This document shows, piece after piece, positions 1 through 64,000 of a stretch of 64,000 nucleotides of DNA (its first letter is position 1; the number at the start of each line of letters is the position of its first letter). Source of the stretch: Parasitella parasitica NRRL 2501. Taxonomy: Eukaryota; Fungi; Mucoromycota. Below the pieces are notes generated by a model. The model saw only the letters and a program-made list of their open reading frames with translations. It made no database searches and had not been told where the DNA came from. The stretch is taken from NCBI GenBank assembly GCA_025201805.1, contig MU619380.1, positions 11,884 to 75,883 of the forward strand, given 5' to 3'. A program made the translations under genes and the position numbers.

Positions 1-44
1 AAATGCCCATGTAATTTATCAGCTGGAACTAACACACTATTTAG

Positions 45-1272
45 GCTGAACTCAGTGGTGTTGAATTCAACGTTGAGGCTTTCGACCTTACCAAGGATGT
101 TACTCCCGAGTTCTTGAACAAGTTTCCCCTGGGCAAGATTCCCGCCTTTGAATCCCCAGTGGTCAACCTTTTCGAGGCTTCTTCCATCGCTTACTATGGT
201 AAGAAACATTCAGTATTTTGAAAGTGTGCCCTGATTGATCGCTAACTGCAATATAGCTGCTGCTCAAAAGGAAAACAACCCTCTCCTCGGCTCTAGCGCT
301 GCTGAGAAAGCCGAGATCTTCCAATGGGTCCTCTTCAGTGAGAACGAAATCAACACCAATATCGGTGGCTGGGTCTATCCTCTCATGGGTTACGGTGTAT
401 ACCTGAAGCCCAGTGTTGATGCTGCTACCGAAAGAACCAAGCGTGCTTTGCTTGCCCTCAACAAGGTCCTCCAATCCAAGACCTACCTCGTCGGTGAGGC
501 CATCACCTTTGCCGATATCGCTCTTGTCACCTCTCTCGTTTTGGGTTTCAAGACCGTCTTTGACAAGGCTTTCCGTGCTGACATCAAGAATGTCGCCCGT
601 TACTTTACCACTGTCACTAACAAGGCCGTCTTCAAAAAGTACCTTGGTGAGATTACTCTCTGCGAAACTCCTTTGAAGTTCACTCCCCCCAAGAAGGAGA
701 AGAAGGCTGCTGCTGCTGCCCCCAAGGAAGCTGCTCCCAAGAAGAAGGAAGCTGCTCCCAAGGCTGCCGAAGACGATCCCGAAGCTGAAGCCAAGCCTGC
801 TCCCAAGCCCAAGTCCAAATTGGACCTGTTGCCTCCTTCCAAGTTCATCATGGATTCCTGGAAGCGTGAGTACTCTAACAACGACACCAAGGATGCCATC
901 AAGTGGTTCTGGGAAAACTTTGACCAAGAGGGTTACTCTATCTGGAAGGTTGATTACAAATACAACGACGAGTTGACCCTGACTTTCATGTCCAACAACC
1001 TGATTGGTGGTTTCTATGCTCGTCTTGAACGTGCCCACAAGTACGCTTTTGGCTCCATGATTGTTCGTGGTGAAAACAACAATAACACCATCTCAGGTTA
1101 CTTTGTTATCCGTGGCCAAGAAATTCCCTTTGAGGTCTCTGATGCTGCTGATTTCACATCTTATAATTTCGAAAAGATTGAGCCTGCTCAGTATGAAGAA
1201 AAGAAGGATGAATTCTACAAGTTCCTCGCTTGGGACTTTGAGGATTGTGTTGATGGTAAGGTCTTTAAATAA
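45..1272 (+). CDS. EEF1G: Translation elongation factor 1B-gamma (5' exon(s) lie upstream of the window)
   Basis: GST-like N-domain (FPLGKIPAFE, LFEASSIAYY), Lys/Ala-rich linker and EF1G C-domain (MDSWKREYSN, FWENFDQEGYSIW, FMSNNLIGGF). Exons 45-198 and 257-1272, GT-AG intron 199-256. Strong codon bias. Confidence 0.96.
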
Positions 1273-1451
1273 GCAGCCTGTCCTCAGACTATGTATATCT
1301 TTTTTAAAAAAAAATAAATTTTTTTGTTTTGTTATGAACCGAATTGGGAGGAGGGAGGGGGTGGGTGCAGTAGAGGCTCTTTATTATTACAGACATAATC
1401 AGTGGCAGTGACCTCCAGCCATAGAAGATTTACATTTTACCGTCAACAAAA

Positions 1452-4199
1452 CTACGTGGTTGAAGAAGTCGTTGTTTGTTGCATTTCACGCAGTGAGCAG
1501 GAGTTACATAAAAGAGGTTCATCTGGCGAATACTCTTGCATATCCACTGTCGATCCATCAAATCTACGGAAACACGAGCTGCACACAGTTGTGTCGTCCT
1601 TGTTGCCAGCCTAAAAAATACACGGATCAGTTTATGAGCTAGCGGCAAGGGCAAGAGACATTTACCTCTTTGGCTCTTTGAATCAAGGTATTCAGATCGT
1701 CTCTCATCTTTTTGTTTGTGATTCTCAACTGATGCAGTTCATATTGCCAGTTGGCATCTCTTGCGATATCCAATTCATCGACCATCCTTTCGACTGTGCT
1801 CACACACTGAGGAGTAGGCGTGATGACGCCGTTGCTGTCTACATTGGGCAACGACAGGTCTGCTCGTCCCTTCTTTTTCACATCCGGGTCCATGGAGACA
1901 AACACCGATTCTTCGTCTGTCAGAGCGCTTTCTTCCCCAATGACCTTGGTTTGCATCAAAACAAACGAGGGCTGTCCTTGCAATGAAGCGTTGCCGTCGG
2001 GATAAAATGTCGTTGCCACCATCACCTCTACGCCTGTATTGTCCAACAGGGCATGCTTCAGATACACTATTTTGCCCTCCTTCACCTCTGCTAGGGCACG
2101 CGTCAAATCTGTCGTACGGTTGCTTCGCAGTAGCTGATACAGTGAAGTGCCGATGATTTCTGATGGAGGTGATCCCAGCACATTCGCTACAGTCCAGCTG
2201 ACATACAGTAGTAAGCCGTCTGCGCTTAGTTTTCCCCAAAATTCGTGGTCCTCCATACCTGGCATTTCGTTTACAGTAGTACGTGTGGCATGCGCTTTAT
2301 TGCCTACAGCCAGTGCGCTACGGGGCAGCTGGTATACAGGACGCTCACGGCCTGACAGCACGACATATTTACGGCCACGGCCATCTTCGTTTCGTAATTT
2401 GCCACAGCATTCGATCCACATGTAGCCCGAGTTTTTTCTTCGCACTCGGTATATCAGGTTGACTGGTTCAGTAGAGTGGTTGGAGGACTGCTTGAGTTCT
2501 CGCATGACTGTCGTGATGTCGGAGGGATGGCAAATAGCTTTTAGTGATTTGCCTACTAGTTCAGAGGACTCGTACTCTAAAATTTGAGCCGTCGAATCAG
2601 AGCAGTATAGAAAGATGCCCTTGATGGTCAACACATGGATAAAGTCCGGGCTTTGGTCCAGCAATAATTCGTGCCAGCAGCGTCTGAATTTGCCCTCATC
2701 GGTACTCGCTTCTTTAATCAGTGTTTCCACATCCATCGGCGGTTCTGCGTCTGTTTGTTGCTGTGATGGAACAATCGCATTTTCTGGAGCTGCGATGCCT
2801 GTGTTTTTGTTTGATAATGCTAGTGAATGGTGTTGTTGTTGCTGTTGCGGTTGTGGCTGTTGTTGCTGTTGCGGTGGTTGTGTTGGCTGTGTTGGCTGTG
2901 GTTGTGAGGTGTTTGAGCCGTACATGGGTTTTGGGGACACGGGTCGAGTCCATTCTTTGACGGGTTCTGTCATGGTATCTGCATTTATACTAAGGCCAGC
3001 TATATATATATATATATAAGAGTACTGGTTTAGTCGAATGGTGGTTGTGTGTAATGCAAGTTCACCTACCTCGAATAGATGGAGGGATCGTCGAACTTCG
3101 ATAATTAACCGTATAAGTGCCATCTACATAGCAATGACAACATGAATAATGTGGCAGAATGTATGGTTGCTGGTTATACCTTTCATGCTTTGAAAAATGG
3201 AATTGGGCTGCTCTACCAGATCGACTTGCAGGCCAATAAAGTAATCAATCTCTTCAGAAGACTCCCAGGCTATTGGTACCACAGTTAGCAAATTGACAAA
3301 TGGTTGGCCTGATTTCCGGTAATTGATAATGCTGGATTGCGATTCTTTGCCCTGAACAATGTGGGTTTTTATATGGTATACGGTGGTATTGTCTGTGTAT
3401 TTTCTTCTTGATCCGATAGCTACTCTACCGTCGGGTGCCTGGAGAAATCTGCAGTTTCTGCCAATCACTTCGCTGGGAGCATATCCCGTTAATTTTTCAA
3501 ACGTGGGCGAGGCGTAAACAAGAGGAAAATCGTATTGTTTTGCATCAACCACAACAAATGAGCATGATAGATCAACGGGTCCCAAATTGATCTGGGGATT
3601 TGGTCTGGCAGAGAATTTTTTTTTTTTTTTTTTTTTTTTTNNNNNNNNNNNNNNNNNNNNNNNNNNNNNNNNNNNNNNNNNNNNNNNNNNGCTGTTAGTA
3701 TAATATTCTAATCTGTCTCCTACGGGCATTACCTGTTAACTACGCGCGATAGTATAGAAAGCATATCGAATCCGGTGTTGGCGTACATCCCAGAGTATCG
3801 GCCACTGTCGCCTTGATTTGAAGCGAGTGACGGTATGGGTGCAGATGGTATAGCGGGTGGTGGGGCAGACGGCTGGAAAGCATTCATGGATGTCGTGCCT
3901 GAAGGCTGAAGCATTGGGTGTTGCTGCTGATGCTGCTGCTGCTGTTGTTGTTGATGTATAAGCTGCTGCTGCTGTTGTTGTTGTTGTATAAAGTTTGGCT
4001 GTTGCGCTGGCAATGTGGACTGGATTGATGGCTGCCGTTCTGAATGGCTGCGTGGATTATGTATTGAGGTGTTTGCTTGGTTGGTCATTAAGCCGGCCTG
4101 AAATCCAGTGAAAGAGAACAACTTGTCTGTAGATGGCGGCACATTGCTGCTCTCGTAAATCTGAGGATTGAATTGGCCCAAGGATTGAAACGGGTCCAT
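1452..4199 (-). CDS. wc-1b: White collar-1 family blue-light receptor (LOV + 2 PAS), Wc-1b/WcoB-like, with an atypical C-terminal Cys4 motif
   Basis: LOV signature GRNCRFLQAPDG, NRPNPQINLGPVDLSCSFVV, PAS-B (ICHPSDITTVMRELK) and PAS-C. Manually spliced exons 4199-3733, 3604-3180, 3123-3070, 2999-1666 and 1610-1452 all join in frame. The paralog assignment is an inference from the non-canonical finger. Confidence 0.9.
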
Positions 4200-4488
4200 T
4201 TTCGAGCGAGCGAGCGAAAAAAAAAAAAAAATAGAGTAAGTTAAGAAAGGGGAAATTTGCTTTTTCTCTCTAAAAAAAAAACAAGTTGAAGGGGTCGATC
4301 CATGCACATGGAAATAAGACAGTACAAAGAAGGTGATGTGTAGGCGGCGGCTGCTTTCAAGAAGGGAAGGGAGGAGCCAATGAAGTTTCGTGACAATTCA
4401 TTTGGTGGCATGTTGTTGTACGCAGTGGGCTCTTTATTTTTATTTTTTTTGTTTTATTACTTCTCTACTACGCTTGGTTGACATCGCT
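4200..4488. promoter_or_regulatory. Short divergent (probably bidirectional) promoter between wc-1b and the DPP gene
   Basis: Only ~290 bp separate the two divergent ATGs. Pyrimidine/poly-T tracts lie before each start. Confidence 0.5.
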
Positions 4489-7400
4489 ATGAACTATTCA
4501 TGGGAACAGACAAGATCTCAGGTTAGGCATTTCAGAGCAAATCTACAGTCAGTTTACCCTGTGCAAGTCCTGGCAATTGCAAAGGACTTTGTGATTCACA
4601 GCAATGTATTATACTTTCTATCCAACAACAGAAACTCGTCAGACTGGTGTCCAACGAGGCACATGCAAATATATCAAATAGACCTCCACCAGCGCTACCA
4701 CAACATTGAGCAGACGGACGAAAAGAACTATCTGTTGGCTGTCAGCAATATACCCGTCTCAAAACGACTGTCCGTTTATACACACTACATGGCCGTAGCA
4801 GAGAAAGAGTTGGAGCTGGACAACCTTCAATTGCAGATTCCAGGTGTCTCTGCCTTTGATATCAAAGACGACACCATCATGCTTACATTCAATAACGACA
4901 TTTATATTGGAAAAATTGGAAAGGTAAAAGACAGTGCTGACCACTGCTTAAAGGTACTAAGCTCCTTGCTGTAGATACCCAAACTAATACCCCATACACC
5001 AGCGAGTACAGACACAATAACTTGCACACCAGCTACAGCGTCCACTACTGCCCCGATTACCTTTACTGCTACTACCCCAAATACAGCGACGAATATACCA
5101 AACTATTCACCCATATTAAACCATGTTGACATAAATTCCAGTAGCAAGCATACATCCTACCAAGAACCTGCTGCAGATCAACCTCATCGATTAGATCCGC
5201 AATTGGGCGGTCTCTTCCATGATAAAATTGCATTCATCAGAAATCGCGACATCTGGGTCACCGACTTTAACGGCAACGATACGCAGCTAACATTCTGCTC
5301 AAGCGACAATGCAGACCCTTCGCTGAAATGCGGTGTAGCTGAATACATGATGCAGGTTGGATTATTCACAACTCATGTGATAGTGATGACGTTCTTTGTA
5401 TTTAAGGTTTTCGACTATAGGAAGAATTCCATCGATTCACAGGCTACTATTGGTCTCCACCCATCACCAACACTAGCAAACGCACAGAGAGGATATTGTA
5501 CTTGGAAACATCCGAATTCAACGTGGAGCAAGTGTTTATATCCAAATCATCAACATCGTCTACGGCAGCAGCAACCTCAGTAGACATCTCGGCGGCGTCG
5601 GATTCGATCCGATATCCCCGTGCAGGAAAACCAAACGCGCAAAGCACAATCAAGATTGTAGAATTCGAAATAGAAGAGAGCAAAAACGCACAGCCTGTCA
5701 ACATCAAACATAGGCAGCTATGGGGGAAAGATGAAATCAAGGTGCTTTTTCCCTGGGCAGAATATATTGTTCGATTCGGCTGGCTGCCTGACGGACAAAG
5801 GTATTATATGCATTTGCTGCGGGGTAATTCTCTACGGCTCACAACCATGTAACTTGTATAGTGCCTGGCTGCAAATATTGTCCAGAGATCAACAAACATC
5901 TGCAGTTATTAAATTACATCTGGATCAGTTTACTACTACTGTGGACAATCTTTGCAGCGATATTGTTCGAACCGAAATTTTGTGGCAGGAAACAACAACA
6001 GCCTGGATCAATGTCACGGATGCGTTTTATTTCATGCAGTCATCCAACACAGCTGCTGTGACCAAATTTATCTGGAGTTCTGAAAAGATGAATGGATTCA
6101 GACATTTGTTTTTGGGAGAAAAGTCTGTGGATGACGAGAAAACCAAAGTAACACAATTGACACACGGCGAATGGTGCTGTGTGGATCGACCTTTGTTTGT
6201 GGATGAAGCAAGATCGCTAGTATACTTTTCAGCAAAGATGCATACTTCGCTGGAATCCCACTTTTACGTGCTCTCCTACCACAACCTCGATCCGCCCATG
6301 CTGCTGACCAAATTAGGCTTCAGTCACACAATCACGATGGATTCACCAGACTATTTTGTAGATTGCTTTTCTACGATACACGACCCACAAGTAACTGTTG
6401 TCCAAAAACTCAATCACACACTGACGAATTCTGTATCAGTGGATGGATTATCGCTGTTGATGCCAGTATCGCTCAAAAGCGATTGCGAGACTCCTCCTTC
6501 ACCTCCTCAATTGCCTACCTTGCCACAGGACGACCACACAAGCCAGTTTTTAAAAAATTTCGAGCACAGCCGAACAAGCAAAATGTCAAGATATAGTGAC
6601 TCAGTCGAGCCCAACGGCGAGATTTTCAGCTTCACAACATCTGATGGTATTATCTTTGGAACTCTTTGTGGAAGAAGCACTAACAACTTACTAATGATGA
6701 TCAGGTGAGAAACTGTACGGATGCTTGTATAAACCATGTTGCTATGAGCCAGGGCAAAGCTACCCTACTCTGTTGCACATCTACGGTGGGCCTAAAACAC
6801 AACTTGTCATGAACGAATTCAAATTTCCTCGGCTCATTCGATACCTCATGGCCGCCTATTTCGGTTTTGCCGTTGTCATCATTGATAGTCGTGGCTCCAG
6901 TGATCGTGGGCTTGGTTTTGAGTCTCATATTCAAAACAGATTGGGCACAGTTGAACTAAAAGATCAACTGGAAGGACTCGAGTTTTTGCACAGTACCAAA
7001 TTCGGTGCTATGCCAACAAAGGAGGACAAGACAGAGTCTGTAATTAACCTCGATCGATTGGCCATCACCGGATGGTCGTATGGTGGCTATTTGAGTTTGA
7101 TGGCCCTGGCACAGTATCCCGATAGGTTCAAAATGTCTATTGCGGGAGCTCCTGTAACCCAATGGGAGTTGTATGATGCTGCATATACAGAGAGATACAT
7201 GGGCTTGCCTGAAGAAAACCCTCAAGCATATCATGACAGTAATGTGCTGGCCTACATTGATCAATTCCCAAACAAGTAAGCATGCAGTTGGCACCACTAC
7301 ATTCTATCGACGTTTTTAAATATTAACGTACTGCCTGCACCACAGCGAAAATAGACTCCTTATTGCCCATGGCTTGATTGATGAAAACGTGCATTTTAGA

Positions 7401-7550
7401 AACACAGAGTTACTGGTATCGCAATTAGTCAAACTCAAGAAACCGCACTACCTCCAGGTTTATCCATCTGAGAAACATGGACTGAGACATGCGAGCGTGA
7501 ATGAGCATTTCGAAACGCTAATGTTTTATTGGCTCTGCAATTACCTGTAA
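4489..7550 (+). CDS. Dipeptidyl peptidase, family S9B, DPP8/9-like (no N-terminal TM anchor)
   Basis: GWSYGG nucleophile elbow, HGLIDENVH and EKHGLR (Ser/Asp/His triad), QEEFHRFTGYYW double-Glu motif, YPRAGKPN. Five GT-AG introns join the track ORFs. Confidence 0.93.
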
Positions 7551-8085
7551 ACTTTGTATTCGCACTCTTTTTACAATGAACTTGTATTATAAAATTAAAC
7601 AAAACATCTGATACGTACTAAGCATAGCACAGCATAAACAAGGAAACGGCCCCCCTCTAGCCAATGACTGTCTACGCATAGAAATGCAAGATAATGCTAC
7701 CCAAAATTATACGAGTATATAATATACTAGGATATGTGTGCCCATGCATGTATAGGAGGAGTAGGGGGAAACTTTTATTACCCTTTATATGAACAATCAA
7801 GTGTACTTGAAACAATAGCATACTTTTTTTTTGTATAAACCGTACGACTTGAGGGTAGCTGCTAGATTAGGTAGATAGTTTTTGTCAAGAGTACAAGTGG
7901 ATGAATCATTTCTTGATAAATTTTATTTCACAAATTACTACGCATGTCTAAATAATGATTTTCATTTACTTTTAGATTTTGAAAATTGCTCTGATAAAAC
8001 GGTGAAAAAGTAGTTGGTTTGTGTTTATTTTCGATATTCTTTTATTTATTGTATTTCAAGAGAGACAATCATCATATCTCTTATA

Positions 8086-8871
8086 CTAAAGGGGCCCAAT
8101 GTCGGGCTTTTGGTGAGGCATCTCTTCGAGTGTCCATTCTTCAAAATGAAAATCATCGAATTCGCCGTGTGAGCTTGATGTCCAAGACCCTAATCTGTAA
8201 TTGTTCATCTTATGGAGGCAAGTAACATGGCTCTCGATTTTAGCAGTGTAATTTTGATTCTTAGGCCCACTTTTCCTCTTACTAATAATGGACTGCAATG
8301 CATTTGCAAACTTTGACTTGTCATTATTAGACTTGATTTGCTTATACAGTCAGCGCAACACTAAAGGGCGGTTTTTTTAAATAAGAGGGCAGTTTGTAAA
8401 ATTCTCAATAGGCGGAATTTTTTTTTCCAAAGGGCGGGAATTCTGTTCCAGATTCAATATATTCAAACTCATCAGTTGTGGTGTCTGAGAGGGTGCTCTC
8501 ACTCCCCAAGTGCTTATCAAGCTGTGCCTATTCATTTATAACGGTTTTTTGAATGTGTATAGCAGCGTTCCTTCTTGATTTTTTTTTGCTGTCGAGCTAT
8601 GGGTCTTCTTGATCCAATAGTCCTCAGCAGTATCAGACTTTCTCCAAATTTTAAAATCGGTTTTAAGAACTTCAGCTTTGATATACTTCTGCAAGATTCG
8701 CATATTCCGATTGTAAGCTAAATGTTTGTCCGTAAGTGCAAAGTGATCTGCAAATGCTGTAAAATTCAAGTTCTCTTTATTTTCAAGACACCATCGCACA
8801 TCGCCAGCATAATCTCCGTCGCTTGTATTTTTTTTCGATCGTTTTCGCTTTCTGTTTTTAGGAGGTGTCAT
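8086..8871 (-). pseudogene. Decayed member of an expanded Mucorales orphan gene family
   Basis: Fragmented ORFs 8536-8871 (FADHF...F.IW...DYW) and 8086-8298 on the same strand in AT-rich DNA. The family resemblance is from memory only. Confidence 0.3.
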
Positions 8872-10359
8872 AGTAATAAAAGGTTATAAAGGAATTGAAC
8901 AGGAATTTGACTAAACAAAACTTTTAGCCAGTCATATTGGTTTCGACAGTCTGCGTCATTTTTTATTTATTTAACGGAAAAGCAACGCAAACTCTTTCTT
9001 TTAAAAAAAAACCTATTGAAGCTTTGAAATGAAGATGCCTAGCCTATAATCGTCTTACAGCTGCCTCTTTTCTTGTTGTGGAAAGGGTTCAAAAAAAGCA
9101 AGTGGGACTTGATGAAAGCTGTGAAACCCACAGCCTACACAACAACAGTGTCGTTGATCGGGGTTCGTAGTAGCTCATTGGAATTTTCAAGATTTTGCAG
9201 ATTTCCTTGATGTAGTTAAGTGAACAATTATCCTTCGTAAATGTTCTGTTCTAAGCCCTCTTTTTTTTTTTAACAAGAAAATGCTGTAGTCAATCAATAT
9301 ATTCAAAGATGTATTCTGTTCAAAAAGTATCTTACCAAGGCATAAACTGCTAAGTCCAGGTGGCAATTGGGTAGTTGTTTTTATCGTCTCTGTTCCATGC
9401 ACTATATATATTTCCATGAATTGAAGAGGCAGTCCGGAAAGTTGCAAATGAAAACTGTCAAGGTTGGATCCGTTACTCACGAAGATTATTTAGAAATGTA
9501 TGAGTACAGAAGGAATATAGAACTGCTACTTTTCTATTGTTTGTGTGATGTGCATATTTGATGGTGAAATGTTTCTATCGATGATCAAACGCAAAACACT
9601 GTGCAATTTTGCCTGTCATTTTAAAACGACAAATCATTCAATGTAATAATAAAATTCCATCCTAATTGTTTTGAAGTCATCATTTTTAGGTTAATTTGAT
9701 TTGAATACAAGTATTGCAACGATTTCACATTACGATACATCCCAGCTTTATGAAAGATGTCATAAGAATATGTTGACAGTAATTTTATCGATTTTGTAGC
9801 GTTTTCTTCCCTCTTACTGCTTTTGTTGATTGTCATCTTCGTCTCCGTTCTCTTCAATTTTTCGTTTAAGCAAACATTGAAATCTTGTGGGATTCATGTA
9901 CGGATACTGTAAAATGTTTGCCTGCTTCAATTTCAAAGAATTTTGAAGTTATCAAAAAAAAAAAAGACAAAGACAAAGACAAAAGAGGACCTAAAGTAAA
10001 AGCTGACACTTTGTGTGCCCATTACTAAGAAATAGTTGAATCGCTTGATTCATCGCTTCAATTCTAAGTAATTGTTCTTGAAATGAAACCTTTTATACAG
10101 ACCATTTCAGATCTGATACAAGATCTTAAAGACATGTTTTACTGTTTTTCAACTCATGTCTTTTTTTTTTTTTCTCTTGTTCATCAATCTTAAATGAATT
10201 CATCCAAGCAAAATGATCACCAATATGCTCAAGGTAAACTTGGTAACAAGCATAGCAAAACCCCCCCCCAAACATGTTGTTCATTCGTTATAATTTCCAG
10301 GAAATCATGAAGTATGTAGTCAACATAATACACGAGAAGATTACTTTACTTGTATCGAC

Positions 10360-13118
10360 ATGAGCCAGCATTCACCACCACAGGCTGATTTAACAGACTT
10401 GGAGCCTACCGCCACCACACAAAATCAACATGTCACTCACTTCAATTATAAGCCTTTTCCGCTACAAACGGATAATGAGAAATGGTGCGTCAATAGCGCC
10501 AATGATAATGTACACCTCATGTATCATCAAGACACAAGCGACGCTACATTCATTGGCAATAGCCACGACTCTGCAAAACCGCATAATAACACTCTGTCAG
10601 ACGATGAACTGGAGCAAGAGCTGGAATCGAGCAGTGAATCGCTAAATGACATTGACGACGACAAAGACCATAACTTTGACTGGAACGACGACAATAATAA
10701 CAACACGAATGCGCACACAGAAGCCACACGCTCAGCAAAAGGAAATACCAAATACCAAAAAGTCAGGGCTTTGTTCAGGAAATATTGCTTTTGGCATTAC
10801 TTGTCGCAATTTATGAAACGAGTTATAATTGCAGCTACGGGCTCTGCAATTTTCATCACAGTGGGTGTGTGTATTTACGTGTATTTCCCGCGGCCGTCGA
10901 AAAATCAGGAGAATGACCCAAGTTTTGAAAACATACGAGATAACGTTCAGATCTGGATGTACTGGGCAGCGTTCATGTGGCATATCGCTTGGTTGAGTAC
11001 GTTTATAACAGAAGCTGTGCCATACATAGTATCCAAATGGGTGCAGTTTTTCAAGGGTCGTAGATCAGAAAAAGTCAAATCCTACATGGAGGTAATGTGC
11101 ATGGCTTGGTGTAGGGTAGGCGACAACTAATTTCTGTAAACAGTACTACATGAGTCTGAAATACTATATTGGACTCTTGGTTATCACTGCTTGGAACTGG
11201 GGAGCTTGGGCATTCTTAATTACGATAGCTTATCCAGTAAGTTGTATTTTTAGCCTGGGAATGATGTATATAAATACATAAATGGCTAATAATAGCATAT
11301 GATGTAGTCTGTCCTCAAACAGCCCTACACAACTACATTATGGAGAGTGTATGCTTGTATGTTTGTAGCCTCGGTGTTTCTACTAGTTCAGAAAACAATC
11401 ATTCAGGTTATTGGTAAATTTTTTCATGAATGTGGTTTAGCACTTGTGTCTAATTTGCACGCATATATATCTCCTTCTCAAACTGCAAATATATATACAG
11501 CATCGAGATTTCATAGATTTGCATTCAAGGATCGGGCCAAGGCAAACAGAAGAGCTATTAAAAGTATAAAAGCAAATTGCCCCTTAATTCTTATGCTGTA
11601 ATCAATTCACACAACGAATTTCGTTATTTAGTTTTAGATGCTCTTGGCAAGGCAGAGTTTCGATACCGCTCGTCAGCAGCGGCATCTCGAATGAGAAACC
11701 GCAAAAGGCCTGGTCTTTCTGCCCAGTCAACTAATGATATCTTGGATGCGGGAGCCGCAAGCACCGTAGTGGGACACAGCACCGGCATTTCGCCTAGCGT
11801 CAGTACCAGTGAATACATGGCTGGAAGAGGAGACATCAATTCCAGACAGCTGAGCTCTAGTGACATGTTGTATTCATTCAAGAAAAACCTAAAGCGGGCG
11901 GTGATAAACGAGCAACCTCACATCAGCCGCCCTGTGCGAAAGGACATGGACATTAACAACGACGACTACGCACGAAAGAATGCCAGAAAACTCTACGTTT
12001 CACTCGCATACCCAAACGGCGTTTTGCCAGGGGAAAACCAGGCACGGCGATGCTTGCTGATTTCTGATTTCGAACCTTACTTCAAAACCGCCCACGAGGC
12101 CAAGGTTGCGTTTGACATCTTTGACAGAGACGGCAATGGCGACATTACTCGCCGAGAGTTTCGTGATACTGTAGTACAGATCTATCGCGAGCGAAAGGAT
12201 ATTGCCATCTCGTTGCGCGATACGGGCCAAGCGCTCGGAAAAATTGACTACATGCTGCTGGCTATCAGTCTGGTCGCCCTCCTGCTAACCTCCTTTGCTA
12301 TCTTCAATGTAGAGGTGTGGCATTCTCTTGTACCTCTAGGTTCCATTCTGCTGGCACTGACGTTTGTGTTTGGTAACACCGCAAAGAACACGTTTGAAAG
12401 CATCCTGTTTCTGTTTGTAACACATCCATACGATGCTGGTGATTATGTGCTGGTAGACGGTCAATTTCTGCTAGTGCATAATATGGGCGTTATGGGCACG
12501 TCGTTTGTTGCCGGCGATGGCCAGCTTATTTATGCGCCAACGACTGTATTAATGACAAAGCTCATCACTAACGTACGACGTTCTGGGAGCATGGGAGAAG
12601 CTATCAAAATTAACATCGATTTTCGTACTACCAGCGATCAATTCTGGGAATTGCACGATCGCTTGCTTGCCTGGGTTACCAGTCAAAGCCGTGATTTTGG
12701 ACCTGGCTTTGATCTTCGCGTTATTGACATTGTAGATGTCAACCAGCTCATCTTGAATGTGTGGCTTCCTCATAAAGGTAATTGGCAGGAGCTCGGAAAA
12801 CGGTTCCAGAGAAAGACGCGATTTATGTTGGCTCTCAAGGATATCATGACAGAACTGAACATTAGATACGAATTGCCTGCCCAAAAAATCACTCAGGGAG
12901 TGCATCCTGAAGAAGCCCATCCGGCTCCAGTCTTTGGTCAACAGGTGGATGGATGCCCTCAGTCATTCAGCGCACATGTCAATGCTTCTCCTACTATGAA
13001 TTCTGTTCCAACAGACTCTGCAGAAGCGAAAGCTTATGAGCAAATCCGTAAAGAGAGGGCCGTAAGAGGCATCCACTGCTATATGGATCAAAGTGGCTCG
13101 GCTTCTGGTAGTGGCTAG
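10360..13118 (+). CDS. Mechanosensitive ion channel, MscS family (fungal Msy1/Msy2 type) with an EF-hand
   Basis: EF-hand DRDGNGDITRREF, MscS core FLFVTHPYDAGDYV...ITNVRRS and N-terminal TM helices. Four GT-AG introns, frame checked. Confidence 0.93.
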
Positions 13119-15336
13119 GGCGGATGGTAGCTGATCCTTGTCTGCAATTGCTTTCATCAATACTCGATACCCCTTTTTTCAATCAATAAAGCGTTCTTTC
13201 TGGTATGACGTACCACAATGATAAATAGCATACAATAACCTGAGGACTTGGAGAAACCCTACCAACGCAAAAGGAGCAAAAGTGTCCACTGGCCAAAATT
13301 CTTTTAGAGATGGACAAAACGCAATGGCAGCTGAATCTCAGGACACAACATAATATGTAACAAAGAAAATAAAGAGTGTAAGCGCCTCCTAGCTATTATT
13401 AGAGACTATCCAGTTGGTAATAATTGAATCAACCAAATCAAATCAGGATACGATGCTCGTTTTCATCATCTAAACACCTGCGCTCATTATTAGCTATTAT
13501 GTCTGTTGTGATTTTAAACTATTTCTCGAAAAGAGTCTCTCTAGATAGTAACTATACGTACGCCGTCTATGTAATGCAATTGCACAAGTAGTACGATGAT
13601 AGATAATTCAATCAAATTTTACCCACCATTGTGATTATATTCAAAACGGATCAAACCCTCCAAGGAAAACCAGGTATTATACAACGTGTACTTGTCTTGT
13701 TTGCTTTATCAGATGTTTCGCCAAGTGGCTTTGATATGCACATTACCATAAGCACCTATGTGAAGAGGGGCTAAATGGTTTGAGCTAAAAGAGGAAGATT
13801 TTCGATCTGGAATTCCTAATCATAGCAGATTATTCAACTACCAATTCTTACATTCGCTGGCTATCTGGTACCCTTACCGGCAACGTCTGAGCCACTTTGA
13901 TAGGCTTTTTTTTTTTTTCACATGAAATGAGTCAGTAGGCACACTATCAAATGCTAATAATATATGTCTTTTGCGCATTTCCATTAAAGAGCTGGCAGGA
14001 GATGTAATCCATAATCAGATGTTTCTGATTAAATTATGCGCAAAAATTGGCTTTTAAGCTTTTCATTGTTGCACTAGCATCACATAATAATGCTGCAGAC
14101 AACAAAAAGAGAGCACTTTGGGGCTCCTTTGCTTTGTGGACATTTGGGTTTTGTGTGGCTTTTTTTAACCGTTTGATCAGGCACACGGATTGACAGCGGT
14201 TTTAATGCTCAGCTAGTTTGCAATCACCCAATGACAGAAATCGCGTTATATTAGACATTCCATCTACAAACGGTTATCAAACCTGGTATTCTGGTCATTC
14301 TATTTTTTTTTTTTTTTTTTTTGCGTTATTCCTGCAAGTGTAAAATGTTGTAAAAGGCACGCGAGCAAAGTAAGGTTAAGGATCTTTCGCACTGTCTTGT
14401 TAGTTATAAATGGAAGATTAAATATAATCATGTTATTAATAGACGAGTCATAAGCAGGAAGCTGAAAATACTACTAAAAATCTAGATCAAAGGGTGGAAT
14501 TTAATGTGATACAAGGTAATTGGATTTTGCTGAGAATTGTTGCCATGTTGTCTTTATCCAAGACACCTCATATCGCAAATTGGGTATGCGATGGTATACA
14601 TGTACATGAGGGTACACAGTTGAAAGCACACAGACAATTAAGCTGTAACAGGATCGACATACTGTATGGTAAATGAGTAGAGTATAATATACAAACCAAA
14701 GCGGAGATGGCGCACACCTATTCCTACACACCATGTTGTAAAGATATCGAATGTAACAAATAAATTGCCATGAAAATGGGCTATATAATAATAACAATAA
14801 TAATAACAATGTATATATATTATTACATGAACATTTTATCGATATTCAAGGGGATATGTGTATTTCACGGAATCTCTTTCTCATCATCCCCTTTTTCTCC
14901 CCTGCTCTCCTCCACCCTTTCTCCTGATCTGCGAATAGGTATCTATATTACATACAGCATAGGGAGTACGAAATCTAGACTAAATTCCGCTTCGGAAGGG
15001 TACCAAGTTAATTTGCAATCGACCAGTGCATACTTGTCATATAAATCATACCGTATAAAAATAGCCCCCTTTCCAACTGTCTGATTCTTACTTCTCCTGC
15101 TCTTGTAACATAATTCAATATTCTCGGGCTTTTTAATTCGTTATTGCATCCCGTGCTTTATAACCTCTCTTTTCTTTGTACTTGAGCGTTTCCTCTTTCT
15201 CTCTCTCTTTCTCTCTTTCTCTCTTTCCCTCTTTAATTTTTTCTGAGATAATAAAACATCTTGATTTCTTTATATATATTTTACCCCTTAAAAAGAAAGC
15301 AAGACAAAAGGAAAAAAAGTTGCCACTTATATAAAG

Positions 15337-18300
15337 ATGCGTCCAACTAGACATGAATCAAATTATGCCAATGTCGGTGGAAATGGACAATCAGACTACG
15401 GTTACCAACAGCCTTCTGACAACTCTTTTCACTACAACAACGGAGGAGGAGCAGCTTCGTCGATCGGGAGACGCCCCACCACACTGGGCAGAGCACCCAC
15501 TCGCCGTATCGTGCCTGGAGGCAACTCAATTGCTAATGCTAGTCATAATGTACAGCGCGGCCGCACACTGATTCGCCCTGACCGTTATCAAGAGCCTGCA
15601 CCGCTCTTGACGGGTAAGCCCACAGCAAGCCGTAGCGTATTCGACCCTTGGGTTTTGTTTTCTCGCATAGTTACGTTTTGGGCATTGCCGCCCATGCTCA
15701 AAGCGCTCAAGATGGGCGATGCTGGCATGCAGCAAGCCTGGAGAGAGAAAATCACACTTTGTTTCATCATTGCTTGCATGGGCGGTTTTGTGGCCTTCAT
15801 TACAATCGGCCTCAACTCAGTCCTGTGTCCTCCAAGCCATGCCAACAATCAAGCCAACTATGCTTCGTATAACGACACAATCCAAGCACGTAAGTCTATA
15901 ATATCGATGCTGCAAACCTTGATTAACTCTATTTTTTTTTGTGTGTGTGTGTGTGTGTGTGTACCATACAGCCAATTTGTTGGGTGTCCTGGGCTGGCAA
16001 TTTAATGTAACAAACTCAAATCCCACCGGAGGCCTCGATTTCTACGATCTGGCTACTATTCCAGGAACCGATATCACAAACTACTTTCTTCACGGCACCA
16101 ATATTCCTGACTGCACAAATCCTGGAAACGCAAAAACCTTGGCTTTCACTGCCATCAACAGCAATCCCTGCTCTGCTAATAACGGCGTTGGCGGATGTTT
16201 GTACGGCGACACCTCAATCGCAAACCTGCGCGGCACCTATGGCCTGGTCAACATCTCGCGCCAAGTTGGCTACGATTGGTCACAGTTTGCCACTGCAAAC
16301 CTGACCTATTTCATTGTTATCGACGGAAATGTGTTGAATATGGAACCCTACATAAAGGCACATCCCCAGCCAATCCCATCCGACGCTTTAGATGGTGTGA
16401 TTCGTGGTTTGCTGAACAGTAGCTTTGCTGAGGGCGGTCGCGACGGCACAAAGATGTTTTTTAGGAGGCCAGAATTCAAGGCGTCCATCAACTGCCTCGT
16501 TCAAAAGTACAGGGCTGGCCATATCGACAAAAGCACCACTGGCTGTTTTGTGTCTTCAGTGGTGCTGGCAGCCTCTCTGGGTATTGTGCTGGCCATTGTG
16601 CTGGCTCGTTTTTTTATGGCTTTGATCTTTTCTTGGTTCCTTTCTCGCAAGCTGTCGCGCACGCCTCCGCCTGTACCTCCCTCTGCCGCATCAGCCGCCG
16701 GCAGTGTTATGATGAGAAATCAACAAACAATGGAAATGTCAGACATCAAGCCTGGCATGATGCAGCGCAACGACTCTGGCAGTACATTGACTCCTGCAGG
16801 CGGTGCGGTTGGTAAGAAGGTCGAAGTCGGAAACGATCTGTACACTGTGCTCTTGATTACATGTTACTCTGAGAACACCGAGGGCATTCAGGCTACGGTC
16901 GAGTCGCTGTCAATGACAGACTACCCTGACGATCGCAAGCTGCTGTTTTTGATTGCTGATGGTATTATTACAGGCCATGGCGAAACGATTTCCACGCCTG
17001 ACATGTGCTTGTCTTTGCTGACGTTTGACGAAAACGAGCCCGGCATGAAGAATCCTGAGGCTATGCCCTACATTGCTGTGGCTGTTGGCTCCAAACAGCA
17101 CAACTGCGCAAAAGTGTATGCTGGTCATTACGGTAAGTTTGCACAGCACTCTGTAGATAAGCCCCACTATTTACGCCTATTTCAGTATGCAAAGGTCACA
17201 AGGTTCCAATGATTTTGGTTGTCAAGTGTGGCAATCCTGACGAACAGGGCAAGCCCAAGCCTGGCAACCGTGGTAAGCGTGATTCACAGCTTATCCTGAT
17301 GAACTTTTTCAGCAGAGTTACGTACAACGATCGCATGACGCCGCTCGACTACGAACTCTTTAAGAAAATCCAGTATTTGATGGGAGTTACACCAGACTAT
17401 TTCGAGCTTGTGCTCATGGTAAGTACGGCTAAGCTACGTGCACGACGATCCCCTCTAAAAAAAAAAAAAAAAATTGCTTAGGTGGACGCTGATACCAAGG
17501 TGTACCCTACTTCGATGCGACTGCTGGTCAACTGTATGGTAAACGACAACTTGATTATGGGTTTGTGTGGTGAGACCAAGATTGCCAACAAGAGAGATTC
17601 GTGGGTTACAGCTATTCAGGTGTACGAGTACTTTATTTCCCATCATCTGGCAAAGGGTTTCGAGGCTGTGTTTGGTGGTGTCACTTGTTTGCCTGGCTGT
17701 TTTTGCATGTATCGTCTCAAAGCTCGCAAGGGCGATGGCGATTGGGTTCCTATTATTACAAAGCCCGAGATCGTCCAGGAATACTCGTCCAACACCATCG
17801 ACACCCTCCATCAAAAGAACTTGCTGCTTCTCGGTGAGGATCGCTTCTTGACCACGCTTATGCTTCGTAACTTCCCCTTCCGTAAAATGGTGTTTACCCC
17901 TCATGCTATCTGTAAGACTATTGTCCCTGACGAATTTAAGGTGCTCTTATCGCAGCGTCGTCGCTGGATCAACTCGACTATCCACAACCTGTTTGAGCTT
18001 GTCCTCGTCCGCAACCTGTGCGGTACTTTTTGCTTCTCGATGCAATTCGTGGTCATGATGGATTTAGTGGGTACTTTGACCCTGCCTGTAGCCATCATCC
18101 TTACCGTAGTCCTTATCGTCAACATGGCGCAGACTCAAATCAACAGTCTTAGTGCAGCACTTCCCCTGATACTCTTGATCATTGTGCTGTTCTCCCCAGC
18201 ATTCTTGATTTTGATTACAACTCGCAAATGGGTCTATTTGATGTGGATGTTGGTGTACCTGTGCGCGCTGCCCATTTGGAATTTCGTGCTGCCCGTATAC

Positions 18301-18969
18301 GCTTTCTGGCATTTTGACGATTTCTCCTGGGGTGAAACTCGTAAAGTAGAGGGCGAAACAAAGGAAGATCATTCCAAGAAGGACGGTGTATTCGACCCTT
18401 CCAAGGTGCCATTGAAGCGCTGGGAAGACTACGAGCGCAAGAGAGTGAGAGCAAATAAGAGGCGCGAGCGCAAGGAGAGACAAATGCGTGAAATGGGCCC
18501 AACTCATTTGATGCATTCAATGCTACCTTCTGAAGAAGACGAGTCGAAGCGTGGATTATTAGAAGATGACTCAGTCTCTCAGATGTCTTATCAGGCCGAG
18601 CCTAACATGGCGGCCCCAGCTCACTACTTTGATCCCTCAAAGGAGGCTCCTGCCAAGGCTGGATCAGGATATTACCCCACTTATAGACCTCAATCAACCG
18701 CACCTACACCAGTCCCAAAGAATAGTATACCATTACAACCCCACCCTACAGCTCCTGGTCCATGGGGTCCTCAGCAAAACTATGGATCGCCTCAAACGCA
18801 CCGTAACATCCAGTCTCCTCCAATGAATCAGCAAAGAGGTCCACAACAACGAGGTCCAATGAGTCCGCCTATTCATCAACAACAGCAACATCACCCTCAA
18901 CAACAATATCCTCAGGGACCTCAAGGCCAATACATGAACAACCAACAAGGCCAATTCCATGGTTTCTAA
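15337..18969 (+). CDS. chs: Chitin synthase, division 2, class IV (Chs3-like, no myosin motor)
   Basis: AWREK, cytochrome-b5-like region, [45 protein letters not shown]. Introns ~15889-15971, ~17132-17186 and 17419-17481. Confidence 0.96.
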
Positions 18970-19554
18970 TCGTCAAAAAAAAAAAAAAGGATCATCTCTT
19001 ATATATTATAAATCTTTTTCCATTTTGTGTATCTTTAGTTTGAGCATATATATTTCCCCTTTTTCCTCTCTACATATCTTTATTTTTGTCTTTCAGCCAA
19101 GATGAATCTATCAAACAAGTAATGAAATAAAACCAACTTTTTTTACCATGATCAATGCAAGAGAGTAATGCCACCCTTCCTTCTCCACAAATGCATGTCC
19201 AAATCAAGATCAGAAAAACCTGTCTGTTTAGCAACATTTAAATTAAAGGTTCCGTACTTGTGCTGAATATACGGTGCGGCTGGAAAGTTGTCACCGTATT
19301 TCTATTTCTTTTTCATTAATTACAAGCTTCCGGATTTTGGTTTAAATTTCATCGTCAAGATGTAATAATGATGAGCAGTTCGTCATTGAGATGGCACTTT
19401 TTCCAATATGTTCTTTTCAGTGTTACCATACCAGTGTTTTTATTTAAAAGGATTTGTTCTTAGAGTTAATCTCTCTCTTTCTCTACTTTCAACATTAATT
19501 TTTAAGCTTACAAAATGGTTACTAGGTATCAGCAGTGGGCGCAAAGTTGTTGTA

Positions 19555-20117
19555 GACATATACATGTTGGCAAAGGACAGAAATATCATTGCCAGGCAGA
19601 AGCATATTTTATTACGGAATACGAATCAAGTCAGCTGTGTTGGGCTGAATAGGGAAGGAGCCATTGCCAATATCAAGCAAGAAATCAGCAAAATTTTGCA
19701 ATGAGGTGGCCAATGCAGCGTCATGTAATGACATGGCTTGCTAAACTCTCATGCTTGTTGTTAATTCGAGTACTTGTACATGCAGCCAAAGATTTGAGGT
19801 CAGAATGCATGCTTGAATAATTTCTTCTTTACTGCCATGAGGAACCATAGGTAAAATTTGACGAAAATTGCCAACAAATACAATAAATTTTCCTCCAAAG
19901 GGAAAATCTGCCTGTCTTTCGTCTACTTGAATATTTGCTTCAAGACATCTTTAAATGTCCTGTCTACTGTTTCTAGAACATCACAGCATTTCATCGATGA
20001 TTCATCCTAAATAAATATAAGGCTTGCTCCAGGAAATCTTGGTCTCAAAGAACACACAGATGAATCATTGCATCTAAGAGGAATACTAAATTTTGAGTGA
20101 GCAGTACGGCCATCTTT
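19555..20117 (-). mobile_element. Helitron RepHel (PIF1-type helicase) pseudogenic fragment
   Basis: Manual minus-strand translation gives DGRTAHSKFSIP, LIFI*DESSM..ETVDRTFKD, PFGGKFIVFVGNFRQILP, IIQACILTSNLW..LTTSMR and FADFLLDIGNG. These are successive PIF1/Helitron helicase motifs, interrupted by stops. Not in the ORF track. Confidence 0.85.
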
Positions 20118-20729
20118 TTAACTGTAACACTTGGTGCATGAAAGATGGCATTGAACAAAAAAATATGACTGTTTTTTACGATTCAATTTTAAGCGCTGGT
20201 GACCGTTTTTTACGATTTCTATCATTTTAATATAAGAGAAGAAGAAGATGATAAAATGAGTTTCGACATTTTTTCGCATTGAACGACACGACACCCGACT
20301 CGGAATTGACGACAATTCATACCGGGAAAAGTGTAAGAAAGATAGCTAAAAGAATACGGCCCTTTGCTGTCTTATATCATAACCCACTTGAGAGGGAGAA
20401 GAAGAAAATGCCCCATAAAAATGCTACCTTACTTCAAATACCGTACCACTCTTAAAATCCCTCCACAGCTTTGATGTGTCAATTTCCCAGGCGGAAGTCA
20501 AGCCCAAGTAAACTCAGAACTGGCAATATATATATTTCAAGGCGACAACATCTCCATAGGATCTGGTGAAATCGTCTCGGAAGCTACTTCGCGTGCTGCT
20601 GCTGCTAATAGTCACTCCACCTCTGATTTCGGCCGCAGAATAGATGTACTCATTCATAATTCTTGCTACGGTATTCGCAATGAATACTGTTGTGTTGAAT
20701 TTTAGAAACAAGACGCAAAGACGGGACTC

Positions 20730-21190
20730 TTGACATCCCAACAATCGAAAAATATACGTATCAATGGCGCCATCCTGAATGATTTGATGGCCAAAACAAA
20801 CGCAGATGACATTTACTTGATTTATATGGATTTTTGGGGTGCTGATGGATATGTCGCCGGCTTAAAGCTCTTTGAGAATGTACACCTTGTTCATCAAATC
20901 AGCTCTATTCATTTGCCTGTCAATCTCATCGAGCTCAAAGATTTTCGCGCCACCATTAAATTATTGTATCAATGGCGTCAGCATATATTACACCAAAGCC
21001 AAAGACTAGCCACGGGTTACAAGTACCAGCAAGCATGCAGTCATTCAAAGTTTGGATAAAAAGCTGGCTGATATATCATCAAATGTTGCCAGTACTTCTG
21101 TCAGCATGAACCAAAATGGCAGTCTGTCTCTAGAGCATGCATCTTTGGATGACGAGATGACAGACTGCACCAACACTGGCAGTGATGAAG
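20730..21190 (+). pseudogene. C-terminal fragment of a repetitive Mucorales family protein (possibly TE-associated)
   Basis: KNIRINGAIL...MDFWGADGY...IHLP..L.ELKDF...LLYQWR with no clear start, followed by a frameshifted acidic tail. It sits between TE relics next to a gap. Confidence 0.35.
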
Positions 21191-21970
21191 NNNNNNNNNN
21201 NNNNNNNNNNNNNNNNNNNNNNNNNNNNNNNNNNNNNNNNNNNNNNNNNNNNNNNNNNNNNNNNNNNNNNNNNNNNNNNNNNNNNNNNNNNNNNNNNNNN
21301 NNNNNNNNNNNNNNNNNNNNNNNNNNNNNNNNNNNNNNNNNNNNNNNNNNNNNNNNNNNNNNNNNNNNNNNNNNNNNNNNNNNNNNNNNNNNNNNNNNNN
21401 NNNNNNNNNNNNNNNNNNNNNNNNNNNNNNNNNNNNNNNNNNNNNNNNNNNNNNNNNNNNNNNNNNNNNNNNNNNNNNNNNNNNNNNNNNNNNNNNNNNN
21501 NNNNNNNNNNNNNNNNNNNNNNNNNNNNNNNNNNNNNNNNNNNNNNNNNNNNNNNNNNNNNNNNNNNNNNNNNNNNNNNNNNNNNNNNNNNNNNNNNNNN
21601 NNNNNNNNNNNNNNNNNNNNNNNNNNNNNNNNNNNNNNNNNNNNNNNNNNNNNNNNNNNNNNNNNNNNNNNNNNNNNNNNNNNNNNNNNNNNNNNNNNNN
21701 NNNNNNNNNNNNNNNNNNNNNNNNNNNNNNNNNNNNNNNNNNNNNNNNNNNNNNNNNNNNNNNNNNNNNNNNNNNNNNNNNNNNNNNNNNNNNNNNNNNN
21801 NNNNNNNNNNNNNNNNNNNNNNNNNNNNNNNNNNNNNNNNNNNNNNNNNNNNNNNNNNNNNNNNNNNNNNNNNNNNNNNNNNNNNNNNNNNNNNNNNNNN
21901 NNNNNNNNNNNNNNNNNNNNNNNNNNNNNNNNNNNNNNNNNNNNNNNNNNNNNNNNNNNNNNNNNNNNNN

Positions 21971-22745
21971 GCACACATTCCCACAATTCTTTGGTCATGA
22001 TTCATGGTGTTTTGCTAAATCTGGATAGTGCTGAGAGGTATTGTAGAGTTGCATATGGTACAAAGCTTCATAAACACAAAGGATAGTAACCACCATATTG
22101 AAATATAGATATGCACGCCATGCCACATTTCAAATAGCAATACTACCAAGCAAAGCAAAAGGAGATTTTGATTCATTTCTGGCGCCCATAATAGATGAAG
22201 TCAATCTTCTATCCGAAAAAACTCTTGTTGTCAAAGCAAATGGTGAAGCAGCGGTGAAGTGCAAAGTGTATATAATTTTTATAAATGGTGATGGTATCGA
22301 GGCAAATAGAATGCTGAACTTTCAAGGACATATGTCGTAAGTATATTCAAGGTTCCAGCACGCAACGCAACATCATTAATCTATCTTGCACCTAGCACAT
22401 ATGGCTGCCGCTTCTGTATAGCAAAAGGAGAACACCGCACTGATGGAAATAATGCAACTGGCATGTATTTTGCGGACAGAAATGCACCTCTAAGAAGCAA
22501 AGAAAGTCTTCTTTTGAATGACAAGAGCGCACTATTTGTAAGTTCTTGTGGTTACTATGCATATAATATTACTCGGCTTCAAGAATACTAAAAAACTTAC
22601 CACCATCGTATTTTTTCTTAGAGAGATTCGGCTTACGGGATCAAAAAACCAACTGTCTTTGGCAAGCTGACTACTTTTGCTGGTGTTGAAAGCATAGGCT
22701 TTGAAGAGCTACACGCCATTAGTAACATAGCGCTTAGTGTCTTCA
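21971..22745 (+). mobile_element. CACTA/EnSpm (CMC superfamily, Tnp2/Transposase_21-like) transposase fragment with three introns
   Basis: Spliced reading gives LLNLDSAERY..FQIAILP..DFDSFLAPIIDEVNLL..NGDGIEANRMLNFQGHMSTYGCRFC..YGIKKPTVF..EELHAI. The 5' end is lost in the gap and the 3' end is truncated. Confidence 0.75.
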
Positions 22746-23613
22746 AAGAGAAGCGTAAGTACGAGACAGTTGATATCAGCCGCCCATCTACTCCTATATG
22801 CCTCAGCCCTAAAAGAGTACCCACAAGGGAGCCATTAGATATGTATCACTCCCCCAGCAAAAACAAAACAACTAAAGGAAATTAATAGCCGATATTTTGT
22901 CCCATGTGCTGTACCTACCCCTTTGCCTTTATCTAATACCACAACCATTCATATGTATTCATTATTACAAACAAACACAGTGCTAAAATCCCTTTCATGC
23001 TTTATACAATATATATCAAGAAAAATACCAAAGATTAACCTTGTTTGAAATTGGAAGCAATGATCTACATATCCTTCTTGAGCTATGATTTTAAAGCACA
23101 TGTACATATTTTTGTAGAGTAGTTGGAGTAAGTATATTAAACGATTTAAAAACAACCCTGATGTCCCTCATCAAATTAAACCGTTAAACTGTGCAATAAA
23201 ATATATCAAGTTCTTATTGTATATTATTATTGTATTCCAAACACGTTTGAGCATTTGCAGTACTTCATTCAACATTCTATCAACTGTTTCCATAATTGCT
23301 CAAGTAAAAGACCTTTGCAATTGATTTGACTAGAGATTGATCAACTTATTTGTACAAAAACGCTTATCAAATTAACTTCAAACATCATATCAAACTAGTC
23401 ATTTTTTTCTGGGCAACTTAACCTCACACAGGCGAGCAAAAAAATAGGCGGAAGCGCTGTATCAACAAGTTTTTCCCTACTTTTGTAATCATGCTCTGTG
23501 TTACAATTGGTAGCTACTTTCTATCCATATTCCAAATTTGTTGTCATTGGGCAGCGGGACTCTGGTCCATGCAAAATAAAAATCACTGTTCACACTCATT
23601 TTGCAAATAAATC

Positions 23614-25640
23614 ATGGTGCTAGCAAAAGAGACCAACACAAACAACAAACGGCACTATGAGCGGATTCCGTCTGTTGGCGATGAAAGCAGCTGTAGCGCT
23701 GAAGCAGATGTCGATATTCCAAATGCAGATGTAGAAAAAGGAACCTTTTTTGTGTATTCGCTCGTATTTTGTGTTTGTATCGGTGGGTTTTTGTTTGGCT
23801 ACGATACAGGAGGTATACAGAGAAAACGGCAAGGGAAATACATTTGACAGTGGGTTCATTCATTTTTAAATCAGTTATATCTGGCGCATTACAGCCGATA
23901 CAGAATGATTTCACCATGTCGACGAGGCAGAAAGAGTGGGTTGTTGGGGCAACGACCTTGGGCGCCATTTTTGGTGGTTTCTTTGCCGGCTTTGTAAGGA
24001 TAACTCGCAGAATACATCTAAATTTGCTATTAATTCACTGTTCTTTGTACATTAGTTGTCTGACAGATTTGGAAGAAAGGTATGCTTTGATAGAAACAAA
24101 GAAGGGGGCTTTATGCAAATAATGCAATCTGATATGGTAGCCTTTAGTATTGTGCGCTGCTTCGGTTTTCGTAATAGGGTCATTATTCCTTACGTTTGCA
24201 ATAAGCTACATTTCGCTATTGCTCGGAAGACTGGTTGTTGGTCTAGGTGTTGGTATTGCATCTATGATCATCCCCGTTTATATCAGTAAGATCACCCAAC
24301 AACCACCTTTGATTTTTCACGGGCTAATGTCAATTATAGGTGAGGTTGCTCCTAAAAGCTTTCGTGGTCAATTAGCAACTTTGAACACGCTTGTAATCAC
24401 GTTTGGCCAAGTTATAGCCTATGTTGTAAATATCATTTATGCACAAAGACCAAGTGGTTGGAGATACATGTTTGGCATAGGCGCCATCCCTGCTATCATT
24501 CAATTAATAATCATGCCATTCATGCCCGAGAGCCCTCGTCGTATGGTGGCTATCAATGATCTGGCTGAAGCTAAGCGTACTCTTCAACGGATTTATGGAT
24601 CGACAGTCTCTGATGCTTTCATAGATAGTGAAATAGAAACTATACAGGAAGACATGCTCCAAAGCAGCATAGGAACTTATCGAGACTTTCTATTGCCTCA
24701 ATACCTAAAGCCGCTATTAATTGGTATCGTAGTAAACCATGTAAAATTCAACCTTATATTCAAACTGAACACTCATTTTGTGTGGTATAGCATGTATGTT
24801 GCAAGCAGCCCAGCAATTATCAGGGTTCAATACTGCCATGTATTACGCAGCGACCATTCTTCAAATGGCTGGATTTCAAGACCATCAAAACTCGACGGTT
24901 GTGGCCCTGATCGTGGCAGTAACAAACATGGTGTTCACAATGATTGCAGTAACTATTATTGACAAAACTGGCCGTCGCCGTATTCTCGTGTTTACTATGA
25001 TGTCCATGATAGTCTGTTTATTTGCTTTGGGAGGATCTTTTGCTGTCCAGCAAGGAGGATTTATCGGAAAACAAGACACCTGTTTAGGCTACACAAGCCA
25101 TTGTTCTCGCTGCATCTTGGACGATCGCTGTGGCTGGTCCACAGATCAAACTACATGCATTCCAGTACATCGCAATACTGCGATATCAGACGCTACGACT
25201 TTATCGATCTGCCCTGAAAAGCCAACTGATGGCCTGATAACCTTTGTTTTGCTCTTTTCGTTGACGGCATATGTAGCTAGTTATGCCTTGGGCCTAGGCT
25301 ACGTACCTTGGATCATCCAGAGCGAACTTTTCACCCTGTCACTTCGCGGTAAAGCGAATGGCATAGCTACGTCCATCAATTGGGTCTGCAACCTGGTAGT
25401 AGCTTCTACATTTTTGTCATTGACCAATGCTTTATCAGCTGCTGGAGCCTTTTGGCTCTATGCTGGCATTTCAGCCTTAATGTGGGTTGGTATTGTAAAG
25501 TGGGTTCCAGAGGCAAGTATTAGGTTTTTTACTTGAACACTATTTAAACGGATCTTTATTCACACTCATTTTATCTATCCTGCTTACTTTGATAGACATC
25601 AGGTAAATCTTTAGAAGACACTAGTACATTATTCCATTGA
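23614..25640 (+). CDS. Myo-inositol transporter (MFS sugar porter, ITR/HMIT/INT-like)
   Basis: GGFLFGYDTG, DRFGRK, EVAPKSFRG, MPESPR, QQLSGFNTAMYY, DKTGRRR and PETSGKSLE (the last formed across a GC-AG intron). Cys-rich extracellular loop. Confidence 0.93.
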
Positions 25641-26254
25641 GGAATTCATTGGAACCGAGCCTATTGCTTTGACCACCATTATATTATAAAAATCACACTA
25701 GTCTAAAGTTGATAAAAAAAAATATGATCAGTGGTTCTAGAGTATGCACAGAGGAAGTGAGTTATACAAATCACAGCACATCAAGTGCTCAAATAAATAA
25801 TATGATATCATTCAATGCGCTCACTAGTAACAAGGTCATTTATTGTAATCAAGGCAATTATCTTTACAGTATGTAAGCATCAATCTAGGCTGATACCATA
25901 CTATTGCTCTTTTGACAAAAATGATGTCAATAGCTCCATGTCAATATGGTTAGCGTATGCTTAGTATTTGACTCATGAGCGCATCAACAACCGAAATTCA
26001 ACTGATCTTGCTCTTTTTTTTTTTTATATCATACATGTATATTACAAAAATGACTATCCGTCAAGCCAAGGAATAGATAGCTGTGATACCCGGTGTAACA
26101 CCCCACGTCTACTGTACATGAACCAGCACAAACGATCTTATCTTTGTAAAGCTTAAAAATCGATTGTGTGGGAAACCCCGTAATAAAAGAGTAGTAAATT
26201 TTGCTGATAACGAGTTTATTATAGATACATCTGTGTCGATAAAGAGCGACAGCC

Positions 26255-27164
26255 TTAAAGATTAGGCAAGGGAATGCCTGTGCGGATGTGCTCTGTGCGA
26301 TTCCACCAGGCACGGATTCTTTCATCGCTCAAAACTGCAGTTTCAAAAATCTCAGGTTTGAGTGCCACCAAGAAGGTCAGATGCGACAGAAGGACCACAT
26401 CAGCCCAGCCAGCTAAACACACAAGATATATAAACATCTTTTTGTTAATGCACGCACTTGCATATAAAGCACGTAAAGCTTACGTTTATCGCCTGTTAAA
26501 TACGGATATCCTGCAAAATGAGAACTAACAAGAGCAATGCCGGTCTTAAGCTTAGCAACATTGTCCTTTACATCGCCAGCAAACTGCTCCAGCGATTTGC
26601 CTCTCATTGATGATTCACGGTCTTTTCTGAACCAATCCTGCAGCTTCTCATCGCCAGTAGAAGCATGAATGTCGAGTAAAACTATTCTGTAGACCGAGCT
26701 ATTGATGCATTTGTCAGAATAATGTAAAAAGAACTTGTGAAGAGCAGTGTTGCCGTGGAAGAGAGAGGGATTATTGGGGAACTGCTCCTCCAGATAAACT
26801 GCAATGTCCCAAGAATCCACCACGGGTTTATCATTATGGACAATGATTGGCACTGTTGGTCTGGATGAGCTTTTGCTATATATTGCATAGTTGGATCGAA
26901 TGATTGGCATTGTAGTATTAGAGCAAACTTACGTGGTTGGAGGAATGATCTCTTGAATATTAGCAAAATTTACCCATTTTGTTTCATAGGGGATGTTCTT
27001 TGTTCGGCGGTGAGTCAAACAGCCCAAGTTTAATAGGTATACAATTGCATGCCTACCTTCAAATTGAGTGCATATCGAGTCTTGCATGTATTAGGCGACC
27101 AGACCAATCCTGGCTTGTTGAGCAGTTCCAGATCATAAAATACGAGTTTGTCGTTTTGGGGCAT
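26255..27164 (-). CDS. Glutathione S-transferase (GSTFuA/LigE-like, WSPN motif)
   Basis: WSPNTCKTRYALNLK, TVPII...VVDSWDIAVYLEEQFP, YLTGDK..WADVV and IRAWWNR. Three GT-AG introns. Confidence 0.88.
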
Positions 27165-27513
27165 GGGAAAAAATATAGGAGAAGAGGAACAGCTACAACA
27201 ATTATACAAGTGTTTTACCAAGTCAGAAGGCTGTAGATTGGCTCAATGGACAAATTGATAAGATTCCGTCGAATCTGATGATTGGCTGCCTGCTATTGCT
27301 CACTTATCATTAATTGGCCTCCACATGCATTTTCAGTTCCTTGAACTTCCGTTGTATAAAAATGTTAAAAATGGCTACATGAGATCAGGTATCTATAGTG
27401 TATATATAGGGGCGAGGTATTTTTGAACTCTTTTTTTCTTTTTTTTTTTTTTTTTTTTNNNNNNNNNNNNNNNNNNNNNNNNNACTTGAAACTTTCTTGC
27501 TCCACTCTGCAAC

Positions 27514-28068
27514 ATGTCTCTGCCTCCACTTGTCTTTTTTTCTCTTACCCCAGAAGAGGACGATGATTCATACCCGACATCTCCCCAAGATTACCAGGAA
27601 GAATGTACCTGGATCGACGATTCAGAGTGTCAAGAAAACCTGTTTCAAATTGTCTCATTAACACCAGAGGAAGCCATTGTTGACAAAGATAACCACATTC
27701 AAACATCATTCAAACTGTTTTTTGAAGAATTGGGCTATCTGACTGAAGAACCAAAGCCTATTGACCCGAATCGTGATTACGAACAGGAGGCAAAAGACCT
27801 GCTGAGCCAACGTGATAAGAAAGTGCGTCAAAAGCATGTCGATCTTTTTTGTTTACCTTCATTAGATTCCTCAATGTCTGGATTATCGTCTTCATCGTCG
27901 TCAATTCATCATGAGCACCACATTATTGATACTAGATCACCACATTATATGGGTCAGCCCCATCCACATGTCAATCACCATGGCAACAAAGAGCCGAATG
28001 CATCCTATCATTATGGAAATTATCACCATCACCAGCATCATCAATACAGACCAAGCAGATTACATTAA
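27514..28068 (+). CDS. Hypothetical acidic/His-rich protein (184 aa)
   Basis: Single uninterrupted ORF with good ATG context (caacATGtct), TATA-like and poly-T elements upstream and an AT-rich 3' flank. No recognisable domain. Confidence 0.65.
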   Translation: MSLPPLVFFSLTPEEDDDSYPTSPQDYQEECTWIDDSECQENLFQIVSLTPEEAIVDKDNHIQTSFKLFFEELGYLTEEPKPIDPNRDYEQEAKDLLSQRDKKVRQKHVDLFCLPSLDSSMSGLSSSSSSIHHEHHIIDTRSPHYMGQPHPHVNHHGNKEPNASYHYGNYHHHQHHQYRPSRLH

Positions 28069-28206
28069 TTCCAACTTCCCCTTATATATATACATATATA
28101 AATACACAATCCTGCTATATACCCCTCTTTTATACATATCAGAATATGATAATTTTGTTTATTTCAATAAAAAAAAAAAGAAAAAAAAAAGAGAGAGACA
28201 CCCAAA

Positions 28207-31110
28207 TTAGTAATTTTCTTTGGCTGCCTTTGCCAACACTTCCCCGGTTCTCTTAATTACGCCCATATGGACAATGCGATCACCAGCCATGGCGACGGGG
28301 TTTGAGCTACGACCTATAACCACGCCTGTACATGGCGAGAAATACTCGTCAATGACATTGCCAAACATATTCTTGATGCGTGCTATGATTTCTCCTTTTC
28401 GAACAAGTTTATTTACGCCAGGATAGACCTCCAATAGACCACCTGTTTTTGTATAGAGCTGTCAAATGGAGTAGGTGAGCTAGGGGGGTCTTGTTCATAA
28501 CAATTGCTTAAAAAAGAAATTTACCCAAAATCCCCTGGAGCACAGCACTGTATGAGGGGGACCATTCAAATTCTCTTCGTTTACAAATGCTTGGATTTCA
28601 GTCATGTCGATATTTTTCAAATCATACATTGCAAAATGGTCTAAAATACGCATCACTCCCATAAACGACCACTACATGTATCTAAGTGTTGGTATGAAGC
28701 TTGCCAAACATGGTGGATGTGCGGATTCACTTGCCTGGATATAACGGTCTTGAAATGTTTGCGGATTGCCTATTTCAACTGTAATGGCTTTGATACCGCG
28801 TGCGGCTGCAGCTGATCTTAACGTGCCTAGATATCAAAACGTATCAACAGAGAAGACTATGGCTTCTGTATTTACGGCATCACTTTACCATCTTGACCGG
28901 AATTATGTAGCAATATTTGTGGTTGTTGCAATTTAGCCATTTTGGCGCCCACTGGATCGTTCTAAAAGTGTGATTAAAAAAAAAAAAAAAATGAGGGGAG
29001 CTGGTCGATGAAAAAAGTGCGTTGTGTACAAACCATGTCTGCTCGAACATAGTATGAATTTACTCTGCCAAAGCTAGCTGTATGCAGGTCAATCATATAG
29101 TTGAATTGAGATATGATCTTGTTCATGAGATGATGCGAAAACACTTGACTAGAGAAGCCATCTTCTTTACCCGGGAATTGCCGGTTCAAGTCTCTGCCAT
29201 CTGCAAACTCCCGCTGAAACCTGAGGAAGCCCCACACATTAACGCAGGGCACAGCAACCACAGTACCTTTCAGTTTGTTGACATCAATCTGAGAGATGAC
29301 TCTACATGTACAATTTTTTTTTAAAAAAAAAAAATTGGGGGGGGGGAGGCTTTTGTCTATATGTGAGCAAGGTAAATCTTACCTGTGAATACATGGAACG
29401 CCATTCAGCTCATTTCCGTGTACAGCTGCTGTAATACCAACAACAGGACTATACATATGCATCATCTATTATTAATTGAAACCTTCTAGAGTCGTTGACT
29501 TACCCGTCTTCTGTACCACGGCAAACAATAATCGGAAGTTTTAACCACTCGCTCAAGCCCTGGGTCATGATCTTGATCCACGCAGTGCTTATGGTGTTCA
29601 GCGGGAATTCATTGACTTCCAGCTTGTCTCGAGTCACTGGTGGTGGCATGTCTGTGTCTTTGTGTACTAACGCAAATGCAGGCGGCTCGTAGATGGCGTT
29701 TGGGTCAAACGACTCCATATTGATCAAGCTATCGCGACGCTCCAACCCCACTTTTATGGGTTCTTTGGCTACATGCAATGCATTGAATTTATTGTCAAGT
29801 TCTTGTGTGGGTGGTTGTGCTGCGGCGAGTGTTTTAATGGCACCGTTTTCTTGCTCTATTGGCACAAGCAGACTAGGACGACGATTGGATGGACGTCTCT
29901 GACTAGGGACAATACCCTCATTGTTGTTGAACCTTTTTGGAGGAGACTCTTCCTGTTGTTGCTGCTGCTGCTGTTGCTGCTGTTGTTGCTGTTGTTGCTG
30001 TTGTTGAGGAACTTGAGATTGCTGTGGTTGCAGAATGCCGCCGAATGTTTTGCCTTCTTCAATTTGGATGATGACAACCGTTGCCTCTGTAAATGAGTAG
30101 AGCATAAATAGCATGTTTTACATATTTACTGCTTTGTGTGCATACCAACTCCATTGAAGGCATATTGTCCTACTTGATTTGTGGCATTCAATAAAATGCT
30201 GGTAGGGCTTGCATCTTCGTCGCGTTCCACAAACAGGGTTTCTCCCTTTTTTAGCTCAAACTTTTGACTATGCGCATGGTTTTCATCAAGAATGACACTA
30301 ATGAAGCCCTCTACCACATAGACAAGTGCGAATGCGCCAAAGAGCATGTTCTTGCCGGAATCAACATCGCCCTGCAAATCTGTCTCAAACGAGCCAATTT
30401 TTTCGATTCTTACCTGAGCCTTCCCCAATTCGCGGCGAAGCATGAACTGCAGGCATGCAACAGGCGAATTTGTCAATTTGCATGTCGTGGCCCTAACGTG
30501 GTTTATATTAAATTATTACATTTCTTGTAATGCATATACACACAATGCACCCCCTTACCATTCACCATGCCACGAGTACGGAAATAATGGCTGAATCTTG
30601 GTAAATGACTCTCCTCCTTGGTGCGACAGTGAAAAGTATGCCTTTGAGTCTTTCTCTTCATCGGTAGGCAGAATCACCGTAGTGCTTGTGGTCATGGATT
30701 AGCCTATTTATCATTTTTTTTNNNNNNNNNNNNNNNNNNNNNNNNNNNNNNNNNNNNNNNNNNNNNNNNNNCGATGCATGACTCACCATTCGTAGCCAGG
30801 AAATACCGAAAAGTTACAGTTGGCGTGCATGGTGTTTGTGCTAAACCGCCAAAAGAACTCTTCTTTGATAAAGTCCTTGTCGGGCGGGTAGATGGCAATT
30901 TCGTCAGTCGTGCCTAGGCCATTCTTCCACTGTTGGGAATGATAGTCTGTCCTGTTGCGCGGGAATGGATGAGTTTTGGCGAGGGAAGCCCTATTTTTTT
31001 TTTTCAACTTACTCGGGTTTTAAAACGATGGCTTGTATAAGCGTAGGGTCTGGCGACTCTGATTGAAGCAGTGGCCCTTCGTTGTCCGATTCCTGTTCTT
31101 TGCGATTCAT
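28207..31110 (-). CDS. Fusion protein: N-terminal HutD (Ves) bicupin, polyQ linker, C-terminal M14 succinylglutamate desuccinylase/aspartoacylase-family deacylase
   Basis: HutD motifs [27 protein letters not shown] and LQFMLRR. M14 motifs [22 protein letters not shown] and TVEIG, plus a C-terminal barrel-sandwich ([26 protein letters not shown]). Splice junctions from the ATG into the deacylase ORF were checked and are in frame. Confidence 0.85.
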
Positions 31111-31230
31111 AGAGGATAAAAAACACAAAAGAGAGAGAAAGAAGAGAGAAAGAAATGAAGGAGAATTATTTTTTTTTCTGAGAAAATACAGGTTTATTAA
31201 ATAAACGGGTTGTCATATAGTGGTAACATG

Positions 31231-32683
31231 CTAGGCAATGGCAGATTTGGTCGAGGTCGTAAAAGATCCACCCAATGGCAAAACCCCAAAATCCGCTTCA
31301 TTAAGCCCACGTTGTTTCATTGCAGCTTCCAGTCTTTTGGGGGGATCCTGCACAGGCTCATCAGTCAGTACAAACGTGCCCCAGTGGATAGCGATCTACA
31401 CATGTATTTAGCGTCCTGTTTGCATCGGTTCGTGGGAAACTTACTGATCGCCGGCTCTTGACATCTCTATGGAGATCAACGGCATCTTCGGGAGAACAGT
31501 GCACCGTGGACATAAACCATCTGGGCGAATATGCGCCAATGGGGATCAGAGCAAGATCAAAGGGCCCTATCTTGTCGCCGATCTCTCTGAATGCAGGACA
31601 GTGGGGCAGTGTATCCAAGTACTCGTAGTCGTACTCTGATTCAGGCTTTGTGCTCGCAGGAACACTGCGATAGCCTGTGTCACTAGTATAATTGTCTGCA
31701 TGTGAGTATTCTCCAGCATTTGTGCACGCACACGCAAGAGATATCATTTACCCTCCGAAAAACACCTTCCCTTTGGTCGCATTCCCCTCTGTATCCAATG
31801 CCTCCACACACCACGAAGACCACAGCGTCTTGTCTTTATCAAACGGGGTTCTGCCAGACTGATGCTGGGCAGGAGTACACGTCAATCGGATCTGCTCTTT
31901 CGTCTTGTCCTTGACAACACCGACATTGTCCCACCAGTCCAGCTCGATAACGCGATCGTTGCCTGCACTATCCAGCTTGTTTGTCAGCGCAAACCATTTC
32001 TTGTTGCCCAAAGGAACATAGAACTTGCAGTCGGGATACAGCTTGTCCAGCTGCTTGATGGTATTGGCGTCCATATGATCGTAGCTATTGAATAAGGAGC
32101 TTGAGTTTCTGTGTTTGTCATCCATATGCACACACACTTTACTGGTTATGCGAAATGACAACTGCATCTACTGCAGGCAATTCTGATAGCTTACATGGCG
32201 GCTCTGTGTATCGCTTTGGCCCTCCAAATTGGACGGGAGAGCATCTGTCAGAGAAGATGGGGTCGAAAAGAATATTGAATCCTCTCAGCTGCAGCAGGAC
32301 GCAGGCACTGACATCTGTTAGCAAATCAAAAAACATCTCATTCAAGAACCCTCCCCCCCCCCCACTCACTGGCCCATCCAAGTCGCTGTAATGTCGTCAG
32401 TCAGCTTTCCGTCCTCGTTCTTTTTGATCAGCGTCCAGTCGATGCCAACTTGCTGGGGCAAAGTTGCAGACGTGATGGCCTTCTCAGCAGCACCCAGATT
32501 CATTGTCGTTATCAATTTGAAAATAGAGGTAAACGAGATGGGAGCAGCGGATGGCCAAGGGTTTTTAAACTTGCTCCCGTCATGATGGTCTTTCTGCGCT
32601 TGGGCATGCACGGGGATTGATTGAGCAGTAAACTTTGCCATTATTGCAAAAGCAGCTGTAGTGGCAAATGCCCTTTTAAGCAT
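31231..32683 (-). CDS. NAPEPLD: N-acyl-phosphatidylethanolamine phospholipase D (metallo-beta-lactamase fold; Fmp30/NAPE-PLD-like)
   Basis: [61 protein letters not shown] and IHWGTF. Confidence 0.92.
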
Positions 32684-32893
32684 TCTATTGACAAAAAAGA
32701 AATACGTATTTTTTTTATTTTCTTTTTTATACAAAAAATAATTCTTTGGTGAGACTCACAGTGGTGCGCTGTTTCGGCCCCATTTTATTTTATTGTTGCT
32801 CAAAAGTGAGAAAGGTGGTATTTTTATAAATTTATATATATAAACAAATTGACGGTTAAAAATACAAATGCAACATACAGTAAATATCATGTC

Positions 32894-35494
32894 TCAAGAG
32901 CAGATTTCAATGTACAAGTTGATGGCCGTGCAGATCAAGTAAATAGCAATCCAGCTGTACCCAAAGCCACGCGCCATCCTGTATCCATTCAATGGCACTA
33001 GTACAAGTGATGATATCAGTACAACCAAGAGGCCGACGCTAGAGACAACGATCGTCTTGGGGACATCAATTGCGTAGGGTTCGTTTCTCTGGGAAGTAAC
33101 ATAGGTGGCTCCCATGCCCACACCAAGCATGATATCTGGTGTCAGTCGTCAGTTGTCAGTATCACGCCCTCAAAGCAGCATTTACATAAACTTACTCAGC
33201 ATGGGCCCACCAAAGCAAGCGCTCATGGCCATTAACGGGTATCCCATCCTTGCCATTGTCACATTCGCTACGAAATCTCCCAAGCTGTTGCCCAATGCGA
33301 ATACTGTCAGTCCAAGGATGGCTTCACTGACACCGACTGCCATGCCAATCGCTTGCAATACGCTAACTACTTCGTTGGCGATCAAAAAGATCCAAACCAT
33401 AGCTACACCAAACCCAATAAAGCACATCATCCAAAATAGCCGTGGCTGCTGTGTCGGCAAAGTGGTCATCCAAAATGCCACCGCAACGAGCACTCCAGTA
33501 ATGAACCCAACAGGCAAGGCAACATGGACTGGCGCAATGTCTTGCGTAACAATGACAAACGACACAAGCAGAGGAGCGCCGATGACTTGGACAGCGGTTA
33601 TCCATTTTACCCAGGCTGCTTGCTCGGTACTGACTGCAACATTATTGCCATTCTCCGGCTCCGCCTCGGCCTCGACCTCAGCCTCCTCTCCAGCAAAAGC
33701 ACGGGCAAGGCCAATAGTATCATTATTCAACTCAATGTGCGCCACTCTGCCACCAGCAAGCGCATTTTCACTGACAACGGGCAGTGTGACAGATAGCAGG
33801 AAAATCACAGGCACTGACAGGATGGCACTCGCTTTGCCAAATGCCGATTTTTGTCGAAATCCAACCAAGGATGGAAACAAATGCGCTTTGACCTGGCGTT
33901 TGATGTAGCGAGCGCTTGCTGAGCTGCAGAATTGGTGAATAAACGTCCTAATACGATTAGCAGCGGGAGAAGAAGGGGCCGGGGACAGTGGCCAAGTAGC
34001 CTCGCCGTGTCTACTTTCAGCCGTGTGCAGCGACACTTGGTCCGAATAGCGTTCAAAAGGCGATGCTTGTCTCGGAAACGGCTGCTCTTGCCGTGATGTG
34101 ATGTTGCCGTAGATCGTGCTTGGGCTTCTCAATGACTGCACGACGTCTTGAAACTCGATGGCAGAGAGAAGCGACGTGCGAATGCGCAACTTGGGATGGA
34201 CTCCGTTTCTTTGGTGCACCAAATCCTGATATCCCTCAGTCTCAAAGCCCTCGTCGTACAGCTCCATTTCATCCCCGTTGGTTGGGTTGCCTTTTGATGC
34301 AGATGTCAATGTAATGCCCTGTTTGTGATTCCTGTGGCAAACCTTACCGTTGATAAATGCGCTTGTTCGAAGCAAGTTGTCAACATCCGTGCCTGTCTCC
34401 TCATACTCTAGCCGTGCTCTTTCCACCAAATTCAAGTAATTTGACCTTTTCTTCATGTAGTAGTTGCCTCCTACCACCACAACTACGTAGACAATGTAAA
34501 ACAGGATCAAAACGATGGCTTCGTGAAAGTAAATGAACCCATCAGACACAATCGCCATCACGAGCAAGATTGCGCAAGTAAAAAATGAAACGTCTCGTAG
34601 AAAGCTGAATCTTTTGGCTCTAAAGGGCTTGATGGCGCACATGGTTCTGCAACTGGATCAGTAACAGACCCGCCTATTTGTGGGGTTGGGGTATCGTGCA
34701 ACTTACCCTGCTACTACGCTCACAATAAACGATGCAGCACCGATCAGCTCACCCAGCGCCAGTGAGCCTAGATTGGAATGCATGGCACTAAACGTAGAAA
34801 AAAGATCTGGACTCCCATTGCCAAACGCTAGAAAAGTGACTCCAGTCTATCGTACTCGACAAATCAGCCCCTCTTGAGTGCGCAGAGAAAGATAAAGTTC
34901 CTTACCAGACTTTCTGATAGATGCAGTGCCGAAGCAATTGTTTGAAGGTTTGGGCCTAGAAAGACGCTTTTACATGAATACAGTGTGTTTTGCAGCATAC
35001 GTGTCTGTAGCATTTTGTAATCTTACAGAAAAAGTCTGAAGCAGCAATCCCTACAAAACCAAATAAAAACAACAGCCAGCCACACTTTTTTTTTTTTTTT
35101 TTTTCATCTGCATTAGAAAGAAGGTGGTGTATCATGAAGAGCCTGGTTCTTACCAGGAATACAAAGACCAGCGGTCGCACAGGCGAACAATAGTAAAGCT
35201 GGATGTAGTTGAAAATGCCAGGCGTGGCATCCATACAATGCTCGAGTACATAAGCGCATTGATCCTGCTGTAGATTTATATTGTCGCACTATGCAGGAGG
35301 ACACTGTTAGGCGAGAGCCTGTTTTCTTTATGTTTCCAACCTTCCAGTACCTTATTTTCAAGTTGTAGCTGAAACTCATCTCTTTTGTATACCGAGTGCA
35401 GGTTCTTTGAATGCGAATTTGTCCATGCAAATGTGATGAACTTTGTTACTAGCAGAATGGAAAATACGACGACAGTAGTTTTTCCTATTGCCAT
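32894..35494 (-). CDS. Cation/Ca2+ exchanger (CCX/NCLX, Ecm27-like)
   Basis: Alpha-1 repeat GVTFLAFGNGSPDLFS, alpha-2 repeat GLTVFALGNSLGD..ACFGGPML, FLRDVSFF and an N-terminal hydrophobic leader. Confidence 0.92.
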
Positions 35495-35704
35495 GATGAT
35501 TTATTATGGATGTTAAAGAAGAAGAAANNNNNNNNNNNNNNNNNNNNNNNNNNNNNNNNNNNNNNNNNNNNNNNNNNNNNNNNNNNNNNAAAAAAAAAAT
35601 AAAGAAAAAAAAGAGAGAGAGAGAGAGAGAGCCAAAAAAAACACGTATGTATTAACTAGTTACGGCTTTGTGCTACACATTAAAATGGAGTTATAATTTA
35701 CAAG

Positions 35705-38179
35705 TTACATGAATTCCTCTGGTTTAGTAATGGGAGAGTAGTTCAGGTTGTTTTTTGTTACATATTCATTGAGTATACATTTGGATACGATTGCAGCATG
35801 GTGCAGCGGTGAGTATGGTGTAAAGGGAAACATGGGTGCTACAGAAACACCGGCTTCGCCCCCCAATGTGATTCCGGCCAAAATATTACCTTCGATACAA
35901 ACATCCTTGAATGTCGCTGGAAATTGGCTCGCCACTTTGCCGAATGTCATGTATTTTTCAGACTCATTATAACATTTCTCTGCTTTCTCATGCTCTCGCA
36001 GCAGCCCTTCTGTCATTTCAATGCATTTGCGATCGGTATAGCTGCCGTCTTGACTACCACTACCACTACCACTACCACTACCACTACCACTACCACTACC
36101 ACTGCCATTACCACTGCCACCACCAAGGTGCTTTGTCAACAGGGGCCGCGTTGCACTTTCCATACGACTGTATATGTAATATCGGATGAGCGCAACTAAT
36201 CGAACGCAAAGACCGTACAATTCATGCAAGTGGTTTGCTTGCAATTTCAACAGCAAACTATCGGAAAACGGAAACAGGCTTTTCCATGCAACAGATGCTT
36301 GTTTGAATGGAATGTTGGTGTTCACCTTGTCCACAAAATAAAAATTCAGCATGTAGTCGCAAAGTGCATGGAAATGATCAATAATTCCAATGACTGGGTC
36401 TTTTTGCGTATCCCCTCGTCGCTTATTAGCGTGTGCTAGCTGTTTGAACCTGTAACCCGCATGAATAATGTAGCCAAAAAAGAAGGAAAAAAAAAAAACC
36501 AGCAACTAGCTGTATATACAATGGTAAAACTTACATGATGGTAAAAACCTTGTACTGCTCGGGTGTTTCAGCATTCGGTGCTGTGGCGGAAAGCACTTTG
36601 TTGGGTGCTGGAACACCAGTAAGCGCTGTACTCGTCGATGATGTAGATGACGATGCAAAAGTAGCTGTATTGGGCGTGGATACTGATTTTGGTGTGCTTG
36701 CAATATTGGAAGCAGGCTTTTTGACATGCTTGGACAAAGATGGTGATGGGTTGGACACTGTAGTAGAATTGCTGGTATATTGGGTATCCTTTTCTATTGT
36801 GGTGGTGGGGTTAGTATGGCTGGCAGATGATTTTTCATCCCTGCTGGCTTTAGATGTTGCCATTCGTTTTGCTGGCGGTTCGCTGTTGGAAACTTTGCTG
36901 TCTGCGGCGTCATGAAGTGATTTGCGCTTTGCATCTCTACCAGATGATTCCCTCTCCTTGTCTAATTTGTCTGATTTTTCTCTTTCTGCTCGGCTTGCGC
37001 TATTAGGTGCTAATTCCCTTTCAGCGCGAGACGATGCTTCTCTTTCAGAACGAGTGGATTCCCTGTCAGATCGAGGCGTTTCCTTTTCAGTACGAGTACT
37101 GCTTGTAGTCGATGCTATCGAGTGTACGGGCTCTCTTTCCAAGCGAGCAGGAGGTGATTGACGACGGTGGTTGGACTCGGAGCTGGTTCGGCGTCTGGAG
37201 GGGGAAGAGGAGCGTTGGCTTTTACTTTCAGAACGGTGCGCTTTGCTGACAGGCGAGCGAGATCGACTTTTTGATCTGCGGCGACTGCTCCGTTCTTTTC
37301 TGCTTGTAGAACTGCTACTGTCATCACGATGGCGAGTACGGTCTCTCTCACGATCACGGCCGGGTCTATCATCCTCGCGACGTTTAGGCTTTACGCTGGC
37401 AGTAGTGGTCACAGTGGTCGATAGAGTCGATGCTTTTCTAACGCTGGGGAGAGAAATGGAACGGTCATTATTCCTGCTCTCATCGTCCGCATCTACATGG
37501 CTAGTGCGAGAGTTCGTTCGAACAGGCGATGGGGATGGACTGATTGTCTCTCCTTCCTCCAATTCCGGATCATGAGATGGTTTATTGAGGCTGCTGCTGC
37601 GTTTGGGAATTTTGGTGGATCGCAGAAAATCAGCAGAGACTGAGCTGGGATATGCTTGTTCACCAGATTTAGTCGTGGTGTATGTTGCAGACTCTAGTCG
37701 GTTTTCCTCCTTGACCTTGGCTGCCTTTTTACTTTTTGTTGGTGGTGGTGATGGTGGCGATGGTGGTGATGTACGAGTGGGCTTCTGGCTTTGGTCGCTC
37801 TGCGATTGCTTTTTATAATTAGTTTTACCGACGGATTTCGAAGATGCATCCAAAGGTAAAGATGCTGTCGTACTTTTAGAATGAGTTGAAGGTTTTGTTT
37901 GATTTTCTAGAGTGGGAGTGGGATTTGGGGGATGATCAGCATTTCAGATCACACAACGTGCCTCAAATACTTACTTTTTTTGGATGACAATGATGCTGCT
38001 TTTTCTTGCTTGGTTTTGGTGCTATTTACTGATGACGATGCAATATGCTTTGCAAGACCCTTGGGCATATCATTTTCATCTGGTTTTGGATATAAACGAA
38101 TGTATAATTGAGGCTTTTCCTTGACTTTGCTATCTTTTGGCATTCTACATTATGTTAGTCATGCGATCCTGCTCCAGCG

Positions 38180-38235
<56 letters not shown>

Positions 38236-39308
38236 NNNNNNNNNNTTACAACAAACTTACTCTTGTAAACTTGATAAGCTTCGAAATTCGACTTCGTCAT
38301 GGCCCAAGAGGTATTTTCGAGCTTCCATAAGATCCTTCGCAAACAGGTTAATTGATCACGCACCAATAGACGCATTCTACAACAACTTACTGGTATATTA
38401 CCAATTTGAACTACTTTTTCCGTCGGTATCGTTTTCGAGGAAACCCGAGGACGAGTTTGGGGATATGTTGGTTTAGTAGCAGACGCAGGCTGTTTTTTGG
38501 GTTTTGAATCTTGAGGACTAACGGCAGATGATTTCGATGTCGATGATTTACGAAGTGTGCTAATTGAGGACAAGGTGCCGTGGTTTTTAAGAGGGGCAGC
38601 AGCTGGTTTTCGTCTTGTGTCGGTTAAATTTTGCAAAACACCTTTGATTTTATCGGGAATCAGCTGAAGCGGACCCTGGTGCTTGTCTGCAACGCGTGGT
38701 GTTGGATTTGCACTTGACGACAATGACTTGGCTGTATTCGACGGCGCCGACAATGATAACGTTGGTGTTGTCGCTTGCGGTGGTGCCTTTTTGCTGTACT
38801 CGTTCATGATATCTTCAATTTTTCTCAATTTAACACCAGTGCTTTGTGGATAGACTGGCTCGGGTTGCTTGAATTTCTTACTGGAAATGGGAACTGTCCA
38901 GTTACGGTCAACTACGCGGTGCTGCTTGGTTAATTCTTTAATTGGTATGTCAATGTTCATATCCTTCATAATAGGCCAGGCTTCTTTTGGATCTGCTGTA
39001 AATCGGTCTTCGTCATCCGTTGCAACTAGTTCAGCAAACTCGCCTGGTCTCTGCCAAGTCGATTTATCCCTGAATCGCTGGTAGGTGATGACATTCGTAG
39101 CTCGGAATCCTTTCATGTGTCGACTAATAGTGCTTTTGAGATTGTCTCTAAAATCAGAATACTGGTGCTGCTGCTGCTGCTGATGCTGATGCTTGCCGCT
39201 ATTGCTACCGCTGCTATTGTTGCTGTTGCTGCCTTGAGAAGAGGATATCGGTCTATCATTAGGAAACGACTTGTAATCCTTGGGATATCTATCCTCTTTC
39301 GTTGCCAT
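35705..39308 (-). CDS. Large Ser/Arg/Lys-rich nuclear protein with a helical C-terminal domain resembling AFF-family CHD / S. pombe Ebp1
   Basis: The upstream exons splice in frame. A long disordered RS-rich middle precedes a C-terminal FKQLAHANKRRGD..HFHALCDY..WKSLFPF..LYGLCVRLVALIRY. Gene is well supported; family call is a moderate inference. Confidence 0.6.
36054..36125 (-). repeat. (GGTAGT)n hexanucleotide coding microsatellite (Gly-Ser repeat)
   Basis: Tandem ctacca units on the + strand encode GSGNGSGSGSGSGSGSGSGS. Confidence 0.9.
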
Positions 39309-41096
39309 GTTAAACAATTGATGGAATATATAAAAAAATATAATATTCTATTATATATTGTAACCAAGTGTTCGGAAACTGGGGAGGGATTAAAAAAGGA
39401 TTTGTCAACAAAAATTGGAGGGAGGAAAGAAAGAGCCAGAGAGAGAGAGAGAGAGAGCGAGAAAGAGCTTCATTGTACTTTGTACGTCACCAAGACCGCT
39501 TTTTTCCAACAAACAACCAATGGTTTCATTGACTGAGGAGGGGCCACTATGAAATTGACATTGATACCGTATTGTCGATTACATGACAAACTCTCCTGCA
39601 AAGCTTCTGTCACTCAAAACTTTTCTTTTTCAACTTTTATCTTTCTATCAACACCTTCCTCTCCATTTGAAATTGCACTTTGCTCTGGAATAAACTGTCA
39701 AGAGCAAATCGCATTTCTTGCAGAACAACAATGGGAAATACCGCTTCTTGCCGTATATTAATGTTGTTATTAATTGTTCTATAATCATTGTAATGAACGC
39801 AGACTTTTTCTTTTTTTTTTTTTTTTTTTTTAATAGAAACAAAGAATAGAAATCTCTTTTAAAAGTATTGTCTGAAACTACTTTAGATACCAAGACTGAT
39901 GAATCGGTGTACATAAAGAGTTAGATAAAGTCAATTTATTTTAGGAAAATGCAAAATGGTATACATATAAGCAGTGCTACAAGTGGTTCGTATTAGCACT
40001 GCAAAGTTTCTTAGCAAGCTTAAATAAAAGTTTTGCCAAATGTGTCTTTGCTAGTACTATGAAAAAGTCGTTTTCCTGAATAAAAACAAAGAAGCTAACT
40101 TTTTAAAATGAACAAACTTTCTCTAGCTAGGCCACAAGGCAAAGAAGTTTATTCTTTACTTCAAAAAGTCGCTTGATTAGACCAAGAAGATTGTTTGTAA
40201 TTATAACAAAATTATTTGTAGAATAATTGGTGGTATTTAACCTTGGGTTCAATCAGGAACGGTTGCTATTACAACTCTTAAGGACACAGCATATACACTT
40301 GATTTTCACCGTAGCGCCCGCTCGTTTACATTCATAATGACTAAGTGATTATTTATAAAGATGGTTCTTACTCTGACAATTACTGTATTATAATCTTGTT
40401 TGCCAATTAATGTAACATGCACTCGTAGTTTGATTTTTGTAAATTTATTCTTCATCAACAAACAACCTCTTATCATTCAATGAAATCCATAGTTTTGTAT
40501 CTGGTAAATTTTTTAGTTTTTATTATCAAATACAATCGTCTGCTGTGCTCATTTCTTTATATTCTATTGGGATTTCTTTTTCTTTATTAGTACCTTGTAT
40601 ACACCCTCAATACTGCAAGATTGGAGCGTTTACGATACAGACTGAGACGTGTGGAATCTTGTGGTAAAGACTATCAAATCTGATTGAATCAATTTTAGAA
40701 TTTCTTTTGACATCTAATCGTTAACCATAAATTGTCTTTATTTACTGTACATCAAATTTGTTGGTTTCCCTTGGACTTGTGATGCAACTCATCCCCCAAA
40801 TGCAGAGAGGCAACCGCTTCTTTATCGCCACTTTATTATTTCAGAAACACTCTTGATGAAATCAAAAATATTCTCTGTTGTACATTTAAATATGTGCTGA
40901 AATGTATTGTATCAAAAAAGAACGATCATTTCATTCGCCTAGGCTCATCCTAATAGATTCACAGTAAAGCTAATCAGAACAACAAATAAAATTGTCATGA
41001 TTGTGCTCATGCATGTGAAATAAAAAGTGCCAATACCTGTTATGCAGAAATTCTGCTGGAGACTGAAGGAACAGGGAGTCACCGCTATGCCGTAGA

Positions 41097-41125
41097 ACGC
41101 GCTCAAAGTTGAAACTCTGACGCGA
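41097..41125 (+). promoter_or_regulatory. Two MCB-like (ACGCG) elements upstream of MRC1
   Basis: ACGCG at 41097-41101 and ACGCGA at 41120-41125, 70-100 bp before the ATG in otherwise CpG-poor DNA. MRC1 is an MBF (G1/S) target in yeasts. Confidence 0.55.
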
Positions 41126-41194
41126 TTTTTTTTTTTTTTTCTTTTTTTACTCTATTTCTTTTTTCATCTGGATATAACCAAGTACGACAAGAAT

Positions 41195-42940
41195 ATGGAT
41201 GTTAATCCGAAGACTAATGTAGAAGACAGCGAGGATGAAAGACCCTTGTTTGAAAAGCCCACGTACCTGGCAACAGCACCAAACGAAGTGGAAACAGATG
41301 ACGACGATGACGACGATCTGGGGTCGAGTTCACTGGCTGATAACCCGTATTCCAATATGAACATCCCGTCTCACCTGAAGAACATTCTGTCATATGATTC
41401 AAGCAGCAGAAGGATGGATACCAGGATTTTGGACGATGAATCAGATTCGGATATGGAATCAGCGTCGCTCACAGCAGAAGCAGGAATCGATCTGGACAAA
41501 CTGAATGCAGAAATAGACAGATTTCAGTTTGCCAATTTCCCGTTGAAACCAGCAACAGAGGATAGCAACATGGATGACGATGAGGCCAGCAGCAAGTCGA
41601 AAAAGACCAAAAAGCCGAGAGAAAAGAAAAAGAGACGAGACAAGGGCAAGAAGAAGGCTGTCAAAGATGACGCTCTGGAAGCAGAGCAAAAGACACGCAG
41701 CAAGAATTTTGATAGGCTTTTGCAAAAATTCGCTCAAGAGTCTGAAAGCAGTGAAGATGAGGCAAAATCCAAAAAGAAGTCTAGTGGCAGGAAGACCCGA
41801 AAGAAGGCGTCCAATGAGATTAGATTGGATGAAAATGGAGAGCAACTGATACGTACGACTGAAATTTTGGATGCTACGTCGAGCTCAAGTAGCGAAGACG
41901 AGAGAAAGCTGTCAAAGAAAGAAGAGATCGAAATGTACCGCGACGCTGAGCGCCAAAGAAGAGCAGCCAAAGTTTTACTGAAACCTGTATATAATTATAA
42001 ATCGTTTGATGACTTGGCAAAACGTAGAGACGACCGCGAGCAACAGGTACAGCACCAAGATGTAATTATCACTCACAAAGCGCCAAAGACATATGCTCCT
42101 CCCTCATCCCACCCGTCATCTCGCCCCACGTTCAATTTTGAATTAAGCGGTGTAAATGACGATAGCGACAGTGATATCGAGATCACAGGCAACCCAAAGA
42201 AAATTGCGGCTGCAACACAGGCAGCTATGCTCTCGCCTGAGCGTCCTAGAGCCCCAGTAACCATCTCTCCTGTCAGACATGCTTCAACCGCTCTTCGCGA
42301 TCACAATAGGTTCATGCTGCATCGTATTTCAAACGAAGGTTATGATTATCGCATCAGAATGGAGCAGGCAGCAAAGGCTCGTGGTCATTACGCCTCTGCT
42401 ACAGAAAGAGCCAGACGATTGATTGAAAAGGAAAAGGATGCCATGATGATTAATGACCAAATCAGCCGACATTTTGAAAAGAAAAAAGTGAGCTACCCTA
42501 ACAATGGGGAGGACGATGATGACGAGGACAAGGACGAGGAAGATGGCGATTTTGAAGATCAAGAAGGAGGGGAAACAGATCCACTGGACGATATCCTGAA
42601 TGAGCTATCAGGCTCTGAAGATGAAGATGAATTCCTTGTCCAGGATGCTGAGGATGAACCAAAACCAAATCATACTCATAAAAGGAAAAATGCATCAGAT
42701 CAAGAAGACGACGATGACGACGATGACGACGATGATGAAGACGATATGGCAGCAATGGCTTTCAAGCGCTGGAAGGGTAAAAAGGTCAAGAAATCTACCA
42801 TCTTTGACGACGACGACGATGAGGTAGTGCAAACGTCCAAAAAAAAGAAAGTTTCTGCAAAACCTGTACCTGAACACTCCATTTCAAACTTTTTCAAAGC
42901 AAAGGTATACACATGTTGTCTCTAAAAAAAAAAAAAAAAA

Positions 42941-42978
<38 letters not shown>

Positions 42979-44512
42979 TTGAAAATTGACCCATTTTTTT
43001 TTCCCACTAGGAAACAATGGCTGCTGAGGAAGCTGCAGAACGAGATGAAAGCAAAACCCTCAGTAGACTTGTTAGACGCAAAGAAAAGGAGCCTAGCAGC
43101 ATCGAGGGGCAGACCAATGACGATGCTGAGGAGCAAGAAGATGCTATGGACGTTGATCAGCCGACGCCAAGACAAGCGCCCACACCACTACCAGCTGCAG
43201 TGAAACAGCTTGTATCAGTGGCTCCCAAGGGTCCTAGAGAGAAGCTTGAATATCTGGAAGAAGAAGCCGAGGAAGAGGAAGACGAGTTCTTTGGCGCTGG
43301 AGGATCAGACGGAGAAACAGGAGAGAATTTGGATGAATTCGAAAAAGACGATTTGCTGGTAGAAGACAATAATGAGCATATTGATGAAACAGCGTTACGA
43401 GAGGCATACAAGTAAGCTTTAAAGTCGGTTGGTTTCCCGCACATGATATTTAAAAAGTATAAAACCCTATTCACATAGCCTTCAAGATAAAGAGACGGAC
43501 AGCAACATGATCCAACGTTTGATTACTGACATTACAAGTGGTAATCTGCGAAAACAAAAGGCAGCAGTTGAAGCCGGGCTCATGTTGGACGATATCGATT
43601 TATACGACGAAGAGGATAATGATCTAGTGGCTATTCGTAGAGCTGCTGCTGCTAGAAGACGTAAACTTTTGAGGAAAAAGGGTGGAGATATTCTGGAAAA
43701 CATGTGTAAGTTATTTTAATAATGACATGGTAAACAGTTTTATTGATTGTCCTTTTCAATGACAGTAAGCGATCCTAAAACTGCAGCATTTGCAAAGGCA
43801 GCGCAAGCCATGACTGATGAAGTAGCTATCTCCGTTTTTAGTGAGAGCGAAGGAGAAGCCGAAGAAGATGAGCCACAAGACAATCAACAGTACGACGATG
43901 AATATGAAAAGAGCACGCCTATTGTATCTACTAGGCGAGTGATTATTGAAGAGGATGAAGAGGATGAAGAAGATGAAGAAGACGACAAAGACCAAGAGAT
44001 GAAGGATGTTTCTGATGATGAGGAGCTCCTTATCGTAGTAAGTTTACTTGTTCGATTCCGATTTCTAGTGCTGATCTTTTGCATGCTACTAGGATGAATT
44101 TGATACCATGACTTCTCCATTAAGGCCTACAGAAGCTACAGTAGGAGGTGGTCTCGCAAGCAGCATTCGTATCACTAGTGCAGATGATGAAGATGTTGAC
44201 TTCCATATTGAAAACATGAAATCACCGATTAACGTACGCAAAGACACTTCGTTGTACGGCTCACCGGGAACATTGGAGCGTTTCAAAAGACTGATTGCAG
44301 AAACGAGCAGTGCTTTGAATGGCACATCATCAGATACTGGAGGCCCGCGTGTTGGGTTCGGTTCGCTTCAACAAAAGCAGCAAAATGAATCGGCCGGAAA
44401 GCCGAAATTGGCTGGCAGTCTAGGTGAACTATTCAACAAATCAAACGGAAAGGAATCGAAACTGAAGAAGCTGAAATCGCAATCATCCAGCTTGTTTCAA
44501 TACGCAGAATAA
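41195..44512 (+). CDS. MRC1: Mediator of replication checkpoint Mrc1/claspin-like protein
   Basis: Highly acidic protein with the MRC1-like domain EYLEEEAEEEEDEFFGAGGSDGE...MIQRLITDITSGNLRKQK...DPKTAAF. Four GT-AG introns. Confidence 0.82.
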
Positions 44513-44535
44513 CGGTTTATTTAATAATAAAAAAA

Positions 44536-46796
44536 TTAATTGTACAAAGGATGCGGCTCTATCTCATAACTTGATTTTTGAAGAGCATCTGTATCCAAAG
44601 AGGCAACTTGGAAGCAGGTATTGAACAGCAGCAAATCGCTCGACTCTTCAAAAGAGTATCTTTTTGCCAGGTTTTGGAACACCAACACGCGCTTTATCAC
44701 GGTTGCTGTGATCCGATGCTTTCTGAAATGTACTAGGGGCTGGCTGAGAACAGCGTCAATACGGCCCTGTTGTTTCTTTTCAATGTTGTTGTTTGATGAG
44801 GGTAAATAGGATGGCAGTTCTGCATTGAAGACGAGGTCTGACAGGTAGATACCCAGGAAAGGGATGCATCCGCCAAACGGCAACTTGATGGTAACTGATG
44901 TCTTGGAATTTCGTTTTCGAAATATGGCGTTGGTGTCTACCTCGACTTGGACCTCCGTTGGCGACTCCCCGTATTCTTCTGCTACTTGGCTCATACTGTC
45001 ACGAATGTGTTTCCAGTTTTTGGTGGGTGATGTAAATGTAGAAAGCTCTTGCAGTGTCTTCATTTCTCGTTTATTAACTAGAGGCCATGTCTTTTCTAGT
45101 CTTGACACCGAGGAGGATTGTAAGCCAAGTAAGATTTGTATCAGAGTTGAAAAGTTACAGTATAATTTACATTTCTAATTTACACCACAAGAGAATCAGC
45201 ACAAGTTAGCATTATTTCGCAATATATATATTTATACATGTATATAAGCATACCTTTGCTAGTCGAATAAACTTTTCAATCAATTTGACGCGCTGATCCA
45301 GCTGTTTGGTCTGAACAATCTCACTAGAAACCCACTGACAAACAGCGTTGAACCGATTAATGGCCTTTTCTATGCCTCTTTCGACCGTGTCGTTGTTTCT
45401 CTCGTGTTGCTGTTTCATTCGTTTTGTACGAGAATAAATACCTTGGGGATACTGATCAAAGGACATGGCATTGACAACATCATGGTCCAAACCTTCCATA
45501 TTCTGTGGTTGATAAAGCTTTGTCACCGACATTTTGGTCCACCTGCAATCCACTAGCTCTTCCCAGTCGATGTCCAGCAGAATAGCCTTTTCAATCAAAC
45601 AGAATTGTTGTGCCATTAATGATGTCGAATAGCTCAAAACAATAGATCTGTATGTTGCAGGAACCGTACTTGGGATTGGGATAGACGGTGGTGTGTTAGA
45701 CAAAAAGCCGTTGTTGTGTTTATCAATATCAATCTCGAATATTCTCGATTTTGGTGCGTGCAGGGCTGGCTGTACTTGATTCTGCAGCTGGTAGTGCGGC
45801 TGTTCCTGCTGTTGTTGTTGTTGCTGCCTATTGCTGCCAGTGGAGTATCTCCAGGATTCATCTTTTTCTCTGTGTGGTTTTTTCTTTTTCGTCTTTGTAG
45901 CCGCATAAGAGGAAGATGCGATTGATGAAGATGAGGTCATGGAATTCTCGTTGTCATCATGGTACAAGGGTGGCAATGGCTTTGATTTAGGGTCTATGTA
46001 AACCAATGTCTTGCTGACCCGTTTGCTTTGCTGTTGCTGCTGCTGCTGCTGTAAGTTGTTATTACTGAAACGGGATCTCGGAACCAACGCAGTAATATCT
46101 CCTGAAATCGCACAGGATGGAGTAACGACTTCTGAGTCAGTTACTGAAGGATATGCCATGGAATTGTACGAAGTAAAAGAATTCAAGTGATTATTGCTGT
46201 GGCTATTTGTATGGTTTTCTTCTTCCTCCCTCTCCTCCTTCTTTTCTTGCTCATTTTCCTTGGAGTAATGTGTACTGGTATTAGGGTGGTAGATGTCGGG
46301 TGTGGAGCTGGCGGATAGAATAGCAAGCTGTGCACTATAGAATGATCTTGTGCGAGCATCGTAATTTGAAGTGGGATTGCATAGCATGGCAGCCGTTGCA
46401 CCAGATGGATTCGTTTTGTATGTCGAAAGAAACAGCTCTGCTTGCTGTCGATCGTCTTCCTCTTGTTCTTGCTGCTGACGAAGCACTTCGAGCTTTTCCG
46501 CCAGTTCGTTGCTGCTATCCAGAGCAGCCGGTGGAGATGGTGAAGCAGACACTGCCTTTTCATACAACACTGGAGGCGGTACAGCTAATTCTTTACTATG
46601 ATAACTTTTGGGAGATGGAGCCATGTCATTCCCATCATCATTATCATCATCATCCTCCTCCTCCTCTTCCTCCTCCTCTTCATCATAGTCAAACTCATCA
46701 TCAGATGTACCTGGGCTAATAGCACTCTCAAGTGAGTTGTCAGAACAATTGCTTTTGTAGAAATCTTGACTTTTGCTATTGTTTAGTTGCTGCTGT

Positions 46797-46855
<59 letters not shown>

Positions 46856-48596
46856 TATGTTTATCCACTCCAGAGACGCACTGTGGCTCGTGTTTTCGTG
46901 AAGATTGTACAGGCTATTTGGCAGGGATGATCCATTCAGATTTGAAAATTTATTAGCAACTGACGATACAGAGGACCCACGGCGACGACGTTGCTCGATA
47001 AAGGAGTGCGATTTCGTGGAGGTTGAGGGATAGTTGCCAATGACAACCACATCAGGTGCGGTAGCATGTTTGTTTCTGATCGCCGTATTGTTACTATGAC
47101 GAGCGTCCAGGTGAACGCCGTTTACTATATTCATTGTCTTTTGACGGATTGTGCCTGGGGAAGTCAACTGTTCTTTTACCATTTGCTTCACTACTTGCTG
47201 TTCGTAGGTAGGAGGCGGAGGGCCAATGACTTGAACTCTTGTGGATGACTTGGAGACATAATAGATCTTTTTCAGTCTTCTCACGACTCGCTTCAAGCCT
47301 TTAATTATGCGTTGATCCCTCGGTGATTGCTTAATTAAGGGATGAAATGGCATTGCATTTAGGAAATCTGTCAATACGACGCGAAGCTCCTTGCTTGGAA
47401 CGAAATCACGAAGAAAGTAATTGAGGAGCCAATGTCTCATGACAACGAATGTTCTGTTAGTCTGTATTAGAATATCTGCATGTTTGTTATATGCTATATG
47501 TATCATGTACATGCTGTGCCTATTTTTACCTTATTCTCACTATACATCGGCTTGCTTCGTTTTTCTCCAGGCTCCATCTGAATCTCAAAATCAGGAATTT
47601 ACAAAGCTGTAATGGGGTCATGAAGACGCGATAAATCAAAAAGAAGTCTGTCATAAAAGTATAGTCTGTACAGACAATTAGTTGATCACAGCTGTATACA
47701 ATGTTTGCTACGTGCGCTTTACCTAGCGAAATCGTCAGTTTTTCAATTAATTTCTCAATGGTTGCTGCTTCAATCACTCGACCCTCCTCTGCTTGTTGCT
47801 GTGACGGAGGTGGTGATGGTGGTGGTAGTAATGCTGGTAGTGCTGGTGATAGTGGTTGTCCAGACACACGATTTGGCAGTTCTGAAGAAAGCCTCTTTTT
47901 CAATTTCGCAGGAATCAGCTGTTGCGCAGACCATCTGGATCTCTTTTTATTGCGATTATTTAGCTTTAAAGCGTCCTTATCGTCTAGATTCGATGGCGCA
48001 GTGGATGGCATGGTAGTCTGCTGTTTGGCTTCGACACCCCATAAAATGAGGTTTGGGTTTTCGTCGGATTCAATTAAATCAAAGATAGACAGAGGGAAAT
48101 CTGATAAATCGGTGGGGGACGATAATTGAAACGGGTTGATGTCAACATCTTCAACTTGGATTTTGATGGATTCAGCAGCAGGCTCCTTTGCTGCTGTAAA
48201 GCGGGTGTCTGACCATATGTCATCAAACTCGCTTACAATCGGGATTCTGGGTAAGGAGTGATTCTGCTGGTGATAGTGATGAGGCGGAGAACGTGCTGGT
48301 GGAGATAGCAGTGGTGATGCTTGCAGCATACTTGTACTACCACTGGTGTAACTCTTCTTACTTGAATCTCTTTGCAAGGTGCCTGTTGTTGTTGTTGTTG
48401 TTGCTGTCGCTGCTGTGAAATCTTGGACAGGTTCGTCGTCTGTATTCCAAAAGATCTTTGACTCTGTGTACTCTCGCACGCCAAAAACTGTGGCTAGCGC
48501 AGCTCTTTCCATGCCGCCATCGCTGGTGTCATTTCTGAATTCCAAAGGTATGAGGGAGTTGTTTCGTTTCCTTGGCGCAGCAGTTTCTGAGGACAT
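44536..48596 (-). CDS. Ras guanine nucleotide exchange factor (REM + CDC25 domains; Lte1-like)
   Basis: AATIEKLIEKL, DFFLIYRVFM and RHWLLNYF (REM); AQQFCLIEK, INRFNAVCQWVSSEI, NFSTLIQILLGLQ, GCIPFLGIYLSDL and VHFRKHR (CDC25). Confidence 0.92.
46787..46856 (-). repeat. (CAG/CAA)n polyglutamine tract in the RasGEF
   Basis: Alternating ctgttg units on the + strand encode more than 20 Gln. Confidence 0.9.
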
Positions 48597-48828
48597 GCTA
48601 TGTAGTTGTATAATAGGAAAGACAAAAGAAGAAAAGAGAAGATGGAAGATGGCAGATGGCAGAAAAGAAAAAGAAGAAGAGCGTATTAAAAAAAGTAATG
48701 CAAATGATGTATATTATATATTAACACAAAAATTAGGCCTTCTTTATACTAAAGGGGGGGGGAGATGATTTTATTTAAAAAATGGGCTCACGTGTGTGTG
48801 TGTGGCATTTGCGTCGACAACAAAGCAA

Positions 48829-50965
48829 CTAGTTTATATAATCCCACCTGCGTGCTATTTCTTTTACAATAGCAATGAAGGATGGCCATCTATCAGTCGC
48901 ATTCGCTGTGTTCCATGTTAGAGGGTCAAGCGAGGTTACCTGCAGACAAGAGAAAAGGTTAAGCTGGGAGGCATACTATTTTTAAGACAAAATCATCTTT
49001 ACCATCATTTCGGTTCGTTTAACCTTTTTATCCTGCTGCTCAATGTGATTTACACTAATTAAGCCATCGTCAAACAAATATCTCTTTGTGTTAATAAACG
49101 AGATGTCTGCAAGAACAAAATTGTCGTTCAGGAAAGGCTGCTGTTTGGGCGCTGACAGCTGGCTGTAGCTCATCAGCTTGCACCGTTCTATCAATTCTCC
49201 TACATGCGTCGTGTCATTGGTATAGTCTAAATATTGCTTGGCTATTAAGCGGACATCCACATTGCCAAACATTCCTAGAACATCTACAACAGACCGATTT
49301 TTTTCTGCGATAATCTTTTTAACGTTCATACTGCCATTTTCTTGGGTTGTAAATTCAACCAAAAGTCGCTTCAAATCCGAATTCTCGTCTTTCCCTGCCA
49401 GCAATGACTGGTTGACATAGTCTAATTGGATTGTACGCTGGTGAAATCCACCATCCAACGAACGAATGATTGGTATGTAAGGCGCGGTTATTTTGCGAGG
49501 TGGAATGCTGTTGAGGAACAGGCTTCTATTTTTAAAAAGCGTGGCGAGGTCTGTTGCGCACCCAGGCGAGAGTGATATATCATGATGGTTGTCTTGGAAT
49601 AGCAGTTTGCCAAATCTTTTTTTTGTGTATCGTCGTTAGTTAATGTATGTTCGCTGTCTCTGTGGAACTTACCTTGCTTCTATTGAAATAGCATCGCCGC
49701 CGTTATTGAGCGATTTCACCAGCAAATCCTGCGTGTTGCCAATCTCACCCACCATTCTACAAGTTGTAAATCAGTCTATCCATTTTCAATAACCTGCTTA
49801 ATTCAATACAAAAACCTACTCTTGGCCACCAAACACCATGTAATCGTCCTTTTCATCCTTTTTCTTGTATTCAAGTTTATTCCAATTCAGCTTCTTGTCA
49901 TAAAAAGGCATTGATAGCACATCTTGCATTGGCAATACTGTAAATTCCAGGTCTTTGTGTATCACCGTGTGATCTGCGGTACTCAAAGCTTTTTTACCAG
50001 TTGCGTTCATCTAAGTCCACTATAAGTAGCCATTCGATACTTGAAAGATCGCAATTACCTCTGTAAGCGTTAAATTCAATAGTCTCTTTGCATTACTCAA
50101 ATTCTCAGCAGATGTACTAGCCAAGGAAAACTGAGGGCGTAATGTGTCAGCTAACACTCGACAGTTTGCTATTACAGCCATTTACCTTGTCATCCTCTAA
50201 AGTGATGAAACTTGCTGCCAGTTTCGACATGTCCACCAGCGATTCATTTACGTCGTTTCTCAACTGTGGATCCCTCTTTATTTTCTCGGGTACATCTACT
50301 TGATCTTCCAGTATATTCAAATGTGTCAAAATCTCTTCTTTGGCCTTAGCAACAGCCTTTGATAATCCTTCCACAGCATATTCCTGCTTGTCTACATCAA
50401 TCGTAATGAAAACGTGATAATTCTCTTCAATGTTGCGGATAGTATCGCCATTATTTCCAATAATAAAAAACAGTTGCTGGAAAGTTGCAGGAAATATCTC
50501 TTTTACTGTGTCTCTTCGCATTTCCAAGGCTTTCCTTTGTCTGGCAGCGTCGACATCTTTGGTACTTTGGATCCCCCAGTGTTTCTTGACGATGCCATCA
50601 ATCAACTGATTCTTTAGGCGCCCGTGTCTAGGCAACTTGTGCACAGCTGAATAGTCTGCCAACTGACGCACGCTGAAAGATTTTTGAAACAATTTGTACA
50701 ATCTATCCATATTTTCGGTAGAAATCACTTCTTTCTTCGGCCTAAACGCCTCGATCGATTCCAACAGCACATCCTTGGTCTGCAAAATGCTGCTGGATTT
50801 CTCTAATTCGGCTACAATAGCTTGCAGCCGCTGGTCTGGTAAAAGCTCTTCTTTTGACCCATCATTAGTACGGCAGATCCTAGCTGTTGAAAAGCAGCTG
50901 CGCTGATGGCTTCTCCTCGAAACAATTCCCAGTAAATGACGATATGGTGGTATGCAAAGTGACAT
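48829..50965 (-). CDS. Mitochondrial KH-domain protein, probable Sls1-like inner-membrane regulator
   Basis: Arg/Ser-rich presequence-like N-terminus (RRSHQRSCFSTARICR), FSVRQLADY..KNQLIDGIVKKHWG and a KH-like LFFIIGNNGDTIRNIE. The last exon ends ...IARRWDYIN* at 48829. Confidence 0.55.
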
Positions 50966-52223
50966 TTTCTATGGAAAGAAAAAAAAAAAAAAAGTCTTTG
51001 CCAGGGTTATACCTTTTAGAGATCGTCCGCAAACTTATTGACATATAGTCACCTTCGATAGAATGTCACAATGTCGAAAGTCTTCTGCCGAATTCCAACT
51101 AGATAAACTGCTTTAATCCTACAAAATGATGGAACGCTGAAACTTCCACAACTCTCAGGGTTTCAAGGTTGCCATTCGGTCACAAGTTGTGTTAATGCAG
51201 ATGCAAGATACACGTCGGCTTTATGCTCATTAAGGAAAGTGCGCAAATGTAAGTGTATTGATTTTGTTGCGTTTCTTCTAGTACCCAACTCCCCAGTTCC
51301 AGTAGATGACGGCATCTGCGCTATCTTTGTTAGAGTAGACATCTCGCTGTGCACGACAGCTAGCATTGCCTTTTTACGCTTCATAATCTGAAGAAATGCA
51401 CAATGTGTTTTTTTAGGCACGGAGTGAATGCATATCTCTATATTTGTAAGCCAAGATGTTGTATATATATATATATTCAGTCCAGTCAAGTATGCATAAA
51501 TTATGGCATATTACAACAATAACGCTTGGCAATAGTATCACGCCAAGACTTTAAGCTCTCAGCATTTGTTAAACAAAAAGCCATATATTGCAAGTCGCTG
51601 ATTATATATGCGTTTCATTCACCTCCAAGAAAGCTCTTTGCAAGCAGTCTTGTGTATTCGTTCATCCAGGCACCATTCATTCAACTACACTTGAAAATGC
51701 CCCTTTTTTATTTTCAATGGATGTCGTTTTCCAATCTATAAAAGTTTAAACAGTACCAATTACATGTAAAGCTGAAAACCTCAGAAGCATTCCTGTTTTA
51801 GGCTTCAAAGAAACGATACTCATTATCTTGATGCTGGTTTACTGACATGTCTGTTGTGCCAAGAAAACTCTTTGAGACTACTAAAAAAGCACCAACAAAG
51901 AACCTTAATACACTATGCTTTTTGTTCTTTTTTCACAAGGTCGATAGAAATTTTCTTATGCTGAGCTTCCCACACTGGATTATATTGGGGCGAGAATGAC
52001 CGGCTCTGGTAGCAGTGATAATCCAGCTGTATAATGCTATTATTGCTACGCAGTGCGCATTAACAATGATTTTCTTACTGTGGCGTTCAGAACTCATAGA
52101 GAGAGGCGCAAATCCTGTGATGTCGTTTCACAAACCTCTGCTGCAGCAAGTGATGAGATTTAAATACAAACAATGATTACAGGAGGGAAATAATCATTTC
52201 TTCTCTCTTTCTTTAATTTACAA

Positions 52224-52871
52224 ATGTCCTCAAATAAATTTAGCCTCGGTAGCCACTTTTTAAGTAAAAAAAAGACAGAAGATTTAACAAGCTTGTTTAC
52301 AAGCTTCGATAAAGACAAGAATGGAAAAATCTCTCGCTCGGAATTACAAGACATGTTACATTCAGCCGGAATAGAATCGACTATGGTAAATGTTCTTGTT
52401 TTCTTTAAAAGGTATAAATGCTTAGCCGCTAACATGCTTCTTTTCCTTCCATTTGTTGTTGTAAAGACTTATCCAGAAGAAAGCCAAGGAGCAGCAGGAG
52501 GGATGGATTTCGAGGAATTCGCTAAACTGATGAGACCCACACTATCAGACCCACACCGACTTTCAAGTAAGCAAATAGAGCTAAAAGAAGCCTTTGACGC
52601 ATTCGATAAAGACAAAAATGGCTCCATTAATGCAGTCGAACTGCGTGCAATGATGGAAAAGCTGGGAGACAAAATGACGTTAAAAGAAGCCGAAGAACTG
52701 ATTAAAGATGTGGATTTGGATAATAATGGTACTGTTAATTTTGAGGAATTTTGCATTATGATGGGTGTGCAGCAACCAAAATCAGAGCCCAGGAAATCGC
52801 CAGCGTCTCCGCATCATGATCGTAAACGCTTCTCGTTTTTTAAAAGGCTATTTTATAGCCACAGACAATAA
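52224..52871 (+). CDS. Calmodulin-like EF-hand protein 1
   Basis: EF-hands DKDKNGKISRSE, DKDKNGSINAVE and DLDNNGTVNFEE; EF2 is degenerate. In-frame intron ~52386-52466. Basic C-terminal tail. Confidence 0.9.
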   Translation: MSSNKFSLGSHFLSKKKTEDLTSLFTSFDKDKNGKISRSELQDMLHSAGIESTMVNVLVFFKRYKCLAANMLLFLPFVVVKTYPEESQGAAGGMDFEEFAKLMRPTLSDPHRLSSKQIELKEAFDAFDKDKNGSINAVELRAMMEKLGDKMTLKEAEELIKDVDLDNNGTVNFEEFCIMMGVQQPKSEPRKSPASPHHDRKRFSFFKRLFYSHRQ

Positions 52872-53109
52872 AGTTACATGTGCGATTGGTTCTTATTATG
52901 TTGAACTTTATTAGAAGTCTCTCATAGAACATTACTATAGAAACTGTCTATAAATTTACAAGGACTCCGCCTATGTTCATGGATCGTCGCCTTGAGTGGT
53001 TCCTGTTTTTCAGGAATCATCCTCGTGGATTGAAACTTATTATAAAAAGATTTTGACTTTTGTCGATACCATCCTCTTTTCTTTCTTGATTATATATTCT
53101 ACATCTAAA

Positions 53110-53655
53110 ATGACCCCAAATAATTACTACCTTCAACTTGGCATTACTGCTGAGGAACTGAGCACATTACAAGAAGCTTTCCGATTATATGATACCAAGC
53201 AAAACGGCTACATTAGTGTTGAGCAATTTTCTCATATCTTGCTAGAGGTTGGTATTGTCAAGCCTGGCAACATTATGCAGGAACTGCAGCAAATTATTAA
53301 ATCTGTTGATACCAACCATGACGAAGTGATTGATTTTGATGAATTCGTGCTAGCCATGTTCCGGTACATGCCACATAATACTTGCCAACAACAACAACAA
53401 ATCAACTATAATACTCAACCGCAACAAGCATTTTCAGAAAAAGATACAACAGACGAAGAACTGCTTGCCTGCTTTCAATTCTTTGACCAAGATCATGATG
53501 GTCGCATCAGCCAAAAAGAGCTTGAGCAAGTAATGATTCGCTTTGACGCACATTTAACACCAAAAGAATTGAAAGAAATGATGACCACAGCTGACATTAA
53601 TAGCGATGGTTTCATTGATTTTGAAGAATTCAAACAATTGTTACCGCCTTTATAG
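53110..53655 (+). CDS. Calmodulin-like EF-hand protein 2
   Basis: Intronless. LQEAFRLYDTKQNGYI, DTNHDEVIDFDE, a Gln-rich linker, DQDHDGRISQKE and DINSDGFIDFEE. Confidence 0.9.
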   Translation: MTPNNYYLQLGITAEELSTLQEAFRLYDTKQNGYISVEQFSHILLEVGIVKPGNIMQELQQIIKSVDTNHDEVIDFDEFVLAMFRYMPHNTCQQQQQINYNTQPQQAFSEKDTTDEELLACFQFFDQDHDGRISQKELEQVMIRFDAHLTPKELKEMMTTADINSDGFIDFEEFKQLLPPL

Positions 53656-54500
53656 AATTTTTCATCTACTATATTTTACGTATACCCTACACTCGCAGTA
53701 TAATAAAAAAAAACCAAGCATATTGTTATGTCTTTTTCTTGGCTTTAGTGATACAGTAATATCTCGTTTGTGAAACTTTCAGTTTACTAGAATAGAGATG
53801 TGCACGTCAAAAATTTCTTTTCTTGGTAAATGGAAATTTACGGATCTTGTTATATACTTTGTTAATTTGAAGCTCTTTCAACCACAAAATGATTAATTGG
53901 TAAATATTTTAAAATCCAGTCGTTTATGTTTATTCTAATGTAATACGATATATGAGGATAGTTTTTTACCGAAATGTTGATCAACTAGATCCAAAACGTC
54001 GATCCCGTTACTGTTCCACACTTCCATGGCAACGGTATCTACTCTGCATGGCAATGCATCCATGACAACAAATAGTCTAAATGTGGCAAAATCTGACTTT
54101 ACTCGATAATGAAAATGAATTTGTATGGTTACCTTTGGAACAATAAAAAGGTTGTACTCTTCATAAACTAATCCAATGATATTTAATATATATAGCGCTT
54201 ATAAGAGAAGCCCCTCTTTATCCCTTATTTTTGCACACATACTCAACATTTTTACATGATAAAGGAGCAAAATCATTATTTTTACTGTTAAAAAAAAAGG
54301 GTTGAATAATAAGCTTGATCTCTGACCTCTTTTTTTCAGAAATGCTTCTTTTTGTTCTTGCTTCAGTATCTTTTTGTATCACCAAAGAATTAAAAAGGAC
54401 CATAATAATTCCATCACTGTACCATCATCGTTTTTTCTTTAGACCTCTTTTCTTTCTTTCCTTTTTTTTTTTAAAAAAAAAAAAAAATACATACTGAATC

Positions 54501-56195
54501 ATGTCCATAAGGAAGCAATCTCCTTATGGTCCGTTTGTAGAGCGAGTTCTACTACCGACGCTTCGAATTGGTTTGCTCTTATTAATTGTTTTAGCTGTAG
54601 GATTTGGCAGTTGGCTAGAAACCAGTGAATCTATCAGTGATTGCTCATTCAAGAGTAGCATGTCGTTTCACCAAGTATATTTGTACCGAAACATCACCAG
54701 CAATCTTACAACGCCAGACTCAGTATCGTTTGGCCTATGGAAAACATGTTATTTCTATGCTTTGAATTGCTCGTGTACGCCTACAAACTTGAGATATCAA
54801 CCCGGTAAGCTCGAATCCTTGAAATCAAGATACCATTGTTTATATGATAAATTAGACGTTTCGACGATCCTTCAGGTTGCGACTGAACATAATGCGATGC
54901 CGCCCCTGACAAAATCAACTTCTTTAAGTAGGATTATCCCACTCATGTTAGGCACCATAATTGGAGGAGCTGCATTTTTCGTTGGACTTTGGGCGAATCG
55001 ACGAGGAAAATATATGTTTAGAAAGATTGTAGTAGCACTGCTTTGCGTCTGCGCTATTTTAATCGCTTATGCCTTTGGATGGACTTATGATCAGTATTTC
55101 AAAATGATTGTAAAGACTTGTAAAGATCGCAATAATACAATTTATTGTGCTCGACATGCAGTCGGAATCGAGGTGGTTATTTTTGCTATAGCCCTTACTC
55201 TCCTCTTTATTGCCTTCATCTTTTGGTTCTTTGCATCAGCATTTTTTACCAAGGAAGAGGATCTGTATGAGCAGGAAGAACCATTCAATCTTTTGTTCTG
55301 GAAGAAGAGATCGTCTGAAATACCAGAATACTTTCCAACAAAAAGGAGAAGGCCGATTCCAAGTGAGAAGCAATTGCAGGATACACCTCCGTACCAATCC
55401 CAAGATGAGTTGGCAGTATGGCATGATGCCAACATGTTTGATGGTAAAGGCATTGAAGACGACGGCTACTGGGAAGCGCATCATGAAGATAAAGAGCACT
55501 ATTACTACGATTCGCCTGTAGAGCAAAAACGTACTTCATCGCCCTTGAGCTCTAACGGAAAGGTATCATTGACGCCTCCTCCGCCTGTTAGCACAAACTA
55601 TTTGAACAGTTCGCCGCGAGTTCATAGGTCGCGTATAGCATCAAATGAATTCAACAATTATCATGGTCGCAAGAGTCGCAAATCATCGGGCTACGACTAT
55701 CACAACAATAACAGTGGAGCATTGTCACAGAAGCACCGACAATCTACTACTACTAGAAAAGAGAGCAATGATTCCAGCTTCACATTTGGAAACAATAAAC
55801 GACAGCATCGTAGAAGATCAAATGGTCGGCCTTTGCCTGAATCGGATCAACAACAACAGCAAAAAGGCTCCATGAAACCAAAAAATAAGACGCCCACTAG
55901 CATGTCGCCCCATCCATTTCAATTTCCAACTAACAACGAAACGACAATGAGAAATTCATTCTGCATGACGCCCTACTACAATGAAGACAATGGTTCCTCT
56001 GGTTCAAGCGGCTCGAGCAATGAATATTTCAATCATGCGAGAAGAACATCCAACCAGTTTCAAGTACCTATTCTAAGCATGCCACCTGCAGCCATTGAAC
56101 ATCCATTAAACAAGAAAATGATTACAGATAAACGTATCCAGAGCTATCTTCAACAACAGCAACAGCTGCAGCAACATTCGAATTCATCCAATTGA
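54501..56195 (+). CDS. SUR7/PalI (claudin-like) four-TM membrane protein with a long disordered C-tail
   Basis: N-terminal TM, loop motif FGLWKTC..C, three further TM helices and a PPY-containing Ser-rich tail. In-frame intron 54805-54855. Confidence 0.65.
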   Translation: MSIRKQSPYGPFVERVLLPTLRIGLLLLIVLAVGFGSWLETSESISDCSFKSSMSFHQVYLYRNITSNLTTPDSVSFGLWKTCYFYALNCSCTPTNLRYQPGKLESLKSRYHCLYDKLDVSTILQVATEHNAMPPLTKSTSLSRIIPLMLGTIIGGAAFFVGLWANRRGKYMFRKIVVALLCVCAILIAYAFGWTYDQYFKMIVKTCKDRNNTIYCARHAVGIEVVIFAIALTLLFIAFIFWFFASAFFTKEEDLYEQEEPFNLLFWKKRSSEIPEYFPTKRRRPIPSEKQLQDTPPYQSQDELAVWHDANMFDGKGIEDDGYWEAHHEDKEHYYYDSPVEQKRTSSPLSSNGKVSLTPPPPVSTNYLNSSPRVHRSRIASNEFNNYHGRKSRKSSGYDYHNNNSGALSQKHRQSTTTRKESNDSSFTFGNNKRQHRRRSNGRPLPESDQQQQQKGSMKPKNKTPTSMSPHPFQFPTNNETTMRNSFCMTPYYNEDNGSSGSSGSSNEYFNHARRTSNQFQVPILSMPPAAIEHPLNKKMITDKRIQSYLQQQQQLQQHSNSSN

Positions 56196-56296
56196 ATATG
56201 ATTAGAAAATGTATTATAACGTCTCCTTGTAGAGAATGTCTCTTTTCGTCTCCTCACCTCTCCTTTTCTCTCTTCTCCACATATTCTCCCCTTTTC

Positions 56297-56363
<67 letters not shown>

Positions 56364-56963
56364 NNNNNNNNNNNNNNNNNNNNNNNNNNNNNNNNNNNNN
56401 NNNNNNNNNNNNNNNNNNNNNNNNNNNNNNNNNNNNNNNNNNNNNNNNNNNNNNNNNNNNNNNNNNNNNNNNNNNNNNNNNNNNNNNNNNNNNNNNNNNN
56501 NNNNNNNNNNNNNNNNNNNNNNNNNNNNNNNNNNNNNNNNNNNNNNNNNNNNNNNNNNNNNNNNNNNNNNNNNNNNNNNNNNNNNNNNNNNNNNNNNNNN
56601 NNNNNNNNNNNNNNNNNNNNNNNNNNNNNNNNNNNNNNNNNNNNNNNNNNNNNNNNNNNNNNNNNNNNNNNNNNNNNNNNNNNNNNNNNNNNNNNNNNNN
56701 NNNNNNNNNNNNNNNNNNNNNNNNNNNNNNNNNNNNNNNNNNNNNNNNNNNNNNNNNNNNNNNNNNNNNNNNNNNNNNNNNNNNNNNNNNNNNNNNNNNN
56801 NNNNNNNNNNNNNNNNNNNNNNNNNNNNNNNNNNNNNNNNNNNNNNNNNNNNNNNNNNNNNNNNNNNNNNNNNNNNNNNNNNNNNNNNNNNNNNNNNNNN
56901 NNNNNNNNNNNNNNNNNNNNNNNNNNNNNNNNNNNNNNNNNNNNNNNNNNNNNNNNNNNNNNN

Positions 56964-57348
56964 TAGTTTTATTTTTCAATATTAATCTCAATCGTCACAT
57001 ATTTGCTCATAACTTTTGCTAAAATGGCCGTAGAACCGAGATCTAACTTGGAAAACTTAGCATTGACTTGGCGCTATCTGGAAACAACATTGGCTTCCAT
57101 GTCTTTACTGATATTTATAAAGTTATCACATGATATCACAAATTCTCATATCAGAATTGCAGATAATCCATCATAGGCTTCGATAAACAGCAAAATAAAC
57201 ACTGTCTTATGCGCCATAAGATCAGGCATGATCATCGCTATCTGAGCATATCTTGGTTTTCATTGGGCGATGTCTCTATCAAAAGTTATCTGCAAAAATA
57301 GTTTTATTTTTCAATATTAATCTCAATCGTCGCACAAATTTGCCAGTG
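56964..57348. repeat. End of a non-autonomous DNA-transposon-like element with an internal direct repeat
   Basis: TAGTTTTATTTTTCAATATTAATCTCAATCGTC occurs at ~56964 and ~57299. The segment ends ...TTTGCCAGTG (reverse complement CACTGGCAAA, a CAC-type terminus). The other end would lie in the gap. Confidence 0.4.
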
Positions 57349-57786
57349 GCAAAATTTTTTGAATTTCGGGGTTTAAATTATTCAAACTCCGCATTTGTAA
57401 AAAGTTATTTCTCAGCTCTTTTTTTTGCGTTTATAATCTTTTTGGATTGAAAGTCTGCTTTGAATTGTGGAGGATGGCGCTTCAAATTGTGGAAGATGGC
57501 ACGAGGGAAAGCAGAGAAAGCAGAGACTAAAAGTTACTGTTTAATTGATGGAAGGAAATTGTCATGAGCCTCTTGAGCCTTCATAAGCCCAAACAATTAT
57601 ACATCTTGATCTAAAAATATATATGACCTCGTTCTTCCCTAATCGATCCACATTGCATTCTTGCCTCTCTAATCCACGCTGTCATTTTTGCGTTGCTGCT
57701 CATTCATATTATACTCTTGACTTATTGATTCACGATATCCTATTCACCCAATTGATCCATATTATAGGAAATATTCTAGTTCACAT

Positions 57787-58046
57787 TGCAATAAAATTGG
57801 GATCAATTTTATGTGAAAATAAAAAAAAAGGTAAAAAAATAAAGCCAGAGAAATACAATTATAGTCTTTCCACCTTCTTTATTTTCGATTAAAAGAAAAC
57901 TGAAGAAAAGGTACATGCTCTTTAAGAGAGCTTGTATTTATACTACTTGTAAAATCGCCTCACTACAATGAGAATGCTTATTTTACAGCTTATTTGAAGA
58001 ATGACTTTTGTTGACATTCTCTCACTTGTATTGTAGTTGAGATTTC
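57787..58046 (+). repeat. Dispersed repeat, copy 1 (copy 2 at 63746-64000)
   Basis: Near-identical sequence TGCAATAAAATTGGGATCAATTTTATG...GTTGAGATTTC in direct orientation about 6 kb apart. Confidence 0.9.
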
Positions 58047-58491
58047 GATATGTTGGTATTGAAATTGATACTATGGTTTTGGGCAGGATTGTCATATTTG
58101 AGGATCCTGATTATCTCTAATGCAACTGAGCTTTCCTTATTGTGTAATAAACAAGCCATTTCTGGCATCTAGAATTATTGCAAGTGTTTTAACAATTGCA
58201 TTGCTTATACATGTTTGGAATTTGTTTATTTGTGATTATGAGTAGCGTTGTTCAACATTAGCATGTGCCAGGGTTGTAAGAGATTGTACTTTGATCAGGA
58301 GTGCAAGCCTCTACCAACACTTGTTAATGTTGTTTACTTGTGCTTTTCATGTATTTCTTTCTTGGATGGATCAGCCATGGTCCATATGCATTTTATTTCA
58401 TTGTAATTTTGGTGCCATATAACAGGTGCCATTTCATTACAATAACCCCCATTTCTTTGTTTATGTATTAGCAAAGAAGGTATTCAACGTA

Positions 58492-60441
58492 CAGTAGGTG
58501 GATTAATGTTCCGGATGTTTTGCAAAATTCGCTAAAACAAGATGTAGATCATGAACAAATTATCCAATCATTACAAAATTAGCGTTATTCAAGAGAGAAA
58601 ATAGTCTTTAATATACTATAAAAAATTTATCTTGATTGGTCAACTGGGATCGAAATAATTTGGAACTAAAATTCATGTGTGCATCCGGACCATTTTTCAG
58701 GGTACTCAAACGTAAATGGAAGCTCAAGGAATCTCATGGATTTCTCTACCAAAACAGTCACAACTAATTAGTCATCAGTACAGAAGATATAAAAACTGTT
58801 TTAGTTTATTTTTGGTCTTTTCTTTCTTTCTTTTTTATATCAAACTCGCATCTCATTGATAATATATAAAATGGTACGCTCTTTGCCTATGGACACTCAA
58901 AATAGTNNNNNNNNNNNNNNNNNNNNNNNNNNNNNNNNNNNNNNNNNNNNNNNNNNNNNNNNNNNNNNNNNNNNNNNNNNNNNNNNNNNNNNNNNNNNNN
59001 NNNNNNNNNNNNNNNNNNNNNNNNNNNNNNNNNNNNNNNNNNNNNNNNNNNNNNNNNNNNNNNNNNNNNNNNNNNNNNNNNNNNNNNNNNNNNNNNNNNN
59101 NNNNNNNNNNNNNNNNNNNNNTTGGTCTTTTCTTTCTTTCTTTTTTATATCAAACTCGCATCTCATTGATAATATATAAAATGGTACGCTCTTTGCCTAT
59201 GGACACTCAAAATAGTATGAAGAATTAATTGCAATCTGGTTATTCTTATTCACAAATTATGAAACGCGTTCCTGGAGTCAAAAGATCAACTATTTCTGAC
59301 TATAAACGTAAGTGATTTCCCAATTTGCAGTCATCGGTGCCTGGTCGACGTCCTATTTTGAAAGAAACATCTCGAAATGCCATTCGTAAAAAGGTAGTTA
59401 TTGGTGAATTTAAGACTGGAAAAGAAGTAAAAACATACTTGAATGATCTTGGAATCAAAATTGGATATTCAGCATGTCTTAAATTACTCAAATCATTGGG
59501 ATTTCAGGCAGCCAAAAAGAAGAAAAAGCCTATGCTGAAGCCTAATCATAGAAAACAAAGACTTGAATGGGCCAAAGCTTATCGCAGCTGGACGAAAGAT
59601 GACTGGAGAAGGATGATTTTTCTCTGATGAAACCAAAATCAACATCTGGGGCTCTGATGGTATCAAGTACTGCTGGAAAAGACCAGATGACAAACTGCAA
59701 TTTCACCACTTAGATCTTACAGTCAAGCACGGTGGTGGTAGCCTCATGATGTGGGGTTGTATAACATACGATGGTCCTGGATACGCTTGTCAAATCTTCG
59801 ATGGCACTATGAAAAAGGAAGACTATATACATATACTGGAAACAGCCATGATGGATACTTTAGATTGGTATGGTTACGTCCCGGAAAAAATCTATTTTCA
59901 GCAAGACAAAGACCCTAAACACACTGCAAAGGTTACTAAACAGTGGTTTGCGGACAATAACTTTAATGTTGATTGGACTTATAGCTGGCCAACTCAAAGC
60001 CCGGACCTAAACCCTATTGAACACGTCTGGCACCATCTAAAATTAAAATTGAGCTCATATCCCACCAAGGCTAGAGGAGTACATGAATTGTGGGAGAGAG
60101 TAGAAGAACAATGGGCTACATTTACCAAAGAAGATTGTCAACGATATATTGATAGCATGTCTGCAAGAATTGAGGCAGTAATCAAAGCTAAAGGTGGTCA
60201 TACTAACAACTAAAGTGATTTTATAAGCACCCTGAAAAATGGTCCGGATGCACACATGAATTTTAACCCCAGATTATTTCAACCTCAGTTGACCAATCAA
60301 AATAAAACTTTTTTCATTTTATTAAATTTCATTTGCTCTCTTTAATGACGTTGATTTCATGTTCATCGGATAACTTGTTCATAATCTACATCTTGTTTTA
60401 GGGAATTTTGCAAAACATCCGGACCATTAATCCACCTACTG
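58492..60441 (+). mobile_element. Tc1-like DNA transposon (DD37E), full length, transposase inactivated
   Basis: TA target duplications at 58490-91 and 60442-43. Termini CAGTAGGTGG...CCACCTACTG with ~210-bp imperfect TIRs. Transposase 59181-60213 carries SDETK, KHGGG..MWGC, QQDKDPKH and SPDLNPIE, with stops at 59226 and 59313 and a +1 frameshift near 59620. Confidence 0.95.
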
Positions 60442-60559
60442 TACCTACTGATTTTTTGTGATGATATTAAGCTATGAAAATTTTGGGATATGCGCAAGGT
60501 TCAATAGCAACATATTTCTGAGCTTGAATTTCAACTATGTATATATATAGGCCGTTAGC

Positions 60560-62210
60560 AGCGTAGCACCTACTTCAATTGAGAAGTAAAACAAGTGCCC
60601 CATAAGCAATCTGCTTATGTCTAAACATGGATTCATAGCCAAGATGCTGTAAAATATGACTCAAAAGCTATTTTTATGTAGCTTTATGTTATGGTTGAAA
60701 TAAATGCCACCTATTCATTACTATCACATTTTTCCCCGCTTAAAAGAATAATCTACAATCTCTGATATCTTTACCAATTATTAAGCGATAGAGACACAAC
60801 CTTCAGCCAAAATCTTCTTTTTTTGCACAATTCTACAACATATTCGAGTTTCATGCATCTCTGATCATTTTTCAGATTTTGCTATGTTTGGACCCCAAAC
60901 CTCATATTCAATTTTCAGTTTTCAACTTTGGGTCGATCTTCAGGGTCATTTTTAGGTACGAATTTGAGGTTCAAACTAAGAATGCAGGCTAATACTAGTA
61001 TGATAACTGTACCTCAAAACGTCCTCCGAATCTAGATATCTATCTTTGTTGTCGAGATATTGCCAAAACTAAATTTTTTTGCCAGATTTCGCAGATTTTT
61101 CAGCATATGTTCCTATGACAAGCACCATATTTTGCAATTAGACCAAGTTTAAGTTCCTAAGTAAAGTAATAAAGCACTTTTTGGTACACCTACTGGTATT
61201 ATGTATGCTGTAATAAGGCTCGAATTCGACAAGCTTGGGCTATTTTTGTCTTTTTACGTTAAAATTTGTTCGTCTGTTTCTCAAAAAATTACTATGACAC
61301 TTTGGCTTGAGTGATTATTAAAACCTTTTTGAAACCTGGTTCTCTACTAGGTTTTTTTATTTTTTAGATAGATATGTTGAAAAAAAATATTTTTCCATAT
61401 GTTTTCAGCAGAGGCTTTACTTATTTTCATAACTTGCAGGGCAATAAATGGTACATAAAGGTACATGAAATAGAAATACACAAATAGAGCTACAACATAG
61501 CTCCCGAAAGGTTTTTGTTTGGTCAAAAAATAAAAAATTTTGAGTGAGAAAATCTCAAAAAACGGAATCGATTTTTACTCTTTTGAAAGGCTTTATTTTG
61601 GCCCTCTAAACATAGGGCCGGAAAATCTTAGACTCATTTTGGTCGAGACAAGATTTTGGTTTTTGTCAGAAAAAAGAAAGCCACAGTTGTGAACAAGATA
61701 TGGATGTGTAGGTATCGGCATGATATTTTGTTTGGTCAACTTTATAGAGCTGGATGTGCTCAAAATATGCTTGATTTTACTCAAAAACTATCAAAAAGGG
61801 CATTTTTTGAATATTTGAAAAATGGTAATAAGAAAAAGTGTTTTTATAGCCTTGTAATCTGTATGGCTGGATGCAGAATTTATTTTTTGTGATAAAACAC
61901 TTACAACGCATATCCTATATACCTATTACGTCCTTGAGATATCTAGCAACAAAGTATGTAAAATTTTTGAGAATCTCGTTTGGGCCAAATGAACACACAA
62001 TGCTGAGATTCAATCTACAGTCTTTTTTTTTGCTTTAAATGAGTGCAACACCTATTTCCAATTGAAGAGCAAGGCATGATTCTAATAGGTACTTTGCGTA
62101 TGTCTCCATGATGTGAATGGGCAGTAGTTGATATACTGCATAATACGGACTCAAAAACCATTTTTATGTACCTTGTTTTTTGGATGAAGTATATACCACC
62201 TGATTTATCA
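60560..62210. repeat. Degenerate AT-rich repetitive (foldback/MITE-like) region
   Basis: Diverged direct repeat GACTCAAAA..ATTTTTATGTA..CCACCT at ~60658-60712 and ~62149-62201, recurrent AGATAT/AAAACT motifs and no credible ORF. Confidence 0.4.
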
Positions 62211-63745
62211 GAATGAGAAATTATTCAAATAAAACGATTGTGAATTAATCAGGTAAAGATCTCGTTTATTACATGGAAAAGATGATGGTATACTGGACGA
62301 CTTCCAAAACTCAATGAATAAATAAAATCGTGAATAAATCTGTTATTCAATTGGGATTGAAAATATTCGGATGTTCAAAAGACGTGAATAACGAGTGAAT
62401 AAAATNNNNNNNNNNTAATACCATCTCAGCTTTCTTAATTCCTTATTGTTTCTCTCTCTTTAATAATAAATCAATTAAATTAAAATAAAAATAGAGGTTA
62501 TTTTTATTCATTAATACAATTTATCAATATAATGATATTAAATTCTCTGAGTTTTGAGCAACAAAAATACTATGAAGCTCTTGGGGTCAAGATAGACAGA
62601 CACAGAAGATTTAATAAAGGTAACTCGAGCTATTAAATCAAAACATATTGGTTTTTTTTTGCATTCAATCGCTATAGAGTACGTTGTATAAAGATCTGGA
62701 AAACATGACCTGAAAAATACAGCCACTTTGTAAGCATCCAGGCAAGAGCAATTGTATGGATGGGCACGTATGGATCTTGTAGACCCATCCAAAAGCATTA
62801 GAAGCAATATAAGCAAAGTCTTTAAGATACCTAATTTAAAAAACAGTTGTAGAGAAATTTATCAAATGTCACCGATTATTCCATACAATAAAAAAAAAAA
62901 GAAAAATCCAATAAAATATCTTGCATAAGAAATTATCTAGTTGATTTAACATAGAAAGAGGCCTTGCTCTGACTATTACTGTATTGTCAATTAAACGTCA
63001 AACATGATCCGATTTTATTAATTAATTAATAAATTGATTTTTGTAAATTTACTCTACATAAACAAACAATCTCTCATCAATCGATAAAGTTCATAGTTTT
63101 GTATCTGCTGGATTTACAGTCTTCGTTACCATACGCAATTGTCTGTTGTGCTCATTTTCAAGACCTGGCACAGCAATGGTGATTGCGTGCCGAAGGCTAT
63201 TGCCTTAGCCAGGAAGGACAGGTTGCCAATAGTGCAAAGGGTAACAAAGTTTGTATGCGACTTGATATGTGATAAAGCTAAGGAAGCGTTGGTAGAGAGA
63301 CTCATGAGATACTTCGTTGAAGTGTAATCGTATACATCATACGCAGATCTGAGAATGAGAGATTGTTCTGTCGAGGTGAGGAAAGGTGGTGTAGTCTACA
63401 GAGATTACAAATCCACAGATGGAAGGCAAGTGCTTGTAAAGCAGATAACCTCGATTTGAGTGTTAATATTAATGTCTCGAGAGCATGGGCGGTAGATCTA
63501 CTCCACGAGTCCAGGTAAACACTTTATTAACTCCTTGTAATTTCTTCTCATACAAGAGACTCGTCCAAGAAGATTTAAGGCAAATGAAGATAAAATTCAT
63601 TAATTAAAAAACGATAGAAGAAGAAAACAAATACCTTTTTGACGATAAAAACGAAGACATATTCGAACAAAGCCTGGACGACTCCGAAGGCGGGATGCCT
63701 AAGAATACCTCCATCTGGAAATTACTACCTTTATTCAATTATATA

Positions 63746-64000
63746 TGCAATAAAATTGGGATCAATTTTATGTGAAAATAAAAATAAAAAAAAATAAAGC
63801 CAGAGAAAATACAATTATAGTCTTTCCACCTTTATTTTCGATTCAAAGAAAAACTGAAGAAAACATATATGATCTTTAAGAGAGCTTGTATTTATACTAC
63901 TTGTAAAATCGCCTCACTACAGTGAGAGTGCTTATTTTACAGCTTATTTGAAGAATGACTTTTGTTGACATTCTCTCACTTGTATTGTAGTTGAGATTTC
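63746..64000 (+). repeat. Dispersed repeat, copy 2 (runs off the window end)
   Basis: Matches 57787-58046 with few substitutions and indels. Confidence 0.9.

What the first reader, a model, noticed from the sequence alone, without database searches (positions are those of the whole stretch)
28207..31110. HutD-deacylase fusion: candidate undescribed fungal histidine/N-acylglutamate catabolic enzyme
Seen: short exons fragmented in the ORF track splice into one frame. They give a HutD bicupin ([32 protein letters not shown]), a polyQ linker and an M14 AstE/AspA deacylase with intact Zn ligands (HGNE, DLH), the NR substrate motif and the catalytic Glu. Established: HutD is a poorly understood protein of bacterial histidine-utilisation (hut) operons, reported to bind pathway intermediates such as N-formyl-L-glutamate. 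AstE/AspA enzymes hydrolyse N-acyl-Glu/Asp. Inference (Rosetta-stone): the fusion couples a metabolite-binding HutD to a deformylase or deacylase, possibly replacing HutG or acting as a ligand-regulated enzyme. Both halves look bacterial, so an ancient intron-colonised transfer is possible. I do not know of a characterised protein with this architecture.
Basis: partly seen in the sequence, partly recalled or inferred. Interest (0 to 1): 0.85.

Follow-up and report, generated by a model that had tools for sequence, protein, structure and literature searches.

The report
Sensor-fused hydrolase paired with unknown ligase
This fungal gene joins a presumed metabolite-sensing domain (HutD) to a zinc amide-cutting enzyme; it is not part of histidine breakdown, but appears to be the 'undo' half of an undescribed make-and-break pair with an unannotated ATP-using ligase found in bacteria and in this same fungus.

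Summary
The fusion is real: an 11-exon, 738-codon minus-strand gene; RNA-run contigs list nine of its ten splice joints, and the N gap lies inside intron 2. HutD bicupin plus an intact M14 AstE/AspA-type hydrolase occurs in over 100 proteins of Mucoromycota and chytrids, in Rozella (degenerate) and in Acanthamoeba, so it is ancient and already visible in database annotation, though I found no paper on it. The histidine idea fails: this genome shows no HutH, HutU, HutI or HutG, and only 1 of 42 bacteria with the closest hydrolases has HutD. Instead the hydrolase subfamily travels with an unannotated ~480-aa ATP-grasp ligase: 42/42 genomes, and in unbiased samples 22 genomes have both, 300 neither, none one alone. 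The fungus encodes that ligase (54-55% identity). A sister eukaryotic group carries an SPX sensor where HutD sits, and the linker is rich in PKA-type sites. Best reading: the regulated hydrolytic half of a ligase/hydrolase cycle on an unknown acyl-amino-acid, probably acyl-Asp/Glu. Substrate and regulation are inferred, not shown.

The parts
31013..31110 (-). exon 1 (start codon at 31110)
   Evidence: RNA joint 31012-30952; orthologues have the same N-terminal length
30787..30951 (-). exon 2; N-terminal HutD motifs (WKNG at 30918-30929, WR, FSxFPGY)
   Evidence: Pfam PF05962 E 5.7e-14; PDB 1yll and 5fcc; RNA
30722..30771 (.). assembly gap inside intron 2 (30786-30685), a poly-T run
   Evidence: RNA joint 30684/30787 skips it; DNA loose ends are poly-T
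30559..30684 (-). exon 3 (HutD domain)
   Evidence: RNA joints on both sides
30146..30492 (-). exon 4 (rest of cupin 1 and cupin 2 of HutD)
   Evidence: PF05962 E 0.005; RNA; homologues
29504..30086 (-). exon 5: last HutD strand, disordered linker, start of hydrolase domain, one open frame
   Evidence: orthologue model has pLDDT under 50 over 263-386
29953..30006 (-). 18-residue polyQ run, not conserved
   Evidence: longest run in 73 homologues is 8
29872..29898 (-). two PKA-type sites RRPS (S312, S317) in the linker
   Evidence: [RK][RK]x[ST] 129 seen against 19 expected in 73 linkers
29728..29739 (-). third PKA-type site RRDS (S365)
29383..29448 (-). exon 6 with Zn ligands H450 and E453 (29409-29420)
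   Evidence: PF24827 E 0.0011; invariant in alignments A1, A3
29034..29301 (-). exon 7 with R492, N501-R502 and third Zn ligand H535
   Evidence: PF24827 E 1.7e-12
28889..28961 (-). exon 8
   Evidence: RNA joint 28825/28888; frame
28735..28826 (-). exon 9 with invariant R579 (28816-28818) and catalytic E593 (28774-28776); followed by a GC-AG intron
28525..28671 (-). exon 10
   Evidence: RNA joints
28207..28458 (-). exon 11, C-terminal beta (hybrid) subdomain as in DoeB, stop at 28207-28209
   Evidence: RNA; alignment to 6twl; structure match

Best explanation
The protein is a Zn-dependent M14 amide hydrolase that undoes the product of a dedicated, unannotated ATP-grasp ligase, with an N-terminal HutD bicupin acting as a small-molecule sensor and a phosphorylatable linker acting as a second control. 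Shown: gene structure, folds, intact catalytic residues, strict pairing of hydrolase and ligase in bacteria, presence of the ligase in this fungus, exchange of HutD for SPX in a sister group, excess of PKA-type sites. Inferred: (1) the ligase joins a carboxylate (gamma-Glu, beta-Asp or another acyl group) to an amino acid; (2) the hydrolase cuts that amide and releases the amino acid, whose alpha-carboxylate is held by R492/N501/R502; (3) invariant R579 favours an acidic leaving residue (Asp or Glu); (4) in bacteria control comes from the operon, in eukaryotes the genes are unlinked and a fused sensor (HutD or SPX) gates the hydrolase to avoid a futile ATP cycle; (5) the HutD ligand is an N-acyl-amino acid, perhaps the pathway metabolite itself.
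For: Ligase gene within 5 kb in 61 of 81 bacterial loci, GshB-like ATP-grasp gene in 51. Ligase in 42/42 genomes with the hydrolase. Myxococcota sample: the same 19 of 121 genomes have both, 102 neither (Fisher p 1e-22, uncorrected for kinship). Bacteroidia sample: 3 of 201 both, 198 neither. Ligase model pLDDT 92 with ATP-grasp fold, best match 3k1t (GshA-like, Z 17.4, rmsd 4.0 over 325), then ArgX, Gsp-synthetase-like, LysX. Fungal homologue at G000:C120, E 7e-143, one intron, among fungal genes; its Atlas cluster has 85 members, 86% eukaryote, mostly Mucoromycota. SPX-hydrolase fusions in Kickxellales and Acanthamoeba, with the basic ligand-site motifs kept in Linderina and Coemansia. Model shows two separate domains joined by a disordered linker. 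Precedent: CphZ, same fold, splits the beta-Asp-Arg bond of cyanophycin and was found from its gene neighbourhood (PMC9974463).
Against: No substrate, activity or ligand was measured. Co-occurrence of ligase and hydrolase among eukaryotes is shown for this one genome only. Ligase and hydrolase are unlinked in the fungus, and the GshB-like third gene was not found there. Fungal HutD domains have lost some residues kept in bacteria and amoebae (the Arg after FxG[YI][DE] and the Asp/Asn of DFN) and the Rozella and Tiarina-labelled copies have a degenerate WKNG motif. The model gives no domain contact (pTM 0.53). R579 aligns with Thr in E. coli AstE and Asp in DoeB; its equivalence to ASPA R168 rests on my own knowledge of the ASPA sequence.
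Confidence: 0.52

Rival explanations
1. Same ligase/hydrolase pair, but the substrate is a protein tag or amino-acid polymer: the ligase adds Glu or Asp to proteins or builds a polymer, and the hydrolase trims it, as RimK, TTLL glutamylases and cytosolic carboxypeptidases do.
For: TTLL11, RimK and ArgX/LysX are among the fold matches. The next-nearest hydrolase subfamily (E about 1e-45) sits beside RimK-like ATP-grasp genes in several Myxococcota genomes (coordinates). M14 enzymes remove C-terminal residues.
Against: The best structural matches are small-molecule ligases (3k1t, glutathione and glutathionylspermidine synthetases). No conserved substrate gene lies in the operon. Closest solved hydrolases (DoeB, CphZ, 3cdx) act, where known, on small molecules.
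Confidence: 0.2
2. In eukaryotes the hydrolase has become a general N-acyl-amino-acid scavenger, uncoupled from the ligase; both genes are kept for separate reasons.
For: Genes are unlinked (contigs C144, C4, C120); the third operon gene is not found; the hydrolase is duplicated in Mucorales while one ligase was found.
Against: The hydrolase domain stays 60-75% identical from Mucor to chytrids and amoebae and 45-53% to bacteria; the ligase stays 54% identical to bacterial ones; both point to an unchanged substrate.
Confidence: 0.13
3. The HutD domain is itself an enzyme (for example an isomerase or cyclase) working in sequence with the hydrolase, not a sensor.
For: WKNG, WR, H and PY motifs are invariant or nearly so in 73 fusions; cupins include enzymes such as AerE and BacB among the fold matches.
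Against: The bacterial module works without HutD (1 of 42 genomes); SPX, a non-catalytic sensor, takes the same position in the sister group; HutD diverges much faster than the hydrolase (30-49% against 60-75%).
Confidence: 0.1
4. One reading: a histidine-pathway deformylase replacing HutG, with HutD binding N-formyl-glutamate.
For: HutD is implicated in handling formylglutamate in Pseudomonas (PMC8034625); an Arg suited to an acidic leaving residue is kept, so N-formyl-Glu could be a side substrate; 21 of 28 module-bearing bacteria have urocanase.
Against: No HutH, HutU, HutI, HutG in this genome although the same search finds intron-split GSH1 and GSH2; 7 of 28 module-bearing bacteria lack urocanase; no hut gene recurs near 81 bacterial loci.
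Confidence: 0.04

Closest known systems
CphZ / AotO cyanophycin dipeptide hydrolase (M14, PMC9974463)
   Same: Same fold (Z 21.5), H-E-H zinc site, catalytic Glu, Arg and Asn-Arg substrate motif; hydrolyses an amide made by ATP-dependent ligase chemistry and was assigned by gene neighbourhood.
   Different: 15-16% identity; no HutD or SPX domain; partner here is an unannotated ATP-grasp family, not CphA; no cyanophycin gene recurs in the loci.
DoeB/EutE N-acetyl-diaminobutyrate deacetylase
   Same: Best structural match of the hydrolase domain with 3cdx (Z 26.0, about 20% identity), including the C-terminal hybrid subdomain.
   Different: 44-60 bits against a cut-off of 402.7; Asp where this family has invariant Arg579; no ectoine genes in the loci.
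AstE succinylglutamate desuccinylase and aspartoacylase (ASPA)
   Same: Catalytic constellation of ASPA (H21, E24, H116, R63, N70, R71, E178; PMC10998430) is matched by H450, E453, H535, R492, N501, R502, E593.
   Different: 17-24 bits against cut-offs of 170-306; no ast operon context.
HutD of Pseudomonas (5v00, 5fcc, 1yll) and E. coli Ves
   Same: Bicupin fold (Z 23-25, rmsd 1.6-1.9), Pfam PF05962 over cut-off, N-terminal motifs kept.
   Different: Fused to a hydrolase, in a genome without the hut pathway; two pocket motifs changed in fungi.
ATP-grasp ligase plus peptidase modules (GshA PF08886/GshB, RimK, glutathionylspermidine synthetase/amidase, TTLL/CCP)
   Same: A ligase and a hydrolase that reverses it are kept together; the partner's nearest fold is the PF08886 GshA-like protein 3k1t.
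   Different: The ligase has no Pfam or NCBIfam family; the fungus has ordinary GSH1 and GSH2 and the Myxococcota have an ordinary GshB elsewhere, so this is not their glutathione pathway.
SPX-regulated enzymes and transporters
   Same: The sister eukaryotic hydrolases carry SPX in the same N-terminal slot.
   Different: SPX on an M14 hydrolase gave no paper; the window gene has HutD instead.

Membership tests
HutD (PF05962) | Pfam score over the gathering cut-off | tested here: met
   exon 2 53.1 bits against 25; orthologue P0067 80 bits
HutD (PF05962) | bicupin fold like 5v00/1yll | tested here: met
   model of orthologue P0052, Z 23-25, rmsd 1.6-1.9
HutD as hut-pathway component | encoded with hutH/U/I/F/G | tested here: not met
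HutD as hut-pathway component | binds N-formyl-glutamate | not testable with these tools
   needs binding assay; structure paper not held
M14 AstE/AspA superfamily (PF24827) | HxxE...H zinc ligands, Arg, Asn-Arg, catalytic Glu | tested here: met
   invariant in alignments A1 and A3
M14 AstE/AspA superfamily (PF24827) | Pfam score over cut-off | tested here: met
   exon 7 47.7 bits; full homologues 90-102 bits
AstE (TIGR03242, NF003706) | equivalog score over cut-off, ast operon context | tested here: not met
   16-21 bits against 170-306
Aspartoacylase (NF002601) | equivalog score over cut-off | tested here: not met
   19-24 bits against 180
DoeB/EutE (TIGR02994) | equivalog score over cut-off; acidic residue for the amine substrate | tested here: not met
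   44-60 bits against 402.7; Arg in place of Asp
CphZ/AotO | over 30% identity and 70% coverage to CphZ (criterion of PMC9974463) | tested here: not met
   15-16% structural identity
HutG N-formylglutamate amidohydrolase (PF05013) | FGase family match | tested here: not met
   no match anywhere in the genome
ATP-grasp ligase (partner gene) | ATP-grasp fold | tested here: met
GshA PF08886 (partner gene) | Pfam or NCBIfam match | tested here: not met
   no hit; fold similarity only, TM 0.61
Ligase/hydrolase pair | hydrolase cleaves the ligase product | not testable with these tools
   needs enzymology

The most novel reading that the evidence does not exclude
An undescribed amino-acid conjugate or storage/stress peptide is made by a new ATP-grasp family and broken down by this hydrolase in Bacteroidota, Myxococcota, Planctomycetota, amoebae and early-diverging fungi; eukaryotes placed the breakdown step under two alternative sensors, HutD (N-acyl-amino-acid or nitrogen status) and SPX (inositol pyrophosphate, phosphate status), which makes HutD a portable allosteric sensor domain and gives the first enzymatic read-out for its ligand.
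Probability: 0.35. Interest if true: 0.88.

Novelty: new variant of a known kind. Interest (0 to 1): 0.7.

Why it matters
HutD has had no settled function (PMC8034625 still calls it unknown). A natural fusion to an assayable enzyme, with SPX as a stand-in in a sister group, makes the sensor hypothesis directly testable. The work also names a large unannotated ATP-grasp family (3,796 hits) and its obligatory hydrolase, i.e. a missing metabolite or modification shared by predatory and polymer-degrading bacteria, amoebae and early fungi, and seen in none of the Dikarya among the listed hits. Mucor circinelloides and M. lusitanicus carry the genes and are genetically tractable.

Tried and rejected
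Gap artefact: rejected, gap is intronic and spanned by an RNA joint. Two separate genes: rejected by the exon 4-5 joint and by intron-free full-length contigs in relatives. A 22-nt first intron in my first model: replaced by the 61-nt intron seen in RNA. Bacterial contamination or recent transfer: rejected, ten spliceosomal introns, four positions shared with the paralogue on C4, fungal neighbours, tree follows fungal groups. Local gene cluster: none; neighbours are a GST-like gene and a NAPE-PLD-like gene; Linderina, Rozella, Batrachochytrium and Acanthamoeba loci hold no ligase (for the first three; gene lists). Ligase as the organism's glutathione synthetase: unlikely. PolyQ as a functional part: not conserved. 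Shared introns between Acanthamoeba and fungi: none found; the Batrachochytrium gene could not be resolved by my script. Paper searches for the architecture, gene ids and partner found nothing relevant; two papers I wanted (HutD structure, amidoligase survey) are not held. The careful tree did not finish in two runs, so supports are SH-aLRT only and no AU test was run. All database searches used single exons by reference or stored homologues; the joined model was built only inside scripts for frame checks, local comparison and the tree, and was not sent to any search tool.

Full report
Observation. Six-frame reading gives an 11-exon gene on the minus strand from 31110 to 28207. With the first intron corrected from RNA, the joined frame is 738 codons with one terminal stop; nine introns are GT-AG and one is GC-AG, 55-102 nt long. 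Contigs of run X7, whose RNA status is a guess by the tool but which skip exactly the introns, list nine joints; three DNA-type or soil runs show none. The N gap (30722-30771) is inside intron 2: the RNA joint 30787 to 30684 skips it, and DNA contigs end in poly-T on both sides. RNA and DNA contigs alike break at the CAG repeat (29946-30011), so no contig of this species spans both domains; but exon 4 is spliced to exon 5, which runs open from the last HutD strand into the hydrolase, and intron-free contigs encode complete fusions in a relative with 88% hydrolase identity and in Acanthamoeba. Exon-wise Pfam gives HutD for exon 2 (E 5.7e-14) and AstE_AspA_cat for exon 7 (E 1.7e-12). Searches were made exon by exon or with stored homologues; the joined model stayed inside scripts.

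Distribution. An exon-4 search found a full-length relative, and a search with it listed 120 proteins, 110 with both Pfam domains, from Mucorales, Umbelopsis, Bifiguratus, Calcarisporiella and many chytrids; none of the listed hits is from Dikarya, and 40 weaker hits were not shown. The nearest is a Parasitella parasitica protein, 95% identical in both domains. This genome has a second copy on contig C4 that shares four intron positions with the window gene; most Mucorales have two. Rozella has a degenerate HutD-like frame just upstream of its annotated hydrolase (E 2e-8). Acanthamoeba castellanii XP_004338117 has the same architecture with 12 introns, as does a transcript labelled Tiarina fusa that groups with amoebal sequences and may be a culture contaminant. 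In a quick maximum-likelihood tree of the hydrolase domain, all HutD-type eukaryotic sequences form one side of a long branch with SH-aLRT 100; all eukaryotes together have only 82. The simplest reading is a single early fusion, inherited vertically in fungi and amoebae, but the tree is unrooted, unfinished, and no intron is shared between amoeba and fungi.

Anatomy. A model of the Mucor circinelloides orthologue has a confident bicupin (27-259) matching Pseudomonas HutD and PA5104 (Z 23-25, rmsd under 2), a disordered linker (263-386) and a hydrolase matching DoeB, 3cdx and CphZ (Z 21-26). No fixed contact between domains is predicted (pTM 0.53). Zinc ligands H450, E453, H535, the oxyanion Arg492, the carboxylate clamp N501-R502 and the catalytic E593 are invariant in fungi, amoebae and bacteria and correspond to the ASPA set described in PMC10998430. 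R579 is also invariant; DoeB has Asp and E. coli AstE has Thr there. From my own knowledge it lies where ASPA R168, the residue that binds the aspartate side chain, lies; this was not aligned here. The protein is far below the cut-offs of AstE, aspartoacylase and DoeB models, so it is none of them. The linker varies from 74 to 180 residues; the polyQ is private to this lineage, but PKA-type sites occur 129 times against 19 expected from shuffles, in 61 of 73 rows, which are related and not independent.

Histidine hypothesis. Whole-genome searches found no urocanase (two models), histidine ammonia-lyase, formylglutamate amidohydrolase or imidazolonepropionase, while the same tool found intron-split GSH1 and GSH2. 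Absence from a draft assembly is not proof, but four enzymes are missing together. Among 42 bacterial genomes with the closest hydrolases, one has HutD, on another contig beside an orotate-phosphoribosyltransferase-like gene; none of 81 loci holds HutD, and 7 of 28 module genomes lack urocanase. The fusion therefore does not mirror a bacterial hut arrangement.

What the hydrolase is tied to. Its closest stand-alone relatives (45-53% identity) are in Saprospiraceae and other Bacteroidota, Myxococcota, Planctomycetota and Bdellovibrionota. Clustering all ORFs within 5 kb gave two recurrent neighbours: an unannotated protein of about 480 residues (61 of 81 loci) and a GshB-like ATP-grasp protein (51 of 81), usually co-directional and often overlapping the hydrolase gene. 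The 480-residue protein has no Pfam or NCBIfam family but folds confidently (pLDDT 92) as an ATP-grasp ligase nearest to the GshA-like 3k1t (Z 17.4) and to glutathione and glutathionylspermidine synthetases, ArgX/LysX and TTLL. It is present in all 42 genomes. In samples drawn without regard to either gene, the same 19 of 121 Myxococcota genomes carry both the ligase and the hydrolase subfamily (E 1e-90 or better, next subfamily 1e-54 or worse), and the same 3 of 201 Bacteroidia; no genome has one alone. Operon linkage and kinship inflate such counts, but they show the two genes move as a unit. The fungus encodes the ligase on contig C120 (about 26906-28574, one intron, 54-55% identity, between a glucosidase-like and a permease-like gene); its Atlas cluster is 86% eukaryotic, mostly Mucoromycota, and three intron-containing metagenome loci encode further copies. 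The GshB-like third gene was not found in the fungus with one query. Ordinary glutathione genes exist separately in the fungus and in the Myxococcota.

Sensor exchange. A second eukaryotic group of the same hydrolase subfamily carries SPX instead of HutD: Linderina, Coemansia and Acanthamoeba XP_004335670, so Acanthamoeba has both types. The Kickxellales SPX domains keep the basic motifs that, from my own knowledge, bind inositol polyphosphates. Two unrelated domains in one slot, one of them a known sensor, and a bacterial enzyme that needs neither, argue that the slot is regulatory. Deleting hutD in Pseudomonas raises hut expression, and HutD is linked to formylglutamate, but its function is called unknown (PMC8034625).

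Mechanism proposed. The ligase uses ATP to join an acyl or amino-acyl carboxylate to an amino acid; the hydrolase releases that amino acid, probably Asp or Glu; in eukaryotes the hydrolase is gated by HutD-ligand binding and linker phosphorylation so that synthesis and breakdown do not run together. The pairing is well supported in bacteria and by one fungal genome; substrate, ligand and regulation are inference. CphZ is the closest worked precedent (PMC9974463): it works like CphZ, but is not a CphZ.

Verdict. The histidine reading is not supported; the ligase/hydrolase module with exchangeable sensors is the finding. Novelty: new variant of a known kind. Interest 0.70.

Noticed in passing
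L093:5907-7575 (G000:C120 about 26906-28574, + strand): Two-exon gene for an unannotated ATP-grasp ligase, 54-55% identical to the bacterial operon partner of the hydrolase; a family without Pfam model.
   Followed up: yes
L005 / G000:C4, start at 24883, - strand: Second HutD-hydrolase paralogue (733 aa, 5 introns, 4 positions shared with the window gene; 49% HutD and 73% hydrolase identity).
   Followed up: yes
P0241, P0265, P0410 (L094:8001-9665): SPX fused to the same hydrolase subfamily in Linderina, Coemansia and Acanthamoeba; no paper found.
   Followed up: partly
L095:7115-7906: Rozella allomycis annotation misses an upstream HutD-like exon of its hydrolase gene.
   Followed up: partly
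L108:4363-6924 (E. coli K-12): The HutD-family gene ves lies two genes downstream of astE on the same strand, in a species without a hut operon; may hint at N-acyl-glutamate binding, may be chance.
   Followed up: no
L013, L016, L020, L031, L065, L072, L086: In Saprospiraceae and other Bacteroidia the module often neighbours polyamine genes (arginine-decarboxylase-like, agmatinase-like, deoxyhypusine-synthase-like; named from sequence appearance), 9 of 81 loci; could be synteny or a hint that a polyamine is the amine substrate.
   Followed up: no
G126:C2:539251-540880, G131:C362:13668-15297, G137:C11:93161-94787 and others: The next-nearest hydrolase subfamily lies beside RimK-like ATP-grasp genes in several Myxococcota genomes.
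   Followed up: no
window 28672-28734: GC-AG intron confirmed by an RNA contig.
   Followed up: yes
window 1639-4307 (-): White-collar-1-like LOV/PAS gene, interrupted by an N gap at 3641-3690 (from ORF translations).
   Followed up: no
window 31361-32734 (-): NAPE-phospholipase-D-like metallo-beta-lactamase gene directly upstream; GST-like gene at 26029-26910 downstream; no sign of a shared pathway.
   Followed up: no
window 52224-53655 (+): Two adjacent calmodulin-like EF-hand genes.
   Followed up: no
window 59746-60213 (+): Tc1/mariner-type transposase fragment in the AT-rich end of the window.
   Followed up: no
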